A stretch of 63,678 nt of DNA, filler included, from an uncultured Methanosarcinales archaeon (GTDB lineage: Archaea > Nanobdellota > Nanobdellia > Woesearchaeales > CAYZNE01): NCBI GenBank assembly GCA_964405295.1. It is 14 parts of 14 records of this genome, joined end to end, with 100 filler letters (N's around TTAATTAATTAA, not from the genome) between each part and the next. Parts side by side here need not be neighbours in the genome. Positions count along the whole stretch, not along the records: positions 42,861 to 47,160 come from CAYONI010000051.1; 13 more parts are not named here. One strand, written 5' to 3'. The notes beneath the pieces are model-generated. The model was not told where the DNA came from, ran no database searches, and saw nothing but the letters and a program-made list of their open reading frames with translations. Made by a program: the position numbers and the translations under genes. This document shows, one piece after another, positions 1 through 63,678 of the stretch. The stretch's first letter is position 1. The number at the start of each line of letters is the position of its first letter.

Positions 1-139
1 GTGGTTTCTATTCTATTCATGGTTTTCTTTACTCTCCTTTCCTTAATTTACTTAAATTTAAGTAATCGTCTAATTTCTATGTTAGGTTATTTTTCCCCTA
101 AAGCGCACCGATATGTTGTCACTTATGATATCGGCGACC

Positions 140-565
140 TCAATTCAAATTGGCCTTCTTCGCCCACTCATCAACAGCTGCTTGAAACTTCTGTAGCTTT
201 GCATCGCCTTTCAGGACAGCATGTTGAATCGTCTCAATTCTCTGTTCAATGCTGAGTATATCTTGTGTGCTTTTGAATTTAATCCCGCTTTGTTCATACG
301 CCTCTCTAACCTTTTTAAAAGTGTTCCGGTATATTGCGTCCATGACCTGTATAAGGCTTTCAATGCGTGCCTCTTTCGTGTCTGGGGAATATGGATTGTG
401 ATAGATCACAAACGGCTCCAATTCAGCCATGATCTGTTTTTTATGTGCTTTGGCGAATTGCACTACTTCGGGCGTGACATTCTCTTTCGGTGAGAGACTT
501 AACTCTTCGCCAATCACCCGTAGAGTAATACCCTTGCTCTCTAAGATTTTAGATGCGGACGTCAT
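140..565 (-). CDS. Small protein with TubC-N-like N-terminal domain
   Basis: ILESKGITLRVIGEELSLSPKENVTPEVVQFAKAHKKQIMAEL resembles the domain often found after DUF3631 primases; overlaps the primase stop. Confidence 0.55.
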   Translation of the reverse strand: MTSASKILESKGITLRVIGEELSLSPKENVTPEVVQFAKAHKKQIMAELEPFVIYHNPYSPDTKEARIESLIQVMDAIYRNTFKKVREAYEQSGIKFKSTQDILSIEQRIETIQHAVLKGDAKLQKFQAAVDEWAKKANLN

Positions 566-2558
566 CAAACACCATCCTTTCTTGTCCTTCCCCCTTTTCA
601 ACCGTAACAACGTCACATTCCTTTGCTGGCGTGGGTTTTAGCCGATTCTCAACCGTAACATCTCTTGATTGTGTTACGCTTTGAAATCCCCGTAAATCCT
701 TTGTGGACGTGGGTTGTGACGGTGTTACGCTTTGAACAGGTGGGGTAGATGGTAAATACCTTTTAAAAGGATCGATAAACTGTTCCAATGTATAGCCTTT
801 AGCTGTCCCGTCACCTGTTCGTATTGTTTTTGAAAGTATGTTGAATGGTTTCAAAAGACGCGCAAGGCCATTTTGGGTTATAGATTTTCCCTTTCGCCAC
901 TCACTCCATGGGTGGTCCTCAACCTTAATCAATTTTTCGATAAGCACTTTTGAACTGATTTTATCCAGCCCTACGAAAATCTCTTTTATGTCTCTCAAAA
1001 GAGTTTGTCTTATAGAGTCCTCATCTGATATCTCTTCCAAGTCAAGCATTGCTTTGCGTGTCCTGTCCGGCCAATCTCCACCTGCAAGCTCTGCAATGCC
1101 CAGAAGGGGTGTCCAGTTATCGGCTGCCCGGTCATTTCCGGTTTCTGGTATTGTGGGTGTTGTGTTTTTTAAGGTTTCGGTGTTGTCTGTTGCCCATCGT
1201 TTAATCATACGCCGTAAGTTCATCTGCTCTTCATCAAAATCAATTGAGACTTTTGTCACCTTTTCCGAGGTTGTTTTACGCTCCAACCTAATTGAAACAG
1301 AGCGGTCGATTATGGTGCCCGGCAAGCCGCCAATTAATGCAATGGCTTTCGGTCCCCATGTTGAGAACCTTTCTGGATCTAACGTAACGGTATTCGTTCG
1401 GATGACGAAGGCGGATTTTCGTGTATGACCGCTGTTTATAATCCCGCGAAGCTCCTCGTTATCTTTCAAAAAGGTATCGGCCTCATCGATAAGCAGGCAA
1501 GGTCCGTACTTCTCGATCGTCCTGAAAACAGCTGATGGAGAGATATTTGAAGCTAACAGGGGCTTATTCGAAAGGCCGCTTAAAATCTCGAGAAGTGTTG
1601 TTTTGCCACAACGTTTTTCCGGTGACGTAACGGCCAGTATGGGTAAGATTCTAAAAAGGTCGTAACAGTACGTTAGAATTATCCACAGCGTACATGCTAT
1701 GACAGCAGGCGGGTCCAGAACAATATGGGCCTTTATCGTATCGTGTAAAAGATGGAGAATTTCGCAGCCGTCTACGGGTGTTTCCCAAGGTTCAATATCT
1801 TCGGCGATTGTTGGCTGTTTTTCTGGTTGATTTTCTTTTTGCTCTTTGGATTGTTTCTCCCGTTTCTTTGCATCTGAAAACAGTTTGTGCGTAAGTGATA
1901 TCCTTCTCAGACCTTCAAATCCCTTAATACTATTCTCGCACAAGTAATCGTCGAGCTTTCCTATGTTTTCCTGTATGGGTAAGCAGACAACGGAAACCTT
2001 CGCCCCTCTTTGCTCAAGCAACGTTCCCAAACGATAAACGGCATGTTTCACCTCTATCTTTTTCTGAAAATCTGAATCCGGCACAAGCTCAACTTTTCTA
2101 TCAATCCATTCAATAGAATTAAAGTCATCGATCAACTGAGGTTTGCCGTTTTTGTCCTTAACGGCGAAATTCCAAATACCGCCCAAGGCGATGCAGTTAA
2201 GTCCTTCTTGCATAGACCTCAAGGCCTTTTTTTCGCCCTCCGTGATCATGATAAGGTCTTTATCTGCATCGAAGCCAGGCGGTTTGTATAGAGCAATTCC
2301 CGAACCTTTGGACTGGTGATATTTTTGCGCCCGTGACTCACCCTTTTTCTGGTATGGCGGGAATAGCTTGTGACGGATAAAATCCGTCCCTGGATAAGGA
2401 AAGGCCAATAGTGAAGATATAGGTGCATCCCACCCCATAGTCTTAGGGATGTCGCCAGGTGCTACACTGTAGATACCAGACTTTTCGATGGACTCGTCCG
2501 ATAGCCCGGATTCCTGCAAATCTGCTTTGTGGTCGGGGTGTAAAGAGAGTTCTTTCAT
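549..2558 (-). CDS. Primase/replication protein (DUF3854 TOPRIM plus DUF3631 P-loop)
   Basis: ITEGEKKA, LVPDSD and KLDDYL TOPRIM motifs; SPEKRCGKTT Walker A; LLIDEAD Walker B; RAADNWTPLL. Start reassigned to ATG 2558 after a GGAGGTG RBS. Confidence 0.85.
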   Translation of the reverse strand: MKELSLHPDHKADLQESGLSDESIEKSGIYSVAPGDIPKTMGWDAPISSLLAFPYPGTDFIRHKLFPPYQKKGESRAQKYHQSKGSGIALYKPPGFDADKDLIMITEGEKKALRSMQEGLNCIALGGIWNFAVKDKNGKPQLIDDFNSIEWIDRKVELVPDSDFQKKIEVKHAVYRLGTLLEQRGAKVSVVCLPIQENIGKLDDYLCENSIKGFEGLRRISLTHKLFSDAKKREKQSKEQKENQPEKQPTIAEDIEPWETPVDGCEILHLLHDTIKAHIVLDPPAVIACTLWIILTYCYDLFRILPILAVTSPEKRCGKTTLLEILSGLSNKPLLASNISPSAVFRTIEKYGPCLLIDEADTFLKDNEELRGIINSGHTRKSAFVIRTNTVTLDPERFSTWGPKAIALIGGLPGTIIDRSVSIRLERKTTSEKVTKVSIDFDEEQMNLRRMIKRWATDNTETLKNTTPTIPETGNDRAADNWTPLLGIAELAGGDWPDRTRKAMLDLEEISDEDSIRQTLLRDIKEIFVGLDKISSKVLIEKLIKVEDHPWSEWRKGKSITQNGLARLLKPFNILSKTIRTGDGTAKGYTLEQFIDPFKRYLPSTPPVQSVTPSQPTSTKDLRGFQSVTQSRDVTVENRLKPTPAKECDVVTVEKGEGQERMVFDDVRI
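598..736. repeat. Iteron-like repeats in the primase 3' end (putative origin)
   Basis: TCAACCGTAACA at 598-609 and 649-660; GTGTTACGCTTTGAA at 671-685 and 722-736; the GTAACA/TGTTAC cores are inverted. Confidence 0.55.
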
Positions 2559-2559
2559 G

Positions 2560-2763
2560 TTACACCTCCCGAGTTTTATGGTCACCCTCAGGGTTAATTC
2601 TCTGTTTCTGCATCCAGTCTTCGACATCGACCAGATCATACCGCACAGAACGACCGGCTTTTATATACGGAATGCCTTTCCTTAAATGTCGATGGTTTCT
2701 TAATGTGGGAAGTTTGAATCCCGTGATGTCACTTACAATCTTTTCGGTGAGATACTGTTTCAT
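2560..2763 (-). CDS. Excisionase/AlpA-like HTH protein
   Basis: YLTEKIVSDITGFKLPTLRNHR...GIPYIKAGRSVRY pattern; 67 aa. Confidence 0.8.
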   Translation of the reverse strand: MKQYLTEKIVSDITGFKLPTLRNHRHLRKGIPYIKAGRSVRYDLVDVEDWMQKQRINPEGDHKTREV

Positions 2764-2863
2764 TGCCTTTTCTCCTTTGGTAAGGTTTTACCTATGGAAA
2801 AGACAAGATAAAGGGGGGGCTTATGTTGCAGAAATAAATTATGTTAGGAAAAAGATAGTAGGA

Positions 2864-3700
2864 TTAATCTTTTTTTTCACGGGATTTTTTCCTACCCTTC
2901 TTTATCGGGATATCATCTGTATTTCCATAAAGTTTTTCTCTTGAATATTCCTTTCCGGCCAGCTTGGCATATGCGGCGCATGGAATAAATTCCATGACTC
3001 CCCCGATGGTTTTATAACATTTCGTTTGGTCTTTGCACTTGGCACACAACTTTAAAGCATCATCTTTCGCTTGTTCTTTGGTAAATCTTTCTCCGTGGAT
3101 CACTTCGTAAGCCAGCTGCCAGCGTGCCTTGACTGTTGACTCCGGGATTTCTAATTTTCTTGCTATTAAATGAAAACATCTCCTTTGCCCATAGCCTTCC
3201 CACATATCCCATACTTGAAATATCTCGTCTTGTTTAGATAGCCATTTATGACGTCGTTGGAGACCTTCTCGCCTCTCTTTGTGATAATCAATGCTTCGTT
3301 TAACCTCTTCCAAGATAGACTCTTTTGACCTCGATAAATCAATGCCCAACAGTAGAGTGTTAAATGGGTCAGAATACGTCAAAAGTTTTACTGCATCCAA
3401 CTTATCACCACGACCCCATGGCCCATAAAGATTAAAAAAATTATCCTTCCATCTCCTATTATTTAAGATATCATCGGGACTGAGGAATTTTCCACTTGCA
3501 ACATCCTCGTCACTGAGAAACCGATAGGATATGACGGCGGGCCTTACAAGGTTTTTTTCTAACACATCTCGTGGTATCTTGCCTTCCAACTTTTCTACCC
3601 ATTCTTCAAAGTGAGTTCTCTCTGGCTCATTTCTTTTTAAAAGTTCAAGGGCTGCTTTATTAAGTCCCTCTGTCTGTTTTTTCTTCTTAGCCATTTGCAA
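2864..3700 (-). CDS. Hypothetical regulator with HTH and Cys motif
   Basis: FHLIARKLEIPESTVKARW HTH-like segment; lies between integrase and excisionase. Confidence 0.55.
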   Translation of the reverse strand: MQMAKKKKQTEGLNKAALELLKRNEPERTHFEEWVEKLEGKIPRDVLEKNLVRPAVISYRFLSDEDVASGKFLSPDDILNNRRWKDNFFNLYGPWGRGDKLDAVKLLTYSDPFNTLLLGIDLSRSKESILEEVKRSIDYHKERREGLQRRHKWLSKQDEIFQVWDMWEGYGQRRCFHLIARKLEIPESTVKARWQLAYEVIHGERFTKEQAKDDALKLCAKCKDQTKCYKTIGGVMEFIPCAAYAKLAGKEYSREKLYGNTDDIPIKKGRKKSREKKD

Positions 3701-4826
3701 CCTCGCTTTTTTCTTTCATTGCTTCCTGAATAATATCCCCGGCTACATTAGCGGCCTTTTTCAAGGTCTCGTCCCGGAGATGTGCGTAGCGCATTGTCAT
3801 TTGAGGTGTCTTGTGAGTTAGCAACCTTTGTAATACAAACATGTCAACCTGACCCGAAGAGGCCAGCATGGAAGCGTAGACGTGCCTGAGGCCGTGCAAG
3901 GGTCTAAAGTCTTTTGGCAAATCGGCCTTATCCTTTATTTCGTTAACCGCTTTGTTGATATCCGTTCTTTGATTGCCACCACGGCCAGGGAAAACATATT
4001 CACTGCCGGTCTTAATGTGATTCTTTAACATCTCACGCGCCGCATCGTTCAGGGGGATTTGTTGATCAACGCCACCCTTAGGATTTCGGATGTGGATAAA
4101 TCCACGTTCAAAATCGATGTCAGACCATTTCAGCTTGAACATTTCGCCACGCCGCATGCCAGTATAGAGAGCCATTAACATCATTGGTCCGGCTTGCGCA
4201 TGGGTGTCCTTGTCGATCGCTTTGAGTAATTTTGACATTTGTTTTGGGGTTAAATCTTCGGTTTTGATATTATTAACTTTTGGTTTCTGCATAAGGAACT
4301 GGAGGCCTTGACATAGATTCCGACGTTTTCCGTAATTGATGATCTGTTCCAACAGACCCAGGACATCCCGAACGGTTTTAGGAGATTTCGTTTTCATAAG
4401 ATTTAACCGTAAGCGGTCGGTTTCCAGGGGGATGATCTCGTGCGGTTCTTTATCGCTGAATGGTTCCTTGAGGTAGTTTGTATAAAGTCCTTCATCCGAT
4501 TTCAAGCTCTTGCCGGGGTTCCTGTTTTCCTTATAGTGTGTCCACAATTTATCAATCGTCCATTTTGAAGACTCCGCCTCTTTTGCCGCCTTCTCCCGTT
4601 TTCTTATGTCTTTCCGTGATAATCGTTTTCCCTCTATCCGTTCCGCTCTTATTCCGACAGCCCGGGCGGGGGTCATATCATCGGCATATTGACGGCCAGC
4701 CTTTTCCTCAAACAACTTTCCATCTTTCTTAAATAAAATGTAATATACTTTTTCCTTGCCCTTACTTCCGATCCGGTCAGCCTCCCGATAAAAGACTCCC
4801 GCATATATTGTCTTATGTCTTTTCAT
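3687..4826 (-). CDS. int: Tyrosine integrase
   Basis: TGMRRGE, HGLRH, LLTHKT and MTMRYAH catalytic motifs; ATG 4826 follows a GGGGGAG RBS. Confidence 0.95.
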   Translation of the reverse strand: MKRHKTIYAGVFYREADRIGSKGKEKVYYILFKKDGKLFEEKAGRQYADDMTPARAVGIRAERIEGKRLSRKDIRKREKAAKEAESSKWTIDKLWTHYKENRNPGKSLKSDEGLYTNYLKEPFSDKEPHEIIPLETDRLRLNLMKTKSPKTVRDVLGLLEQIINYGKRRNLCQGLQFLMQKPKVNNIKTEDLTPKQMSKLLKAIDKDTHAQAGPMMLMALYTGMRRGEMFKLKWSDIDFERGFIHIRNPKGGVDQQIPLNDAAREMLKNHIKTGSEYVFPGRGGNQRTDINKAVNEIKDKADLPKDFRPLHGLRHVYASMLASSGQVDMFVLQRLLTHKTPQMTMRYAHLRDETLKKAANVAGDIIQEAMKEKSEVANG

Positions 4827-4891
4827 GCTCCCCCCTTTCAAGATTCCAACCGTATTTCCAACCCTAATTGTGTATTTTAAAGTAATTTCAG

Positions 4892-4970
4892 GTAAAGTCA
4901 AGGAAAAAGATATTTGAAAAACGATGTGATACTAAGTAGTTTTAGTAAAGGCAAGTAAAGAGAGGTAAAT
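4892..4970 (+). repeat. Putative integrase arm-type sites
   Basis: GTAAAG at 4892, 4945 and 4955 and GTAAAT at 4965; the last three have 10-bp periodicity and lie beside the att core. Confidence 0.45.
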
Positions 4971-4981
4971 AATGGGTTCCC

Positions 4982-5028
4982 GGTTGTGGCCCAGGAGGTC
5001 GCCGGTTCAAATCCGGTCACTCACCCCA
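4982..5028 (+). other. att site: 3' half of tRNA-His(GTG)
   Basis: TTGTGGC loop, CCAGG, T-arm GCCGGTTCAAATCCGGT and acceptor strand ending CCA; no D-arm or 5' acceptor strand upstream. Confidence 0.85.
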
Positions 5029-5036
5029 ATATTTTC

Positions 5037-5136
5037 NNNNNNNNNNNNNNNNNNNNNNNNNNNNNNNNNNNNNNNNNNNNTTAATTAATTAANNNNNNNN
5101 NNNNNNNNNNNNNNNNNNNNNNNNNNNNNNNNNNNN
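5037..5136. other. Artificial contig linker N44-TTAATTAATTAA-N44 (13 copies in window)
   Basis: Identical 12-mer with stops in all six frames at 5081, 10058, 14977, 19888, 24697, 29306, 33896, 38398, 42805, 47205, 51397, 55553 and 59691. Confidence 0.99.
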
Positions 5137-5701
5137 TCGTAGAAAATCAAGGTAGACTTTGTATTATATATGATGTAACTACCTGTAAACAACTTATTAT
5201 TCCTATCAATATGTCTAGTCGTTATCTTGAAGAAGAAATGACTAAGAAACAAAAAGACAAATGGGCTGGTTATGAAATACCAGAAGGAAGTAAAAAATGA
5301 AAAGATATGTATTCATAGCAGTAAGGGGTGAAGAATGTGTTTTCTATGACAGAGTAGAAGAATGTAAAATCATAGTCCCTATGAACCAACTATGTCATTA
5401 TTCCAGAGTCAAAATGACTGCAATAGAAATGGAAAATGAGATAGAAAGAAGGATGTGATAATATCTAGGCTCTTTACATAATGTAGAGGGCTTTTTTTTG
5501 CCTGTGCATAACTCTAAGATTTTTATCTTAAAAAGTGGTATAATAAAGATATAATTAAATAATATAAAACTATGGACAAAGAACAAGCATTTAAAATATT
5601 AACATCTATATTCCCTACTTTAAGATTAAATGAACAAGAAAGACAAAGTGTTCTAAAAGCTTATGAGGTTGTAGAAAAAGAATTAGGATTAATAAAAGAA
5701 G

Positions 5702-6088
5702 ATGACAAAAAAAAGAAATAAGAAAACAGTAGGGAAAAAATTAGATATAGTTTGGTCAGAAGCCATAAAAGTAAGAGCTGGATATAAGTGTGAGCATTGT
5801 GGTAAAACAACAAACCTAAACTCACATCATATATTCACGAGATCAAGAAAATCTACTAGGTGGGAACTAGATAATGGTATTTGCTTATGTGTAGGTTGTC
5901 ATATGTTTTCAAGCAAGTTTTCAGCACATAAGACAGGGGTTGAATTTACGCATTGGCTAGAAGAAAAAAAAGGTAAAAAGTGGGTTGAAACACTACAAAG
6001 AATGTCTAATGAAATATACAGACCAACACTTGAAGAAATGGAGGAAACATTAACTTACCTAGAAAAATATGTTAATAACGCTAAGTAA
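5702..6088 (+). CDS. NinG-like HNH endonuclease
   Basis: CEHCG...NSHHIFTR...TRWELDNGICLCVGCH. Confidence 0.8.
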   Translation: MTKKRNKKTVGKKLDIVWSEAIKVRAGYKCEHCGKTTNLNSHHIFTRSRKSTRWELDNGICLCVGCHMFSSKFSAHKTGVEFTHWLEEKKGKKWVETLQRMSNEIYRPTLEEMEETLTYLEKYVNNAK

Positions 6089-6374
6089 AATATCAAAAGA
6101 TTATAATTTATCTTTAAATTATCTATTATCTAAAGGTAAGGCTTATGGTATTATAAAAAGAAATAAGAAAAATGATTGTATAGATGAAAAATATTTAAAG
6201 TTGTTAAAAGAATATTATGCTATGTCTTATTTAAGGAACTTTATAATTTACTGGATTGAATATACTTTTGATGATAGAGAATTAAGAGTTGAATTATTAT
6301 GTCAACTTGTAAGAATGGATTATAATGAAGTAATAAGATTTATAATACTAAAAGATTTAATGTGGAATTTATAA
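6069..6374 (+). CDS. Phage hypothetical protein
   Basis: Overlapping co-oriented ORF. Confidence 0.5.
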   Translation: MLITLSKISKDYNLSLNYLLSKGKAYGIIKRNKKNDCIDEKYLKLLKEYYAMSYLRNFIIYWIEYTFDDRELRVELLCQLVRMDYNEVIRFIILKDLMWNL

Positions 6375-6497
6375 AAATAATATGAAAAAATGGAACCAAT
6401 AGAATTAGAAGATGAATGTATTATATATAATGGAGTAAAATATACAAAAGACCAATGGGAAATAAAACAAAAACAAGATAAATAATTAAATAATAAT

Positions 6498-6743
6498 ATG
6501 TATTATATAATATTAAAACGAGATAATGAATTTTATCCAGCCTTGATAGAAGAATTAGGATTTTCTAAAGGAAACTATTTAACTATGGGAAAAGGTCTAA
6601 CAACAAAAGGTAAATGGGGTGTAGATTTATTTTGTTGTAAAACTAGAAAACAAGCAATAAAAAAAGTAAAGGATATAAAAGAAAATGGAGTAAAATATTT
6701 TAGGATGAATTATTTAAAAAATTATGGATTTACTTTAAAATAA
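6498..6743 (+). CDS. Phage hypothetical protein
   Basis: Co-oriented ORF in the phage gene string. Confidence 0.5.
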   Translation: MYYIILKRDNEFYPALIEELGFSKGNYLTMGKGLTTKGKWGVDLFCCKTRKQAIKKVKDIKENGVKYFRMNYLKNYGFTLK

Positions 6744-6941
6744 TTACCACTTCCCTACTCTCTTGATACATCTATTTATCACTCCCCTACCGAAAAAATA
6801 GATATACCAGAAGGGTAGGGGACAACCTTAGCCCAATAAACACAACACTTATGAAAAAAAAGGAAAAAACACAAGAAATAACCAAAATAGAACTAAATGA
6901 GGAGGTAGAAAATAAAATATTAAAAATAATAAAACAAAAAT

Positions 6942-7472
6942 ATGAAAATAGGCTACATAGGTGGGACTTTTGATCTACCACATTACGGACATTATGAAAT
7001 ATTTAGAAAAGCAAAGCTAATTTGTGATTACTTAATAGTAGCTGTAAATACAGATGAGTTTTGTGAGAGATATAAAAGAAAACCAATAATGACAAAAGAT
7101 GAAAGAATGAGAACTATAGAATATTGTAGATATGTAGATGAAGTAGTTGTAAATATAGGAAATGAAGACTCAACTTTAACAGTTGATACTTACATAGAGG
7201 CAAAAGGTAATATAGATTTTATATTTCACGGTGATGATTGGGTAGGAGATAAGCTAAAGACACAAATGGGAATAACAGAAAGATGGTTAGAAGATAAAAA
7301 TATAGATATGGTATATTTAGATAATACTAAAGGTATATCAACAACTGATTTAATAAATAGAATAAATGAAAGGAATAGTAATATTGACTCACGACAAATC
7401 AAGGTTCAAGGAAATACTGGAACAGAATATGATAAAGTTAAAGAACTTTTCAATAATAGTAGCAACAAATGA
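6942..7472 (+). CDS. Cytidylyltransferase (TagD/RfaE-like, HIGH superfamily)
   Basis: GGTFDLPHYGH, HGDDW and GISTT motifs. Confidence 0.9.
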   Translation: MKIGYIGGTFDLPHYGHYEIFRKAKLICDYLIVAVNTDEFCERYKRKPIMTKDERMRTIEYCRYVDEVVVNIGNEDSTLTVDTYIEAKGNIDFIFHGDDWVGDKLKTQMGITERWLEDKNIDMVYLDNTKGISTTDLINRINERNSNIDSRQIKVQGNTGTEYDKVKELFNNSSNK

Positions 7473-7814
7473 AGAACCATCTAAGTATGAGAAACTAGCA
7501 TTTGAAGTGGGAATAGAAAACTTTGATGAGTTTATATTATTACAGGATAGTGTAATGGTTAAAGATAGTTCCCTATTCAAAAAAATGTTAGAATCCCCTA
7601 ATTCAGTTTGGTTATCTAAATGGGGTCAAAACTATTTTTGTAAGTATAAGAGTGAGATATTAAGACAAATACCTATAGAGATAAAAGATAAAAAAGATTC
7701 AATATATTGGGAAAGACAATTACACGAAGATTATAGAAAGTTAGAAGTTCCTGAAATTATGTTAGATGGATGTTTAGATAATACACTTGTATTTGAAGAA
7801 GCCTATGGTAGAAA
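7366..7814 (+). CDS. Hypothetical, possibly glycosyltransferase-related (runs into scaffold gap)
   Basis: DEFILLQDS segment; follows the cytidylyltransferase. Confidence 0.45.
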
Positions 7815-7955
7815 NNNNNNNNNNNNNNNNNNNNNNNNNNNNNNNNNNNNNNNNNNNNNNNNNNNNNNNNNNNNNNNNNNNNNNNNNNNNNNNNNNNNNN
7901 NNNNNNNNNNNNNNTGGTAAAACTATATTCTTACCAAGCGAAATAATGAAAAAAA

Positions 7956-10013
7956 ATGGTATTACATCAAGTCCAGAAGATAATAGCTGAAGATACTCAT
8001 AGATTTAGAGTATTATGTCTAGGCAGAAGAACTGGAAAGACTTTTTTATCTGTAGTAGAACTCATAGGACAGGCTATAGGAAATGAAGATGGATTAGTTA
8101 GTTATGTAGCACCAACTTATAGACAGGCTAGAGATATAGCTTGGCAAGAACTTAAAAGGGAAACTGCATCTTATGTTGTAAGTATAAATGAATCAAGATT
8201 AGAGGTAGTGATACCTAATAAGTTTGGTGGAACTAGCACAATAGATTTAAGAGGTTGGGAAAGTATAGATTCACTTCGTGGACAGAAGCGACATTTTTTG
8301 GTTTTAGATGAAGTAGCAATGTATAGAAACTTCTGGGTTAATTGGCAAGAAGTATTAAGACCATTACTTACTGATTACAAGGGAGGTTGTTTATTTGCTT
8401 CTACACCTAAAGGTTATAATCACTTCTATGACTTATATAACCTAGAACAGACGAATGATAACTTTAAGAGCTTTCATTACACTTCTTATGATAACCCTTA
8501 TATAGATTCTAGTGAGATAGATGAGGCTAAAAGAGATATGACTGTGGATAGATTCCAACAGGAGTATATGGCTAATTTCAGAAAGGCAGAAGGATTAGTA
8601 TATCCTGAATTCAATAGAGATATTCATATAGTAGATGAAGATAAGATTCCACCATTAAAAGAAACTATTTGTGGAGTTGATTTTGGTTATACAAACCCAT
8701 CAGCAATACTTGTAATAGGTGTTGATTATGATAGTAATTATTGGATAGTAGATGAATGGTATAAGACTAAACAAACTAAAGAACAACTTATAACTGTATT
8801 AAGTGGGAAAAGCCCTAATTATGTGTATCCAGATCCAGCAGATGCAGAAGGAGTAGCTAAATTAGAAGAAGCTGGCTTTAATGTTATGGAAGTTAATAAG
8901 AATAAGATAGAGGGAATAAATAAGGTTAGAGAAATGATTAAACAGGGTAGATTAAGAGTAAAGAGAGGATGTGTTAATTTTGTAAATGAAATAGAGAGTT
9001 ATCATTACCCAGAAGACAATGCTAATGGAAATAATAAAGAAGAACCAGTTAAAGAGAATGACCATTGTTTTAGTTGGGATACTCAAATATCTATGGCAGA
9101 TGGAACTGAAAAGAATATTTATGAAGTTAAAGCTGGTGAATTTGTTAAAAGTAAGAATGGAATAAACGAAGTATTAAAGGCTTGGGTTATAAAACCTGAG
9201 AAGTTATATGAAACTACATTTTCTAATGGATATAAAGTAAAATCTACAATCGATCACAAGTTTTACACAAATAGAGGTATAATACCATTGAATGAATTGC
9301 GTTATGATGATACAATAATAGTATTAGACCAGCTTAAAATAAATCAATGGAAGAAACAATTATTTTCAATGAACAAAGATATAATTGGGATGGTAAATAC
9401 TATTGCCCAGCAGGTGGGTGTAAAGATGGTAGAAAAAGACTACATCAAGCTATTTGGGAAGAACACAATGGAAAAATACCTAAAGGGATACAAATACACC
9501 ACAAAAACAAAGACAGAAGAGATAATAGACTCTCTAATCTTGAGCTTAAAACAATATCAGAACATATGTCTGAACATTCTAAAGAAAGGTGGAGCAGAAA
9601 AGAATATAGAGAAAGAGGTTTACAAAATCTCAGAGATATTAACGACCTTGCAAAAGCTTGGCACTCTTCAGAAGAAGGTAAAAAGTGGCATTCACAACAC
9701 GGAAAAGATGTGTGGAAAGACAGAAAGAAATATAAAAAGATATGTGAAGAGTGTGGTAAAGAATATGAAACATATTATCCTAGTAGATCAAAATTTTGTC
9801 ATCAGAATTGTAGAGCAAAGTTTTATAGGAGAAGAAATAAACTTCAACATAACAGTAGAGTCTGAACATAATTATTATGCTAATGGTATTTTAGTTAAGA
9901 ATTGTATGGATAGTTTAAAGTATGCATTATATAATCACGATATAAATGCTTATAACCCTGCTATGATACAAGAGATATATCAAAACAGAAAAACAATAGA
10001 TTCATTTGATTAA
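7956..10013 (+). CDS. terL: Terminase large subunit (PBSX-like) with intein
   Basis: GRRTGKT Walker A, LVLDEVA Walker B, GVDFGY nuclease motif; the NDH/CMDSLKYA motif is split by the intein. Confidence 0.95.
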   Translation: MVLHQVQKIIAEDTHRFRVLCLGRRTGKTFLSVVELIGQAIGNEDGLVSYVAPTYRQARDIAWQELKRETASYVVSINESRLEVVIPNKFGGTSTIDLRGWESIDSLRGQKRHFLVLDEVAMYRNFWVNWQEVLRPLLTDYKGGCLFASTPKGYNHFYDLYNLEQTNDNFKSFHYTSYDNPYIDSSEIDEAKRDMTVDRFQQEYMANFRKAEGLVYPEFNRDIHIVDEDKIPPLKETICGVDFGYTNPSAILVIGVDYDSNYWIVDEWYKTKQTKEQLITVLSGKSPNYVYPDPADAEGVAKLEEAGFNVMEVNKNKIEGINKVREMIKQGRLRVKRGCVNFVNEIESYHYPEDNANGNNKEEPVKENDHCFSWDTQISMADGTEKNIYEVKAGEFVKSKNGINEVLKAWVIKPEKLYETTFSNGYKVKSTIDHKFYTNRGIIPLNELRYDDTIIVLDQLKINQWKKQLFSMNKDIIGMVNTIAQQVGVKMVEKDYIKLFGKNTMEKYLKGYKYTTKTKTEEIIDSLILSLKQYQNICLNILKKGGAEKNIEKEVYKISEILTTLQKLGTLQKKVKSGIHNTEKMCGKTERNIKRYVKSVVKNMKHIILVDQNFVIRIVEQSFIGEEINFNITVESEHNYYANGILVKNCMDSLKYALYNHDINAYNPAMIQEIYQNRKTIDSFD
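9288..9316 (+). promoter_or_regulatory. Predicted sigma70 promoter inside the intein
   Basis: TTGAAT, 17-bp spacer, TG-n-TACAAT, 30 bp upstream of the HNH ATG. Confidence 0.6.
9347..9865 (+). CDS. HNH homing endonuclease in an alternative frame within the intein
   Basis: RLHQAIWEEHNGKIPKGIQIHHKNKDRRDNRLSNLEL...H plus C-terminal CEECG...FCHQNC zinc finger. Confidence 0.9.
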   Translation: MEETIIFNEQRYNWDGKYYCPAGGCKDGRKRLHQAIWEEHNGKIPKGIQIHHKNKDRRDNRLSNLELKTISEHMSEHSKERWSRKEYRERGLQNLRDINDLAKAWHSSEEGKKWHSQHGKDVWKDRKKYKKICEECGKEYETYYPSRSKFCHQNCRAKFYRRRNKLQHNSRV

Positions 10014-10113
10014 NNNNNNNNNNNNNNNNNNNNNNNNNNNNNNNNNNNNNNNNNNNNTTAATTAATTAANNNNNNNNNNNNNNNNNNNNNNNNNNNNNNN
10101 NNNNNNNNNNNNN

Positions 10114-10191
10114 GTGCAGTATGTGACCGGCATGGGCAACATTCGTGATGTAATCCCGTTCCCCAGGGCCCCAAGGCTAGCAGACTTCTAA
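10114..10191 (+). CDS. asnS: Asparagine--tRNA ligase, C-terminal fragment
   Basis: VQYVTGMGNIRDVIPFPRAPRLADF*. Confidence 0.85.
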   Translation: MQYVTGMGNIRDVIPFPRAPRLADF

Positions 10192-10197
10192 ACACCA

Positions 10198-10224
10198 GAT
10201 GGCGGCTGAAAAGCCGCCATTTTC
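10198..10224 (+). terminator. Rho-independent terminator
   Basis: ATGGCGGCT-GAAA-AGCCGCCAT followed by TTT. Confidence 0.75.
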
Positions 10225-10467
10225 ATGTCCGATGCAAACAAGAGAGATTTCTAGTATCGTAAAAACTCCATGCTTCGCTAGCTCATCTCTTGGCATTTTC
10301 CTGTACCTACATCGCTAAAGAGCTCCACCTTGACTCTCTACAATGATATGGTATCATCTAGTAAATAAAACTAATCATCCCTATGTAAGAAACTATTTCA
10401 TAGCTGGTCAATCTTTTCAGATGGGGTATAGTGTTATACAAGTATGTTTTAAGGAGAGTAGTGTTAT

Positions 10468-11130
10468 ATGAGTACTAGTCAAGTCGATATACGGGCAGTT
10501 GCATTTGATTATGGTGGGGTCTTAGCCTATTTCATCAGTAAAGAAACGATAAGTAAGATGGCCAAATTAGCCCAAGTTGATTACCATCCCTTTAATTCTA
10601 GCATGTGGAAGTTTCGTCATGAACTTGATTCAGGTGAATATGACAACAATCGTTACTGGGGTGCAGTCCTTGATGATTGCAATTCTCCCATATCCAGAGA
10701 AGCACATGTTACTACATTGGTAGAGATGGACCTACGAGGATTTTCCAAGATGAATCAAGGGATGCTCTGTTGGGCCAATGAACTGAAAAAATGTGGTATT
10801 GCCACTATTATTATTTCAAACATGTCCCAGTCCACATATCAAAGTCTTATGGTGGAACAAGAATGGATGAGGCAATTTGATACCATCGTTATCTCTGGAA
10901 TTATTGGCATCAACAAACCTGATAAAAGAATATTCAATCATGCAATTGAACAAACACAATTACAGGCTCATGAAATATTATTTCTTGATGATCTTCCCTA
11001 CAACGTGGAAGGTGCAAAAAAAGCAGGGTTACATTCCCTGCTCTTTTCAAATACCGATACGTTAGCTCAAGATCTGCAAAAAGGATTCCCCAACCTCCCT
11101 GTTGAAGGATTAGCTTGCTCAACCAGCTAA
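10468..11130 (+). CDS. HAD-family phosphatase
   Basis: FDYGGVL, KPDKRIF and FLDD motifs. Confidence 0.9.
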   Translation: MSTSQVDIRAVAFDYGGVLAYFISKETISKMAKLAQVDYHPFNSSMWKFRHELDSGEYDNNRYWGAVLDDCNSPISREAHVTTLVEMDLRGFSKMNQGMLCWANELKKCGIATIIISNMSQSTYQSLMVEQEWMRQFDTIVISGIIGINKPDKRIFNHAIEQTQLQAHEILFLDDLPYNVEGAKKAGLHSLLFSNTDTLAQDLQKGFPNLPVEGLACSTS

Positions 11131-11140
11131 TCGGGAGAAA

Positions 11141-11179
11141 GTGGTATGCAGGAGGCAAGTGATTGCCTCCTGTACCATC
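11141..11179. terminator. Hairpin between convergent genes
   Basis: CAGGAGGCAA...TTGCCTCCTG. Confidence 0.6.
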
Positions 11180-12832
11180 TTACAAAATATCTACCTTTCC
11201 TTTCCCAAAGATATTCATCATCAAAAGAGCCAATCCAGTAGCTAACAGTAAAATTGTAGCAAGAGCTGCTGCTGGGCCAAAATACCCACCTAAAATCCAA
11301 GCATAAATTCTAATTGGCATTGTTACCGTATTACCGACATACAGGAGAATTGAAGCCGAAAGCTCGTTAATTGAAGTAATCCAGCTCATGACTGCACCAC
11401 TAATAATACCAGGCATCATTAATGGGATAGCTATTTTCCTAAATGCCCTTGCTGGTGGCGCACCTAAGCTAATGGCAGCATCTTCCAGATCAGGATCTAT
11501 CTGTTGCAGAATAGAGGCAGCTGACCGTACAGAATACGGTAGGCGCCTAATGAAATAAGCAATGATAATAATAGCCCAAGTCCCATAAAGAATAATCGGA
11601 GGTTTGTTAAACGCAACGATTAATCCAATACCCATAACAGTACCCGGAATAATATACGGGGTCATAAGTAATGTATCGAGAATGCGGTTCATCGCATTTT
11701 GACGACGGGTAATAATGAATCCGAATAATGTTCCTAATATGACAATAAGAATGACTGCAACAATCGAAAACCAGAAACTGTTTGCAATCGCCAGAGGAAC
11801 TTCACGACTCACCTGCCTAAAGCTATCTAATCCAAATCCCTGAGCGAATACTGGGCCATTTGTGTTTTTGAAAGCAAACACAACTACAACAGCCATCGGT
11901 AAAGTACTGAGAAATACGATCAAATAGGAAACAAAGTGAGCAAAAAAATTCTTCACGCCTTCTAGCTTTACCACTGCAGATTTATAGAGAAGATTACTTG
12001 TATACTTCCTGCGTTTAGCAGCATATTTTTGAATGAATATTGCAATGCTAGCAACAAAGACAAGAATAAGGCTGATGGTAGAGGCCATGGCTGGTCGGTC
12101 TGCAATTTCACTTGTATACATATTGTATGCCATTGTTGGAAGCACTCTGAATCGTCCACCAATGATTTGAGGTGTCCCAAAATTTGCCAATGAGAGCATA
12201 AAAGCTAATAAAGCACCTGAAGTAATAGAAGGCGTTACTAAGGGAATGGTTATTTTGTAGAATCTTCTAAATGGAGTGGTCCCAATATTGGCAGCAGCTT
12301 CTTCCAATGAACGGTCTATTGTTTGAAGCCCATTAACCGTGAGTAAAAAGACAAACGGGTAATACTGCAACGAATAGACAAGTATAATCCCAAACGCTCC
12401 ATACACCGACGGCAGATTAATACCAATTGCAGATAAGCCTGCCCTCAGAAACCCATTTCTCCCAAGCATAACAATCCAAGCATATGCTCCTAAAAAAGGT
12501 GGGGTGAGAAGCGCTAGAGTAGCTAGGCTGCTTAATACAGGTGTCCCAAAAATCTTATAGCGAGTGGTAAAAAAAGCGAGAGGAACCCCAAGGATTATTG
12601 CACCTAATGTGCCACCTATGGAAACAACCAAACTATTTAGTAGCGTCTTCAAATAGTAGGGATTCTTAAAGAATGTAATGTAGTTTCCTATACCAACTTT
12701 TTCTGTTTCAATACCAATGAAGCTTTGAATAACAATATTAAAAAGTGGATAGAGAACTAAGATTATCATGACCAAGAACCCAATAACACTGATTAAAGTC
12801 CAAAAACCATGTTGACGAATCCAATTGAGCAT
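11180..12832 (-). CDS. ABC transporter permease (FbpB/AfuB-like)
   Basis: Two EAA loops (LEEAAANIG, LEDAAISLG) and many TM helices. Confidence 0.9.
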   Translation of the reverse strand: MLNWIRQHGFWTLISVIGFLVMIILVLYPLFNIVIQSFIGIETEKVGIGNYITFFKNPYYLKTLLNSLVVSIGGTLGAIILGVPLAFFTTRYKIFGTPVLSSLATLALLTPPFLGAYAWIVMLGRNGFLRAGLSAIGINLPSVYGAFGIILVYSLQYYPFVFLLTVNGLQTIDRSLEEAAANIGTTPFRRFYKITIPLVTPSITSGALLAFMLSLANFGTPQIIGGRFRVLPTMAYNMYTSEIADRPAMASTISLILVFVASIAIFIQKYAAKRRKYTSNLLYKSAVVKLEGVKNFFAHFVSYLIVFLSTLPMAVVVVFAFKNTNGPVFAQGFGLDSFRQVSREVPLAIANSFWFSIVAVILIVILGTLFGFIITRRQNAMNRILDTLLMTPYIIPGTVMGIGLIVAFNKPPIILYGTWAIIIIAYFIRRLPYSVRSAASILQQIDPDLEDAAISLGAPPARAFRKIAIPLMMPGIISGAVMSWITSINELSASILLYVGNTVTMPIRIYAWILGGYFGPAAALATILLLATGLALLMMNIFGKGKVDIL

Positions 12833-12836
12833 ACCT

Positions 12837-13796
12837 CTATTCTCCCTTGGTGCTACGAATCCTTTCACCAGTTTCTTTATTGAAAAACAAAAGCTTTTCT
12901 TTTTCTACATAGAACTCAATAGGCTCATGTTCATCCAAGATATCATTATGTTCTGAAATCTCACTGTGAACAGTTAAAATATGCCCCTCTCCTACTAAAA
13001 TACGGTAGATAACACCACTGCCAATGAAAAGAGCCTTTTTTACTTTACCAATAAAATGAACCGCTTCAGGATGTGTTTCTGCTTTACCTGACATAATTTT
13101 AGCATCAGTAGGTCTAAAACAAATTTTGCAAGATTCAGCTTTTGTTCCAGGGGGGAAGGTTGAGGAAAGTTCTTTTGGTGATTTACTCGCAATCAAGGCA
13201 GCATCACCAAGAAGTTTATTCATACTACCTACGAATGAAGAGACAAACTCATTTATAGGGTCACGATAAATTTCCCAGGGAGTTCCTACTTGCTGGACAA
13301 CTCCAAGATTCATTACAGCGATCCTATCAGAAATAACTAAAGCTTCCTCTTGGTCATGAGTTACATACACAGCAGTAGTCCCTAAACGCCGCTGGATATC
13401 AAGAATCTCTTCTCGCATGTTGAGCCTTAGCTTAGCATCAAGGTTAGACAGCGGTTCATCTAACAGGAGCAATCGAGGTGCAATAACTAGAGCTCTTGCC
13501 AAACCAACACGTTGCTGTTGTCCACCTGATAATTTTTCAGGAGTTCTCTTCTCATAGCCATTCATCTGCACCATTTCAAGAACTTCGGAGACNNNNNNNN
13601 NNNNNNNNNNNNNNNNNNNNNNNNNNNNNNNNNNNNNNNNNNNNNNNNNNNNNNNNNNNNNNNNNNNNNNNNNNNNNNNNNNNNNNNNNNNNCCTAGTAA
13701 TGTAAAAAACTCTCCTTCATTAATCGTAATATTTACGTTTTGGAGAGCTTTGACACCAGGAAAATTCTTGCTTAAATTATCTATTTGGACATACAT
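12837..13796 (-). CDS. ABC transporter ATP-binding protein (spans scaffold gap)
   Basis: [16 protein letters not shown] and YVTHDQEEA. Confidence 0.9.
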
Positions 13797-13837
13797 ACCA
13801 GCTATACTCCATCACATTTTCTTAGTAGTAAACTATA

Positions 13838-13870
13838 CACCACACAACTAAAATCAAGTTGTGTGGTGTG
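13838..13870. terminator. Intergenic stem-loop after the binding-protein gene
   Basis: CACCACACAACT...AGTTGTGTGGTG. Confidence 0.55.
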
Positions 13871-13897
13871 GTTTATTTGATAATAGTCAATTTAATG

Positions 13898-14905
13898 CTA
13901 TAACCCTAATTTCATCACTAATTCTGAGAACTGAGTAAGATATTTGTCACGGTTATTTGCAGACCAGCCAAAGTCATAATCAACAATATTCATTGTAGAT
14001 AATGCAGGAAGACCTGCAGGACTCTTAGCTCCCTTGTGTACAGGACGTCGACCCATTTTTTCAACAAGGAAGTTCTGCACTTCTGTTGATGTTGCCCAAT
14101 CGAGGAACATCTCTGCACCTGCTGGGTTTGGGGAACCTTTTATTTTAGCGACACCATCAGGAGCTGCTACAACACCATCTGCAGCATACACTATTTTGAC
14201 AGGAGCGCCACCGGAGACATATCGTTGGGCATTATCTTCAAGTGTAACACCAACAGCATATTCGCCATCAGCTACAACTCGAGGAACAGCACCGGAACTA
14301 GCTGAAAGCAAGATATCTTGCATGATAGATTCTATCACTTGCCAACCTTTTTCTTCACCATATATGGTGAGAACGTTAGCTAGTTGCATATATGCAGAAC
14401 CAGACTGAGCAGGATTAGCCATTATGAGACCCTTTTTAACTTTGGCCAGGTCAACCCAAGTCTGAGGAAACTCAGAATCTTTCAACAAGTCAGTATTAAC
14501 AATAAAAACCATTACAATAGCTGTATACGGCAACCAGTTGGTTCCAACTTTGAAGACTTTTTCAATTTGGTCCCATTCTTTAGGTTCGTACATTTCTAGT
14601 AAATCAGAGTTTTGCTCAAGAGCCTCCCCACCGATACTCCAGATAACATCCCCTTGCGGACGATTTGCTTCAGCTCTTACCCTACTTATGATTTCACCTG
14701 AACCCATTCGAATAACTTCGAGTTTTGTGTCTGGATAGGTCTTTGCCCACATTCCAGTCATCGCCTCAATAATACTCTCTTCATGAGCTGAATACGCAAC
14801 AATCTTGTTTTCTTGCTCTTTTGCTCCAGCCGCAAACAGATTGGAGGTTGCAGTTACAAAGAGAAAGATTACCAGTACAAAAACGAGAACCCTTGTTTTT
14901 TTCAT
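13898..14905 (-). CDS. ABC substrate-binding protein (Fe3+/sugar-phosphate cluster)
   Basis: Spirochaete-style signal ending LFAAGAKE; NPAQSGSA motif. Confidence 0.85.
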   Translation of the reverse strand: MKKTRVLVFVLVIFLFVTATSNLFAAGAKEQENKIVAYSAHEESIIEAMTGMWAKTYPDTKLEVIRMGSGEIISRVRAEANRPQGDVIWSIGGEALEQNSDLLEMYEPKEWDQIEKVFKVGTNWLPYTAIVMVFIVNTDLLKDSEFPQTWVDLAKVKKGLIMANPAQSGSAYMQLANVLTIYGEEKGWQVIESIMQDILLSASSGAVPRVVADGEYAVGVTLEDNAQRYVSGGAPVKIVYAADGVVAAPDGVAKIKGSPNPAGAEMFLDWATSTEVQNFLVEKMGRRPVHKGAKSPAGLPALSTMNIVDYDFGWSANNRDKYLTQFSELVMKLGL

Positions 14906-15242
14906 GAAACACCTCTTTATCATTAATATGGTNNNNNNNNNNNNNNNNNNNNNNNNNNNNNNNNNNNNNNNNNNNNTTAATTAATTAANNNNNNNNNNNN
15001 NNNNNNNNNNNNNNNNNNNNNNNNNNNNNNNNCCCCACTTTCATAAAATGTCCTTAGGAGGATAAGGATATATGAAAATGTTACCAGTAACCTACCATGG
15101 GGCAAGCCCACGTGGTTTCCTGTGCCTAATTAAATGACTAAAACGGTTAAGGATAATATTGTAACATAGGGTTCCGGGAGTTATCGCCCGGTGTTTGCGT
15201 GGTAATTAACAACGTTGGGTTCCTATATTGGATCACACCTCC

Positions 15243-15280
15243 AGTCCCGACAAGCCGGCATTAACGTGCCGGCTATTTTT
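15243..15280 (+). repeat. Repeated leader/terminator-like hairpin, copy 1
   Basis: AGTCCCGACAAGCCGGCATTAACGTGCCGGCTATTTTT. Confidence 0.75.
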
Positions 15281-15314
15281 TTTAACTAAGCACAAAATAA
15301 AAAAGGAGAAAAAA

Positions 15315-15596
15315 ATGTATTGTAGTAATTGTGGAAAAGAAATCAACAACAAGGCCTTTGTGTGTCCTAGTTGCGGAGTTAGAACAAAAAATCAAGAGGA
15401 TAAGCCAATTGGGGGATTAGGAATATTGTGTTTCTTTATCCCGGTTGTTGGACTATGTCTGTATTTGGTTTGGAAAGACGATAAACCAGTTAGAGCAAAA
15501 GGGGCAGGTAAGCCAGCTCTTTGGGGATTTAGTATCGGCATGGCATTATATATGTCAATGTTTGTTATGTCCGCCATTGTTGGGGCTGCATATTAA
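15315..15596 (+). CDS. Zinc-ribbon membrane protein
   Basis: MYCSNCG...CPSCG plus two TM segments; AAGGAG RBS. Confidence 0.85.
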   Translation: MYCSNCGKEINNKAFVCPSCGVRTKNQEDKPIGGLGILCFFIPVVGLCLYLVWKDDKPVRAKGAGKPALWGFSIGMALYMSMFVMSAIVGAAY

Positions 15597-15638
15597 TAAA
15601 TTAATTATAACCTAAAAGAAAGTGCTAGGGTAACCACT

Positions 15639-15676
15639 AGTCCCGACAGGCCGGCATGAGAGTGCCGGCTATTTTT
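15639..15676 (+). repeat. Repeated leader/terminator-like hairpin, copy 2
   Basis: AGTCCCGACAGGCCGGCATGAGAGTGCCGGCTATTTTT. Confidence 0.75.
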
Positions 15677-15692
15677 GTTTTAAGGAGGATGT

Positions 15693-17399
15693 ATGGCTCT
15701 AACTATTCAGCAAAGAGAAGATCGGAATAACCTTTTTGCAAAAGGGATGAAAAGATGTCCTAAATGTAAAGATGAGAAAAAATTAGATGAATTTGGTATA
15801 AGGGCAGGGACTTATACGGGGAGAAAGTCGTATTGCATATCTTGTGTTTCTAAATATCAAGAGAAAGCCCGCAAGGAGAGAATGGTTAAGTCTGGGAAAT
15901 TGGCGTTGAGAGATAAATTGGAACAAAGAAGGATACTATTATTAAAACATCAAATGAAAATGTGTCCCAGCTGTATGAAAGATTTACCATTAGAAGACTT
16001 TTATCACACAGAGACGGGAGACTATAATTCTTGGTGTAAGGAATGTGTTCTTAATGAAAGAAAGAGAAACCGCCATTCCCCGGGAAAAATTAAGCAATCT
16101 ATATTATTGGACTCCATGGGACTGGCATTCTGTTCCCGGTGCCATAAGTTAATGTCAATAGAAGACAAATTTTATCCCCAAGAATCGACTGGGTATAGGT
16201 ATTATTGCAAGGAGTGTTGTAAGATCATCCAGCTTTATAGGCTTAAAGGGATGCACCCAAAAGTGGTTAGGGAAGAATTAGTTAAGTTAGGACTGATGGA
16301 GTGTCGTGATTGTGGAGATATAATTCCTGATGAAGATTCACATCATCCTTATTGGTGCAGTAGGTGCGAGAGAGGCTATCATCGTGCTAGGGCTAGTAAA
16401 GATAAAAACTGCAATCGTAGGAATAGAAGCTTGGTTGCCATGGGAGTTAAATTATGTTCGAAATGTAAGACGGTGCTGCCAATAAGCCTATTTCTTCGGA
16501 AAAAGAACCTGCTTGTAGGGTATAGGTCTAACTGTAAAAAATGTGATTCCATTAATGGCAGACCCTTATCTCGCTTATCTATAGAGGATCAACTAAATGC
16601 CTTTAATATAGCTGTATGTGCATGTGGAACTGCTGATTATAAAAAGAATATGAGCATGGGCGAAAAGGGTGAGTATTATTGCAAAGAATGTACCAAAAAA
16701 AATGAATACAAAAAAATGACTCTTGCCCAGAAAAGACAAAAAAGGCGAGACGAGTTATTCAAAAGAGGATTAAGACTATGCGAGCGATGTTATGAAATAT
16801 CTGAATTATCCAATTTTCATAAGAATAAGAACTATCCTAATGAAAAAAATATATACTGTAAATCTTGTGATAAAGATGGCGTAAATAGGTGTAGAGGTAG
16901 TTATAAACTTATAGAGGCGCGGGAACTCTTGAAGTATGAGTTGCGGAAATGTTGCGCATGCTTTAATACAAAACCATTATCTGAGTTTCCTTTAGATGCT
17001 TATTTCGCTAATAGTGGGCATGGACATATATGTTTAGAGTGTTCTAAAAAAAATGCAAAGGCAAAGCGAAGAAAAAAGCAGTCTGATTTATCAGTCTCAG
17101 CATTAAGAGAATACGCCAGAAAGCATATTGGCGACCCTGGAGATAAATATATTGATTATCTTATTCCTAATGCGCGGATAGGTATTGCGCAAGAGCCGGA
17201 CTATTTCTGTGTTATAGATGGTAAGCTATTTTTACTGAAAGTTGATTTCATAAGATATGTGGAAGAAAAATATGGCATAGTGAAAAAGGCGGTCAGATCC
17301 AGATTAGATACAGGCGCAACAGCAGAACAGGCTATATTGTCGAAAAAAGAATATTCGCGAGTACGCAAGGAGGAAAGGCGTGAAAGAGAAAACATTTGA
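15693..17399 (+). CDS. Multi-zinc-ribbon protein (8 CxxC..CxxC units)
   Basis: Repeated CxxC pairs and a C-terminal HTH-like segment; AAGGAGG RBS. Confidence 0.8.
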   Translation: MALTIQQREDRNNLFAKGMKRCPKCKDEKKLDEFGIRAGTYTGRKSYCISCVSKYQEKARKERMVKSGKLALRDKLEQRRILLLKHQMKMCPSCMKDLPLEDFYHTETGDYNSWCKECVLNERKRNRHSPGKIKQSILLDSMGLAFCSRCHKLMSIEDKFYPQESTGYRYYCKECCKIIQLYRLKGMHPKVVREELVKLGLMECRDCGDIIPDEDSHHPYWCSRCERGYHRARASKDKNCNRRNRSLVAMGVKLCSKCKTVLPISLFLRKKNLLVGYRSNCKKCDSINGRPLSRLSIEDQLNAFNIAVCACGTADYKKNMSMGEKGEYYCKECTKKNEYKKMTLAQKRQKRRDELFKRGLRLCERCYEISELSNFHKNKNYPNEKNIYCKSCDKDGVNRCRGSYKLIEARELLKYELRKCCACFNTKPLSEFPLDAYFANSGHGHICLECSKKNAKAKRRKKQSDLSVSALREYARKHIGDPGDKYIDYLIPNARIGIAQEPDYFCVIDGKLFLLKVDFIRYVEEKYGIVKKAVRSRLDTGATAEQAILSKKEYSRVRKEERRERENI

Positions 17400-17652
17400 A
17401 AAAATTACCCTCGATATAGGGAAGATGCAAAGGAAACTGGTAAAAGATATATACAAAAAAAATGTTACAGTCAATGAAGCCAAACAAATACGGATGACCT
17501 ATTATAATATACTTTGGGGATTGTGCAATGTAGCCAAGCAAACCACATTAACATAATAACATTCTTCCAGGGGGTTGGCTCCATCGTCCTGGATGTAGCA
17601 GGCGGCAGGGTTTGTCAGATTTCCCTGCCGTCATAAATTTATAGGAGAAATA

Positions 17653-17919
17653 ATGAGAAAAGTGTATGTCGTACTGATACATATTGGGTGTAACCACTCT
17701 AGGAGATTATGTGAAGACATGGAGACGGAAACTATTGAGGTCAAGGAATATTTAACTGCTCTTAAAGTAAGGGATAGTATTTGTGATAAATATGATATCC
17801 CTCCTGAATCATTAGAAGTTGAACCAATGACAGATTTTATGGATAGAGTTAATAATCAAGAATTTATTTCTGATAATTACTTTATGAGCTACGTTTATGG
17901 AGAAAAAGGAGAGGGCTAA
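17653..17919 (+). CDS. Phage hypothetical protein
   Basis: AGGAG RBS; first of a tightly packed string. Confidence 0.65.
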   Translation: MRKVYVVLIHIGCNHSRRLCEDMETETIEVKEYLTALKVRDSICDKYDIPPESLEVEPMTDFMDRVNNQEFISDNYFMSYVYGEKGEG

Positions 17920-18343
17920 AATGGAAGAGAAGAAGAAGACTCATCTTGATATTGATCATAACACTCTTGTTGGTAAAATATACAATATGTTTGCTGATCT
18001 ACGTAAAAACGGATGTTACTGGCATCCAAGTAGCAGTGAGTGGGAACTTAATCTATACGCCCCTGAAAAGGTTGTGCCAGTTACTGTAGAGATAGTCAGA
18101 ACATTTACAGAAAAAGAGTGGAAAAATGAAAAGAGTAAGGGCGGTGAAAAGTATTATGGATATTATAAATGCTATGATATACGGGATAAGCCCCATCCAG
18201 AAAGAGTAGTTATGATATGGCCATCAAGAGGTCAATTTGATATGTGCTTCCCTGCAGGTGCTATGTATAGCCAGAAAAGAGGACATGGGATAATAGTAGT
18301 GTTAAAAATAACAGAAAGAGAGGTGCTTAAATGTCAAGAATAG
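17897..18343 (+). CDS. Phage hypothetical protein
   Basis: Packed co-oriented ORF. Confidence 0.65.
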   Translation: MEKKERAKMEEKKKTHLDIDHNTLVGKIYNMFADLRKNGCYWHPSSSEWELNLYAPEKVVPVTVEIVRTFTEKEWKNEKSKGGEKYYGYYKCYDIRDKPHPERVVMIWPSRGQFDMCFPAGAMYSQKRGHGIIVVLKITEREVLKCQE

Positions 18344-18585
18344 TATATTGCCCGGCTGGTGGGATGGATGGAATCTTAGTAACACTAGCTGAGCTAGAGT
18401 CTTTTGCTGAATTGATTGGTTGTATGTTAACTACATATATTCCTTTACCAGAGGGGAATAATGTTCACACTGTACATAATTGTGAAGATGAGGCTTATAG
18501 GGCTGCAAGATACTGGGAAATAGAAGATGTTGGTAAGCATGGATGGTGTTGTCCTATATGTGGTAAAGTAACTCAGTGGGGGTAG
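18331..18585 (+). CDS. Phage hypothetical protein with CPIC motif
   Basis: GAGGTG RBS; packed ORF. Confidence 0.6.
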   Translation: MSRIVYCPAGGMDGILVTLAELESFAELIGCMLTTYIPLPEGNNVHTVHNCEDEAYRAARYWEIEDVGKHGWCCPICGKVTQWG

Positions 18586-18586
18586 T

Positions 18587-18910
18587 ATGGGTAAAAAGAA
18601 AGAACGTGTAGTATGCGAAGTATGCGGCAAACATGAAGCAGTAACAAAGAATTTCAGAAAGGACGGTGTAAAAAGTGAAGAGTGCACGTGGTGTTCTGGG
18701 TTAAGTGATTCGGCAGTAGCTAATATTATTAAAGATAATCTGGATCCATTAGATTTTTATGAACTAGATTATGATAAAATGAGCGCTGAAGATTTGGAAA
18801 ACTTTAAAAACGATCTTTTTGAAATTATTTTAGAGAAACATGAGAACAGTAAAGATATTTCTAGAATGTTAGAATGTGAACGAGCTTTAACGCTCAAAGA
18901 AACCGGGTAG
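18587..18910 (+). CDS. Phage zinc-ribbon hypothetical protein
   Basis: CEVC...CTWC. Confidence 0.6.
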   Translation: MGKKKERVVCEVCGKHEAVTKNFRKDGVKSEECTWCSGLSDSAVANIIKDNLDPLDFYELDYDKMSAEDLENFKNDLFEIILEKHENSKDISRMLECERALTLKETG

Positions 18911-18918
18911 GAGGAGTA

Positions 18919-19281
18919 ATGAAATCAAGCAGGATAAAGAGGTTTTGGCTTAGGCTATGGATCGACAAGAATGAGTTTTATATTAAAGATTGCATTAGAC
19001 ACTATTGTTATTTCAATAAAATAAATTATGAGTTATGGGATCTGATCAGCATCAAGGTAAAAACTTATAGGAAAAAGATTTTAGTAACAATAACTGCTCA
19101 GCGTCCTGGTATAGTTATAGGTAAAAAAGCTGTAACAATTAATGGGATAAAAGAGTATCTTACTGAACAAGTAGATAGACCTATCAAAATAAATATAATA
19201 GATTATGATGTTTGGAATCATAAAGGACTTTATTATCAGCATGCTATGGTGGACCGAAAAAATGTTAAGAGGAAAAAATGA
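18919..19281 (+). CDS. Stand-alone type II KH-domain protein (ribosomal protein S3-like)
   Basis: VTITAQRPGIVIGKKAVTINGIKEYL...IKINI matches the uS3 KH motif. Confidence 0.75.
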   Translation: MKSSRIKRFWLRLWIDKNEFYIKDCIRHYCYFNKINYELWDLISIKVKTYRKKILVTITAQRPGIVIGKKAVTINGIKEYLTEQVDRPIKINIIDYDVWNHKGLYYQHAMVDRKNVKRKK

Positions 19282-19652
19282 ATAAGAAAGAATTTGCAGA
19301 TTATCTTAGACCTAAAGCCGAAGAGATAGAGGATTTTATTAAAAATAATATGCCGGATAAAGGGTTAAAATGTGAAGATAGTCAGAGGCTATGTCTTCTT
19401 AATATTATGATGGAATTTGGGCGTGGCATTAATGGGACAACAGAGGATGACTTTGTTATAAAAACATATGAAAAAGCAAAAAGAGAACCGGAATACGATA
19501 AAGAAGGGACCGCCTGGCCGTGGGCTGTGGGTAAGAGCACTTACGACGAATTTGGAGAGTATATAGAAGGCTCTAAAGAATTAATATATCATGCATCGGA
19601 GGAAGCTGCAGAGTTGGGCATCGAAAAAATTAATGATCCAGAAATATCTTAG
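19278..19652 (+). CDS. Phage hypothetical protein
   Basis: Packed co-oriented ORF. Confidence 0.6.
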   Translation: MNKKEFADYLRPKAEEIEDFIKNNMPDKGLKCEDSQRLCLLNIMMEFGRGINGTTEDDFVIKTYEKAKREPEYDKEGTAWPWAVGKSTYDEFGEYIEGSKELIYHASEEAAELGIEKINDPEIS

Positions 19653-19661
19653 GGAGGGTAT

Positions 19662-19843
19662 ATGAAAGCAGTATTTAGATATCGTGATGCTAGTAATTAT
19701 AAAGATATTATTACCATTGATTATAACCCAGTGGCATATCCAGCTATGGTTGGGTTGCAGCCAGATGATGACGTGGAGATGTCTTCAGTTGGTGTTACTT
19801 ATGATGATATTCCGATGATAGTAAGTTTTGGAGTAGATAAAGA
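19662..19843 (+). CDS. Phage hypothetical protein (partial)
   Basis: GGAGG RBS; cut by contig end. Confidence 0.55.
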
Positions 19844-19943
19844 NNNNNNNNNNNNNNNNNNNNNNNNNNNNNNNNNNNNNNNNNNNNTTAATTAATTAAN
19901 NNNNNNNNNNNNNNNNNNNNNNNNNNNNNNNNNNNNNNNNNNN

Positions 19944-20996
19944 TTCGTTCATGGACTTAAAACTTGGGACTATATAATAACTATTATTCCGATTGAAGAT
20001 ACTCAAGATATAATAAAAATTGTATCTTCGTACAATTATTATGTATACCTCACTGCAACTGTAATTATTTTCCTCTGGAGCTTTAGATTATCCAGCATCT
20101 TATCTAACCCTATCAGGAACATTGATCTTGTCTCTCGGGAAATCGCTAATCTAAATTTCAATGTGGAAGCACATGAATATAAAAATAAAGAAAGTGCTTC
20201 ATTATCTCGGAGTATTAACCTAATTTCAAAAAACTTAAAGGAGACCCTCGAGACTCTGAATACTAAAAATAAAGAGCTTACAACCCTTTATGATGATCAG
20301 ACAAAACAAGTATCTCTTAAGAAACAATTGGTATCATCAATTTCGCATGAGTTAAAAACACCATTAATGATTATGCAGGTTATTATTCAAGGTATTTTAG
20401 ATGGAGTAATCCCTACAGATGAACAAGAAAAGGAATTGTTGAATGTCGTTGATGAGATAAACAAATCATCTACAATGATTCAAGATATGCTCCAAATATA
20501 CCGTTTAGATAATGCTAACACTGAACTAGAAATCAGTGAATTCAACTTATCTGAATCAGTGGAATTCTTCATTGAAGACTTTGAACATGTAATTAATAAA
20601 TATGATTTCAAACTTGATTTAAAACTGTCCAAAGCAGTATTTATAGAGGCCGATAAGATGTTAATTTCAAGAGCAATATCAAATTTCTTTACAAATGCTA
20701 TGAAATATACTGATAAAGGAGAAAAAATCTATATTGAAGTCTCCGAAGACGAGGATAGAGCTTATTTTGAATTAACCAATTTTGGTTCTAATATAAAAAA
20801 AGACGATTTAGAAAATATTTGGATTCCTTTCTTTAGAACAGAAAAAGAAGGAACTTCAAGACTGAAAAATCGAGGTACAGGTATTGGACTCTATTTAGTA
20901 AGTGAAATTTTAAAAGCTCACAACTGTGAATTCGGTATAGAAAATATCGAAAACGGAGTTAAAGCATACTTCTATATAAATAAAAAAGTAGATTAA
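19944..20996 (+). CDS. Sensor histidine kinase (5' partial)
   Basis: SHELKTPL H-box, NAMKY N-box and GTGIGL G-box. Confidence 0.92.
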   Translation, partial: FVHGLKTWDYIITIIPIEDTQDIIKIVSSYNYYVYLTATVIIFLWSFRLSSILSNPIRNIDLVSREIANLNFNVEAHEYKNKESASLSRSINLISKNLKETLETLNTKNKELTTLYDDQTKQVSLKKQLVSSISHELKTPLMIMQVIIQGILDGVIPTDEQEKELLNVVDEINKSSTMIQDMLQIYRLDNANTELEISEFNLSESVEFFIEDFEHVINKYDFKLDLKLSKAVFIEADKMLISRAISNFFTNAMKYTDKGEKIYIEVSEDEDRAYFELTNFGSNIKKDDLENIWIPFFRTEKEGTSRLKNRGTGIGLYLVSEILKAHNCEFGIENIENGVKAYFYINKKVD

Positions 20997-21008
20997 TATC
21001 TACTTTTT

Positions 21009-21785
21009 TTATATCATCTTAAGTTTCTTAAATACTTTGTAGAATCCATCATTATTAACATCATCTGCGATGATGTCCGCGGCTTCTTTAAGAAGTTTTT
21101 GAGCATTACCCATAGCTATTCCACAGTGAGCAAATTTAATCATTGAAATATCGTTTAGACCATCTCCAACAGCAATTGTATCTTCAATACTAATGCCTTT
21201 TTCTTCTATTATTCTTTTCATTCCAATTTCTTTCATTCCACCAGCTGCGTTGATATCAATACCGTATTTATTTGAAAAATGAAAACTTAATGTGGGAAAC
21301 AATTCCTCAAATCTTTTGTAATCATCTTTTGTATAAAACATCACCATTTGGTAAACATCATTTTCCAAATGATAATTATAATGTACCTCAGGTTGCTTAA
21401 GATGATAAACCTCGCTAAATTTTGAAGACAAACCAGTAATATCTGTATTTAGTACATAATCTGTCATACTTTCAAAAGCTAAATCAATTTTCTCTTTTTC
21501 TACTAGTTTTACTAAAGTATCTACGACTTTTTTATCAATGTACTCACTATGAATTAATTCATCTTTATATACAACTATTCTACCATTTGAAGCAATATAT
21601 GAATCAATATTAAGTGTTTTATCGATACCATAAAATAGCGCAGGAGCCCTTCCTGAAGCTATTATTATCTCATGCCCTTTTTCTTGCAGTAAATTTATTG
21701 CTTTCTTTGTCGATTCCGGAATACTGTTAGTTGAGTGATCAATTATTGTTCCATCAAGATCGATGAAAATATATTTCTTATTCAC
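21009..21785 (-). CDS. Cof-type HAD-IIB hydrolase
   Basis: DLDGT, ASGR and GDGLND motifs. Confidence 0.92.
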   Translation of the reverse strand: MNKKYIFIDLDGTIIDHSTNSIPESTKKAINLLQEKGHEIIIASGRAPALFYGIDKTLNIDSYIASNGRIVVYKDELIHSEYIDKKVVDTLVKLVEKEKIDLAFESMTDYVLNTDITGLSSKFSEVYHLKQPEVHYNYHLENDVYQMVMFYTKDDYKRFEELFPTLSFHFSNKYGIDINAAGGMKEIGMKRIIEEKGISIEDTIAVGDGLNDISMIKFAHCGIAMGNAQKLLKEAADIIADDVNNDGFYKVFKKLKMI

Positions 21786-22014
21786 TTTTTATTAGTTCCA
21801 ATACTTTTTTGTATTTAAGTTTCCCTAAACCAACAACTTTTTCGTTGATTACTAGCGCAGGAGTACTCATAACATCGTATTTCATAATATCGACATATTC
21901 CTCAACTTTGATAATTTCTGCTTCGATTCCAAGTTCTCTACACGCTGAAGAAACATTATTGAATAGAACTTTGCAATTTGAACATCCTCCACCTAGTATT
22001 TTAATTTTCATCAT
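21778..22014 (-). CDS. Small thioredoxin-family protein (MTH895-like)
   Basis: IKILGGGCSNC...VMSTPALVIN. Confidence 0.9.
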   Translation of the reverse strand: MMKIKILGGGCSNCKVLFNNVSSACRELGIEAEIIKVEEYVDIMKYDVMSTPALVINEKVVGLGKLKYKKVLELIKSE

Positions 22015-22020
22015 TTAAAC

Positions 22021-22160
22021 CACTCCTATTATTTTATTAAAAACATACCAGATTAATATAATATCTACTGTTCTAATTTCAATAGATATCCATACTAACT
22101 TAGGTTTAATAGCCTCTTTTAATATCATTATAATTGTTAAGAAAGTGCTGTAATAACCCT
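22021..22160 (-). pseudogene. Remnant of ArsP-like permease C-terminus
   Basis: VITALS* then, in another frame, IMILKEAIKPKLVWISIEIRTVDIILIWYVFN; lies between arsR and thioredoxin. Confidence 0.55.
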
Positions 22161-22213
22161 CGTAATACTCATCAGTTCCAAGACTACTTAAGGTCCTTAT
22201 ATAGCCGAATAGA

Positions 22214-22492
22214 TTACATTATCAAATATTTGATTAGTGCTTCATTATCATTAAGGAACTCTTCCTTAATACTATATTTTACCATGTTCTTCATTCTTCT
22301 TGACTTTATAATATCAAGATCCTTAAATTTCTTTAAATGTTTAGAAGTATTTGCCTGCTTAATTCCAAGTAAATCTTCAATTTCACAAACACATAACTCA
22401 TCATATTCTAATAGCTTCATAAATATGTTAAATCTGTTCTGATCTGAGAGTAATTTTACAACCATAAATTTGTCCATTTTTTCGGCCTCCAT
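22214..22492 (-). CDS. arsR: ArsR/SmtB regulator
   Basis: ELCVCEI...QANTSKHL. Confidence 0.88.
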   Translation of the reverse strand: MEAEKMDKFMVVKLLSDQNRFNIFMKLLEYDELCVCEIEDLLGIKQANTSKHLKKFKDLDIIKSRRMKNMVKYSIKEEFLNDNEALIKYLIM

Positions 22493-22559
22493 TACTTAGT
22501 AGTAATATAACTATAAAGTAATATTACCATGTAGTAATAAAGATATCAACCATAAAAAA

Positions 22560-22673
22560 ATATCTCTTCTCAAGCATCCCCACTCACATAGATAGAAAAC
22601 TTAAGGCTGCTTCGTTCCCGACCTGACCTAATTCGTTACCAGCTATTGAATGAGAATGATTGAAAAGAGATAT
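22560..22673 (-). ncRNA. ffs: Small bacterial SRP RNA
   Basis: GGTCAGGTCGGGAACGAAGCAGCC domain IV inside a long hairpin (TATCTCTTTTCAA...TTGAGAAGAGATA); downstream of tadA as in Bacillus. Confidence 0.92.
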
Positions 22674-22682
22674 ATCCTATTT

Positions 22683-23132
22683 TTATTTGTTCCTTTTCTT
22701 TTTGAAGAAGTCTGTAATTATTTCTCCACATTCATCTTCCATGATCCCATGTTCTACATTTACTTTATGATTAAATTTAAGATCAAATAGATTTGTTACA
22801 CTTTCATGTGCTCCAGATTTTATATCTTTCGCTCCATAAACAACATTTTCTATTCTCGATTGTATAATCGCTCCCGCACACATTGGACAAGGTTCAATTG
22901 TAACATATAGTGTACAACTGTCAAGTCTCCAGCTTTTTAGTAATTTATTTGCTTTTTCAATTACATTTATTTCAGCATGCCCTGTAGCCAGATTTGATTT
23001 TTCTCTAGTATTATGTGCTTTTGCAATAACTTTACCATCTTTAACTAATACTGCGCCAACTGGAACTTCGCCCTTTTTATAGCCCTTTCTGGCTTGTTTT
23101 AAGGCTAGTTTCATATACTTATTATGATCCAT
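22683..23132 (-). CDS. tadA: tRNA adenosine(34) deaminase
   Basis: GEVPVGA, HAE and EPCPMC. Confidence 0.93.
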   Translation of the reverse strand: MDHNKYMKLALKQARKGYKKGEVPVGAVLVKDGKVIAKAHNTREKSNLATGHAEINVIEKANKLLKSWRLDSCTLYVTIEPCPMCAGAIIQSRIENVVYGAKDIKSGAHESVTNLFDLKFNHKVNVEHGIMEDECGEIITDFFKKKRNK

Positions 23133-23742
23133 TTGCTTTTCTTATTTTTCCCTTATGTGGGTTAGGTTTTCTGTACACTTTATGACACGAACGGCATCTT
23201 GCTTCATATGATTCCTCTGCTCCAATCAAAACAATTGGATCTATATACCTTGCAGGTTTTCCATTTACTATTCTTTGCGTTCTTGTAGCAGGACGCCCAC
23301 ATTTAACACAAATGGCAGTTAATTTTGTAACATATTCTGCTAACGAAAGTAATTTAGGCATAAATCCAAAAGGTTCACCTCTAAAATCTCTATCTAATCC
23401 ACTAACAATTACTCTAATTCCTTTACTAGCTAGATATTCAACAATTTCCACGACTTCAGAATCCAAAAATTGAATTTCATCAATGGCCACAACTTCTGTC
23501 ATATCATCTATATATTCAAAAATTTGTCTAGCGAATGAAATATTAACAGATTTAGTTCTTCTATCACTATGTGAAACAACTTCTCCATCTGAAAATCTAT
23601 TATCCATAAGAGGTTTGAAAACAACAATGTGTTTTTTGGCATACTCTAGTCGTTTAACTCTTCTTAGTAATTCTTCAGTTTTACCAGCAAACATTGGGCC
23701 AGTGATAACTTCAATCCAACCATCTTTTTGATTTAAATACAT
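23122..23742 (-). CDS. tdk: Thymidine kinase
   Basis: GPMFAGKTEEL, IDEIQF and YEARCRSCH. Confidence 0.96.
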   Translation of the reverse strand: MYLNQKDGWIEVITGPMFAGKTEELLRRVKRLEYAKKHIVVFKPLMDNRFSDGEVVSHSDRRTKSVNISFARQIFEYIDDMTEVVAIDEIQFLDSEVVEIVEYLASKGIRVIVSGLDRDFRGEPFGFMPKLLSLAEYVTKLTAICVKCGRPATRTQRIVNGKPARYIDPIVLIGAEESYEARCRSCHKVYRKPNPHKGKIRKANGS

Positions 23743-24034
23743 AATTCCACCCCTTTAATCAACTAACATTATGATACAATAAACACGCTAAAAAAACAAT
23801 AATTATTTCAAAAATACAATCGCAATTAAACAAATATTATTTTATATTATAAAATAATAATTTTCGTAAATTATAAAAATTACAAAAGCCTTTTCTTACC
23901 CCTTTAGAACGCCTCAATAAAGGTGGCAAAAGCTATTTATAATTTTAATAAACTGCTTAATAAAATTATATAAAGTCTAACAATTATGTTATAATAGTTT
24001 GAAATCTAAAATATATTTTGAGTAAGGAGAAAAA

Positions 24035-24520
24035 ATGGGGAAAAAATTTGAAATATTAGAAGAAAAAAAGCAGGAATTACTTAATGAAATTAAAGAACAT
24101 TTAAAAAACCCTGGACCACTACTTCCTATACTACATGAGGCACAAAGGATTTTTGGTTGCATCCCAATTCCAGTACAAAAAATAGTATCAGAAGCAACAG
24201 GAACTTCTATTGCTGAAATAAACGGAATTGTTACATTTTATTCAAGTTTCTCACTTTATCCAAAAGGTAAACACACTGTTGGAGTTTGTTTAGGAACTCC
24301 TTGTTATGTTAGAGGAGCACAAACAATTCTTGATTCAGTAAAAAGAGAACTTGGTATTAATATCGGAGAAACTACCAAAGATGGATTTATCACTTTGGAA
24401 ACAATTAGATGCATTGGAACATGTGGTATGTCACCAGTAATGAGTTTCGATGAAAATGTATATGGTGAAATGACAGTAACAAAAGCAAAAAAAATAATTA
24501 AAGATGCGAGGGCAAAATAG
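24035..24520 (+). CDS. NuoE/HydC-like 2Fe-2S subunit
   Basis: VCLGTPCYVRG and RCIGTC. Confidence 0.88.
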   Translation: MGKKFEILEEKKQELLNEIKEHLKNPGPLLPILHEAQRIFGCIPIPVQKIVSEATGTSIAEINGIVTFYSSFSLYPKGKHTVGVCLGTPCYVRGAQTILDSVKRELGINIGETTKDGFITLETIRCIGTCGMSPVMSFDENVYGEMTVTKAKKIIKDARAK

Positions 24521-24652
24521 TGGAAATAAATAGCGTACTAAATCTGCTAGAAGCTAAACAATACAACTTAGAATGCCCTAAATGTATTAAAGAAATTAAT
24601 TATGCATTTGTTTGTGATTTAATGAGTGATGCTTTAATGTTACTTAAACAAA
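24520..24652 (+). CDS. DRTGG-domain protein (partial)
   Basis: AFVCDLMSDAL motif. Confidence 0.7.
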
Positions 24653-24752
24653 NNNNNNNNNNNNNNNNNNNNNNNNNNNNNNNNNNNNNNNNNNNNTTAA
24701 TTAATTAANNNNNNNNNNNNNNNNNNNNNNNNNNNNNNNNNNNNNNNNNNNN

Positions 24753-24876
24753 CTTGTCCAAAAGGAACATAAGTTTCAGTTGAGGCAGAATGTGCTGTTG
24801 GAACACCGTCCCATTGTGCAACTTGTTCATAAGCATATAAAGCATAAGTGTTTGCTCCCGAGATAAAATTATTCAT
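24753..24876 (-). CDS. Putative major tail protein, N-terminal fragment
   Basis: MNNFISGANTYALYAYEQ...YVPFGQ after a GGAGGT RBS; position after the tail terminator-like gene. Confidence 0.55.
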
Positions 24877-25005
24877 CTTGTTTTTTACCTCCTTCTAATT
24901 TTTTTATTTTTAACCATGCTAATCTTTTCAATTTGATTTTATCTTCTTTAGATAAAACCTTGTCTACATATCCAGGTATTTTCTTATTTATTTTTTTATG
25001 TGTTC

Positions 25006-25653
25006 TCATGATTCAAATATAAACCTCGCCATTATGTCTTGATTTCTTTGTAATATTTTGTTTTTTCCAAATGGTGTTATTAATAATGGTCCCATTGTAG
25101 TTACTGTTAAAAATGGAATATAAAAAAAGTTCTTTTTATTATCTAATATATCTGATCTTACTGCTGCAATCATATTTTCAACATTTGTTTGTTTTGCGTC
25201 ATAACAAACAATTGTAATGATATATTCTGATTGTGTCGGAGTTGCACCAATTCCAAATTCAGATGTTGCTCCTGATATAATATCTACAGAAATTCTTGGA
25301 AAGTCTGATATGTTTAAATATGGTTGTGGAAAATCTGGAAATAGTCTATCTGTACTTCCCTGGTCATAATTAATTGTATATGCTCCAGTTTGTGCTGCAA
25401 TAAATGTTATAACTCCAGTTGAATAATTAACTGTATAATCAGTTCCAAAAGTTAATGCAGTTGTAGCAATTGTAATATCTCTAACATTTTTTACTAACGT
25501 TGGATTAGTTGCTAATGTATGTGTGCTTGCTGAAGCAAAAGTTCCAGTATCTTGTGATGTTGTAACACCTCGGTCACTAATAGAAATAAGATCTTGATTA
25601 CGTAAGAAAACTATAAGCTCTTGCTTTATATCCATTATTGATGTTTTTGCCAT
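25006..25653 (-). CDS. Tail terminator-like virion protein
   Basis: FPRISVDII motif with a beta-rich insert; gene order. Confidence 0.55.
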   Translation of the reverse strand: MAKTSIMDIKQELIVFLRNQDLISISDRGVTTSQDTGTFASASTHTLATNPTLVKNVRDITIATTALTFGTDYTVNYSTGVITFIAAQTGAYTINYDQGSTDRLFPDFPQPYLNISDFPRISVDIISGATSEFGIGATPTQSEYIITIVCYDAKQTNVENMIAAVRSDILDNKKNFFYIPFLTVTTMGPLLITPFGKNKILQRNQDIMARFIFES

Positions 25654-25716
25654 GATTATTTGTCGTCCTAACTCTCTTGAGTTTCATAAGACACATAAAT
25701 AAAATAAAATTATTAT

Positions 25717-26136
25717 TTATAAAACCATCAATCTTTTATTTCTTTTTATTATCTTTGGAAGTTCAGTATGAAGTGTAGGACGAAGAAAGGGATTTGGTCT
25801 TGGACCAAATAATGTTATATGCTTTGCAATGTTTTTAGAAATAACTTCAGTTGCTCTTTCCTTATTTTTACCTTTATAATTTTCTAATATTTTTGCTTCA
25901 ACCCAATCTCTTAATTCTTCTGGAGAAGTTGGATTCGGCAAACCATATTCTATATACTCAAGATAATGATTCATTGTAATAACTAATTTATTTCCATCAA
26001 CAATTACTCTAACACTACTCATACCAGATCCAGTAAATTTAATTCCTAATTTTGCAAGTTTATCTTTAATAGCTTCTTGCAGTTCAATAGCTACTCCCCA
26101 AAAAAATTTATTTAATTGCTCTTCAGTATAAGTCAT
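25717..26136 (-). CDS. HK97 gp10-like tail completion protein
   Basis: YLEYIEYG...GPRPNPFLRP. Confidence 0.7.
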   Translation of the reverse strand: MTYTEEQLNKFFWGVAIELQEAIKDKLAKLGIKFTGSGMSSVRVIVDGNKLVITMNHYLEYIEYGLPNPTSPEELRDWVEAKILENYKGKNKERATEVISKNIAKHITLFGPRPNPFLRPTLHTELPKIIKRNKRLMVL

Positions 26137-26519
26137 TCTTCTAAAAATAGATTTGCCGTAGTATAAGTAAATGATGTTCCAGTACCCGTAGAATCAAACG
26201 TCCCGGGAATTGAATATGCTTCCTTAACTCGAAAATTTTTTCCCTCCACTGTTATTTTATCATTCTTTACAACACCATCAGCATATTTTGCTAACATTAC
26301 AGCATCTCCTTGTTGCATAAATCCCATTTTATCATAATCCCATTTTTGGCTTGTTCTCATAAAATATGCCTTAATTGTTACAGCTGTTCCATCAGCAATT
26401 TTAGCTTCACCAGTTATGTTTGATACTGTTCTTACTGCGGGAGTGTGTGTTATAATTCTACCTGCGTAGTTATTAAGAACATGATCAAAATCTGCTGCTG
26501 TAAATATGTCTTGTGTCAT
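26133..26519 (-). CDS. Head closure/stopper-like protein
   Basis: NDKITVEGKNFRV pattern; gene order. Confidence 0.55.
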   Translation of the reverse strand: MTQDIFTAADFDHVLNNYAGRIITHTPAVRTVSNITGEAKIADGTAVTIKAYFMRTSQKWDYDKMGFMQQGDAVMLAKYADGVVKNDKITVEGKNFRVKEAYSIPGTFDSTGTGTSFTYTTANLFLEE

Positions 26520-26521
26520 TT

Positions 26522-26914
26522 TTAATGTGTGTGTAATTTAATTGAATCAAAAGGTGCTTTCTTGTCTTCTTCTTTTACAACTTCTTCAGTCTTAGGTTCT
26601 TCTGTAACTTTAGGTTCTTCCTTTACAACTTCTTCCTTTACAACTTCTTCCTTTACAACTTCTTCCTTTNNNNNNNNNNNNNNNNNNNNNNNNNNNNNNN
26701 NNNNNNNNNNNNNNNNNNNNNNNNNNNNNNNNNNNNNNNNNNNNNNNNNNNNNNNNNNNNNNNNNNNNNCAACTTCTTCCTTTACAACTTCTTCCTTTAC
26801 AACTTCTTCCTTTACAACTTCTTCCTTTACAACTTCTTCAGTTTTAGGTTCTTCTTCAGTTTTAGGTTCTTCTTTTATAACTTCTTCAACTTTTTCTATT
26901 TGTTTTTCAGTCAT
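26522..26914 (-). CDS. KEEVV tandem-repeat protein (spans gap)
   Basis: 15-bp tandem repeat on both sides of a 100-N gap. Confidence 0.65.
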   Translation of the reverse strand: MTEKQIEKVEEVIKEEPKTEEEPKTEEVVKEEVVKEEVVKEEVVKEEVXXXXXXXXXXXXXXXXXXXXXXXXXXXXXXXXXXKEEVVKEEVVKEEVVKEEPKVTEEPKTEEVVKEEDKKAPFDSIKLHTH

Positions 26915-26930
26915 TTTTGTTTTTCCTCCC

Positions 26931-27806
26931 TTATCCAAATAATGCATATGGTCTATAAGATGGTTGTGTTCTCATATCACCGCTTACTTGACCTGTGCTT
27001 TGTGTTCCATAAACTATGCCTCTTGCTTCACCCTGCAAGAAATTTAATGATGCTTGAATATTAGTATAAGGTTCTCCTTTACTTCCTGTAAATCCACCGG
27101 GTAATGATACTGATGTAAAATCATCATAGGTTCCTGCAATTTGTGCTGTTAGGGTTCGAACTCCAGCAATGCAAATACATAGCCTTTTGATTATTTGTGG
27201 TAATGGATAAACACCATAAATATAAGTTAAATTAACTAATTGTGGTGTACTATTTAAAAATACTCCACTTTCTGCACTTGTACTTAATAATAATTTTCCT
27301 GAATTTTTATATTGATAAACATTAGAAGGTGTTACAGATACAGAATTTATTGTTAATGAGTTTAAATTAATTAATGGTTGAAAATTTATAAACATTTCAT
27401 CTAATCCTGACCCATCAATAGTTTCATCTTTATATCCTAATTTAATAATTCTATAAGTTGATGTTACATCTGGTGCTGTTGTTACAGCATTAAATGTTAA
27501 TTTAGTTGAAGTATTAGATTGAATTTCTGAATATTGACCAGAACCGGTTCCACCATAAATCCAAACAATATAACCTATGTATTCATCTGTTATCCATGTT
27601 TCTCCAACATTTGATAAGGTTGTTGTAGAATAATCTCCATCAGCTGTTCCTGATTGTTCAATACTTCCAAATTTAGTTTTATAAATATTTTCAATTTCTT
27701 CTTCTGAATCTTTAATAAATTTTTCAATAACAGTATCTTGTAATGGAGATCCATCTGATGGAAAATTAATTGCATCCTTAACTTCTTGTGTTGTGCAAAA
27801 ACTCAT
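26931..27806 (-). CDS. Head-tail adaptor/connector
   Basis: FCTTQEVK N-terminus and LTYIYGVYPLPQIIKRLC. Confidence 0.7.
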   Translation of the reverse strand: MSFCTTQEVKDAINFPSDGSPLQDTVIEKFIKDSEEEIENIYKTKFGSIEQSGTADGDYSTTTLSNVGETWITDEYIGYIVWIYGGTGSGQYSEIQSNTSTKLTFNAVTTAPDVTSTYRIIKLGYKDETIDGSGLDEMFINFQPLINLNSLTINSVSVTPSNVYQYKNSGKLLLSTSAESGVFLNSTPQLVNLTYIYGVYPLPQIIKRLCICIAGVRTLTAQIAGTYDDFTSVSLPGGFTGSKGEPYTNIQASLNFLQGEARGIVYGTQSTGQVSGDMRTQPSYRPYALFG

Positions 27807-27808
27807 TT

Positions 27809-27997
27809 TTATTTCTTACCTCGCTTTTTAATTTTAATTACAGGTTTAGATTTTTCTATAGGTTCTACTATTACTGGTTCTTCAACTATAGACTTTCGCT
27901 TAGCTAAATAACCTTTTCCTTCATGATCTAATGCAACATAATATTCTGGATTTACATCTTTATCTATTACATTACCTGTGTTTGTTTTTAGTGCCAT
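27809..27997 (-). CDS. Small viral protein
   Basis: GGAGG RBS; packed ORF. Confidence 0.55.
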   Translation of the reverse strand: MALKTNTGNVIDKDVNPEYYVALDHEGKGYLAKRKSIVEEPVIVEPIEKSKPVIKIKKRGKK

Positions 27998-28122
27998 TTA
28001 CTTTTTCCTCCTTGTGTTGTTTCTTCTCTTTTTGTCAAAATAAAAAAATTGAATAAATTTTATCAATATTCCCAATGCAAGTCCTATAGCAATTGTATCT
28101 TGAATGCTTAAATATTTTTCTA

Positions 28123-28554
28123 TCATACTAACTCCCTACCATCTTCAGCTCTATAGTCATTGATTTTTCCAATAGGAATTATTGCTGTATTAAACAATAT
28201 TCCTTTTTTAGCCATATCTCTCATAAAACTTCCTTCTGGTACACGATCTAAGTCTTTATCAATTGGTTTGATTCCTTTAAAGAACCTTCTAAAGTATCGA
28301 ATATATTTTTGGAATTTAGCGTGGAGTTGTTGTGTTGTGTCCAGTTGTGGATTTTCATCAATTTTGTATCTCGCCATTGATTTAATATCCGCAACAACTT
28401 CATCATATCCACATTCATTAAAACCAAAGTGAAGGAGTTTTATTTCCCTAACTCTAACTTTACATTTTCCGTTAGTATATTCTTTACCGTTGAAATTTTC
28501 TATAAACTTATGCAAACCTTCTGAAAATCCCTCTGCAATCGCTATTATATGCAT
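28123..28554 (-). CDS. Viral hypothetical protein
   Basis: Packed co-oriented ORF. Confidence 0.6.
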   Translation of the reverse strand: MHIIAIAEGFSEGLHKFIENFNGKEYTNGKCKVRVREIKLLHFGFNECGYDEVVADIKSMARYKIDENPQLDTTQQLHAKFQKYIRYFRRFFKGIKPIDKDLDRVPEGSFMRDMAKKGILFNTAIIPIGKINDYRAEDGRELV

Positions 28555-28556
28555 TG

Positions 28557-28850
28557 TTACTTACCCCAAACCAAATATACTCTCTTAACATCTGAATTTG
28601 ATGTTCCACCTAAAGTGATTGTTAAAACTCCTGAACTTACTTCTGTTGTTGGTGCTTCTTCTGTAACAATACTATCTGCAGTATCATGTGATTGTCCTAA
28701 AATTCCTAAGAATGTAGACATTCCATAATTTGCTAAAGTAATTTTTACAGTGTCTGCTGTATCAGCTGTTGCCGGTGTTTCTACCATTATACATTTTCTA
28801 CCTAAAGCTGGTATTTGATCTGTTATTGTACTTGTTGTTATTTCTGCCAT
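28557..28850 (-). CDS. Small Thr-rich virion (decoration-like) protein
   Basis: Beta-rich, Thr/Ala-rich; GGAGGT RBS. Confidence 0.55.
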   Translation of the reverse strand: MAEITTSTITDQIPALGRKCIMVETPATADTADTVKITLANYGMSTFLGILGQSHDTADSIVTEEAPTTEVSSGVLTITLGGTSNSDVKRVYLVWGK

Positions 28851-28892
28851 ATTTTTACCTCCTGTTTGAATTTAATTGTGTTTTCCATAATC

Positions 28893-29159
28893 TTATTTAA
28901 AGATTATAAAGCCGCTTGCTGCAGTAGCTGTAGCACCTGTTAAAGTCAATATATTGGTTGAAATAGTGACTGGGTCTGCTATTCCGTCTGCATCCGTTAC
29001 AAGGAATGCAGCCAAAACTGTATTTGCATTCTTAACAGTCCATGTATCATTTTGTGCAGCTTTTGCTCCACTATCTACAAATCCAATTTTTATACCAGCG
29101 TTTGTAGCTCCACCTAGTTCTGCTAATCTTCCTGCTGTGACATTTGTGTTTGTTGCCAT
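28893..29159 (-). CDS. Small Ala/Thr-rich virion (decoration-like) protein
   Basis: Resembles its neighbour (ILTLTG versus VLTITLGG). Confidence 0.55.
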   Translation of the reverse strand: MATNTNVTAGRLAELGGATNAGIKIGFVDSGAKAAQNDTWTVKNANTVLAAFLVTDADGIADPVTISTNILTLTGATATAASGFIIFK

Positions 29160-29656
29160 TTTTTTGGGTTTCTCCTGTATTTAATTTGGTTTGTCTCGTC
29201 TTTTCCTTGACTTACCCGGAATCCGAGTAAAAAAATTTAAAAAATAAAAATAAATAAATTANNNNNNNNNNNNNNNNNNNNNNNNNNNNNNNNNNNNNNN
29301 NNNNNTTAATTAATTAANNNNNNNNNNNNNNNNNNNNNNNNNNNNNNNNNNNNNNNNNNNNAGCAATATTGCAATTAGCTAAATATATTCTACACTTATA
29401 GTAAGTTACAACGTCCTAGAGGTTATGTCATGATGATCTTGCCTCTCTACATTCTTACTAAACACGAATAAAGTCGTTCGTCACCTACCAACAAAACCCC
29501 TACCCCACTGTTAGTCAAATCCTGGAAAGAAATCTGTTCATTTTCCCATACCTATCTACACCATACAGTTCCAAAGGAGCCGTATTATGCAGTCGGTTTG
29601 GAACTCATCTGACAAGATTCAGATGAGAATGAATAAAACAAAAGGGATAAATAGTA

Positions 29657-30333
29657 TGAAAAAAATTATTCTGCTATGCCTCACTCTTTCTTTTCTGATT
29701 ATCACCATGCCATCATGCACAATGGAAAACGGTACAGGAGATCCTGTAGAGATTACCCAAAATCCAAAAAACTTGCTTTCTCTCGAAAAAAGTGATTATT
29801 CATTTTCTAGAAGAGAAGTGTACATGACTTTCACTATGCCTCGAGATTTTGGAGCGACTGGCTATACGCTCCAATTCAGCCACTCAAATGCCCCTTATAA
29901 TTTTCAAACTGTAATGAGTGGAACAGCCCCCTACACTACTACTGAACCACTAGCAAGCGGCTATAGTGTAGCGGTTCCTTCATCACATACCGATGGTTAC
30001 TTTAGACTTCTTATCATTGGTGGTGAGTATTCAAATATAGTATATGCAACCCAATGTGCAGTTAATGTTAATATTACCTGGAGTTTGGATTATTCAATGG
30101 CACACACGGGAATAATATCCCCTCATGTTGGCTTTGGAATTGTAGCTCTCTTTACAGTGAGTCCAGATGATGTGGATGATACAATGCTCAATTCTCTGAC
30201 CTACAAATGGTTTAGGGTAAATCCAAATGATTTCGAAGATATTGAGGAAATCGTTGGACAAACAGACCTTTCCTATACTACGCAACTTGCTGATGTTGAT
30301 CATTGCATTCTGGTTGTAGCTACAGGATGGTAA
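29657..30333 (+). pseudogene. Lipoprotein truncated by IS21
   Basis: MKKIILL...MPSC lipobox-like signal; the stop codon is supplied by the IS left end. Confidence 0.7.
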
Positions 30334-30441
30334 ATCCGGTCAGATTCATCACCAGAATCCGGGAATTTTTCATCACTGAAATCCGCTAATTTCTCATCAC
30401 CTTCAGCTATCATGTTCAATAATCACTTGGAAAAATAACCA

Positions 30442-32061
30442 GTGAACAATGAAGATGGAGGTAAGAATATGATTTCCTACAAAGCTGTCCTAGATTTGAG
30501 TTTGCAAGGTCTCAACAACTCTCAAATCAAGGGAAAACTGGGTTGTGACCGGAATACCATCCGTTCAATCATCGAGAAGGCGACCATGATGGGGCTTTAT
30601 CCCAAGGGTTGGGAGAGTGTGTCTGACGAACAGCTCAAGAAGCTGCTAAAGAAGAAGACAAAGCCAAAAGCTGAATATCTCGAACCTGACTATGAATGGA
30701 TACACAAGGAGCTCTGTGACCCTACGGTTACAGTGAATCTTCTATGGGAAGAGTATCAGCAAGCTGCAAATGCAGAGGGTAAAGAGGCCTATAGCAGAAC
30801 CCAGTTCTTTGACAAGTACACAGTTTTCGCCAATGTTGTAAAATGCGGTGCACACATCAAAAGGAGGCCTGCTGATTCGCTCGAGCTGGATTTTGCAGGG
30901 GATCTGCTGCATATCGTCGACCCACTCCTATACACCCGAAGATCAGTAGTGCTGTTTGTGGCTACCCTGTCATTTAGCAAACTGTTGTATGTGGAGGCAA
31001 TAGACCGACAATCAGCTGTATGCTTCACTTATGCCACAATGAATGCAATGGAGTGGCATGGTGGTGTCTGCCGTATTTTGATCCCTGACAACACACGCGC
31101 CGCGGTAATCATCGCCAGCAAGAAGGACCTTGCCGTCCTTAACGAGATGTTCCGGGAGATGGGGGAGCATTATGGGATAACTGTAGTCCCCGCACCCCCG
31201 AGAACCCCAAAGGCTAAACCAAACGTTGAGTCAGGGGTAAATGACGCCTACCATAGGATCCTTGCCCCGCTTCGCCATTGCACGTTCTATTCGATTGATG
31301 ATTTGAATGATGCGCTGTGGAAACAATGTGAAATCTTCAACAATGAGAACTTCAAGGAATTCAAGGGATGGTCACGCAGAAGTCTCTTCGAGGCTGAGGA
31401 ACGGGAACAATTGTCGCAGCTGCCACCCTTCAGGTTTGAGGTCCGAGAGAAGGCAACTGCGACAGTCAGGGAAAACTGTCACGCCAAGTGCAAACTTGAC
31501 GAATACTACTACAGTGTACCCCACAAATGGATTACAAAAACAGTGGTTCTAAAGCTGGGGGCAAAAGATGTGAAGATATTCTCAGAATTTGGCGAGTTCA
31601 TATATTGTCATCTGCGTGGTACATGCACGTATGACCGATATGTGACTGAACGAAGCCATCTGCCTTCCCATATACAACAATATGTCTATGCCAGTCCTGA
31701 AATGTTTCGGGATATGGCAATTGCCATTGGTGAAAATACCTACCAGGTTATAGATAGGTTATTTGTCATTGCAGAACGCAATGACAGGGCTCCTGAAGTG
31801 GAGTATCAAACTGCAAGAAGCATAATAAGCCTGGGAAAGAAAACCAAGAAGAATCAATGGTTTTCTCCTTATCTCCTTGAGGAAGCATGCAGGGCCCTGG
31901 TGGTTTTGCAACCCAACCCCTTTGTAAGGATAGCCTTCTCCCACATAAAGAATACGATGACCGACATTGCCGGTAGAACTAAATCTGCTGAAGTTTCTGC
32001 GTTCATCAAGCAAGGGAAGCCAGAATTGGACATGTTTGAATTATTGGGAGGAAAGCGATGA
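30442..32061 (+). CDS. istA: IS21 transposase
   Basis: ELDFAG, IPDNTR and KPNVE DDE motifs. Confidence 0.93.
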   Translation: MNNEDGGKNMISYKAVLDLSLQGLNNSQIKGKLGCDRNTIRSIIEKATMMGLYPKGWESVSDEQLKKLLKKKTKPKAEYLEPDYEWIHKELCDPTVTVNLLWEEYQQAANAEGKEAYSRTQFFDKYTVFANVVKCGAHIKRRPADSLELDFAGDLLHIVDPLLYTRRSVVLFVATLSFSKLLYVEAIDRQSAVCFTYATMNAMEWHGGVCRILIPDNTRAAVIIASKKDLAVLNEMFREMGEHYGITVVPAPPRTPKAKPNVESGVNDAYHRILAPLRHCTFYSIDDLNDALWKQCEIFNNENFKEFKGWSRRSLFEAEEREQLSQLPPFRFEVREKATATVRENCHAKCKLDEYYYSVPHKWITKTVVLKLGAKDVKIFSEFGEFIYCHLRGTCTYDRYVTERSHLPSHIQQYVYASPEMFRDMAIAIGENTYQVIDRLFVIAERNDRAPEVEYQTARSIISLGKKTKKNQWFSPYLLEEACRALVVLQPNPFVRIAFSHIKNTMTDIAGRTKSAEVSAFIKQGKPELDMFELLGGKR

Positions 32062-32801
32062 AATCCATAATGGGGACAGAAGAGCAGAGGATTGCCAGGG
32101 ATGAGTTCATCCTTGATGGCCTGAAAAAACTACGCCTTCCTGGTATCATCGGATATTATCAGGATATCCTTAGCGGCAATGTGGATGTGGTGGGCAAAGA
32201 TGTCGATGAGGTTTTTGAGGAGATGGTCGCCACCGAACTCCTTCGGCGGAAGGACAGCAAGACCCTAAAACTCATTCGGGAAGCGAAGCTATGGTTTCCT
32301 TCAGCTGGGCTTGAGGATTTGAAGGGAGCTAATGCAAAGATTCCTAAACAGAGCATATCCACCCTTTCCCGGTGTTCTTTCATAGAAGCTGGGGCTTTTG
32401 TGATCATTTTGGGCAAACCAAAAAGCGGAACGACGTATTTAGGCTGCGCACTTGGGGTTTCCTGCTGCAAGCTTAAGCATAAGACAAGATATATAAGGTA
32501 CTTCGATATGCTGCAGCAACTGATCAATGACCGGGGTAGCGACAGTATGGCCGAAACACTTGAACTTTACAGAACCATACCTTGTTTGATAATTGATGAT
32601 TGGATGAATGAAACGATGAGCTCGAACGAGCTCACATTGATGCGGGAGGTCATCGATTACCGCTCACGCAACGGAGGCACCATTCTGATAAGTCATACGC
32701 ATCCTGACAACTGGAAAGACCTGATAAATTCACAGACCAGCTATAGGCAATCATTTTTTCAGACCATGACCGATGGTTCGACTTTCATAGCGCTGACTTA
32801 A
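32058..32801 (+). CDS. istB: IS21 helper ATPase with degenerate Walker A
   Basis: GKPKSGTTYL and LIIDDW; ATGA overlap with istA. Confidence 0.88.
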   Translation: MKSIMGTEEQRIARDEFILDGLKKLRLPGIIGYYQDILSGNVDVVGKDVDEVFEEMVATELLRRKDSKTLKLIREAKLWFPSAGLEDLKGANAKIPKQSISTLSRCSFIEAGAFVIILGKPKSGTTYLGCALGVSCCKLKHKTRYIRYFDMLQQLINDRGSDSMAETLELYRTIPCLIIDDWMNETMSSNELTLMREVIDYRSRNGGTILISHTHPDNWKDLINSQTSYRQSFFQTMTDGSTFIALT

Positions 32802-32808
32802 GCATTTC

Positions 32809-32835
32809 AAGCGGTGACGTCATTCGTCACCGCTC
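32809..32835 (+). terminator. Stem-loop after istB
   Basis: AGCGGTGACG-TCATT-CGTCACCGCT. Confidence 0.6.
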
Positions 32836-33110
32836 TTAGAAACACTTTCTGTTTTGGTTCAAGTCTCTTTCTTTCTCAAATTAAATTGAGAATCCTATTC
32901 TCAAGCCAATTTTTCTAGAACAGGAATGCATTGTGTTTCTCGGTTCAGTTACTTTGGGGTGTCATAGAAAGATGCGTTTCGTAGCTACTATGAAATTGCT
33001 TGCCATGAAGTATGTATACCTCCATACCTGGGATGCCAGTGGGAACTTTCTACAGGCAGTACTATGAGAGTAAAGGGATAAGAACGGCTGATTCATTCAC
33101 TAAATCCAGA

Positions 33111-33247
33111 TATTCTCATATTTAATTTTGATAATGTGCACCAGAAAATATTTTCCCATTGGGATTTTTTCCCTTGGAATATGAAGCGTGAAGACCAATA
33201 CAGTCATCTGATTCAACTATTCTCATATTTAATTTTGATAATGTGCA
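33111..33247 (+). repeat. 30-bp direct repeat inside the IS
   Basis: TATTCTCATATTTAATTTTGATAATGTGCA at 33111 and 33218. Confidence 0.85.
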
Positions 33248-34132
33248 TCAAGAATTATTTTTTCTATTTGAATTTTCTTCCTTGGAAAAAGAAGCTTTGA
33301 TATAAATTATTATCCTGAAAATTAGGAATTTGGCAGAAAACCATTGATCTGAGGCACTAATAGAATTTTATTAGAATGTGGGGCTAAAGAGAACTAAAAT
33401 GGAATGATCAGTAGATTCATCCCAAAAAGCAGTTGTATTGACTTGGCAACTAAGAAAAGTACTAAGGGAACCCAAGGCTAGATGAACGCTTATCATGGGA
33501 TATCCAAAAAAGATTTTAGTGCCTATGGGACAGGTGAATGGAATGGAAGGAAGGGGTCATCATTCCTTTACTTCTTAAGGTGAAAATATAATGAAAGGCT
33601 GGAACCCTATTTTACAAGGAACCCAACCCTTATGCGATTATCATAATTGTGTGACATTGCCATTTTAGACCAGATTGACTTGGCGAATCTAACTCTAATC
33701 TACTGATGAAAAATTCCCGGATTCTGCTGATGAAAAATTATCGGATTTCAGTGATGAGAAAGACCGGATTTACCAACAGCTCCTTCTCCAATCTCAATTT
33801 TTAGGGGGTTGTTGTTTCCTGCTTCTGATTCCGTTATAGGATTCAGAACAGNNNNNNNNNNNNNNNNNNNNNNNNNNNNNNNNNNNNNNNNNNNNTTAAT
33901 TAATTAANNNNNNNNNNNNNNNNNNNNNNNNNNNNNNNNNNNNNNNNNNNNGATTTCCATAGAGAAGATATTTAATTGTAATGGAAAGAATTTTAACTAA
34001 TTTTTTTGTTTTATATTTTTTAAATTATTAATATAAAATAGATTTCTTTTATAGAATTAAACAAATGCTCAATCAATCAAAAAAGTTTACTTTTTGGTCA
34101 TTCAATAAAATTGAATAAATCGGAAAAAAGAA

Positions 34133-34294
34133 TTACTTTTTCTTAACAGGTCTCAATTGTTTTGATCCACATTTTCTACATGCGATTTTACCAAGAATAA
34201 CTTTCATATTTGGAGCTTTAAGTTTAGATTTACACTTCTTACAAACAAATACGTTCTTGAACAATCTTGCTTCTGCTTCTGGGAATTTTACCAT
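34133..34294 (-). CDS. rpl40e: 50S ribosomal protein L40e
   Basis: MVKFPEAEARLFKNVFVCKKC...CRKCGSKQLRPVKKK; 53 aa, below the ORF-track cutoff. Confidence 0.9.
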   Translation of the reverse strand: MVKFPEAEARLFKNVFVCKKCKSKLKAPNMKVILGKIACRKCGSKQLRPVKKK

Positions 34295-34296
34295 TT

Positions 34297-34710
34297 TTAT
34301 TCTGATTTAACTGACTTTATAACTTTTGCATCAAGTATGATTGCAAACATTATTGTGCAGCCATCAACAACCTCACTTTTTAATTCATCTGGTATTGTAA
34401 GATCAAATGTTTCATATGATTCTGTATCCATAACATTTGCTATATTTTCTGAAACAGTTAAAACCTGTGCACTTTTGTTTTCAATAACTGGTGCAGCAAT
34501 CTTATCGTGACCTGGCATGATAATATTTCTTTTTTTTCCATCAAGCATTCCAACTGCCATAAGATTAACTTTTGCATGGCCATGTTTTCCTGGTCTGGAA
34601 ACACTCATATCGCTAACTGTACACGCAACTCCATCAATCACAACAGACTTTCCTTTTTGTAGTGAACTAACACTGATCATTTTCACGTTCCCTTTAATCT
34701 CATCTGTCAT
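34297..34710 (-). CDS. eif5a: Translation factor aIF-5A
   Basis: SRPGKHGHAK hypusine-site motif. Confidence 0.95.
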   Translation of the reverse strand: MTDEIKGNVKMISVSSLQKGKSVVIDGVACTVSDMSVSRPGKHGHAKVNLMAVGMLDGKKRNIIMPGHDKIAAPVIENKSAQVLTVSENIANVMDTESYETFDLTIPDELKSEVVDGCTIMFAIILDAKVIKSVKSE

Positions 34711-34859
34711 AAACTTACCTCGTAACATATTTGAGGGATGGGGAATTATTTATAAATATTTTGCATTATTGCGTTTTTCTTGCTCTGTAGAGGGTTTATT
34801 TCTTATTATCACTTTGCAGTGACTTTGGTTTAGAAAAGTTTTTAAATGATTATTGGTTA

Positions 34860-36830
34860 ATGTGCTCTATGATAAAGAGGTTTGCATTCTTGAGTTTTGT
34901 ATTATTCTTCTTAGTTTGCTCTGTTGTTTTTGCTGGTCCTTTTCGTGATGTTGAAATTACAGTTCTTGATCCATATGGAAATGGTGTTGAAAACGCATAT
35001 ATTGAAATGCATGCTCTTCATAGTGATTATTATAATTATGAAGGGTTTACTGATGCTAGTGGAGAATTAGTTTTTGAGGATGTTGATGCACGAGTTTGGA
35101 TTCCTAAGAATAGTGGTGTTTATATGCGTGATGGTGGTTCTGGTGATGATCCTGGGTCTTATGCTGAAAGTGAGCAGACTGTTGAAACAAGTGGTAGTGT
35201 TCCTATTAAAGAAACTATGATTATTAATGATATTGAAGTAATCTCCAGCCGTATCCTTAGATATTGGCATATGTTTCAGAGAAGATTATTTTTTGATATT
35301 AGTCCTGGTCTTGGTTGTTCATATGATTTTATACCTTATACTTATAATGAAACACTTGATTTTAGATATAACCCTATTGAATTAGAGTTTGTTGTTAGTG
35401 ATGGTGTGCCAGTTGTTAATCTTCCTGAGCTTAGTGTTAATGAGTTGGATGATTCTTTAATTGTTTTAGATTTAGAAGATTTTATTGTTGATTATGATAC
35501 TGTTTTTGATGATCTAGTTATTAATTTAGAAGATGTTTCTTGGAGTTCTGTTGATGGTGATATTTTTATTGTTGATGACGAATTGATTGTTAACTTTTTT
35601 CCTGAGTTAGATTTGGTTTATCATCAGGATAATGAATTAAGTTTTACTGTTGTTGTTGATGATGGAGACAATGTTGTTTCTCAGGATTTAGTTTGGGATT
35701 ATTCTGCTGATTATCGTGCTTTGAAAGGAACTTTGGTTCGTATGTATAATTCAACTCCTTTATCTGATTATGATTTGTTTATTGATAATGATGTTGATAA
35801 TGTTCTTGTTGATGGTGAAGAGTTTATTGCATTTTTTGATTATTCTGTTGATGCTTTGATTAATGTTACTTCAACTGATTACTATTTGAGTGCTCGTGAG
35901 ATTCGATTAACTGAATTTGATGATGATGTTGATTTAGAATTTACAGTTGCCCCGGTGCAGATTGATCCAGAGTTGAATGATGATAGGCACGAATTGGCTT
36001 TTGATGAAACTTTTAGAGGCTTTGGTGGGACTCTTCGATATTATTCTCCTCCTTTGATTGTTATTTGTGATTATCCTTATTATGAAAATTATAATCCTAG
36101 TGCTGCAGAGGTTCAGTTGGCTGTTGATGCTGTTAATTGGTTAGATGAGTTTACTGATGATTTTTATGTTCCTGTTCAAGGAGAGAATTTATTGATTGTT
36201 AATACTTTTGCTGATTGTGATTATTATTACACTCATGTTAATACTTTGATGATTTATTGGGATCCTTCAATTCCTTTTGCTGGTGCTAACGGTGTTATCC
36301 CTTATGCTAATTATACTATGATGTTTAGTCATACAATAATTAGAGATTCTAATGTTCCATTTCCTGTTTATCTTCAGGAGGTTTTTCAGGCAATGGGGCC
36401 AACTGTAGATAATAATTATTTTAGTCCTAGCGTTTTTTGTGAAGATTGTGCAATGCCTTATGAGCCCACCATAATTGATTTAGAATGGGGCCATAGGCAT
36501 CATTCTCGTCAACCAAGAAACCAGTTTAATGATATTGATTATTATTTTGTTGATGGTTTTGAGCATGTTTTAGGTAGAAAGGTTTATTATGAAATCAGAG
36601 AATTTGAAGATGTTTTATATAATGGAGAAAAAAGGATTGCTAGTAAGTTATTAGGTTATTTGAAGAAAGGCCAGGATATGAAAGATTCTCGTGATCTAAT
36701 TAAGTTTGTTCCGGGGGGAGCAAAGATTATTGAAGCTCCAAGAATGAGAGATGAACTAAGAATTTATTCTAAGATTAAATCAAGTATAGATAAAGAAAAA
36801 ATAAATAAAATAGAAAAATTATTTAATTAA
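34860..36830 (+). CDS. Secreted acidic protein with Ig/carboxypeptidase-regulatory-like domains
   Basis: Signal peptide; VLDPYGNGVENAYI; Asp/Val-rich. Confidence 0.65.
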   Translation: MCSMIKRFAFLSFVLFFLVCSVVFAGPFRDVEITVLDPYGNGVENAYIEMHALHSDYYNYEGFTDASGELVFEDVDARVWIPKNSGVYMRDGGSGDDPGSYAESEQTVETSGSVPIKETMIINDIEVISSRILRYWHMFQRRLFFDISPGLGCSYDFIPYTYNETLDFRYNPIELEFVVSDGVPVVNLPELSVNELDDSLIVLDLEDFIVDYDTVFDDLVINLEDVSWSSVDGDIFIVDDELIVNFFPELDLVYHQDNELSFTVVVDDGDNVVSQDLVWDYSADYRALKGTLVRMYNSTPLSDYDLFIDNDVDNVLVDGEEFIAFFDYSVDALINVTSTDYYLSAREIRLTEFDDDVDLEFTVAPVQIDPELNDDRHELAFDETFRGFGGTLRYYSPPLIVICDYPYYENYNPSAAEVQLAVDAVNWLDEFTDDFYVPVQGENLLIVNTFADCDYYYTHVNTLMIYWDPSIPFAGANGVIPYANYTMMFSHTIIRDSNVPFPVYLQEVFQAMGPTVDNNYFSPSVFCEDCAMPYEPTIIDLEWGHRHHSRQPRNQFNDIDYYFVDGFEHVLGRKVYYEIREFEDVLYNGEKRIASKLLGYLKKGQDMKDSRDLIKFVPGGAKIIEAPRMRDELRIYSKIKSSIDKEKINKIEKLFN

Positions 36831-36838
36831 ATTTATTA

Positions 36839-37915
36839 TTATGGTGGTTCTGAGGATACTGATTCTAGCACATCAAATATATCACAAGGATAGTTTCCAA
36901 AGCCCCCATATTTATAGATATGCCAACAGCAACTTAAATCTGTTGACCAATCAACACAGCCTTCTTGAGTAAAATAATCTCTTTCATATAGTTCTTCTGG
37001 TGGAGTTGCAGGGTCTTCATGGTCAAAATCACATTCTTTTCCTAATCCAAATCCGCATTCAGCTGATGCTCTGCAAGTATATATCTCTGGTGGATTGCTT
37101 ATTAGGTCAGAGTATTCTCCTGATCTGCAGCATGCTCCTGCTTCGCCTTCTTGTTGTATGTCGTCTTTTCCAAAACTACAATATAACCATACTCCTAATT
37201 CATTATCCCATGCTAATCCTGGTTCTTCGCATCTTCCTGCCCAGAAGTCACCTATTGTTCCAGGTTGACAAAGAGTGGCTTGCTCTGGTTTGTAGCATAT
37301 ACTAATCATACTAACATTTTCAAATGTTTGGTTGCAATCCCAAATGTGACCGTTGTAGACGTTGTTACTGTCAATAAATTCAAGAGGAGTTATTTTCCCT
37401 GCACACTTGAAATTTTCTGGGCATCCTTGATCATTATACTCAATATCATTTGCAATTGGTACGTCTTTTGGTTGAACTGTTGAGTTCTCACCTTGTATTG
37501 CATGGCTTCCACCTGGTCTTTCTGATTCATAGGATCCTAGGTATTCTCCTGTGTTTAGAAATGTAAAGTTTCGTTCTCCAGCCCCTCCAAGTATTCCATT
37601 ACAGCACATTCTCCATGGATAATTAGCATTATCGTGTGCAGCTATGTGTGATCCACCTGAACTATTAAAGAATTCATCCCCAACTCTTAACATTGGTGTT
37701 GTGTTAACTGGGCAAGTATCGTTGTATATGAAGCAACCGTCAAGTTCTCCTCCCATAAGATTACTTTCATTTATGTCTTCAGTGTTAACGGCATATCCTG
37801 TTATTTTATTTGAATTGATGACAACACTTCCTGTTGCGCTATTGTTATTAAAATAAAAGCTACTAACACCAAGTAAGAAGATAAAGAAAATTGTTAAGAT
37901 ATAAATCCATTTCAT
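36839..37915 (-). CDS. Cys-rich membrane-anchored/secreted protein
   Basis: N-terminal TM, ITGYAV motif typical of Woese/Pacearchaeota surface proteins, many Cys. Confidence 0.7.
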   Translation of the reverse strand: MKWIYILTIFFIFLLGVSSFYFNNNSATGSVVINSNKITGYAVNTEDINESNLMGGELDGCFIYNDTCPVNTTPMLRVGDEFFNSSGGSHIAAHDNANYPWRMCCNGILGGAGERNFTFLNTGEYLGSYESERPGGSHAIQGENSTVQPKDVPIANDIEYNDQGCPENFKCAGKITPLEFIDSNNVYNGHIWDCNQTFENVSMISICYKPEQATLCQPGTIGDFWAGRCEEPGLAWDNELGVWLYCSFGKDDIQQEGEAGACCRSGEYSDLISNPPEIYTCRASAECGFGLGKECDFDHEDPATPPEELYERDYFTQEGCVDWSTDLSCCWHIYKYGGFGNYPCDIFDVLESVSSEPP

Positions 37916-38237
37916 AAGGTAAACCTCTATATACCACTTTTTTATTCTTATCGTTTAAAAATATTATCTTTTATATCATTGTTTTTCTTTAATTGTATTA
38001 CTGTGTTGTTTTTTGTTACTATTCTAGAATGGGAACGAAACAAAAGATTTATATAGTAGTTTTGATTTACAAATAATGTAAGATGTGAGAAGTAATACAG
38101 ACAAAATCCTATATTCTACTCACCTCTTTTTCCCGGGAAGCTCGCAATTCGTTGTGAGCTTCTTAGGGTTTTTATATTTTAATAAGAACTTTCTAACAAA
38201 AATATTTATAAAAGAGTAACTTCTCTTTTTAGAAAAC

Positions 38238-38309
38238 GCACTTGTGGTCTAATGGTTATGATCCGGGCCTTCCAAGCCCGTTATCCGGGTTCGAATCCCG
38301 GCGAGTGCA
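38238..38309 (+). tRNA. tRNA-Gly(TCC)
   Basis: GCACTTG/CGAGTGC acceptor, CGGGC-CTTCCAA-GCCCG anticodon arm, GGTTCGAATCC; no encoded CCA; TTTATAAA box upstream. Confidence 0.95.
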
Positions 38310-38454
38310 TGAGTACCACTAGTACCAAATCCGATGACATCATTGGGGTTGGGNNNNNNNNNNNNNNNNNNNNNNNNNNNNNNNNNNNNNNNNNNNNTTA
38401 ATTAATTAANNNNNNNNNNNNNNNNNNNNNNNNNNNNNNNNNNNNNNNNNNNNA

Positions 38455-41400
38455 GAACTCGAAAAACAAGCAGACCGATTAATTGAGGCTATTAATAAAA
38501 AAACTACTATTAAGAAAAAGGTTAAACCAATTAAAGCTAAAGTAGTCAAAGAAACACTCGAAAAAAAGCCAAAGACCCAACCGGAGCAAAAGGTGAAAAC
38601 TGAGAAGCCTATTCTTCCACAAAAAGGAGATAAAATAAAAGTAACTCTTGGAGGAAAGGAAATAATTATTCCTTTTGATTTATTAACTGTTGAACCTAAT
38701 GGAAGAATTGTATTTGACCATTTTGGGATGAAGACTGCAAAACCAGAAGAATATACAATAGTAAAACAACCCGAAACTTTTGAAGAAAGACTTGCTGCTA
38801 CAAAAGAAATATCTGAAGCACAAAAATTAGTTCCTGAAATAAAAAATTCTGAACAAAGAACAGCTTATAATGAAAAAGTAGAGAAGTTACGAAACAAAGA
38901 ACGTATAAAAATTGCTGATGATAAAATAGCAAGTGGATTTAATAAATTAGCAGATATAACAAAAACAAGAAAATTTATTGTATCAGAAGGAGAAAATCCT
39001 CTTACAATTAAAAATGTTTATGATGCTATAAAAGATATTATTGAAGGTTATATTATTAAAGGACATTTATCTGCTGAACAAATTATTAAAAAATTAAAAC
39101 AAGATGTATTAAAATTTGGAATAAAAAATGAACATATTGATAAATATAATGATGAATTAGTTGAATTGATTGGAGAACAAAGAAAGAGGAAGCAAGTATT
39201 AAACAAAGTTGAAATATTAAAAAGTAAAATTACTGATTTAAAACAAACCCAAAAAGACATCGGAATTCAAGTGAAAGAAATAACTGATCATATTAAAAGA
39301 AATAAAAATTTTTTTAGTAAAAAAGATTATAATAATTTATTAACTATAATTAAAAATATTGCTAAACAAAAACAAGAAAGAAATATAAAAGGTGAAATTA
39401 TGATTAAAAAACCTTTTAGTGAATATTTAAAAGAAACTTTAGATATTATTGATAAAGCAGAAATTAAATATAAAGAGAAACTTAGAATAGAAAAAATAGA
39501 AAAACAAGAAAAAAAAGAAGTAGAAAAAATCACTAAAATTGAAACAGATATTAGTAAAGTATTAAAAAATTATAAAACAATTTCAAAAAAAGGAATAAAA
39601 ATAACAGAACTTTCTGGGTATGTAAATACTGCTAAAGATATATTTAATCAGTATAAATTACTAAAGAAAAAAGAAATTTCTCTTTTAAGTGAATTTAAAA
39701 ATTATGGATTTACAAAAGAAGAAGTATTAAAAGATGTAAAATTAGTATCTGAAAATGAATTTAGAGAATATATTGATAACCAGAGAAATTTAATTGAAGA
39801 AAAAAAGAATTCAAATAATTCTAAAGTTAGAAAATTAGCTATTTATAATGAAATTGCATTAAATGATATGCTACAAATGTATAATATGGATTCTGGAGAA
39901 TTAAATAATTTATTAAAAAATATTAAAAGAACCATAAAAGAAGGTAAACGAAAAGATGCTGATGAAAGATTAAAAAAAGCAGAAAAACATAATGAATGGA
40001 GAGAAAAAACTATAAATTTAGTTAAATCGGGAGTTGGAAAAGAATATTTTAGAGTTATAAATCCCAAAAGAGGTAAACATGTTAAAATGGATATGTTAGC
40101 TAATATTTACAATGTAAGAGCATGGTTAGGACATATAGGAGTAAAACTTGGAGTTAGACCAGAAAGAACTTTGTGGAGTGATCCATTAAATACAGAATTA
40201 TATGAAGGAAAAAATGGAATAATGGAATCTGAAAATAAACACGAAAATTTAAAAAGAGAAAATAAAAAAAATATTGAAGATATATTAAAAATATGGGGAA
40301 AAACTGCAATAGCAAGAGATAAAAGAGCAGCAAAACAAAAAGAACGTAATGATACGGGAGCTAAAGTAATATTTGCAGATGGAAGTACTGAAACACTAAA
40401 ATTAACTAAAAACGAAGCAATGGGTATTTTATTTCAATCAAGAGATACTGATACTCATTTAAGTTTTTTTAGACCTATTGAATTAATTAATGGTCGCCAA
40501 GCTGGAATGGGATGGAATGAAAAAACAATAAAAGCATTAGAAAAATATATTGGAGAAGATAATTTAAAAATACTTGATAAATTTCAAGAAAAGATTCCTT
40601 ATTGGGGAGAAGTAGCGGATAAAGTTCATATTTTTTTATATGGTGTTTCAATGAAAATTAAAAAAGAATATATTCCTACATCGAGAAAAGAAATGGCACA
40701 AAAAACAATAGAAGTAGATAAAGGAACATTTAATATGCCATCTGCATCGGGAGGACACTTAAAACAAAGGAAAGGTGTTACAGGAACTTATGACTATATA
40801 GATATTTTTGATTTATATAATGGATATGTAAATGATATGATTAATTATACTTCTTATGCAAAAATGTTTAAAAAATGGAATTCTATTTTTAATAATCCAA
40901 TTGTAAAAAAAGGACTTACAAATAAATATGGTAATAGATTTGCAAATATGTGGAAGTTCTATTTAAATAATATAACAGGACGAGCTGATTTACAAATGGG
41001 AGGTACAATTGATTATTTTGCAAGAACATTTCAAAAAGGTGCTTTATATTTATCAGCTATGGTACCATTAAAACAAATTATATCTACTGCATATTTTACT
41101 AATTATATTAAAGCTGAACAAATTCCTATATTTACTAAAGATATTCCTATTATATCTTCTGAAGTAATAATTAATAAATTTGCTAAAAAAATTGGAGAAG
41201 GGATAAAAAATGTTAATATAGAAATGTATAATTATTTAAGTAATACATCTTTTGTTAAATTAAGAAAAGAAAGAAGAGATGTTATTTTTGGTTCAGATTA
41301 TCAATTAGACCCCAAAAAAATTAAAATAATTGAAAATGATAAAACTTTATTAGATACTTATAAAAAAATTAAACAAGGTAAAATAAAACCTTATAGTAAT

Positions 41401-42756
41401 CGAGCAAAAGAATTTAATGATGCTATTGGTGGATCATTGATAGGTATGGCAGATAGAATGCCTATTGTAATAGGAGGAACTGCCTATTGTAAATTACAAT
41501 ACAAAAGATTGTCTGGTAAAAAATTAACATTAAATAATATTAAAAATGCTAATGAAGGTAATCCCAATAAACATTTTAAACAAACTTTAATTGATTGGGA
41601 ATCTATTGCAGAAAGTACACAACAATCAATGAGATCATCTAATCAGGCTTACTGGAGAGTGGCTAATCAATGGTCAAGAGCTTTAGTAATGTTTACATCA
41701 AGTCAACATCAATTAATGTTAGCAAGAATGTATCATAGAAAGGCTATGCAAAATTCATTTCAGGAGGGCAATATAAAAAGTGGTTTTAAACACATGCAAG
41801 CATATACTATGTTTGCAATAGTTAGTCCTCTTATATTTAGTTATTTTAATAATTCTTTTAGAATAGATGATGAAAAAAATATTGCAGAAAATGAACAAAC
41901 ATGGGATATTGCAATAGGAATGTTAGCATCAGGTATTCCTGGATTACATCAAGCAATGGAAGCTGTAAAAGCAACAGCATTAAAAAAACCATGGGGAGAA
42001 AGTTTTGATGTAAATCCAGTTATTGGTACTTTAGATAAATTAAGAATGCACGCTATAGAAGCAATAAGAATTACTGATGATGCAAGTAAAACTAAAGAAA
42101 CAAAAAATGCAGTATATACAAAATTAGCAATGGATATATTAAGATTAAAAGGTATAAATGCTCCACAAATTATTAGATATTATGATAATTGGTCTAATAT
42201 TAGTGAAACTGATTTTCCATTACAATCAGCACTTGGAATTAATTCAGATTATATTTCTGGTAAAAAATTATTGGATATAAGAAAAAATTATAATGATATA
42301 TCTTTTGAAGGTGAACAAAAAAAAGAATTTATAAAAAGATTAAAATATATTAATAATCAAAAAGGTAAAAATTTACGAATTGATTTAGATGATCCTAAAA
42401 TAAAAATGATTTATGATGCAATTTATAATGCAAGTCAAAAAGAAGACACATGGGCTATTAATTACATTTTAAAATTTGAAAAAACATTGCATAGTAAACC
42501 TGAAAAATATAATAGAAATGTAGATAAAACAGCATATTTAGCAAATATTTCTAAAGATGCAAAAACAACAGTATTAAATCTATATAATAAATTGAAACTT
42601 TATGGATATACAATGAGTAAAAACCTCAAAAAATTAGCTAAAGAATATGATAAAGGTAATTATGATTTAACAAAAGAAACAGAAAGAGAGAGATTAGAAA
42701 AAAATATTTCAAAAGAAGGAAAATCTAAATCAGAAAGAATAGAAGGTGAATTATAA
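38455..42756 (+). CDS. Very large phage-like protein (5' partial, over 1430 aa)
   Basis: Frame open from the contig start; Lys-rich helical N-terminal part; no motif recognised. Confidence 0.7.
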   Translation, partial: ELEKQADRLIEAINKKTTIKKKVKPIKAKVVKETLEKKPKTQPEQKVKTEKPILPQKGDKIKVTLGGKEIIIPFDLLTVEPNGRIVFDHFGMKTAKPEEYTIVKQPETFEERLAATKEISEAQKLVPEIKNSEQRTAYNEKVEKLRNKERIKIADDKIASGFNKLADITKTRKFIVSEGENPLTIKNVYDAIKDIIEGYIIKGHLSAEQIIKKLKQDVLKFGIKNEHIDKYNDELVELIGEQRKRKQVLNKVEILKSKITDLKQTQKDIGIQVKEITDHIKRNKNFFSKKDYNNLLTIIKNIAKQKQERNIKGEIMIKKPFSEYLKETLDIIDKAEIKYKEKLRIEKIEKQEKKEVEKITKIETDISKVLKNYKTISKKGIKITELSGYVNTAKDIFNQYKLLKKKEISLLSEFKNYGFTKEEVLKDVKLVSENEFREYIDNQRNLIEEKKNSNNSKVRKLAIYNEIALNDMLQMYNMDSGELNNLLKNIKRTIKEGKRKDADERLKKAEKHNEWREKTINLVKSGVGKEYFRVINPKRGKHVKMDMLANIYNVRAWLGHIGVKLGVRPERTLWSDPLNTELYEGKNGIMESENKHENLKRENKKNIEDILKIWGKTAIARDKRAAKQKERNDTGAKVIFADGSTETLKLTKNEAMGILFQSRDTDTHLSFFRPIELINGRQAGMGWNEKTIKALEKYIGEDNLKILDKFQEKIPYWGEVADKVHIFLYGVSMKIKKEYIPTSRKEMAQKTIEVDKGTFNMPSASGGHLKQRKGVTGTYDYIDIFDLYNGYVNDMINYTSYAKMFKKWNSIFNNPIVKKGLTNKYGNRFANMWKFYLNNITGRADLQMGGTIDYFARTFQKGALYLSAMVPLKQIISTAYFTNYIKAEQIPIFTKDIPIISSEVIINKFAKKIGEGIKNVNIEMYNYLSNTSFVKLRKERRDVIFGSDYQLDPKKIKIIENDKTLLDTYKKIKQGKIKPYSNRAKEFNDAIGGSLIGMADRMPIVIGGTAYCKLQYKRLSGKKLTLNNIKNANEGNPNKHFKQTLIDWESIAESTQQSMRSSNQAYWRVANQWSRALVMFTSSQHQLMLARMYHRKAMQNSFQEGNIKSGFKHMQAYTMFAIVSPLIFSYFNNSFRIDDEKNIAENEQTWDIAIGMLASGIPGLHQAMEAVKATALKKPWGESFDVNPVIGTLDKLRMHAIEAIRITDDASKTKETKNAVYTKLAMDILRLKGINAPQIIRYYDNWSNISETDFPLQSALGINSDYISGKKLLDIRKNYNDISFEGEQKKEFIKRLKYINNQKGKNLRIDLDDPKIKMIYDAIYNASQKEDTWAINYILKFEKTLHSKPEKYNRNVDKTAYLANISKDAKTTVLNLYNKLKLYGYTMSKNLKKLAKEYDKGNYDLTKETERERLEKNISKEGKSKSERIEGEL

Positions 42757-42893
42757 CATANNNNNNNNNNNNNNNNNNNNNNNNNNNNNNNNNNNNNNNN
42801 NNNNTTAATTAATTAANNNNNNNNNNNNNNNNNNNNNNNNNNNNNNNNNNNNNNNNNNNNTTGAGAGTCAAAATGTTTTAGTGATTATATAGT

Positions 42894-42915
42894 TGCATGA
42901 AACGACTGAAAATCC
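42894..42915 (+). repeat. Cassette boundary site 1
   Basis: TGCATGAAACGACTGAAAATCC. Confidence 0.95.
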
Positions 42916-43001
42916 GTTATTTTGTATTTACTTTCTGTTATTTTTAAAAATCCAATAAAACGTCCAATAAAATTGTTTAATAAGTAGAGGGAGGAATATA
43001 T

Positions 43002-43391
43002 ATGAAGAAGATTATATTTATACTATTAATATTTTTCATTACTTTCTCACTAATATCTTGTCAAAAATCAGAAACTACAATTTCTGACCGCTGTGATATA
43101 TATGACATATCGAGTGAGGTAGGAGTAGTTTTAGGGTACATAAATGGATATGCAATAAAAAGGACTGAAGTCAGTTGCGATTGGGTGGTTGGAGAAATAG
43201 TTGTAGATGGATATGATTTTGGTTATTTTTATTGGGGATGTTCAAGGGACTTAAATGGAATTGGTTATTATGCTGAAAAACATGATAATCATTATTACTT
43301 GCAGAGTCTTGTTGAGGAGCAAGAAATGACTACAGAACAAATATATCAATTTTATATGTGCGATTCGTTTCGAAATGGAAACATTGAATAG
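43002..43391 (+). CDS. Lipoprotein (cassette 1)
   Basis: LISC lipobox; GGAGG RBS. Confidence 0.8.
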   Translation: MKKIIFILLIFFITFSLISCQKSETTISDRCDIYDISSEVGVVLGYINGYAIKRTEVSCDWVVGEIVVDGYDFGYFYWGCSRDLNGIGYYAEKHDNHYYLQSLVEEQEMTTEQIYQFYMCDSFRNGNIE

Positions 43392-43510
43392 CAGAAGAGA
43401 TTTCTGAGTAGTATATATTTTGAAACCTTTTTCAGTTAATATTGGTTTCAATATCAAAGTATTTAGGATAAACGCTAAGGAAATTGACCACTTTGAATTA
43501 CTTCACAAGT

Positions 43511-43532
43511 TGCATGAAACGACTGAAAATCC
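43511..43532 (+). repeat. Cassette boundary site 2
   Basis: Exact 22-mer. Confidence 0.95.
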
Positions 43533-43569
43533 GTTAGTTAGAACGATTATAATAAAAAGGAGAGTAAAT

Positions 43570-43743
43570 ATGATAAAAAAAATTCATTTGGGAGCATCAA
43601 TTATATGTTTTGTAATAGGTTTAGTTGGATTCTTATCTAACATAGAAGAATTAGATAACTTTCTTCAAAATTTTAGTTTGCTATATTTTGGGTTGTTAAT
43701 TATTGGTGGATTTGGAATTACTAAATATGTATATGACAAATAA
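43570..43743 (+). CDS. Small two-TM membrane protein, 57 aa (cassette 2)
   Basis: AAGGAGAG RBS before ATG 43570; stop 3 bp before site 3. Confidence 0.75.
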   Translation: MIKKIHLGASIICFVIGLVGFLSNIEELDNFLQNFSLLYFGLLIIGGFGITKYVYDK

Positions 43744-43746
43744 CCT

Positions 43747-43768
43747 TGCATGAAACGACTGAAAATCC
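43747..43768 (+). repeat. Cassette boundary site 3
   Basis: Exact 22-mer, then ATGACTCGCTAATT, a decayed tRNA-like continuation. Confidence 0.95.
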
Positions 43769-43979
43769 ATGACTCGCTAATTTTCCGGGTATTTAGAATA
43801 AAGAGCAACAAGCTATATTATAAATAATTTCTACTAGTGATATGGAAGGAATAACAAAGCCCATTTGTTATTTTAGTCAAAATGAGTACGGTCTGTAATT
43901 TATTATGACATCACTCAAATTACTTAAAACGCCTATAATTTTTAACTTATGTTACAATTGATATTGAGGAGCTGATAAT

Positions 43980-44705
43980 ATGTGTACAGCAATAAATAAA
44001 AAATCAATATCATACGATTCATATGATAAAATGGCAAAGTATTATTATGAGGTAGTAGATAAAAAACCATTTAACGCATTATATGAACGTCCAGCGTTAC
44101 TTTCACTACTGCCTGATGTAAAAGGAAAAGTTGTCTTAGATGCTGGTTGTGCAGCTGGATGGTATACAAAATGGCTTTTGGATAATGGCGCAAAAACTAT
44201 CGCAATAGACTTCAATAAGAAAATGGTAGATTTTACTAATCGTAGAGTAGAATCACAATGTCTTGTACAACAAGCAGATTTGAATAATCCTCTGGATTTT
44301 TTAGCAGATGAATCAATAGATATAATAATATCTTCATTAACACTACATTATATAGAAAATTGGGATTTTGTATTCAATCAGTTTTATAGGAAATTGAAAA
44401 AGAATGGAATCGTAGTGTTTTCAACTCACCATCCTTTTATGGATTTTCATATGTTTAATATTGAAAATTACTTTAATACAACTTTGATTCATGATGAATG
44501 GGAAACAAACAATGGCAAAGTTAAGGTAGACTTTTTTAGAAGACCTTTACAAGATATCATTAACCCGGTTTTAAATAACAATTTTGAAATAATAAAGCTG
44601 TTAGAACCTTTTCCAACTAAGGAATTTGAAAAAATTCAACCAAAAACCTATAAACGTTTATGTAATAATCCACATTTCCTATTTATTAAAGCTGTTAAGA
44701 AGTAG
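43980..44705 (+). CDS. Class I SAM-dependent methyltransferase (cassette 3)
   Basis: VLDAGCAAG, SSLTLHY and FSTHHP. Confidence 0.9.
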   Translation: MCTAINKKSISYDSYDKMAKYYYEVVDKKPFNALYERPALLSLLPDVKGKVVLDAGCAAGWYTKWLLDNGAKTIAIDFNKKMVDFTNRRVESQCLVQQADLNNPLDFLADESIDIIISSLTLHYIENWDFVFNQFYRKLKKNGIVVFSTHHPFMDFHMFNIENYFNTTLIHDEWETNNGKVKVDFFRRPLQDIINPVLNNNFEIIKLLEPFPTKEFEKIQPKTYKRLCNNPHFLFIKAVKK

Positions 44706-44872
44706 TTATAAATTATGCATAAAAAAAAGAATATAATTGTAGAGAGATATAGTTTTCTTATAGACGATTTTTAAGCAATGGAAGAGTATAAATATATTAA
44801 TAAGCTACAATCTAAAACGTTATAACGATCCATATCATTAATAATTTTAACTATTATGGGAGATAATACCGT

Positions 44873-44929
44873 TGCATGAAACGACTGAAAAGCCATGTGT
44901 CGCCAGTTCAATTCTGGCCCGAACCACCA
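44873..44929 (+). other. Cassette boundary site 4 continuing into the 3' half of tRNA-Phe(GAA)
   Basis: GACTGAAAAGCCATGTGTCGCCAGTTCAATTCTGGCCCGAACCACCA (44883-44929): anticodon loop, T-arm, acceptor strand and CCA; no 5' half. Confidence 0.9.
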
Positions 44930-44942
44930 TCTATATAGAAAT

Positions 44943-44965
44943 AAAGCCGTTTATTGGCTTTTTTT
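44943..44965 (+). terminator. Rho-independent terminator after the tRNA fragment
   Basis: AAAGCC-GTTTATT-GGCTTT followed by a T run. Confidence 0.7.
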
Positions 44966-45085
44966 ATTTGGACTTGCACAGCAATATCAATCATATATTG
45001 AAATGCTACGTTTACTAATTTTGATAAAATAGTTATTATTATTTTTTGATTTGGTATAATGGAGAAAGAGAATAAGGTGATGAAA

Positions 45086-46243
45086 ATGAATAAAAAACAA
45101 AAAATTGCTATCTTAAGTATTTCATTGCTTATTATTATGTCAAGTGCTGCAATTTCACCTGCCTTACCATATATTGGTGAATATTTCAGTAATTCAAGTG
45201 AATTGATGATTAAGATGGTAATCTCTTTGCCTGCTATCTTTATAATTCCTGTAACTTTGGTCACAGGCAGGTTGATTTTTTATGTTAAAAAGAAACATTT
45301 ATTGTATGTAGGGCTATCATTATATATAATTGGTGGATTGGGGGGAGCATTACAAAATTCAATTTATCTTTTGTTAGTATTTAGAGCATTGATGGGGATT
45401 GGTATAGGTGTCCTTATTCCTTTAACTAGAGGCCTTATTGCAGACTTTTTTACAGGTGATGAAAGATCTAAAATGATGGGATACTCATCTGCCTTTAATA
45501 ATTTAGGCGGGATAATAGCTACAATACTCGCTGGTTTACTAACGGTGTATGGTTGGAGATATCCTTTCTTGGTTTACATACTTGCTTTTGTCGTTTTACT
45601 CTTAGTTATATTTTATTTGCCAAATCAAGATATTCCTCCAAAAGAAACACACAAAATTCATATTAATAAAAATGTGTGGATGATAGGACTTACCCATTAT
45701 ATGATGATTATTACTTTTTATGCAGTTCCTTCAGGGTTAGGTTATTTTGTTTTAACAAATAATTTTGGTGGCGGGGTCACTACAGGTCTTTTGATTTCAA
45801 TTACAACTTTATGTTCTTTCTTTTTAGGGATAGTTTTCCATCGTTTAAAATTACTTTTAAAAGGAGGGACAATTTTATTTGGGTTAATTATACTTACATT
45901 AGGTATGCTTGGTATTGGAATTTCAAGTAATCTATTTCAAGTAGCTATTGCATTGGCACTTGTGGGATTTGGAATGGGTATTATACCACCGATGATATAT
46001 TTACAAACTTCATTAGTTAGCTCCAAAAATGATGTTGTTTTATCTTTGGCAATAGTATCAATATTTTCATTTTTAGGTCAATTTTCTTCTCCTATTATTA
46101 ACAGTTTCTTTCAAAGCATCTTTAACTATCATAGTGCTGGATCAACGTTTATAATTTCAACGTTTATCGGGTCATTTACAATCTTAGTTTTAATTGTCAA
46201 CAAATTTATTAGTGTGTATAGAAAATCAAACCAAAATGATTAA
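45086..46243 (+). CDS. MFS transporter (cassette 4)
   Basis: About 12 TM segments; FRALMGIG and LIADFFTGDER; start may instead be 45080. Confidence 0.9.
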   Translation: MNKKQKIAILSISLLIIMSSAAISPALPYIGEYFSNSSELMIKMVISLPAIFIIPVTLVTGRLIFYVKKKHLLYVGLSLYIIGGLGGALQNSIYLLLVFRALMGIGIGVLIPLTRGLIADFFTGDERSKMMGYSSAFNNLGGIIATILAGLLTVYGWRYPFLVYILAFVVLLLVIFYLPNQDIPPKETHKIHINKNVWMIGLTHYMMIITFYAVPSGLGYFVLTNNFGGGVTTGLLISITTLCSFFLGIVFHRLKLLLKGGTILFGLIILTLGMLGIGISSNLFQVAIALALVGFGMGIIPPMIYLQTSLVSSKNDVVLSLAIVSIFSFLGQFSSPIINSFFQSIFNYHSAGSTFIISTFIGSFTILVLIVNKFISVYRKSNQND

Positions 46244-46380
46244 ATTTGAATAAATCACTATTTTTGCGTAATATAACAAGTTACAACTAGAAATGTTATA
46301 CCGAGCCGTATCACAAATAATTGTAACTAATGATAAACACATTTTTTCGAACTCCAAAAACTTTATTTGAAGTGGTTTTG

Positions 46381-46402
46381 TGCATGAAACGACTGAAAAT
46401 CA
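46381..46402 (+). repeat. Cassette boundary site 5
   Basis: TGCATGAAACGACTGAAAATCA (21/22 match). Confidence 0.95.
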
Positions 46403-46451
46403 ATATGTTTATATATTATTTAGCGCTTATTTACAATTAAAGGAGAAGAAT

Positions 46452-47033
46452 ATGAAATTGGTTAAATCATTTTTACCGTTTTTATTGATAATAATTATTA
46501 AATTATGTATAGACTTAACCTATTTTCCACACGAAACCATTTATCATTTATTCAAAAGCATTGTATATTTTTATGTACCTTATATAGTAGTTATATTGTT
46601 TGGAATATTATATTTTAGAAAGTTTAAAAGATTTAAATTAATATTAATTATTTCAAGTATATTAGTATTTCTAAATATAGTTCTAGCTTATGGCCCTTTG
46701 TTTATGCATATAGTATTTTATACAACATCTGGTTTTGTTATTGAATTTGAAAGGTTCTCAATAATATTCTCTATATTATTTGCCTTAATCGCATTAATAT
46801 ACTCTATTAATTCTAAAAATAATATAGCTATTATATTTGCATTTATTTCTATTTCTATAGCAATTTATGTAGAAATTATGTATATACCAAACTTGGATTA
46901 TAATCCATATGAAGAATTCAAATCACTCATACACTTTGGTTTATATAGAAGTATTGGAAGATCGATTCTTTCGATGATACTGATATCGTTATCAGTCTTC
47001 ACTGGGTTCTTTTCTTTATTAAAATCAGAATAA
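46452..47033 (+). CDS. Multi-TM hypothetical membrane protein (cassette 5)
   Basis: AAGGAG RBS before ATG 46452. Confidence 0.75.
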   Translation: MKLVKSFLPFLLIIIIKLCIDLTYFPHETIYHLFKSIVYFYVPYIVVILFGILYFRKFKRFKLILIISSILVFLNIVLAYGPLFMHIVFYTTSGFVIEFERFSIIFSILFALIALIYSINSKNNIAIIFAFISISIAIYVEIMYIPNLDYNPYEEFKSLIHFGLYRSIGRSILSMILISLSVFTGFFSLLKSE

Positions 47034-47105
47034 TTCTTAAAGCATTTTAGTTTTTTAAACCCGTTTTAAAGAGGAAAAAAGAAATCTAATTTGACTTCTT
47101 GACTA

Positions 47106-47127
47106 TGCATGAAACGACTGAAAATCC
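47106..47127 (+). repeat. Cassette boundary site 6
   Basis: Exact 22-mer. Confidence 0.95.
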
Positions 47128-47262
47128 ATTAGTTCAAATAAAATATATAGTTTATTTGTTNNNNNNNNNNNNNNNNNNNNNNNNNNNNNNNNNNNNNNNN
47201 NNNNTTAATTAATTAANNNNNNNNNNNNNNNNNNNNNNNNNNNNNNNNNNNNNNNNNNNNCA

Positions 47263-48009
47263 AAGGAAATATTAACTAAGATTAAAAGAGACATTGGTTC
47301 TATTCCTTTTCAGCAGGAGTATTTAAATAATCCAATAGATACGACGTCTTCAATAATTAAGCGAGAATGGATAGAAGCATGTTTTGATAAAACTCTTTCT
47401 CATGAGGACACAAAGAACATGGAGTTTACATATAAAACATTAGGTTGTGATTTTGCATTCTCGGATCGTATCACAGCTGATACGTCGCCATTTATGGGAT
47501 TGGGTAAATATAATGATAAGAAGTATTTACTATCTACGATAGATGACATTCATAAAGGATTGTCAGTCACTGAACAAATGTCAATTATTAAAGACCGTTT
47601 GCATGCTACAAATAATTATGATGAAATAGGTTTAGAAGAAAATTCAATTAAAGCAATATCAAAAGATATTGGTCAATGGAACTTACCCATCACATTGTTC
47701 TGGACAGCAGCAGCTGATCCAGCAGCAAGAAAGAAACCTGATTACGATTGGAGTGAGAAACGTCATACAGTTGGAAAGATTAATTTAATTATGAGATTGG
47801 GAACTGCATTTGAAAATAACACTATTGTTATTCCATATAAGACTGAACGTGATAAACAACTAGGAGATAGATTGTTGTCAGAGTGTACATCGTTTGCACT
47901 ATCAGATGGTAAATTGGTTGAAGCTAGTGTTCACCCAGATATCCCTATTGCATTGGGTTATGCTTTAGAGTTAATGAATAAAGGAGGGGTTTATTTTAAT
48001 TTTGGATAA
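47263..48009 (+). CDS. terL: Terminase large subunit, C-terminal nuclease part (5' partial)
   Basis: FQQEYLNNP, LGCDFA and HPDIPIAL. Confidence 0.85.
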   Translation, partial: KEILTKIKRDIGSIPFQQEYLNNPIDTTSSIIKREWIEACFDKTLSHEDTKNMEFTYKTLGCDFAFSDRITADTSPFMGLGKYNDKKYLLSTIDDIHKGLSVTEQMSIIKDRLHATNNYDEIGLEENSIKAISKDIGQWNLPITLFWTAAADPAARKKPDYDWSEKRHTVGKINLIMRLGTAFENNTIVIPYKTERDKQLGDRLLSECTSFALSDGKLVEASVHPDIPIALGYALELMNKGGVYFNFG

Positions 48010-48313
48010 AATGGGGTTTGATACAAAAGAACGAAAACTATACGCAATAGATATGGATGGCACCCTCACAAACGGAGAAAGATATTGGAACGGTGAAAAG
48101 ATTACATCTAACCAAAAAATGATAGATTGGGTTAATAAAAAATATAAAGAAGGTCACATAATTATTATATATACAGCTAGACCTTATGAAGAAATCAGAA
48201 AAACAATTGCTTGGTTGATTGAAAATAAAGTAATGTATCATGGAATTAACATGGACAAAATGGGCGCAGATTATTATATTGATGATAAAGTTATAAATGT
48301 GGAGGATATATAA
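48002..48313 (+). CDS. Minimal HAD phosphatase
   Basis: IDMDGTL, YTAR and YYIDDK. Confidence 0.85.
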   Translation: MDKMGFDTKERKLYAIDMDGTLTNGERYWNGEKITSNQKMIDWVNKKYKEGHIIIIYTARPYEEIRKTIAWLIENKVMYHGINMDKMGADYYIDDKVINVEDI

Positions 48314-48699
48314 TGGGAGTTGCTGAATTTCCAAGTACAGAATGGTATTATAATTTTCATAAAGATTCAATTAATAGAGAGAACATTGGGTTTAGGTATA
48401 AAAATGAAAAAGAAGTTGAAGAAGAAGTAAGACAAATAATTATAAAAAATGAAAAATTGCGTAAGGAAAGAGTAGAAGAGAAGACTAAAGATAGAGTATT
48501 TCAAAAAATTAAAAAAGAAACAATGATAGTTCCAAGAGACCCTATTAGAGATAGAGTATTTCAAAAAATTAAAAAAGAAACAATGATAGTTCCAAGAGAC
48601 CCTATTAGAGATAACTATTTTAAGGGTTTATCAAATAAACACCAATTAAAATGTATGTTAATGTTTACACAAACATTATTGGAGGATATTTATGAATAA
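48313..48699 (+). CDS. Viral hypothetical with a 20-aa duplication
   Basis: Exact 60-bp tandem repeat, 48489-48613. Confidence 0.6.
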   Translation: MGVAEFPSTEWYYNFHKDSINRENIGFRYKNEKEVEEEVRQIIIKNEKLRKERVEEKTKDRVFQKIKKETMIVPRDPIRDRVFQKIKKETMIVPRDPIRDNYFKGLSNKHQLKCMLMFTQTLLEDIYE

Positions 48700-48943
48700 A
48701 AATATACTAATACAAAAAGAAAATGTCAGAAAATCTTTAGAAAAGTTAATTGAAGTTTGTAAAAAAGAACAAATGACTAATTCAACAATTGAAGAATTTA
48801 AAAAAGGTAAAACAATCATAGATTGTAAATATTGTAAAACACCAAACATGGTAGAAGTACACAAAGAAAAAAAGTATACTATGTATGAATGCTTAAAATG
48901 TTCTAAAACTTATATGGAAAAATTTAAATGGAGCACAAAATAG
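48692..48943 (+). CDS. Zinc-ribbon protein
   Basis: CKYC...CLKC. Confidence 0.6.
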   Translation: MNKNILIQKENVRKSLEKLIEVCKKEQMTNSTIEEFKKGKTIIDCKYCKTPNMVEVHKEKKYTMYECLKCSKTYMEKFKWSTK

Positions 48944-49164
48944 CATTTAGAACAACAAGATATTCTGTAATATCTAAATTAAACGAAAACAAAGAAATAG
49001 AAAGCTATTGTTCAATGGGAAATCAAAAATTTTATGTAGAAGATATAAATTGTTTAGATAAAATAAAAAATGGTTATATACAAGTAATAGAATTGCATAA
49101 AAAAATATTAAAACAAAATAAAATATTGAGTTTAGAAACTAAATTGGAGGTTAATTTTGAATAA
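48928..49164 (+). CDS. Viral hypothetical protein
   Basis: Packed ORF. Confidence 0.5.
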   Translation: MEHKIAFRTTRYSVISKLNENKEIESYCSMGNQKFYVEDINCLDKIKNGYIQVIELHKKILKQNKILSLETKLEVNFE

Positions 49165-49436
49165 TGACAGATTACGTTAAACAATCATTACAACATGAAC
49201 AATATTTTCAATGTCCTTATTGTAAAAGATATGATGGTGGTCATGGAATTAGAGTTCCAAAAAGTGTTGGTAAATACAGGGTTAAAATCCTTTATGGATA
49301 TATTTTAGTATTTAAATGTAGTCGATGTGGAAGAGTTTTTAGAGTTGAAATAAATCCACAATTATACTTATGGGACCGTATGAAAATAAAAGAAAAAGAA
49401 CAGTTTAAAAAGTTAAAAGGAGGTAAAAAAATATGA
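49164..49436 (+). CDS. Zinc-ribbon protein
   Basis: CPYC...CSRC; GGAGG RBS. Confidence 0.65.
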   Translation: MTDYVKQSLQHEQYFQCPYCKRYDGGHGIRVPKSVGKYRVKILYGYILVFKCSRCGRVFRVEINPQLYLWDRMKIKEKEQFKKLKGGKKI

Positions 49437-49882
49437 CAAAGAAATTTGAACTAAACAACAATAAAGATTTAATTGTAACTATTGATCTTAATGAGGCTAT
49501 ATGGATTCCGTCTGGTGAAGAAAAACAAGACATTGGAACTTATACACAGCAAACAATTCAGACTATAAGAAAAGATAAAATTATTATTCTTAAAGATTTT
49601 ATGCAAATTGAATATGATAAATGGAATAAGCAATTAGAAAACCTTGAAAAACAGTTTGAACCTTTAAAGGATTTACAAGATATTGACGAAACAATAATAA
49701 AACATTGTAAAAAAGCGATAGATAAAGGTGCAAAACCGTTTAAGGTATCAATGCAACCATTAAATAAAAGAATTATAGATTTGACAACTAAAGCAAATTT
49801 AATTCAGCAAATTGAATACATTAAAAAAACTTTAGTTGATGTAAAAACTGATTTAGAGAGTTTAACTAAAGCTATAAAATAA
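49433..49882 (+). CDS. Viral coiled-coil hypothetical protein
   Basis: GGAGGT RBS. Confidence 0.6.
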   Translation: MTKKFELNNNKDLIVTIDLNEAIWIPSGEEKQDIGTYTQQTIQTIRKDKIIILKDFMQIEYDKWNKQLENLEKQFEPLKDLQDIDETIIKHCKKAIDKGAKPFKVSMQPLNKRIIDLTTKANLIQQIEYIKKTLVDVKTDLESLTKAIK

Positions 49883-49927
49883 TTGATGGTTTTATAAATA
49901 TTATTTTTTATATATTTTTATCTTAAA

Positions 49928-51352
49928 ATGGCAATATGGGACTTCTTTAAAAAACAACCACAGCTGAAAGCATTATCAACTGAAGAAGCTAATAAAAATG
50001 ACCAAGGTGTTTTAGTTGGAGTTCGAAAAGATGATGACATTTTTAAGGCTTATATTCCTGATTTTTTGTATAAACCTCCTTTTGGAATGCCAAGACGAGA
50101 TAACACTGTAATGTTTAAACAGTTGGCAAAAAATCCTTATGTTTTTTCTGTAATTAAAACTCTTTGCGATGAGGCTACAACCAATCCGTGGGAAGTTAGA
50201 GTTAAGGAAGAATTTCAAGACGACGGAACCGATTATTCTGATAAAATCAAAGAGATAACAAATTTTCTACAGAATCCTAACGGTAATGCTGAATCATTAA
50301 AACACATTTTAAGACAATTAATAACCGATTTATTGGAAGTTGATTCCGCTGTTCTTGTTAAAGTATTTAACTCTGGAGGAAAGATGAACCAAATCTTTTC
50401 AAGAGATGGATCATTATTTTTAAAGAATTGTGATATATATGGTTATATGGGAAACCGTGCAGATTTTGTAATGCCATTGCCAGATGGAATGACAGGTGTA
50501 AATATTGATTTTGGTGGAACACCAACAACATCACAACAACAAATTATGAAACAATATTCTCTTTTATATAAAGAACAAGCAGCTTATTTTCAATATGGGT
50601 GGACTGCTGGATCTATGCCAGTTCCTTTTGGAAAACGGGAAATAATTTATATGATGCAAATGCCACGTGGTGATTCAATATATGGAACATCGCCGGTTGG
50701 AATTTTAACAAATATAATTCTTAATTTAATTTATGGGGCAGATTTTAACTTAGATTTTTATACTAATAATAATATGCCAGATGGTGCAATAAGTTTATTA
50801 GGTGCACAAAACGATCAAATTACTCAGTTTAGAGAGAATATGGAAAATCAGTTTAAATTTACTGATAATCTTGGAAATAAACGTAAAAAGTTCTGGAAGC
50901 ATCCAATTACTTCAACGCCTGTAGAGTTCACACCGTTTTCATTTAATTCTAAAGATATGGAAGTATTGGCACAACAAAAATGGTTTACTAAAATTATGTG
51001 GATGTGCTTTGGGGTAAATGCAGAAGAGATGGGCTTCAGCGAGGACAGCAACAAGTCAACAAGTGAAGTACAAATTAAAGCATTTAAACGTAAAGCAATT
51101 AAACCATTATTAGATGTTATTGCTTATCACTTTTCTACACAATTACTTACAGAGTTTTTTGATAATGTTAAATCGGGTGAAGTTCCTTTAGAGTTTATAT
51201 TTGATGAATATGATGTTCAAGAAGATACAGCTAAACACTCATTGTTAGAACAGGAAATAAGAATGGGAGTTAAAACTCCTTTAATGGCTGCTAAGGAGTT
51301 AGGTATTAATGTTGAAGAATTGGAAAAAGAATTAGATAAACAAAAAGATGAA
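49928..51352 (+). CDS. Phage portal protein (3' partial)
   Basis: SIYGTSPV, FYTNNNMPDG, FGVNAEEMG and AIKPLL. Confidence 0.9.
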
Positions 51353-51452
51353 NNNNNNNNNNNNNNNNNNNNNNNNNNNNNNNNNNNNNNNNNNNNTTAA
51401 TTAATTAANNNNNNNNNNNNNNNNNNNNNNNNNNNNNNNNNNNNNNNNNNNN

Positions 51453-51783
51453 GCTTAGATAATACTTTAGGCAAAGTTTTTTCTTTCTTCTTAATAGGAA
51501 TTTCATCAGTTGTAAAAGGTCTGTTCAGGATGTTTGCAAAAAAGAACCTTAGAGCTGCATAACACAACCTTGAAGAATTCACACTTAAATTCAAACTTAA
51601 AAAATAATACCTAACACTAGAATTTCCTAGATTAAACCTATTCTTGATAATAAAATCTAAATATTTTGCACTCCAATAAGAATAAGCCTTCAAAGTCTGT
51701 ACACTAAAACCCCTTAATTTGCACTCATCAGCCAATTTCTGCAAATATTCCTGCTTTTTAGCTTCATCTAACATATAATCCAT
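51453..51783 (-). CDS. Tyrosine recombinase N-terminus (SAM-like, IntI/XerA-type; partial)
   Basis: KLRGFSVQTLKAYSYW...AALRFFF...KTLPKVLS. Confidence 0.8.
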
Positions 51784-52152
51784 ATAAGAAATTATCTACT
51801 TAATCTTCATAAGATTAAGCCCTAGCCATTCGGAATTCTTCCGAATTAAGCCTTGTTAACTATAATTAGGCACTAGCAAACTAGGCCTAATATATGTTAG
51901 CCAAAATTTTCTTACTGCCTCCTAATGTCGGTAAACCAAAAATCTAAAAAGATAGGTGCCTTCGTTAAACGGGTAAAAAAGAAAGAGAAAAATGCTTTGC
52001 ACTTTTCATAACAAATGTTTAACGGTTTCATTACATTCGACCCAAATTTTTACTTACTTTAAAAAACAAAAGAGAGAGGGGCTTAGTCCTTTCAGGACAA
52101 ATAGTTTCGGCTTTGCCTCAAAATTATGGGGGGCGTTTTAAAACAAACACTG

Positions 52153-52253
52153 AATACTACTTAATCTACTTTGTAGTATATAACTACTAAAAATATAACC
52201 TCTACAATTATTACTTTTCAAAAAAGAAAACATTTAAATACTACTTAATCTAC
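52153..52253 (+). promoter_or_regulatory. 17-bp direct repeats around an archaeal BRE/TATA promoter
   Basis: AATACTACTTAATCTAC at 52153 and 52237; the second overlaps TTTAAATA (52233-52240). Confidence 0.6.
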
Positions 52254-52263
52254 AAAGTATTAT

Positions 52264-52422
52264 ATGATTACAAAAAAGACTCAATCTATAAAAACTACTA
52301 CCATTAGAATAGAACAAACAACAAAAGAAAAAATTGAAAATCTTGATTTTGTTAGAAAGAATACTTACAACGAAATTTTACTAAAATTAATTGAGTTTTA
52401 TAATAAACATAAGAAAAAATGA
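52264..52422 (+). CDS. Small ribbon-helix-helix-like protein, 52 aa
   Basis: TTIRIEQTTKEKIENL...TYNEILLKLI. Confidence 0.7.
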   Translation: MITKKTQSIKTTTIRIEQTTKEKIENLDFVRKNTYNEILLKLIEFYNKHKKK

Positions 52423-52489
52423 TAAACCTGCATAACCAAACCAACCCTGCCTCTCAATCGGGGGGGGCGAAGCAAAAAAAAGGTAAAAC

Positions 52490-53911
52490 ATGAATAAAAA
52501 AGAAATAGAATTTATACAACAGGAAGGAGAAGGACAATTTATTGAGTTTAAAGAAAATTTAGATAAAAAGATTGCTCAGGAGATTGTTGCTTTTGCCAAT
52601 GCCAGTGGAGGAAAAATCTTTTTAGGAATAGACGATAAAAATAATATTAAAGGAATTAATATAACAAATAAATTAAAGTCGCAAATTCAGGATATTGCAA
52701 GAAACTGCGACCCTTCTATAAATATCAAATTAGAATCATTTGAAAAGATATTAATAATCAACATTGCCGAGGGCAAAGATAAACCTTATTCCTGTTCAGA
52801 TGGTTTTTACATGAGAATGAATGCAAACTCCCAAAAAATGAATAGAAACCAAATAATTGAATTAAGTATAAAATCAGGCAAAATTAGATTTGATGAGCAG
52901 ATTTGCTCTGATTTTAAATTTGAAGATTTTGATGATGAGAAATTTAATTATTACTTAAAACTTGCGAGAATTTCAAATAATTTAGAAAGAAAAGATATTT
53001 TAAAAAATTTAAAGTTATTAACAAAACAGGGCATGACAAATGCAGGAGTTTTGTTTTTTGCAAAAGAACCATATAAATATATAGGCAATTCAAAAATAAG
53101 ATGTGTCAGGTTTAAGGGAAATAAACGAGTTGATATACTTGATAAAAAAGAAGTTGATAGGGGAATTGTTGGAAATATAGAATTTGCCATACAATATCTT
53201 AATGAATGTGTTCCGGTTAGATTTGAGATAGTTGGCAGTAGAAGAAAAGAATATCCTCAGTTCCCGGAAAAAGCTTACAGAGAAGCAATTGTTAATGCAG
53301 TTGTCCATAGAGATTATTTGGATAATGGCGAGGTTGCTGTTGAAAAATTAAAAGATGAATTAATAATTAATAATCCCGGGAATTCATTAGTTTCTAAAAA
53401 AGAATTTGGAACAAGAAGTAGATTAAGAAATAGATTAATTGCTGATTTGCTGTCCAGAACTATTTTTATGGAAAGAGTTGGCACAGGAATTAAAAGAATA
53501 AAAGAAAGTTGTGAGAAAAATAAAAATAAGGTGGAATTTAAATTAGATGAAAAAGATTTTTTTGTGATAATAAGAAGTGAGCCAGTAAGCGAGCCACTAA
53601 ATGAGCCAGAAAGAAAGATATTAAAATTAAAGCAGGTTGACGAATGGTTAACGAAAGTTAACGCAAGGTTAACGCAAGAATTATCTGATAATGAGAAAAA
53701 AATAATATTTTTTATAATTGAGAATAATAAAATTAATTCTGCAGATTTACAGAGTTTATTAAAAATAAGCAGGGTAATGGCTAACAGATATTTCAACAAA
53801 CTAATTGAGAAAAAGTTAATTATGAGAAAGGGTATTGGAAAATCAACTTATTATATTATTAAACCGAACGATAAACCGAACGATAAAAAACATGGTGAAA
53901 AAGATGATTAA
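52490..53911 (+). CDS. AlbA_2 (Schlafen) - HATPase_c_4 - HTH protein
   Basis: EGEGQFIEFKE, VAFANASGG, REAIVNAVVHRDY and ERVGTGI. Confidence 0.9.
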   Translation: MNKKEIEFIQQEGEGQFIEFKENLDKKIAQEIVAFANASGGKIFLGIDDKNNIKGINITNKLKSQIQDIARNCDPSINIKLESFEKILIINIAEGKDKPYSCSDGFYMRMNANSQKMNRNQIIELSIKSGKIRFDEQICSDFKFEDFDDEKFNYYLKLARISNNLERKDILKNLKLLTKQGMTNAGVLFFAKEPYKYIGNSKIRCVRFKGNKRVDILDKKEVDRGIVGNIEFAIQYLNECVPVRFEIVGSRRKEYPQFPEKAYREAIVNAVVHRDYLDNGEVAVEKLKDELIINNPGNSLVSKKEFGTRSRLRNRLIADLLSRTIFMERVGTGIKRIKESCEKNKNKVEFKLDEKDFFVIIRSEPVSEPLNEPERKILKLKQVDEWLTKVNARLTQELSDNEKKIIFFIIENNKINSADLQSLLKISRVMANRYFNKLIEKKLIMRKGIGKSTYYIIKPNDKPNDKKHGEKDD

Positions 53912-55112
53912 CAAACCCAATCTCTCTCCCGCTCAATCGGGGGGGGGGGCGAAGCAAAAAAGAAGTGGTAAAAAGCTAGTATTAACAATTTTCATAGTCT
54001 TATTTCTTTCAATTATTATTTCTATTGCAAGTGCTGTTCTTCTAAACACTTTATTTGGAGGAGAATCCTCTAAACTCTTAACATTTCCACAGGCAGGAAA
54101 TCAGACAGATTATATTAAACTGCCTGAAAGTGCTAATGTAACTTCTTCAAAATTTAATTTGCAGGGATTGATTTATGAAGTTGCATCGCTTTTTCAAACC
54201 CTAACCCAATCTGATTTTGACGAGGGTGTTTATAATGATACTTTATATAACACAACAAATAATGCAGTCCAGCTTAATCTTTCTTATGATTCAGGGAATT
54301 ACACAAGTGAAGTTTTAGACACTGGTGGGAATTCTTCTTATCAGAATTTAACATGGCATGAGCAGAGAATTGAATGCCCAGAAGGTATGGCTTATATTAA
54401 CAAATTAAATGGCTATTGTATAGACCAATATGAAGCTCATGCTTTGAATTCAAATGGTTCAATAGCAACACCTCCGACATCTGCTGGAGCCACTTACAAT
54501 CTTATTGCTGCGGGAGGAAAAGCTGGAAGTGCATTTAATCAAACAGTTTGGGTTTATATTGACCAGACAGAAGCAAGAACAGCTTGTTCAAATGCCGGCA
54601 AGCATTTATGCACAGATGCAGAATGGCTTGGAGCTGCAAATTTAAATGGGCAAGTTTATAATCTTCCAATAGATTTGGCAGTTTCTCCTTATTTTTGTGT
54701 AACTGGCACAAGCACTGATTGTGCAGGAGAAAGCCCGGGAAGTGGAAGTGCATGTAAAACGGGAGGATGCACTGACGATGAAGGATGTGGCAACTGTGTT
54801 TCATCAGAGGGAGTTTATGACCAAGTAGGGAATGTCTGGGAATGGACAAATGAAACAGCAACAATGGTTAGCCCTGAAAGTGGCTGGCATTATATTAATA
54901 CAACAGATATGACATGGGCTTTGGTTTCATCTGCAGATGATGGTACTTATGGAAAAGATGGAACATACTTTTTAGCAGGTACAAACAATCGCGCGGTGCT
55001 ACGTGGTGGCGCTTGGGCTTTTGGGCCTCATGCTGGGCCGTTTTGCGCGGATCTGTATGATGGTCCCACGACTACGTACTACAACTTTGGCTTCCGCTGC
55101 TGCAGTAGTTAA
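53904..55112 (+). CDS. DGR target: membrane-anchored FGE-sulfatase/C-type-lectin-fold protein
   Basis: N-terminal TM; CPEGM, YCIDQYE, GVYDQVGNVWEW and RGGAW...FGFRCC. Confidence 0.88.
   Translation: MINKPNLSPAQSGGGAKQKRSGKKLVLTIFIVLFLSIIISIASAVLLNTLFGGESSKLLTFPQAGNQTDYIKLPESANVTSSKFNLQGLIYEVASLFQTLTQSDFDEGVYNDTLYNTTNNAVQLNLSYDSGNYTSEVLDTGGNSSYQNLTWHEQRIECPEGMAYINKLNGYCIDQYEAHALNSNGSIATPPTSAGATYNLIAAGGKAGSAFNQTVWVYIDQTEARTACSNAGKHLCTDAEWLGAANLNGQVYNLPIDLAVSPYFCVTGTSTDCAGESPGSGSACKTGGCTDDEGCGNCVSSEGVYDQVGNVWEWTNETATMVSPESGWHYINTTDMTWALVSSADDGTYGKDGTYFLAGTNNRAVLRGGAWAFGPHAGPFCADLYDGPTTTYYNFGFRCCSS
54990..55105 (+). repeat. DGR variable region (inferred; cognate TR not in contig)
   Basis: GC-rich 3' end encoding RAVLRGGAW...GFRCC, followed by hairpins and avd. 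Confidence 0.7.
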
Positions 55113-55156
55113 TCTGGTTCCTGGAATCTGGGAATCCAGAAAAACCGCCGAAGGCG
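55113..55156 (+). promoter_or_regulatory. Hairpins downstream of the VR
   Basis: TCTGG..CCAGA stem (55113-55140) and CGCC-GAA-GGCG (55146-55156). Confidence 0.6.
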
Positions 55157-55234
55157 TATCGCGAAAAAAATAAAGATGAAAAATAAAAAAATGAGGAAAA
55201 TAAACAAGAATAGAAAAGAGGTAGGGGTGAATGC

Positions 55235-55508
55235 ATGATTGAAGACATGAAAATTTTCCACAAAACATACGAATTCATCAAATGGGTTCATACCTTGCTG
55301 AATAAATTTCCAAAATCAGAAAAATATACAATGGCTCAGAAAATAGAAAACACTTCATTAAATTTTTTGGAAAGCATTATACAATCAAATAATGATTTTG
55401 ATAAAAAAGAGTCACTGCAAAAAGCAATTATTGAATTAGACAAATTAAGAATTTTTTTCAGGCTTTCCAAGGATTTGCAGTTTATTAGTTTTGCTCAATA
55501 TGAATATG
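55235..55508 (+). CDS. avd: DGR accessory variability determinant (partial)
   Basis: IFHKTYEFIKW...KFPKSEKYTMAQKI...ELDKLRIFFRLSKDL four-helix-bundle signature. Confidence 0.88.
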
Positions 55509-55656
55509 NNNNNNNNNNNNNNNNNNNNNNNNNNNNNNNNNNNNNNNNNNNNTTAATTAATTAANNNNNNNNNNNNNNNNNNNNNNNNNNNNNNNNNNNN
55601 NNNNNNNNCGGCAAACGATGGAAACGCAACACGCATGGATTTTTTGGGGGTATTAC

Positions 55657-55780
55657 GGGTTGGCAGGTGGCCCATTTGGGCGGGAATGCGAATAACGGGC
55701 TTAAAGCGGGCGCGTTTTACTGGAATCTGAATAACGATTCCTCGAATTCGAATTCGAATGTCGGCAGGCGGCAATGCTTA
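55657..55780 (+). ncRNA. DGR template region (TR)
   Basis: Reads GGNANNGLKAGAFYWNLNNDSSNSNSNVGRR (9 AAY codons) directly upstream of the RT. Confidence 0.85.
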
Positions 55781-55897
55781 TTTATAACGATCTGGCCTGA
55801 AAATTACATAATCCCCCATGCCGCTTGGCAAAACACAAAGCAATGCCCCATCGGTGCTGGTAGGGAGACCGAACGCTCCGGGGTGAAATAAGCAGAT

Positions 55898-56959
55898 ATG
55901 AAAAGAATCAGAGACATCTTTGAAACGCTATGCAGCATTGAAAATATAGCAATGGCGCATCAAAACGCCCGTAAAGGGAAAGCACATTACCGAGAGGTAA
56001 AAAAAGTAGACGCGAATCCTGAAAAATATTTTACGGCACTGCATGATATGCTGAGACAGAAAGCCTTTGATACCTCTCCGTACGTAGCAATGGTGAGGAC
56101 TGAGTCCGGGAAAAGACGGGAAATATTAAAATTGCCGTATTTCCCGGATCGCATTGTCCATCACTGCATCGTGCAGGTATTAAGCCCGGGTTGGTATAAA
56201 AATTTAATTAGAGATACTTATGCATGTATCCCTAAAAGAGGGATCCATGATGGTGTCAACCGTATCCGCCAGGCCCTGCGTGATCAACCCGGGACCCGAT
56301 ATTGCTTAAAAATGGACGCTAAAAAGTTTTATCCTTCCATTGACCAGGACATACTGAAAGTGATCATCCGAAAAAAGATAAAAGACCCTGATGTATTGGC
56401 GTTAATTGACGGTATTATCGATAGCACAGCGGCCGGCGTGCCCATCGGCAACTATTTGAGCCAATTTTTCGGGAATTTGTATTTAAGCGGATATGACCAT
56501 TGGATGAAGGAATGCCATCAGTGCAAATATTACTTTCGGTATTGCGATGATGTCGTAATTTTAGACCCTTCAAAGGCCAGGTTGCATGATTTGCGTAGAG
56601 AAACAGATACATATTGGAGTAACCGGCTGAAGTTGACGGTGAAAAAAAACTGGCAGGTGTTCCCGATTGACACCAGGGGGATTGATTTCTTGGGATATCG
56701 GTTCTTCCACGGATACATATTGCTGAGGAAATCAACGGCTAAAAATTTTAAAAGGAAAATGCGCTTATTGAAACGGCATTGGCGTAAAATGCCGCCTGTG
56801 TCTGTCCTGAGTACAGTAATGAGTTATGAAGGGTGGCTAAGACCGGCAAATTGCCTGAATCTGAAAAAAAGCCACATTGACAACGAAATAAAGGATATCG
56901 TCTCTGACGTAAGCCGCAAAATGAACATTAATAACCCATTGTGGAGGTGTGTACTATGA
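55898..56959 (+). CDS. DGR reverse transcriptase
   Basis: PYFPDRIVHH, GVPIGNYLSQ, YFRYCDD and IDFLGY. Confidence 0.93.
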   Translation: MKRIRDIFETLCSIENIAMAHQNARKGKAHYREVKKVDANPEKYFTALHDMLRQKAFDTSPYVAMVRTESGKRREILKLPYFPDRIVHHCIVQVLSPGWYKNLIRDTYACIPKRGIHDGVNRIRQALRDQPGTRYCLKMDAKKFYPSIDQDILKVIIRKKIKDPDVLALIDGIIDSTAAGVPIGNYLSQFFGNLYLSGYDHWMKECHQCKYYFRYCDDVVILDPSKARLHDLRRETDTYWSNRLKLTVKKNWQVFPIDTRGIDFLGYRFFHGYILLRKSTAKNFKRKMRLLKRHWRKMPPVSVLSTVMSYEGWLRPANCLNLKKSHIDNEIKDIVSDVSRKMNINNPLWRCVL

Positions 56960-57282
56960 TCTCAGAAAGTAATAAAAAATTACCGAGTTTAGGTAACTCA
57001 AGGGGTAAAATTATATTCCGATATGATTTTGTAGAAGTTGAAAAGAAAAATGACCTTGGTGACGATGAAAAACACTATCGTTGTAACGAGGTATGGATTG
57101 ACCCACCGGTTGAGCGAGGTCGATTGATAGATGCCGTTGTTTCGAGCCGATATTCAAAATCATCCGAAATCGCCATGATTAACAATAAGATCTCCGCCGT
57201 TAAAGGGGCCGCCGCGGAATACAAAACGTATCAGGCATGGCGCGCCAAAGTAAAGGCAATGGTGGACGAGGCGATTAAATGA
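56956..57282 (+). CDS. Hypothetical protein coupled to the RT
   Basis: ATGA overlap with the RT stop; GGAGGTG RBS. Confidence 0.75.
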   Translation: MISESNKKLPSLGNSRGKIIFRYDFVEVEKKNDLGDDEKHYRCNEVWIDPPVERGRLIDAVVSSRYSKSSEIAMINNKISAVKGAAAEYKTYQAWRAKVKAMVDEAIK

Positions 57283-57611
57283 CAGCCCCGGCTATCGATA
57301 TAAGGTCGCAACGGAAACTGCGGTTTTCTGATTTTGCCGATGAGCCGGAAGTCTTGGACGGCGATAAGATCCCGATAGAAAGGGTATTAAACAAGGAGAT
57401 TGAAATTATTGGGTACAGAGTCACATCCAGTAAATACCCGAAAAACAAAAGTGGAAAATGCCTGACATTGCAATTTATCGCCGATGACGGTGAAAGGCAT
57501 ATTCTGTTTACGGGTTCAGATGTTTTGATAGAGCAGACGGAACGTTACGGAGAAAAGATACCCTTTATTGCAGTAATAAAAAAAGTGAATAAATATTACA
57601 CGCTATCATAA
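57279..57611 (+). CDS. Hypothetical beta-rich protein
   Basis: ATGA overlap; FSDF...GDKIPIERVLNKEI...FTGSDVLIEQ. Confidence 0.75.
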   Translation: MTAPAIDIRSQRKLRFSDFADEPEVLDGDKIPIERVLNKEIEIIGYRVTSSKYPKNKSGKCLTLQFIADDGERHILFTGSDVLIEQTERYGEKIPFIAVIKKVNKYYTLS

Positions 57612-57780
57612 ACCGGCGAACAAGGTGGTCGATTATGGCCATATGGCACAAAAGGGCAGTTTGTTCCAACCATCAGTGTTTTAAAAACGACATCATCAAA
57701 CTTAGTTTGATGGTATCAAACTAAAAAAATGGGCTGTTTATGTCATTTCTTGACAATAAATTTAGCGCCGCTCTATAGTC

Positions 57781-58194
57781 TGCCTTGGAGATGAGTGCAA
57801 AATCCAAAATAACGTGAGTATATACAAGGGCGTTACATTGGAAGACGGTGTTTTTTGTGGCCCTTCCATGGTGTTTACCAATGTTTACAATCCTAGGGCA
57901 CAAATCCGCAAGATGGATCAGGTCCGTCCGACATTGGTGAAAAAAGGAGCTACCATAGGCGCCAATGCAACCATCGTATGCGGAATCACCATTGGAGAAT
58001 ACGCGTTTGTCGGTGCCGGTGCCCTGGTCAATAAGGATGTTCCGGATTATGCTTTGATTGTGGGCAATCCAGGCAGGGTTGTCGGATGGGTTTGTCAGTG
58101 CGGAGAGCGATTGGATGACAATTTGGTATGCAGGCGTTGCGGAAAAAGATACGAACGAAAGGATCGTGGGCCAGTATCCATCTTAATGCTTTAA
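57781..58194 (+). pseudogene. 5'-truncated WbpD/WlbB-like N-acetyltransferase
   Basis: Begins mid-domain ([17 protein letters not shown]); [11 protein letters not shown] and GWVCQCG. Confidence 0.7.
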
Positions 58195-58226
58195 GATAAA
58201 CTGCGGTCGGTTTCGAAGACTGCCCG

Positions 58227-58922
58227 TCATGAAAATATAGATCGGATTCGTTTGACGATCATGCTCCACACCATTGGAATGATTCTTTTTCGGGTGGCTA
58301 TGGGTTCGGTCTTCCATGTCAGACCCATGAATCCCTTGAGAGCCTTTCTTTCTCGTTTGTATTTATCCAGTTCAATGGCTGGCCTGCCGACGACGTTGGT
58401 GTTGTCTTTCACATCATGCAGCAATAGACTGCCGATTCCGATGCGGACATTATTTCCAATCTTGACCCGGTTGAGAATGGTCACTCCCGGGGATATGATC
58501 GTGTTGACTCCAATTTCGGTATGTCCCGATATGCGCGTACCAAGGCCGATCACACACCTCTGGCCGACGCGGATGTCGTGGCCGATATTGCACAGGTTGT
58601 TTATGAATGTATGGGAGCCGATAATGGTATCGCGTTCAACGCCGCACTGAACCACGACATTATACCCCACATCCACATTGTTTCCGAGAACGGTTACGCC
58701 CTTTTGGGATCCTCGGTTTCGGTTACCTTTGCCGGCCTGAAGCGTAAACGCCTCGACACCTATCTTGGCTCCGGCATGGATGGTACAACCATCTCCGATA
58801 ATTGTGCCACTCTTGAGAACCACAAAGTCTTCAATGGTAACATTTTCGCCGATCTTGCAATCTTTCTCGATGACAACGTATTGGCCTATTCTCAGATTTT
58901 CGCCGTGTTTGTAATCAAACAT
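58227..58922 (-). CDS. Hexapeptide-repeat acyltransferase (LpxD-like)
   Basis: Left-handed beta-helix repeats; NIGHD. Confidence 0.8.
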   Translation of the reverse strand: MFDYKHGENLRIGQYVVIEKDCKIGENVTIEDFVVLKSGTIIGDGCTIHAGAKIGVEAFTLQAGKGNRNRGSQKGVTVLGNNVDVGYNVVVQCGVERDTIIGSHTFINNLCNIGHDIRVGQRCVIGLGTRISGHTEIGVNTIISPGVTILNRVKIGNNVRIGIGSLLLHDVKDNTNVVGRPAIELDKYKRERKALKGFMGLTWKTEPIATRKRIIPMVWSMIVKRIRSIFS

Positions 58923-59402
58923 TTCACCGACCCTTTGGATGTAAGTGATAGCTTAACTTATCAATTTCTATAATACTCCCCAAAAACTGAACAGTTGTTT
59001 AAGGTAAAAATAAAGCCTGTTTCATTATGCCTTTTCCAACTTGTGAATTACATGATTACATTCGGTATAAATAAGATCTGTTAAATATTCCCAAAATGAA
59101 TCATTCTCAATAGTGCCGGACACAATCTGTGGCGGCAGAAAACGTCTCAATGTGCCATGGCCATGGACTACCGCCTCTCGGTCCAAAACAAAATTGATAA
59201 TAAGAGGAGCCTTTCCACGTTTGGAAAAGGTGGCATAATCCGGTGTTGAATGGATAATATCAGGGGTACCCTGCCGACGGTATAAAAAAGGAATCGCAGG
59301 TGGAAACAGTGTCCAATAGGGATTGTAACCACAGATCATGATAATTGGGAATTTTATCTCCTAAAATCTGATGTATGATATAGGCGTTTTAAAAGACGTT
59401 TG

Positions 59403-59646
59403 TCATACATGTAGCTTCTCAACTATCCACGCCCCAATGTTTCGATCTGTAAACTCAACGCCAAACAGGTATATTTCCTTGTCAGTACCCTGATACTTTT
59501 CAAAATATTTCTTTTCCTTAATCTGGATTAAGGCTTTGTTTTTATCTCCGTTGAATTTGAATTCAAAAATGTAGATATCTTTATCAATAATAACAGCGTC
59601 TATCCTGCCCCTGTTTGTTTTTACTTCTGCTTCCACTTTTAATCCG
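59403..59646 (-). CDS. PD-(D/E)XK nuclease domain C-terminus (partial)
   Basis: GRIDAV...YIFEFK...ALIQIKEKKY. Confidence 0.85.
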
Positions 59647-59746
59647 NNNNNNNNNNNNNNNNNNNNNNNNNNNNNNNNNNNNNNNNNNNNTTAATTAATT
59701 AANNNNNNNNNNNNNNNNNNNNNNNNNNNNNNNNNNNNNNNNNNNN

Positions 59747-61103
59747 CTAAAATTAAGTCTTGATTTGATAAACTTAAAGATTCTTCAATTCTTTTTAATC
59801 TACTTTCAACATTAATCTGCCAATCTGCTAACCTTATTGACTCATCACCAACTGTTAATTCCTGATATACTCCCGGATATTTAATGACTTGTTTAGTAAC
59901 TACTAAACTTTGATTTATATTTGGCTCACTTATAGCATCAACTATTGTAACTGTGTCACCAAAATTAACATCAATTGTAGAAGAACTTTTAACCAATAAT
60001 TCTCCAACTAAAAAAGGCTGTGAAAACTTAGAGAGAATTTCAACTGTTCGAACCTCTGCGTCCGCAATTGTTTGAATATCTGAAAGAGTTCTCTGTTGTT
60101 CGAATTGACCATAATCATCTATACTTGCTTGATTAATTTGATGAATTGGTGATGGTGCATTCCAAGTATAATTTACATGGCTTGTGCTAGTTGGAAAAGT
60201 TGTATCAGTTGTTGGCATTAATTTTTTATTTTCTTTATCAACATAATAATAATGACTTGTTGAAGCATCTTTTGTTCCACCTTCTTTTACATCTCCTGCA
60301 ACAATTAATTCTACACTTTCAGGAGTTTTATCTAATAAAATTCCATCAGTATCAAAATCAGCAGTAGTTCCAATGGTTGCATCTCCTGAACCTATTGGTT
60401 TTCTAATTTGTGTTAAACTTACAGCTCCATCAACTCTTAAATCATTTACCATTTTAGAAGTATCATTAGTCCATGTAGGTATTCCAATTATTTCAGTTCC
60501 AACAGTTAAGATTGTTGATGAATCGTTATATCCATGTGGTTCAAAATGTACCGTATCATTAATTGCATCATACCAAAATTGATAACGAACTGCATCAGCT
60601 AAAACTTTTAATCTTTCAAAAATATCAGTATGAACACAACGAAATTCGTCAATAATTTCTGTATCAGCTGTTCCAGTTGCAACAACTACTGCAGTTAATC
60701 CTCCATGAGTTTCAATTAAATCTTTTGCTATTGCACTAATTTCACCAGCTTGAGGTCCGGAACTTTCATAGACCTTATTAACATTTCTTCTAATTAAATT
60801 CCATAATTTATCTTTTGCTGTAATTTTAATAAATCCACCATCTGGTTCATATTCACTAATAAATCCTTCAAAAACCTTTGTATCTGTTGATGTTGTAAAT
60901 CCTTTCCAAATTGAAACAGATTGTCCAACATTTAAAGTTATTGTGTCATTAATTGTTTTTAAAACGTTTAAAGTTAATTCAGAAATTTCATTTGTTCCTG
61001 TTCTTTCATATTCCCAGTTTGAAACTACTGAAGTGATTTCACTATCTGAACTATCTAAAATAGTAATTCCATCAATTATTACTTTTGTTTTTAAGTATGC
61101 CAT
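59747..61103 (-). CDS. Tail tip/hub protein (3' partial)
   Basis: VFEGFISE and SIDDYG patterns; position after the Dit-like gene. Confidence 0.65.
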
Positions 61104-61468
61104 TAGTTATCTCCCTCAATCATTGTTAATGAATAATCTATTTTACCTACATCTGCTTTATTAACTGTCCATTCAAATGTATCAACATAAACTGTTTTTA
61201 AAGCATATCCTTCTTTGCTACTAACAAATATTACACCACCTTGTTCACCATTACAAATTGTTTCTATTGCATTAATAAAAGTATTTTGTTGAGTTTGTGT
61301 TCCTGTAAATATTCCACTAACTCTTATGTTTTTTATTACACCAAATAAATCAAATAAAATTGCTTTATCACTATCCTGTGTAGGCATTGGCGTTTGAAAT
61401 AATTGAGAGTTTTTTGATTGTGTTTCAGATTGAACATCTCCTAAATCATTGTCGTCTAAAGTTGCCAC
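61103..61468 (-). CDS. Distal-tail-like protein
   Basis: IRVSG...YSLTMIEG; downstream of the tape measure. Confidence 0.55.
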   Translation of the reverse strand: MATLDDNDLGDVQSETQSKNSQLFQTPMPTQDSDKAILFDLFGVIKNIRVSGIFTGTQTQQNTFINAIETICNGEQGGVIFVSSKEGYALKTVYVDTFEWTVNKADVGKIDYSLTMIEGDN

Positions 61469-61704
61469 TTTCTAAAAACCTCCTTATATTTTTTAACTCT
61501 TCTAACATTTCACTATTTATTTTTGTTTGTAAAATTATAAAATTTTTAATTTCTTCCAGTGTTTTATTTTCCATTATTTGCTAAAACTCCTATTACCTTT
61601 TTTCTGTAATTCTTTACTTATTTCTTCTGTTAATTTTTTTATATTTATTTCTGAAGTAATATTTTTTGGTATTTTTTTTAAATCATCTATAAGTTCTTGT
61701 ATAA

Positions 61705-62934
61705 CTACATCCATTTGTTTTTCCTAACAGTTACAATTTCGTGAACTGTTGTTATTTTTTTAGGTATTCTATTTAAACTTGATATTATATTGTTTACAGA
61801 AGTATTTGAAACATTTGACATATTAACAAATTCATTTGATGTGTCAATTAAATTTGTTGACAATGATGTTTTATTTGTAGTGTCACCTATTTCATAACTT
61901 AAACTATTTACTCCCTTAGTCATATTAGTAAAAACTATATTTGAAGTATCATTTAATGACACCCATTTTTGTTCTGTGTCGTTTATATTAGAAATATAAT
62001 TAGACAAATCTACATTATCAATATCATTTTGTAATTTTGGATTTATAATGTGCCCTGTAAATTGTCTTGTACCTTGATATAATTCATCATAATCCATTTC
62101 TTCTAAATCTTTATATGGGTCTTCTTCTCTAGTCAAATCAAATAATAATGATAAAATAAAAACTAAACTACCAGCTAACATTCCAAAGATAGGATTACCT
62201 GTTGCAATTCCAACTGCTAATGCTGTAGCAATTCCTATTAATCCGGCAGCTTTTAATGCAGTTTTTAATTTTTTCAATTCTATACCATCTGGAAGAATTG
62301 ACATAGCTAAACCAAATGTAACTGCTCCAAACAATGTTCCAACAATTGGACTACCAGTTGCTATTCCTGCAGCAATTCCTGCGGCTAACCCAATTATACC
62401 AGCGGCTCCTAATTTATTTTCTAATTCGCCTTTACCTATAGAATTAAAAATTATTGCTGTTCCTAATGCTATTGATAATGCTCCTAAAATTGCTGGACCA
62501 CTTAAAGCAGCAAGTGCTGCTATACCAAATGCAACTCCAATAGCTGTTCCCACAAAGGTAACATCTCCAAACAATGCACCTAATCCACCAGTAAAACTAC
62601 TCATAGGACTATCACCATTTTCTTGTCCATCTTTAACTGCTTTTATAGTATCACCAATTTTTTTAGCAATTTCTTTCATATATGGTAATAATGGTAAAAA
62701 TACAATTAGTGCTAATAATGATAACAATTTCAATAAGGGAGTGAGTATGGGAGATAATGCCACCCAAATAGCTGCAACAATTGCTGTAGCTTTTAAAATT
62801 CCACCTAGCATTCCAGTAGAATTTTTTTGTTGATTTAACAATTGTTTTTCATAATTAGAACCTCCACTAGAGTTTCCACTAGAAGTTTTCCCTTTTGTTT
62901 CAATTGGTATTTCGATTTTAAATTCGTTTGCCAT
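61705..62934 (-). CDS. Putative tape measure protein
   Basis: Ala/Gly-rich hydrophobic repeats; follows the tail chaperone. Confidence 0.7.
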   Translation of the reverse strand: MANEFKIEIPIETKGKTSSGNSSGGSNYEKQLLNQQKNSTGMLGGILKATAIVAAIWVALSPILTPLLKLLSLLALIVFLPLLPYMKEIAKKIGDTIKAVKDGQENGDSPMSSFTGGLGALFGDVTFVGTAIGVAFGIAALAALSGPAILGALSIALGTAIIFNSIGKGELENKLGAAGIIGLAAGIAAGIATGSPIVGTLFGAVTFGLAMSILPDGIELKKLKTALKAAGLIGIATALAVGIATGNPIFGMLAGSLVFILSLLFDLTREEDPYKDLEEMDYDELYQGTRQFTGHIINPKLQNDIDNVDLSNYISNINDTEQKWVSLNDTSNIVFTNMTKGVNSLSYEIGDTTNKTSLSTNLIDTSNEFVNMSNVSNTSVNNIISSLNRIPKKITTVHEIVTVRKNKWM

Positions 62935-63477
62935 TTTTTGTTTTCATTGCTTTTTTCTGTTCACTCGCTTCCTGTTCTTTCCATTTTTCTTCTAACCACA
63001 ATAATTTATATATTCTTTCTCTTTCCATTTTATCAACTTCGTTTGGATTAAGTTTAAAAAACTTCAACATTAAAAAATAAATTATATCATCTTGATATTC
63101 TTGTTTTGAAGTTCCATTAAATAATGAATATTTTAATTCAAATTTTTTTTTTCTTGTGGGGTATTAAGTTCATTAAATCCTGTTAAAATATCTGATGCAA
63201 TTCTTTTTTCTAAATCAAATATATTATCTTCTGTTATTTCAAATGGAGCTTTAATTATAGATTTTTTCAAATTCATCAATGTCATTTTTTCTTGGTCTAT
63301 TAGTACATCTGGTGTACCAGTAGCCATTTTAACCTTTGTACATTTATTTCTAATTCTTAAATCTTCACCAAAACTTAAAGCAATCAGTTCTACATTTTCT
63401 TTTTTATCATTCCAATCTATTTCTATAGTTCCAACTGTTCTTGTCTTTCCATCTATTTCCCGTTTTTCAATGTTCAT
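62918..63477 (-). CDS. Tail assembly chaperone gpG (63133-63477) and predicted -1 frameshift product gpGT (about 186 aa)
   Basis: A10 run at 63143-63152 just before the stop; the -1 frame is open for 75 codons into the tape-measure start. Confidence 0.75.
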
Positions 63478-63556
63478 TTTTTATCCTCCTGTTTGTTTAA
63501 TTATTATTGTCTTTCCAACTGTCAACCTAAAAAATTTAAAAAATAAATTAAGGATT

Positions 63557-63676
63557 TTATGCTGCTTGTTCGGCAGGTGCTGTTTCAATGTCATTTGTAT
63601 AAATAACATTTGTACATCCTCGAGCCCAACCAGTTACATTTTCTTTTACAACTTCATTTACATTTGACGGAAGTGT
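63557..63676 (-). CDS. Putative major tail protein, C-terminal fragment
   Basis: TLPSNVNEVVKENVTGWARG...; directly upstream of the chaperone. Confidence 0.6.
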   Translation of the reverse strand, partial: TLPSNVNEVVKENVTGWARGCTNVIYTNDIETAPAEQAA

Positions 63677-63678
63677 TT

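Follow-up and report, generated by a model that had tools for sequence, protein, structure and literature searches.

The origin of the homing endonucleases of inteins is a long-standing question, and the proposed route, in which a free-standing nuclease enters a mini-intein and later moves into frame, rested on few examples. The locus analyzed here, an intein-bearing phage gene for the large subunit of terminase (terL), raises the question in a particular form: can one stretch of DNA encode the intein in one reading frame and its HNH endonuclease in another, as the original prediction held, and if so, is this layout an artefact, a relic or a working element?

The terminase intein and the gene nested in it

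The window, i.e., the whole stretch of 63,678 nucleotides that was analyzed, consists of short contigs joined by N linkers, and the locus lies on a piece of 4,877 bases (positions 5137-10013; Table 1). The source bin comprises 1.27 Mb in 98 contigs. The piece is phage-like, with a cytidylyltransferase gene, a gene without known function, a probable terS and terL, and its bacterial-type promoter words suggest that it may be a stray phage contig of a bacterium. The first two genes (6942-7920) lie directly 5′ of terS/terL, and both are kept in an intein-free relative, L201. The ORF at the start of terL is probably that of the terminase small subunit, judged from its position; its C-terminal peptide is that of the 130-aa ORF preceding terL in L201. 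The same contig carries a second, unrelated zinc-binding HNH-like ORF of 128 aa (5702-6088; Pfam HNH 19.2 bits, under the cut-off). Elsewhere in the window, we noted a basic protein of 568 aa that is rich in C-x2-C repeats and matched no Pfam family (15693-17399, another contig), a reverse transcriptase (55898-56959, another short contig; RVT_1 48.6 bits) and a 1,387-aa ORF with no Pfam match (38593-42756).

Table 1. Features of the terL locus, in coordinates of the window
Feature	Position	Strand	Description
Probable terS, 3′ end	7915-7990	+	remainder falls in the 100-N gap
terL, terminase large subunit	7956-10013	+	685-aa precursor ORF: 370-aa N-extein, 279-aa intein, 36-aa C-extein
His of the H-x-x-D nuclease motif	9063-9065	+	final N-extein residue; from sequence, equivalence by motif
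Class-1-type intein, one contiguous frame	9066-9902	+	279 aa; Cys1, T61-x-x-H64, N261, H268, ends V-K-N
Promoter-like site for the nested gene	9288-9316	+	-35-like hexamer, 17-nt spacer, TG, -10-like hexamer 36 nt before the ATG
Nested HNH endonuclease gene	9347-9865	+	172 aa, offset +2 (frame 3 of the intein); HNH_3 domain aa 31-74
Parts of the nested HNH			HNH_3 domain, then long helices, one C-x2-C...C-x3-C zinc finger
C-extein	9903-10010	+	opens with the +1 Cys; carries the Asp of the H-x-x-D motif

The precursor matched the TerL families Terminase_6N and Terminase_6C of Pfam and phrog_2. Its stop codon is confirmed by a matching record, L109, which reads on into a 602-aa gene that we call portal-like from its position. 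At the insertion site, the intein-free L201 aligns to the motif of the solved TerL 5OEA, and in the SPP1 terminase, according to the accessible text, H400 and D403 bind the catalytic metal (PMC3592435). The catalytic Asp sits in the C-extein, so that TerL should need splicing. This position and the intact copies of the element in isolated phages (see below) point to a self-splicing precursor.

Class 1 inteins have Cys or Ser at position 1, T-x-x-H in block B, a C-terminal Asn and Cys, Ser or Thr at +1, and a penultimate His is usual, not obligatory. As predicted, a 279-aa intein splits the NDH/CMD of TerL, with N-D-H before and C-M-D after the insert, and it has C1, T61/H64 in block B, N279 and the +1 Cys. 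C1, H64 and N279 were invariant in 91/91 aligned inteins. The intein frame matched Intein_splicing (55.2 bits, cut-off 35.8) and no Pfam endonuclease family, in agreement with the claim that its in-frame middle lacks a LAGLIDADG or HNH motif. The penultimate residue is Lys278, and His268 of block F presumably may replace the missing His. This Lys (VKN) had been singled out as unusual: it is indeed present, but it is no oddity, since 92 of 144 related inteins have His there and the other 52 have Ser (32), Ala (6), Lys (5) or another residue (9). These 52 include all 13 members of the window's clade (FastTree support 98). The structural model had pLDDT values of 93-98 over residues 1-80 and 251-279, and 60 residues in the middle fell below 50. 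A fold search with this model yielded 43 matches at E ≤ 0.001, the best being the gp41-1 intein (rmsd 1.9, E 1.6e-7). As modelled, the two intein ends form a complete HINT fold.

The predicted 172-aa HNH plus zinc-finger ORF in another frame was recovered complete by ORF calling and matched Pfam HNH_3 (67.2 bits, cut-off 24.8) as well as phrog_15471, so that the HMM search of both frames gave Intein_splicing in one and HNH_3 in the other. No endonuclease VII family was matched by the nested ORF in Pfam at E ≤ 0.1. The HNH_3 catalytic residues are intact (H51, H52, N60, N64 and H73); H51, H52, N64, H73 and three of the four Cys were invariant in 149/149 aligned HNHs, and N60 and C151 were found in 148/149. 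A profile of the family collected 1,132 representatives at E ≤ 1e-30. The HNH model had a mean pLDDT of 96.6. By profile search the closest solved protein was I-HmuI (E 2.7e-4), which was also the top fold match in both searches (VIA-align Z 6.2, rmsd 3.2 over 74 residues; Foldseek E 0.06); with Foldseek the HNH model gave no match at E ≤ 0.001. The likeness to I-HmuI is consistent but moderate, and in the models it is confined to the N-terminal half. We infer that the HNH protein would be the homing endonuclease of this intein.

The 519 bp predicted to be open in two frames are so; many stops interrupt the remaining forward frame and each of the reverse frames. When the HNH gene was recoded synonymously, the intein frame acquired 5.7 stops on average and stayed clear of them in 1 of 20,000 trials; when the intein was recoded, the HNH frame was open in none of 20,000. 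The double open frame is far beyond chance. We consider it likely that the contiguous terL intein and its frame-3 HNH gene work as a canonical homing intein, with the two functions placed in different frames.

Relatives and empty alleles

The census of relatives comprised the window and 200 fetched loci (99 viral, 9 genome, 80 metagenomic and 12 isolate phages), drawn from the best 80 of at least 478 and the best 80 of at least 419 confirmed matches and from 12 of 156 phage records. The host genes were taken as TerL from the junction motif and the displayed ORFs. The 201 loci were reduced to 169 by collapse at 95% identity, and the distinct loci had the HNH in frame 3 (109, with L108 and L143 assigned by eye) or frame 2 (23), a split intein (15), no intein (15), a truncated record (6) or a single stop (1); these proportions lean to window-like forms because loci were taken in order of their similarity to the HNH of the window. 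Contiguous inteins open in two frames were present at 132 of the 169 distinct loci carrying a relative of this HNH, and the first 20 relatives were all nested out of frame in a TerL intein (20/20). The layout had been called rare rather than certainly new; this holds for the literature (see below), but not for nature, where 132/169 loci share it. The element is intact in the isolated phages phiCDHM19, TJE1, Highwayman and LS06-2018-MD07, for which the annotation lists the terminase only.

The insertion site slides by single codons. Among the 139 loci with both junctions readable, the Asp occupies the third position of the C-extein in 76, as in the window, the second in 53, a position upstream in 9 and the fifth in 1, and 10 of the 12 clade-mates of the window use the neighbouring codon. 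An in-frame HNH copy was found at none of the 201 census loci; a search for longer proteins returned one TerL with a complete in-frame form (P0022) among 16 matches. In P0022, TerL is 50% identical to the window's N-extein, the intein sits at the neighbouring codon and the HNH is 42% identical over residues 33-165. Two further database proteins, P0020 and P0021, run from the N-half of a TerL intein into the HNH and end without a C-half, as true fusions or through assembly errors. Placing the four states on the HNH tree (162 labelled rows) takes at least 23 changes, and the 127 intein-bearing rows show 6 state changes vs. ~28 for shuffled labels; the deep branches of the HNH-family trees are poorly supported, and the root and the order of the architectures are not readable from them.

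Several loci deserve separate mention. In Exiguobacterium phage EauM-23 (L200:2200-3110), the same HNH family lies between the terL codons for N-H-S and D-A-T-R-Y, and the locus is annotated as a truncated terL and a free HNH. The insert has group-I-intron-like core words and matched a group I intron in Rfam at E 4.2 only; the HNH in L200 is probably inside such an intron. At gathering thresholds, Rfam gave no match at 15 loci. Lactobacillus phage CL2 (L191:1670-2684) has an unannotated split intein: the TerL of the record stops after the intein N-half, and the C-half and the C-extein are encoded 3′ of the HNH gene in a frame that lacks annotation. Two inteins interrupt TerL in L010, L011 and L033: the first is close to the P-loop and shows, by eye, a LAGLIDADG-like motif, and the C-terminal one has a frame-2 HNH. 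The inteins of L006, L007, L016, L024 and L037 measure 363-369 aa, their HNH has ~90 extra N-terminal residues, and ~770-840 nt are dual coding. In L005 (209-598) and L018 (2557-3108), the antisense frame is also open across the overlap (171 and 202 codons), probably as a by-product of composition. The record of phiCD119 (L190) holds nearly the element of phiCDHM19, with which it was collapsed at 95% identity, but with stops and shifts in both frames, by sequencing error or decay.

Filled and empty alleles were found in the sequencing runs. Run X1 held an intein-free contig that has 1 difference over 7915-9066 (99.9% identical upstream) and reads H-L-M-D at the site; downstream of the site it has 8 differences in 50 nt and is then unlike the window. 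This near-identical empty allele is a candidate for the natural target of the HNH. An empty-allele contig of run X4 has 141 differences upstream and the same tail as that of X1, and this tail recurs in L201, a complete empty relative with terS-terL-portal and neither intein nor HNH there. A contig of run X2 stops exactly at 9066, and runs X3 and X4 hold short intein pieces with 0-1 differences and without linked extein. The +1 position is Cys in the filled allele and Leu in the intein-free alleles, so that the +1 nucleophile travels with the element. When compared with L201, the window is 56% identical in the C-extein and 58% in the portal, vs. 94% and 78% upstream; a sharp identity step at the insertion site, the mark of co-conversion, was not seen against L201, and identity falls gradually. 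Downstream co-conversion is described for nicking HNH enzymes in the accessible text of PMC2790892. The allele pattern fits homing with downstream co-conversion, and it also fits a crossover that removed the intein.

Similarity of the HNH and of its host gene do not run together: the nearest HNH relatives (56-60% identical) sit in exteins that are 23-43% identical, and the most similar extein (L170, 44%) carries a distant frame-2 intein. Judged from sequence, this mismatch and the patchy presence of the element fit a mobile element. They bear on the best-surviving alternative, namely that the HNH is kept for the phage and no longer homes, acting as a terminase cofactor, in the manner of HK97 gp74, or as a weapon against co-infecting phages. 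The family is indeed tied to terL without an intein, given that 11 of the 15 intein-less loci have it directly after an intact terL (the others: 1 on the opposite strand, 1 before terS, 1 with no terL nearby, and L200), and interference competition by a phage intron endonuclease, which lends itself to the weapon role, is in print (PMC11620839, accessible text). Yet the close relative L201 lacks both intein and HNH at this place, so that packaging does not need the HNH there, and the weapon role and homing are not mutually exclusive. With the marks of a mobile element also against it, we regard a purely phage-serving HNH as improbable and retain the homing intein in two frames.

Possible expression signals and selection in the two frames

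Of the 109 frame-3 loci, 102 (~18 expected) open the HNH frame with an ATG, at a median of 4 codons after a stop. No Shine-Dalgarno sequence precedes the HNH ATG of the window, nor, by eye, its neighbouring genes, and frame-3 loci show no excess of such sequences (28% vs. 27% background). Initiation led by a Shine-Dalgarno sequence is thus not supported for the HNH of the window. A stable RNA structure was not detected over the HNH start region (z -0.43). Among 24 runs, no RNA data set was listed as containing the sequence, which has no bearing on whether it is expressed.

A scan with a sigma-70-type consensus placed a promoter-like site upstream of the ATG (Table 1), with a counterpart at the same position in five close relatives (L001, L003, L101, L110 and L113). 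Its bases double as splicing-domain codons, and 2 of 200 synonymous recodings reached its score. Scores ≥17 were obtained at 48/93 loci vs. 4/93 extein controls, and 26/93 loci scored above the null obtained by recoding each of them (p<0.05). In a plain scan of this region of the window, 8 sites were returned vs. 10.9 expected in shuffles, which is not above chance. A different group of loci has the Bacteroidota -7 promoter element (motif from the accessible text of PMC6847099), which was found at 29/93 loci, in 24 at exactly 46 nt before the ATG, vs. 2/93 controls. These signals suggest that the HNH may be expressed separately, from the internal promoter-like site and the ATG.

Frame 3 is the -1 frame, and a programmed -1 frameshift from the terL frame would yield a TerL-intein(N)-HNH fusion instead of a separate protein. 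The missing Shine-Dalgarno sequence agrees with this, and fusions of an intein N-half to the HNH exist in P0020 and P0021. Nevertheless, a stop lies in the HNH frame three codons before the ATG, a slippery heptamer is absent from the window and from 5 of 6 close relatives and occurs at 12/101 loci vs. 5/101 controls, 23 loci use the other frame, and the ATG and the promoter-like sites are conserved. We consider a frameshifted fusion very unlikely, and separate production of the HNH remains the preferred reading.

Per-frame dN/dS across homologues separated the two frames. For 11 disjoint frame-3 pairs taken together, it was 0.17 in the HNH frame, which indicates purifying selection, 1.14 in the intein frame, which does not, and 0.22 in the N-terminal splicing region; six frame-2 pairs gave 0.12 for the HNH frame and 2.22 for the intein frame. 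The intein-equivalent shadow frame had a dN/dS of 1.25 in one split pair and 1.20 in one free pair. Comparison of the window with its six nearest relatives gave 0.11-0.28 (HNH frame) and 0.87-1.26 (intein frame), with synonymous sites near saturation. The intein frame would be expected to hold a mean of 3.9 stops at 106 frame-3 loci and 14.6 at 22 frame-2 loci, vs. 0 observed, the classes being defined so; at 12 split and 12 free loci, stops in that frame occur at about the expected number. Viral contigs searched with the intein-frame protein gave 10 pattern matches, none of them confirmed, as expected if this frame drifts. These data show that across the HNH the intein frame has to stay open and is otherwise unconstrained; it acts as a stop-free linker that joins both parts of the splicing domain. 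The locus is a clean case of ~520 nt of dual coding in which one frame is functional and the other only avoids stops.

Two compensating indel errors had been named as the finding that would overturn the original prediction, and none were seen. Contigs of runs X1 (9121-10013) and X2 (9124-10013), either of which may be the source sample, match the window with 0 differences and 0 gaps, and L109 is identical to it over 8900-10013; no single listed piece of the two runs covers all of it, and only the window and L109 read across the 5′ junction. A dead or decaying HNH ORF, or a double frame created by assembly, is highly improbable: the in-frame P0022 and the phiCD119 record broken in both frames could be read that way, but a passenger is opposed by the purifying selection on the HNH and by its intact catalytic residues, and the indel artefact is ruled out by the gap-free contigs, the identical L109 and the 132 distinct loci of the same design.

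A probable homing intein in two frames and its known counterparts

A homing intein with splicing and cleavage encoded in different frames would act as follows. The intein at H-x-x-D is predicted to leave TerL by self-splicing; a separate HNH protein would be produced from the internal promoter-like site and ATG. By its likeness to I-HmuI, the HNH would nick intein-free terL alleles, and gene conversion would then copy the whole element into the nicked allele. As to origin, the HNH family may at first have been free-standing, with the 3′ end of terL already as its target, and may have entered mini-inteins at the same site more than once; such repeated entries could have given the split, frame-2, frame-3 and in-frame forms.

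A broader reading, which we offer tentatively and hold to be possible and no more than that, is that one HNH lineage targets the terL H-x-x-D codons in every vehicle (free-standing next to terL, within a group I intron, flanked by the halves of a split intein, overprinted in either other frame of a whole intein, and in frame), and that the overprinted state is favoured and not a passing intermediate, since splicing-domain codons double as a host-specific promoter that makes the nuclease apart from TerL. If true, the family would form a living series for endonuclease gain by inteins, with a natural filled/empty pair for testing. The HNH family supplies all the stages proposed for this gain at one target site, isolated phages included. 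To this the window contributes an almost identical empty allele, the candidate cognate substrate, together with a positionally conserved promoter-like site and the variety of vehicles that one HNH family uses at one site. Annotation misses the nested HNH genes, and CL2 lacks an annotated C-terminal intein half, so that such inteins look endonuclease-less.

A search of mainly open literature turned up no paper that treats this HNH family or any terminase intein with an HNH out of frame, and none linking phiCDHM19 or TJE1 with the word intein. The closest counterparts are the actinophage inteins of Gosselin, Arsenault and Gogarten (bioRxiv 10.1101/2025.01.02.630785), which contain endonuclease VII-like genes in frame 3; the accessible text also describes antisense LAGLIDADG and antisense VSR-like genes, and HNH in frame only. 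The window shares with them a contiguous intein with a separate same-strand endonuclease ORF in frame 3, terminase is among their host genes of non-canonical inteins, and a free-standing origin of the endonuclease is proposed there as here. In contrast, the nuclease here is HNH_3/I-HmuI-like with a zinc finger, not endonuclease VII, and the layout comes in two alternative frames and at a single site, TerL H-x-x-D, among phages from several groups of hosts. Such layouts are called rare in that text, whereas here they are the commonest form among the sampled loci.

The ShiLan element, as described in the accessible text of Arsenault et al. 2025 (PMC11855218), hides a frame-3 HNH in a phage methylase without an intein. 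It resembles the present case in having a zinc-finger HNH in frame 3 of a stop-free insertion, no Shine-Dalgarno sequence and a patchy distribution, but it has no splicing domain, whereas a complete HINT fold is predicted to flank the overlap here.

Fractured genes, in which an intein is split into two frames around an endonuclease gene, were reported by Dassa et al. 2009 (PMC2677866). Their split layout is matched by 15 of the 169 relatives, with the same HNH family and terL site, e.g., in Lactobacillus phage CL2; the window's intein differs in being one contiguous frame, even if its best structural match, gp41-1, likens it to split inteins. The endonucleases in the accessible text of Dassa et al. 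are Vsr-like or GIY-YIG, and the model given there has split and in-frame outcomes and no contiguous out-of-frame one.

I-HmuI (PDB 1U3E) and T4 MobE are nicking HNH homing endonucleases (PMC2790892, accessible text), with which the window's HNH shares the catalytic core and an extended two-part build. The match to I-HmuI covers HNH residues 6-81 only, and the C-terminal helices and the zinc finger are without a clear solved match. I-HmuI is intron-encoded and MobE free-standing, whereas the HNH of the window is nested in an intein. Out-of-frame intein endonucleases have been known since 2025 for another nuclease type.

Follow-up and report, generated by a model that had tools for sequence, protein, structure and literature searches.

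A tandem array of mostly one-gene cassettes bounded by short tRNA-Phe-derived sites, probably stacked and reshuffled by site-specific recombination

What process would set direct copies of one short sequence, part of it matching a tRNA-Phe anticodon arm, between successive small co-oriented genes until they fill a whole contig? The contig in question occupies 4.3 kb of the window (the whole stretch of DNA analyzed, 63,678 nt), and is stray bacterial DNA (Izemoplasmatales-like) inside an archaeal bin. The reading we consider probable is that it is a tandem array of integrase-less, mostly one-gene cassettes, in which site-specific recombination at a 29-bp site has done the stacking and reshuffling.

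Anatomy of the Array

A motif search of the window found six plus-strand matches to the 22-mer of the original prediction, at the coordinates and spacings (617, 236, 1126, 1508, and 725 bp) given there, and none in 100 dinucleotide-preserving shuffles. Four of the six match it perfectly and the other two differ from it at one base each; no copy departs from the others in its first 19 bases. The array occupies the entire contig, the first site beginning 34 bases in and the final 22-mer ending 33 bases short of the contig end. ORF calls agree, for all five intervals, with the proposal of one co-oriented gene in each (129, 57, 241, 394, and 193 aa, in array order), with Pfam support for the methyltransferase and the MFS transporter only. 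The features, all on the plus strand, are:

42861..47160, +, whole contig (G000:C51): cassette array truncated mid-array at either end, bounded by N-linkers
42894..42922, +, site 1: TGCATGAAACGA-CTGAAAA-TCCGTTATTT, with a short, tRNA-like right arm
43002..43391, +, cassette 1 gene: 129 aa, signal peptide with LISC lipobox, without a Pfam family
43511..43539, +, site 2: motif match
43570..43743, +, cassette 2 gene: 57 aa, hydrophobic
43747..43775, +, site 3: right arm runs on into a decayed tRNA 3′ half
43980..44705, +, cassette 3 gene: 241-aa class I SAM methyltransferase (Pfam Methyltransf_11, E 9.9e-19)
44873..44901, +, site 4: one mismatch, G for T directly after the loop (..AAAAGCC)
44885..44929, +, complete tRNA-Phe 3′ half without a 5′ half, read from the sequence, within and after site 4
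44943..44969, +, intrinsic terminator downstream of the tRNA half, arranged as behind real tRNA-Phe genes
45059..46243, +, cassette 4 gene: 394-aa MFS transporter (Pfam MFS_1, E 1.8e-36)
46340..46365, +, second element resembling a tRNA-Trp anticodon arm (..TTTTTTCGAA-CTCCAAA-AAC..), 38 bases ahead of the GAAACGA of site 5
46381..46409, +, site 5: a single mismatch, with TCA in place of TCC (..ATCA)
46452..47033, +, cassette 5 gene: 193 aa, multi-pass hydrophobic, without a Pfam family
47106..47134, +, site 6: opens a cassette that continues in metagenome locus L223

The tRNA half behind the fourth copy, which the original prediction had missed together with its terminator, comprises the anticodon loop, 3′ stem, variable loop, T arm, acceptor 3′ strand, and an encoded CCA; ARAGORN called no tRNA at this position. 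With its terminator it is identical at 84 of 95 bases to the tRNA-Phe gene of a relative (L072). The pairing of a Trp-like element with a Phe-type site is also found in the WC30 genome and in further genomes. In L223, the cassette opening at site 6 carries a 120-aa lipoprotein-like gene and has a different upstream neighbor.

The 29-bp Site

The conserved block continues beyond the 22-mer, a point also missed earlier, to 29 bp in three parts: a 12-nt left arm (TGCATGAAACGA), element-specific and non-tRNA; CTGAAAA, the 7-nt tRNA-Phe anticodon loop and presumed region of strand exchange; and a right arm (TCCATGTGTC), a copy of the tRNA-Phe 3′ anticodon stem and variable loop, which in about a quarter of sites extends through the full tRNA 3′ half and terminator. 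The motif had been described as part tRNA and part not, and real tRNA-Phe genes of related bacteria do contain GACTGAAAATCC and not TGCATGAAAC. Among 127 non-identical sites at about 35 loci, the left edge of the block is sharp: TGCAT (positions −5 to −1) is conserved in 110–121 of 127 although outside the selection, while −6 and beyond are at background. Because the sites were collected by an exact 19-mer, the central 14 positions appear more conserved than they are. The non-tRNA left arm is near-intact across genera. Degenerate sites occur as well; in WC30 (CP134495.1, a record titled complete chromosome), 18 of 60 sites have one mismatch and 4 have two.

As a single strand the site folds no better than shuffles, with no attC-like hairpin, and it matches no Rfam family apart from one chance-level snoRNA match; the earlier statement that these sites are unlike attC holds.

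A repeat placed ahead of each gene could instead be a regulatory or RNA-level signal (promoter, operator, processing site, or tRNA-like punctuation), the cassette pattern then being operon structure. The site always lies between genes and points the same way as they do, its initial TTGCAT resembles a −35 box, and some copies have a terminator behind them. However, the −10 consensus is TATAAT, and the corresponding position here, at a 17-nt spacer, reads ATGTGT, a poor match; promoter-like matches in the contig (37, vs. 30.6 ± 5.9 in shuffles) are not enriched; and the folding and Rfam results give no sign of an RNA element. A signal of this kind would also leave unexplained why homology between unrelated arrays breaks exactly at the site, and why the site is identical to the end of an integrase element at tRNA-Phe (both described below). 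We regard it as very improbable.

An Integrase Element at tRNA-Phe

In relatives, the site is the attP-type junction at the right end of 3.3–4.5 kb elements inserted in the tRNA-Phe anticodon loop, the non-tRNA arm (TTGCATGAAACGA) being the right end of the element itself. The hosts are Izemoplasmatales-like Mycoplasmatota, and the elements carry a 286–288 aa Xer-like tyrosine recombinase, an XRE regulator, and often a Viral_Rep-type replication protein. The complete 3.3-kb element in L151 (G019) has an intact tRNA-Phe at its left end, and at its right end ATATTGCATGAAACGA-CTGAAAA, after which the tRNA 3′ half is repeated without change. This layout recurs in WC30 and L072 (MAG22), where cassettes come after the element, so that an intact tRNA-Phe and a tyrosine integrase, the linked partners that had been predicted, do head such arrays in relatives. 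Close integrase orthologs (60% identity or more) adjoin tRNA-Phe at five of seven loci, the remaining two being short contigs, and the integrase paralogs sort by target tRNA (Phe, Trp, Arg, Thr, Leu).

Across 61 relatives, the integrase tends to accompany arrays: it is present in 4 of 9 genomes with at least two sites and in 2 of the 52 others (Fisher p = 0.003). No close integrase was found in three relatives with 8–12 sites, which are incomplete MAGs, and no integrase homolog lies within 6 kb of the sites in 62 metagenome loci. The earlier proposal of stacking through short tRNA-mimicking att sites is supported overall; the cognate integrase and a bacterial tRNA-Phe were both sought in this assembly and neither was found there.

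A recombinase encoded elsewhere in the genome and acting in trans might recombine any two sites. Given two that are directly repeated, it would release a cassette circle with one site, which could then insert again, either into the tRNA-Phe gene or into any site already present, much as integron cassettes do at attI and attC. The cassette unit would run from the tRNA-like right arm through the gene to the left arm. As a counterpoint, the homology of the 29-bp repeat, or of about 85 bp with the complete tRNA half, could allow some homologous recombination.

The Cassettes and Their Reassortment

WC30 has its 60 sites in about ten clusters. The sites were checked for scatter of the kind expected of a dispersed repeat; they form same-strand clusters between co-oriented small genes, and do not occur in both orientations within an array. 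An array can have up to 11 sites in 9.5 kb (L223), and cassettes are also dispersed at loci away from the tRNA gene. The 85 cassettes extracted are 236–4736 bp long (median 691 bp), and 63 have a single ORF; 119 ORFs have the same orientation as the site and 5 are opposed. A Pfam scan found no integrase among 123 cassette ORFs, nor was the Rep family PF02407 in its output; 95 of the 123 have no Pfam family at all, and one has a weak WapI-like match.

The order of cassettes was predicted to vary, and it is not fixed. Metagenome locus L171 matches five cassettes of our contig at 99.8–100%, and extends the array leftwards by one further 705-bp cassette and one further site; the order given here for the contig rests on the original assembly and on this identical locus, which may derive from the same sample or from a sister one. 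The 236-bp and 705-bp cassettes are reordered in L223, with different neighbors: 705-617-236-1126 in L171 vs. 592-236-705-1019 in L223. The 236-bp cassette (the 57-aa gene) is 100% identical in three neighborhoods (the contig and L171, L223, and L191), and also in contigs of runs X3 and X4, which lack its window neighbors.

Within the WC30 genome, cassettes 99.5–100% identical sit in two arrays. A 607-bp cassette has 99.5% identical copies there with unrelated neighbors, and a 581-bp cassette has copies with 100% identity at two loci separated by 416 kb. The usual left arm adjoins one of these copies and a tRNA-5′-like arm the other; identity begins 2 bases ahead of CTGAAAA and stops 5 bases past the next CTGAAAA. 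A 564-bp cassette is common to two genomes at 90% identity, with its boundaries exactly at sites. Whole cassettes are thus reassorted as modules, with homology breaking inside the site.

These data bear on a second reading, in which the cassettes are passive scars: full elements would have inserted serially at tRNA-Phe, each losing its integrase and replication genes (CIME accretion and decay), and the cassettes would be static rather than singly mobilized. Tandem arrays at tRNA genes have this as their textbook origin, as set out in the available text of two sources (PMC5704250; Hackl, bioRxiv 10.1101/2020.12.28.424599), and because degenerate sites and broken or decayed integrases do exist among the relatives, part of the observed pattern is decay. 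The cassette ORFs, however, hold neither an integrase remnant nor PF02407; a one-gene cassette of median size is far shorter than the 3.3–4.5 kb parent; the non-tRNA arm has stayed nearly intact; and identical single cassettes in different arrays and orders, with breakpoints inside the site, are not predicted by static remnants. Scars as the whole explanation seem unlikely to us, though they and cassette mobility can both be partly true.

Real shuffling might also proceed by the host's general homologous recombination between repeats, or the order differences might be assembly artifacts, in neither case with a dedicated recombinase. Low-frequency recombination is possible between repeats of 29 to about 85 bp, and repeats of this kind make short-read assemblers and unitigs break off or join wrongly; Logan contigs of public runs all stop at a site, and their apparent joints are ambiguous because the 19–55-base sides fall inside the repeat. 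On the other hand, junctions with divergent left arms (GTTAGCAATATGGA in WC30, CCTGGTGAATAGGA in L191) offer only about 14–16 identical bases, too few for efficient RecA exchange given its minimal homology lengths; arrays and duplicated cassettes are present within a record titled complete chromosome; and the integrase element has this same site as its att junction. We give this explanation very little credence, and prefer site-specific recombination.

Comparison with Known Systems

Integrons (IntI, attI, attC) are the closest analogy in organization: they too are arrays of small, mostly one-gene, co-oriented cassettes, largely of unknown function, with a recombination site at the 3′ end of each cassette and an order that varies between strains. 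The integrase, where present, is likewise at the array head and divergent from the array, and many arrays here have no adjoining integrase, as in CALINs. The recombinase, however, is Xer-like rather than IntI (78 bits against the IntI-type model TIGR02249, with a cut-off of 265); the site is a simple 29 bp with no single-strand hairpin, unlike attC (55–140 nt); the primary site is a tRNA gene; and some cassettes carry a terminator, so that not all can be read from one Pc-type promoter. For the host phylum, the available text of Cury et al. (2016; PMC4889954) records no complete integrons.

A CIME, as defined in the available text of PMC5704250, is an att-flanked unit without integration genes, mobilizable in principle by a neighbor's integrase. 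Those of Streptococcus ICEs and IMEs similarly sit at a tRNA gene, in tandem with an element that bears an integrase. Each is a decayed ICE or IME on the kilobase scale, and a site usually has one or two of them, whereas here a single array or genome has the many sites noted above, and cassettes as small as 236 bp have no mobility-gene remnants and are in some cases away from the tRNA gene.

The pdif modules of Acinetobacter plasmids are also discrete genes in varied contexts, bounded by short (about 28 bp), simple Xer-type sites. Their sites are of the dif type, occur in alternating orientation, and are acted on by the host XerC/XerD, while the sites here are direct repeats from a tRNA anticodon arm, with a dedicated integrase.

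The tycheposons and tRNA-flanked islands of Prochlorococcus involve small elements with integration and replication modules and cargo, inserting at tRNA genes, where newcomers push older elements inwards and partial tRNAs come to fill the islands (available text of Hackl et al., bioRxiv 10.1101/2020.12.28.424599). As described there, their integrase paralogs also sort by target tRNA. The host phylum differs, as does the replication gene (Viral_Rep HUH here, where present; polymerases, primases, and helicases in that account). The internal junctions here keep an intact element-specific arm and bound singly reassorting genes, while the account of the Prochlorococcus islands speaks of remnants and larger cargo modules.

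In rAID-1 of Bacteroidales, a long array of small genes (orphan immunity genes) with repetitive intergenic sequences has a XerD-family tyrosine recombinase at its head, and its authors call it reminiscent of integrons (available text of Ross et al., bioRxiv 10.1101/471110). It belongs to another phylum and, by its description, differs in having repeats not derived from tRNA; its cargo in that account is immunity genes, set against our single WapI-like match.

Since it has neither an IntI-type integrase nor an attC hairpin, the array is not an integron. The original prediction did not recognize it as a named system; CIME accretion, tycheposon islands, and rAID-1, however, are related ideas that do have names, and the array resembles all three while appearing to function like an integron. 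It looks like integron-style gene shuffling in a bacterial group without known integrons.

The array and the contig that carries it

All six predicted copies of the 22-mer are present on the plus strand, at window positions 42894, 43511, 43747, 44873, 46381, and 47106 (sites 1 to 6): four are exact, two have one mismatch, and 100 dinucleotide-preserving shuffles gave no matches. Each pair of neighboring sites encloses a single co-oriented ORF, again as predicted; Pfam names two of these, a methyltransferase and an MFS transporter. The array fills the whole of its contig (C51; 4300 bp, window 42861–47160), and the claimed proximity to both contig ends amounts to about 33 bases from the outermost site on either side. 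The window as a whole is made up of 15 contigs of the bin (3 with internal 100-N gaps), linked by 44-N blocks around TTAATTAATTAA, and features are not to be read across these linkers. ARAGORN finds no tRNA on C51. Features within the array are:

44885–44929, plus strand: perfect 3′ half of tRNA-Phe with encoded CCA, behind copy 4 (by reading of the sequence)
44885–44969, plus strand: this tRNA-Phe 3′ half with an intrinsic terminator, behind site 4; the displaced tRNA copy of the window
44830–44841 and 46306–46317: local motif GAGCCGTATCACAAA, near cassette ends; also at about 1600 and 3160 (reverse strand) of a second contig, C66
46340–46365: Trp-type site, (C)TGCATTTTCGGT-CTCCAAA-ACCG, resembling the tRNA-Trp anticodon arm

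The displaced tRNA half and terminator are identical at 84 of 95 bases to the tRNA-Phe gene of a Mycoplasmatota-type relative (locus L072). The sole tRNA-Phe of the bin, on contig C1, is unlike this fragment, and sits behind a zinc-ribbon ORF that we take to encode an S27ae-type ribosomal protein; the large contigs of the bin have an archaeal look. Within the bin, the motif is confined to C51 and C66, a short contig (3226 bp) of the same architecture, with three sites and single genes between them. In a search of one genome per species, the 19-mer occurs in 103 stretches. Loci with multiple copies are all in some 25 assemblies, whose labels include Mycoplasmatota, Tenericutes, Izemoplasmatales, Mariniplasma, Acholeplasmataceae, and similar names, while the roughly 15 single matches in unrelated phyla are near chance expectation by our own estimate. 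It follows from this restriction within the bin, the distribution of multi-copy loci, and the match to the L072 tRNA that C51 and C66 are mis-binned bacterial (Izemoplasmatales-like) contigs. C66 is also 99.9–100% identical to a metagenome locus (L221) across a shared 2.3 kb. The GAGCCGTATCACAAA motif was found in C51 and C66 only, and near none of the sites in other genomes.

The recombination site

Comparison of 127 non-identical sites with their flanks gives a conserved block of 29 bp, TGCAT GAAACGA CTGAAAA TCCATGTGTC. Its left edge is sharp: TGCAT, which was not used in selecting the sites, is kept in 110–121 of the 127, whereas one base further out conservation drops to background. To the right, conservation fades past the tRNA variable loop; the T arm is reached in about 31 of the 127, usually with a terminator following. 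In WC30, a related complete genome (CP134495.1), the sites with a T arm run on into the terminator that also trails the real tRNA-Phe gene. The division proposed originally, between a tRNA-derived loop and stem and a left arm of other origin, holds: GA-CTGAAAA and everything rightward is tRNA-Phe sequence, and the 10–12 bases on the left are not.

The sites are also, as had been claimed, unlike the long palindromes of integron attC sites. Folded as single-stranded DNA in 60-nt segments, the six window sites have z scores from −0.89 to +1.54 against shuffles, no better than expected. No Rfam family matches them (one snoRNA match, E 0.027, 21.6 bits vs. a gathering score of 50, is at chance level), and counts of 7-mers upstream yield AT-rich words only, with no universal second motif. 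A search of a viral collection gave one match, by chance, inside large ORFs of a 4-kb contig and without site context. A reading of TTGCAT-N17 as a promoter was rejected, since it has a poor −10 position and promoter-like sites show no enrichment.

An integrase-bearing element at tRNA-Phe

The origin of the left arm is seen in a 3.5-kb contig of a relative (L151), which shows a complete, simple element. After an intact tRNA-Phe gene (as called by ARAGORN, at attL) come a 160-aa ORF, a tyrosine recombinase of 288 aa encoded on the opposite strand, an XRE regulator, and a pair of small ORFs; the right end is ATATTGCATGAAACGA-CTGAAAA and then, at attR, the tRNA 3′ half and its flank repeated exactly. 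The non-tRNA arm is thus the right-hand terminus of an element that bears an integrase and has inserted into the anticodon loop. WC30 and L072 have the same layout, but there more junctions come after the first, each separated from the next by one gene; in WC30 the array's last site leads into the tRNA 3′ half and terminator. The L072 element also holds a Viral_Rep-type gene (303 aa). At its position the WC30 element, which has an inserted IS200-like gene, has a 111-aa ORF without a Pfam match that we take for a remnant of it.

The original prediction had proposed looking for an intact tRNA-Phe and a tyrosine integrase at the array end, and in relatives the two do adjoin one another (WC30, L072, L130, L131/L151, and L132). 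At a threshold of 60% identity or more, orthologues of this integrase are found in 6 of 61 relatives; five of the seven loci adjoin tRNA-Phe, and the remaining two are on short contigs. Broken integrases exist. In WC30 the 288-aa integrase is encoded at CP134495.1 1247296–1248162. The protein has a Phage_integrase domain and a weak SAM-like N-terminus, with Xer models and XerA structures as top matches; it fails the integron-integrase model TIGR02249 (76–78 bits vs. a cut-off of 265).

The window assembly itself yielded no bacterial tRNA-Phe and no cognate integrase. None is encoded on C51 or close by in the bin, where only distant matches occur (at most 68 bits vs. 377–617 for orthologues), mostly on archaeal contigs, and none of the 62 metagenome loci has an integrase homologue within 6 kb of its sites.

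Cassettes and their exchange

WC30 has 60 sites in about 10 same-strand clusters (38 match the 17-mer exactly, 18 differ from it at one base, and 4 at two bases). Just one cluster starts at tRNA-Phe; the others lie inside other islands or elsewhere. Site strand tracks position in this genome, minus from 219 to 993 kb and plus from 1014 to 1283 kb and at 131 kb, so the arrays may be co-oriented with replication or with local gene direction. Decayed, degenerate sites are present as well.

Cassettes extracted between consecutive sites number 85, from 236 to 4736 bp (median 691), and 63 of them contain a single ORF. Relative to the site, 119 ORFs are co-oriented and 5 opposed, and stop codons lie a median of 36 nt ahead of the next site. 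The Pfam scan took 123 of the 124 ORFs, one being left aside because it spans two loci; matches of any kind occur for 28 (Mrr, GNAT, Fic, HNH, barnase-type RNase, HTH, AAA_14/DUF4143, Band_7, and others), and among the 123 there is neither a Phage_integrase domain nor a mobility-gene remnant. Terminators within arrays, such as that behind site 4 of the window, lean against a single common promoter (Pc) at the platform driving all cassettes.

The same cassettes recur in different company. Within WC30, a 607-bp cassette is 99.5% identical in two arrays with unrelated neighbors, the limits of homology falling inside the site. A 581-bp cassette is 100% identical at 573.9 and 989.8 kb, with the usual left arm at one locus and a tRNA-5′-like arm, GTTAGCAATATGGA, at the other; identity extends from two bases before CTGAAAA to five bases past the next CTGAAAA, and exchange would therefore have been confined to about 14 shared bases. 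At junctions with long tRNA halves, short-homology recombination may be the explanation instead. Between genomes, a 564-bp cassette is common to WC30 and one other at 90% identity, with exact site-to-site boundaries.

The window's own array was recovered in a metagenome scan (L171), with five cassettes at 99.8–100% identity and a further 705-bp cassette on the left. A 9.5-kb metagenome contig with 11 sites (L223) holds the 236-bp cassette of the window at 100% and the 705-bp cassette at 98.4%. The comparison of cassette order suggested by the original prediction thus gives different orders, 592-236-705-1019 in L223 vs. 705-617-236-1126 in L171; the cassette starting at the last window site also has a different upstream neighbor in L223. 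The 236-bp cassette stands behind yet another left arm in metagenome locus L191, and at 100% identity, without its window neighbors, on contigs from two salt-lake runs. Logan contigs of eight runs, compared with C51, break at each site, where the joints are ambiguous (sides of 19–55 bases, inside the repeat), and give no sign of circles or excision.

At two junctions, CP134495.1 573968 and about 1002 of L191, the left arm (GTTAGCAATATGGA and CCTGGTGAATAGGA, respectively) is like a decayed 5′ anticodon stem of tRNA-Phe; these are attL-like, in places where ARAGORN gave no tRNA-Phe gene. Separately, the MFS gene of the window and its upstream region (45017–46211) match part of a 7.8-kb contig from two salt-lake runs at 91% identity, with 108 differences. 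This homology ends short of both flanking sites, so the salt-lake copy may represent the gene outside a cassette, and may offer a clue to the formation of cassettes.

Sites and islands at other tRNAs

Paralogues of the integrase (29–44% identity) adjoin tRNA-Trp, Arg(tct), Arg(cct), Thr(ggt), and Leu(tag), and the crossovers of WC30 islands at tRNA-Arg(cct), Lys(ctt), and Tyr are also in the anticodon arm. These three islands (CP134495.1 122.5–135.3, 574.2–577.3, and 1010.4–1028.1 kb, respectively) have displaced tRNA copies of 49–57 nt, each beginning in the anticodon arm. Phe-type sites are present inside the Arg and Tyr islands, so that arrays are also carried by other mobile elements.

Besides the window example, Trp-type sites occur at about 219.8 kb and at 1250.56 kb in CP134495.1, and in loci L029, L030, and L057. 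They are located either 36–38 bases ahead of the GAAACGA in certain Phe-type sites or immediately behind such a site, and share their layout of TGCAT, 7 nt, and loop; the paralogue adjoining tRNA-Trp, in another genome (L133), has 44% identity. Such pairing hints at exchange of the same cassettes by sister integrases that differ in their tRNA specificity. As a general rule for sister integrases the layout was rejected: it is true of Phe-type sites and of the few Trp-type ones, and fails at the Arg(cct), Lys(ctt), and Tyr attR junctions of WC30.

A probable mechanism

The proposal that an integrase stacks single-gene cassettes through short tRNA-mimicking att sites is supported by site anatomy, the link to an integrase-bearing element, and reassortment, all shown by sequence comparison; catalysis, circles, and supply of integrase in trans we infer. 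On the simplest account, the integrase would recombine the 29-bp sites, the 7-nt anticodon loop serving as the overlap region. A circular element or cassette (left arm, loop, right arm) would recombine with the tRNA-Phe gene, which would be restored on insertion where the right arm is a full tRNA half. Later arrivals could insert either at the gene itself or into any junction already in place, so that all internal junctions would have the left-arm/loop/right-arm form, as is observed. Recombination between two directly repeated junctions would set a circle free.

A broader reading, which we judge evenly balanced, is that Izemoplasmatales-like Mycoplasmatota have independently evolved a true functional analogue of the integron. 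A Xer-like integrase, at home on a small Rep-encoding element at tRNA-Phe, would then capture, excise, and reinsert single-gene cassettes via a double-stranded site of 29 bp that is patterned on the anticodon arm, feeding many chromosomal arrays per genome; the cassette pool would be common to genera and habitats.

Comparison with known systems

According to the portions of Cury et al. (2016; PMC4889954) available to us, there are no complete integrons in Tenericutes or Firmicutes, and the reason is left open. If the broader reading is true, the combination of a recombinase and a portable site for each single-gene cassette arose in these groups by another route, built on a simple 29-bp site and an ordinary Xer-like integrase that targets tRNA genes. 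The short, defined site, small integrase, and complete genome with 60 sites make a tractable model, in which the steps from island at a tRNA to cassette platform are directly testable. Hundreds of small unannotated genes would also be marked as a mobile accessory pool (95 of 123 cassette ORFs are without a Pfam family). Our search of the literature on integrons, tRNA-targeting integrases, and cassette arrays in Izemoplasmatales, Tenericutes, and Firmicutes found no description of this array system.

Of the features of a tRNA-targeting island, a tyrosine integrase stands beside its intact target tRNA in the relatives, but not in the window assembly; in L151 and WC30 the far end is marked by a displaced tRNA 3′ copy, and the gene is restored by the element. 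With att sites on either side and no integration genes, the cassettes also fit the formal description of CIMEs as excerpted from PMC5704250. The definition there has a CIME arise through decay of an ICE or IME, an origin that the cassettes, which contain no mobility-gene remnants, may or may not share; compared with the tandem accretion of CIMEs in the same excerpts, the grain here is much finer and the copy number higher. Partitioning of integrase paralogues by target tRNA is shared with tycheposons, and the arrays resemble, by description in the portions of these sources available to us, the tycheposon islands of Prochlorococcus (10.1101/2020.12.28.424599) and rAID-1 arrays (10.1101/471110).

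The system is not an integron, since it has neither an IntI-type integrase nor attC sites, which are long imperfect palindromes folding as single-stranded hairpins. From its sequence organization it is best described as a site-specific cassette platform, and its likeness to integrons is otherwise extensive: cassette size, unknown cargo, integrase-less arrays, co-oriented and mostly single-ORF cassettes each with a recombination site at its end, and reassortment, with the same cassette found in other positions and beside other neighbors between strains.
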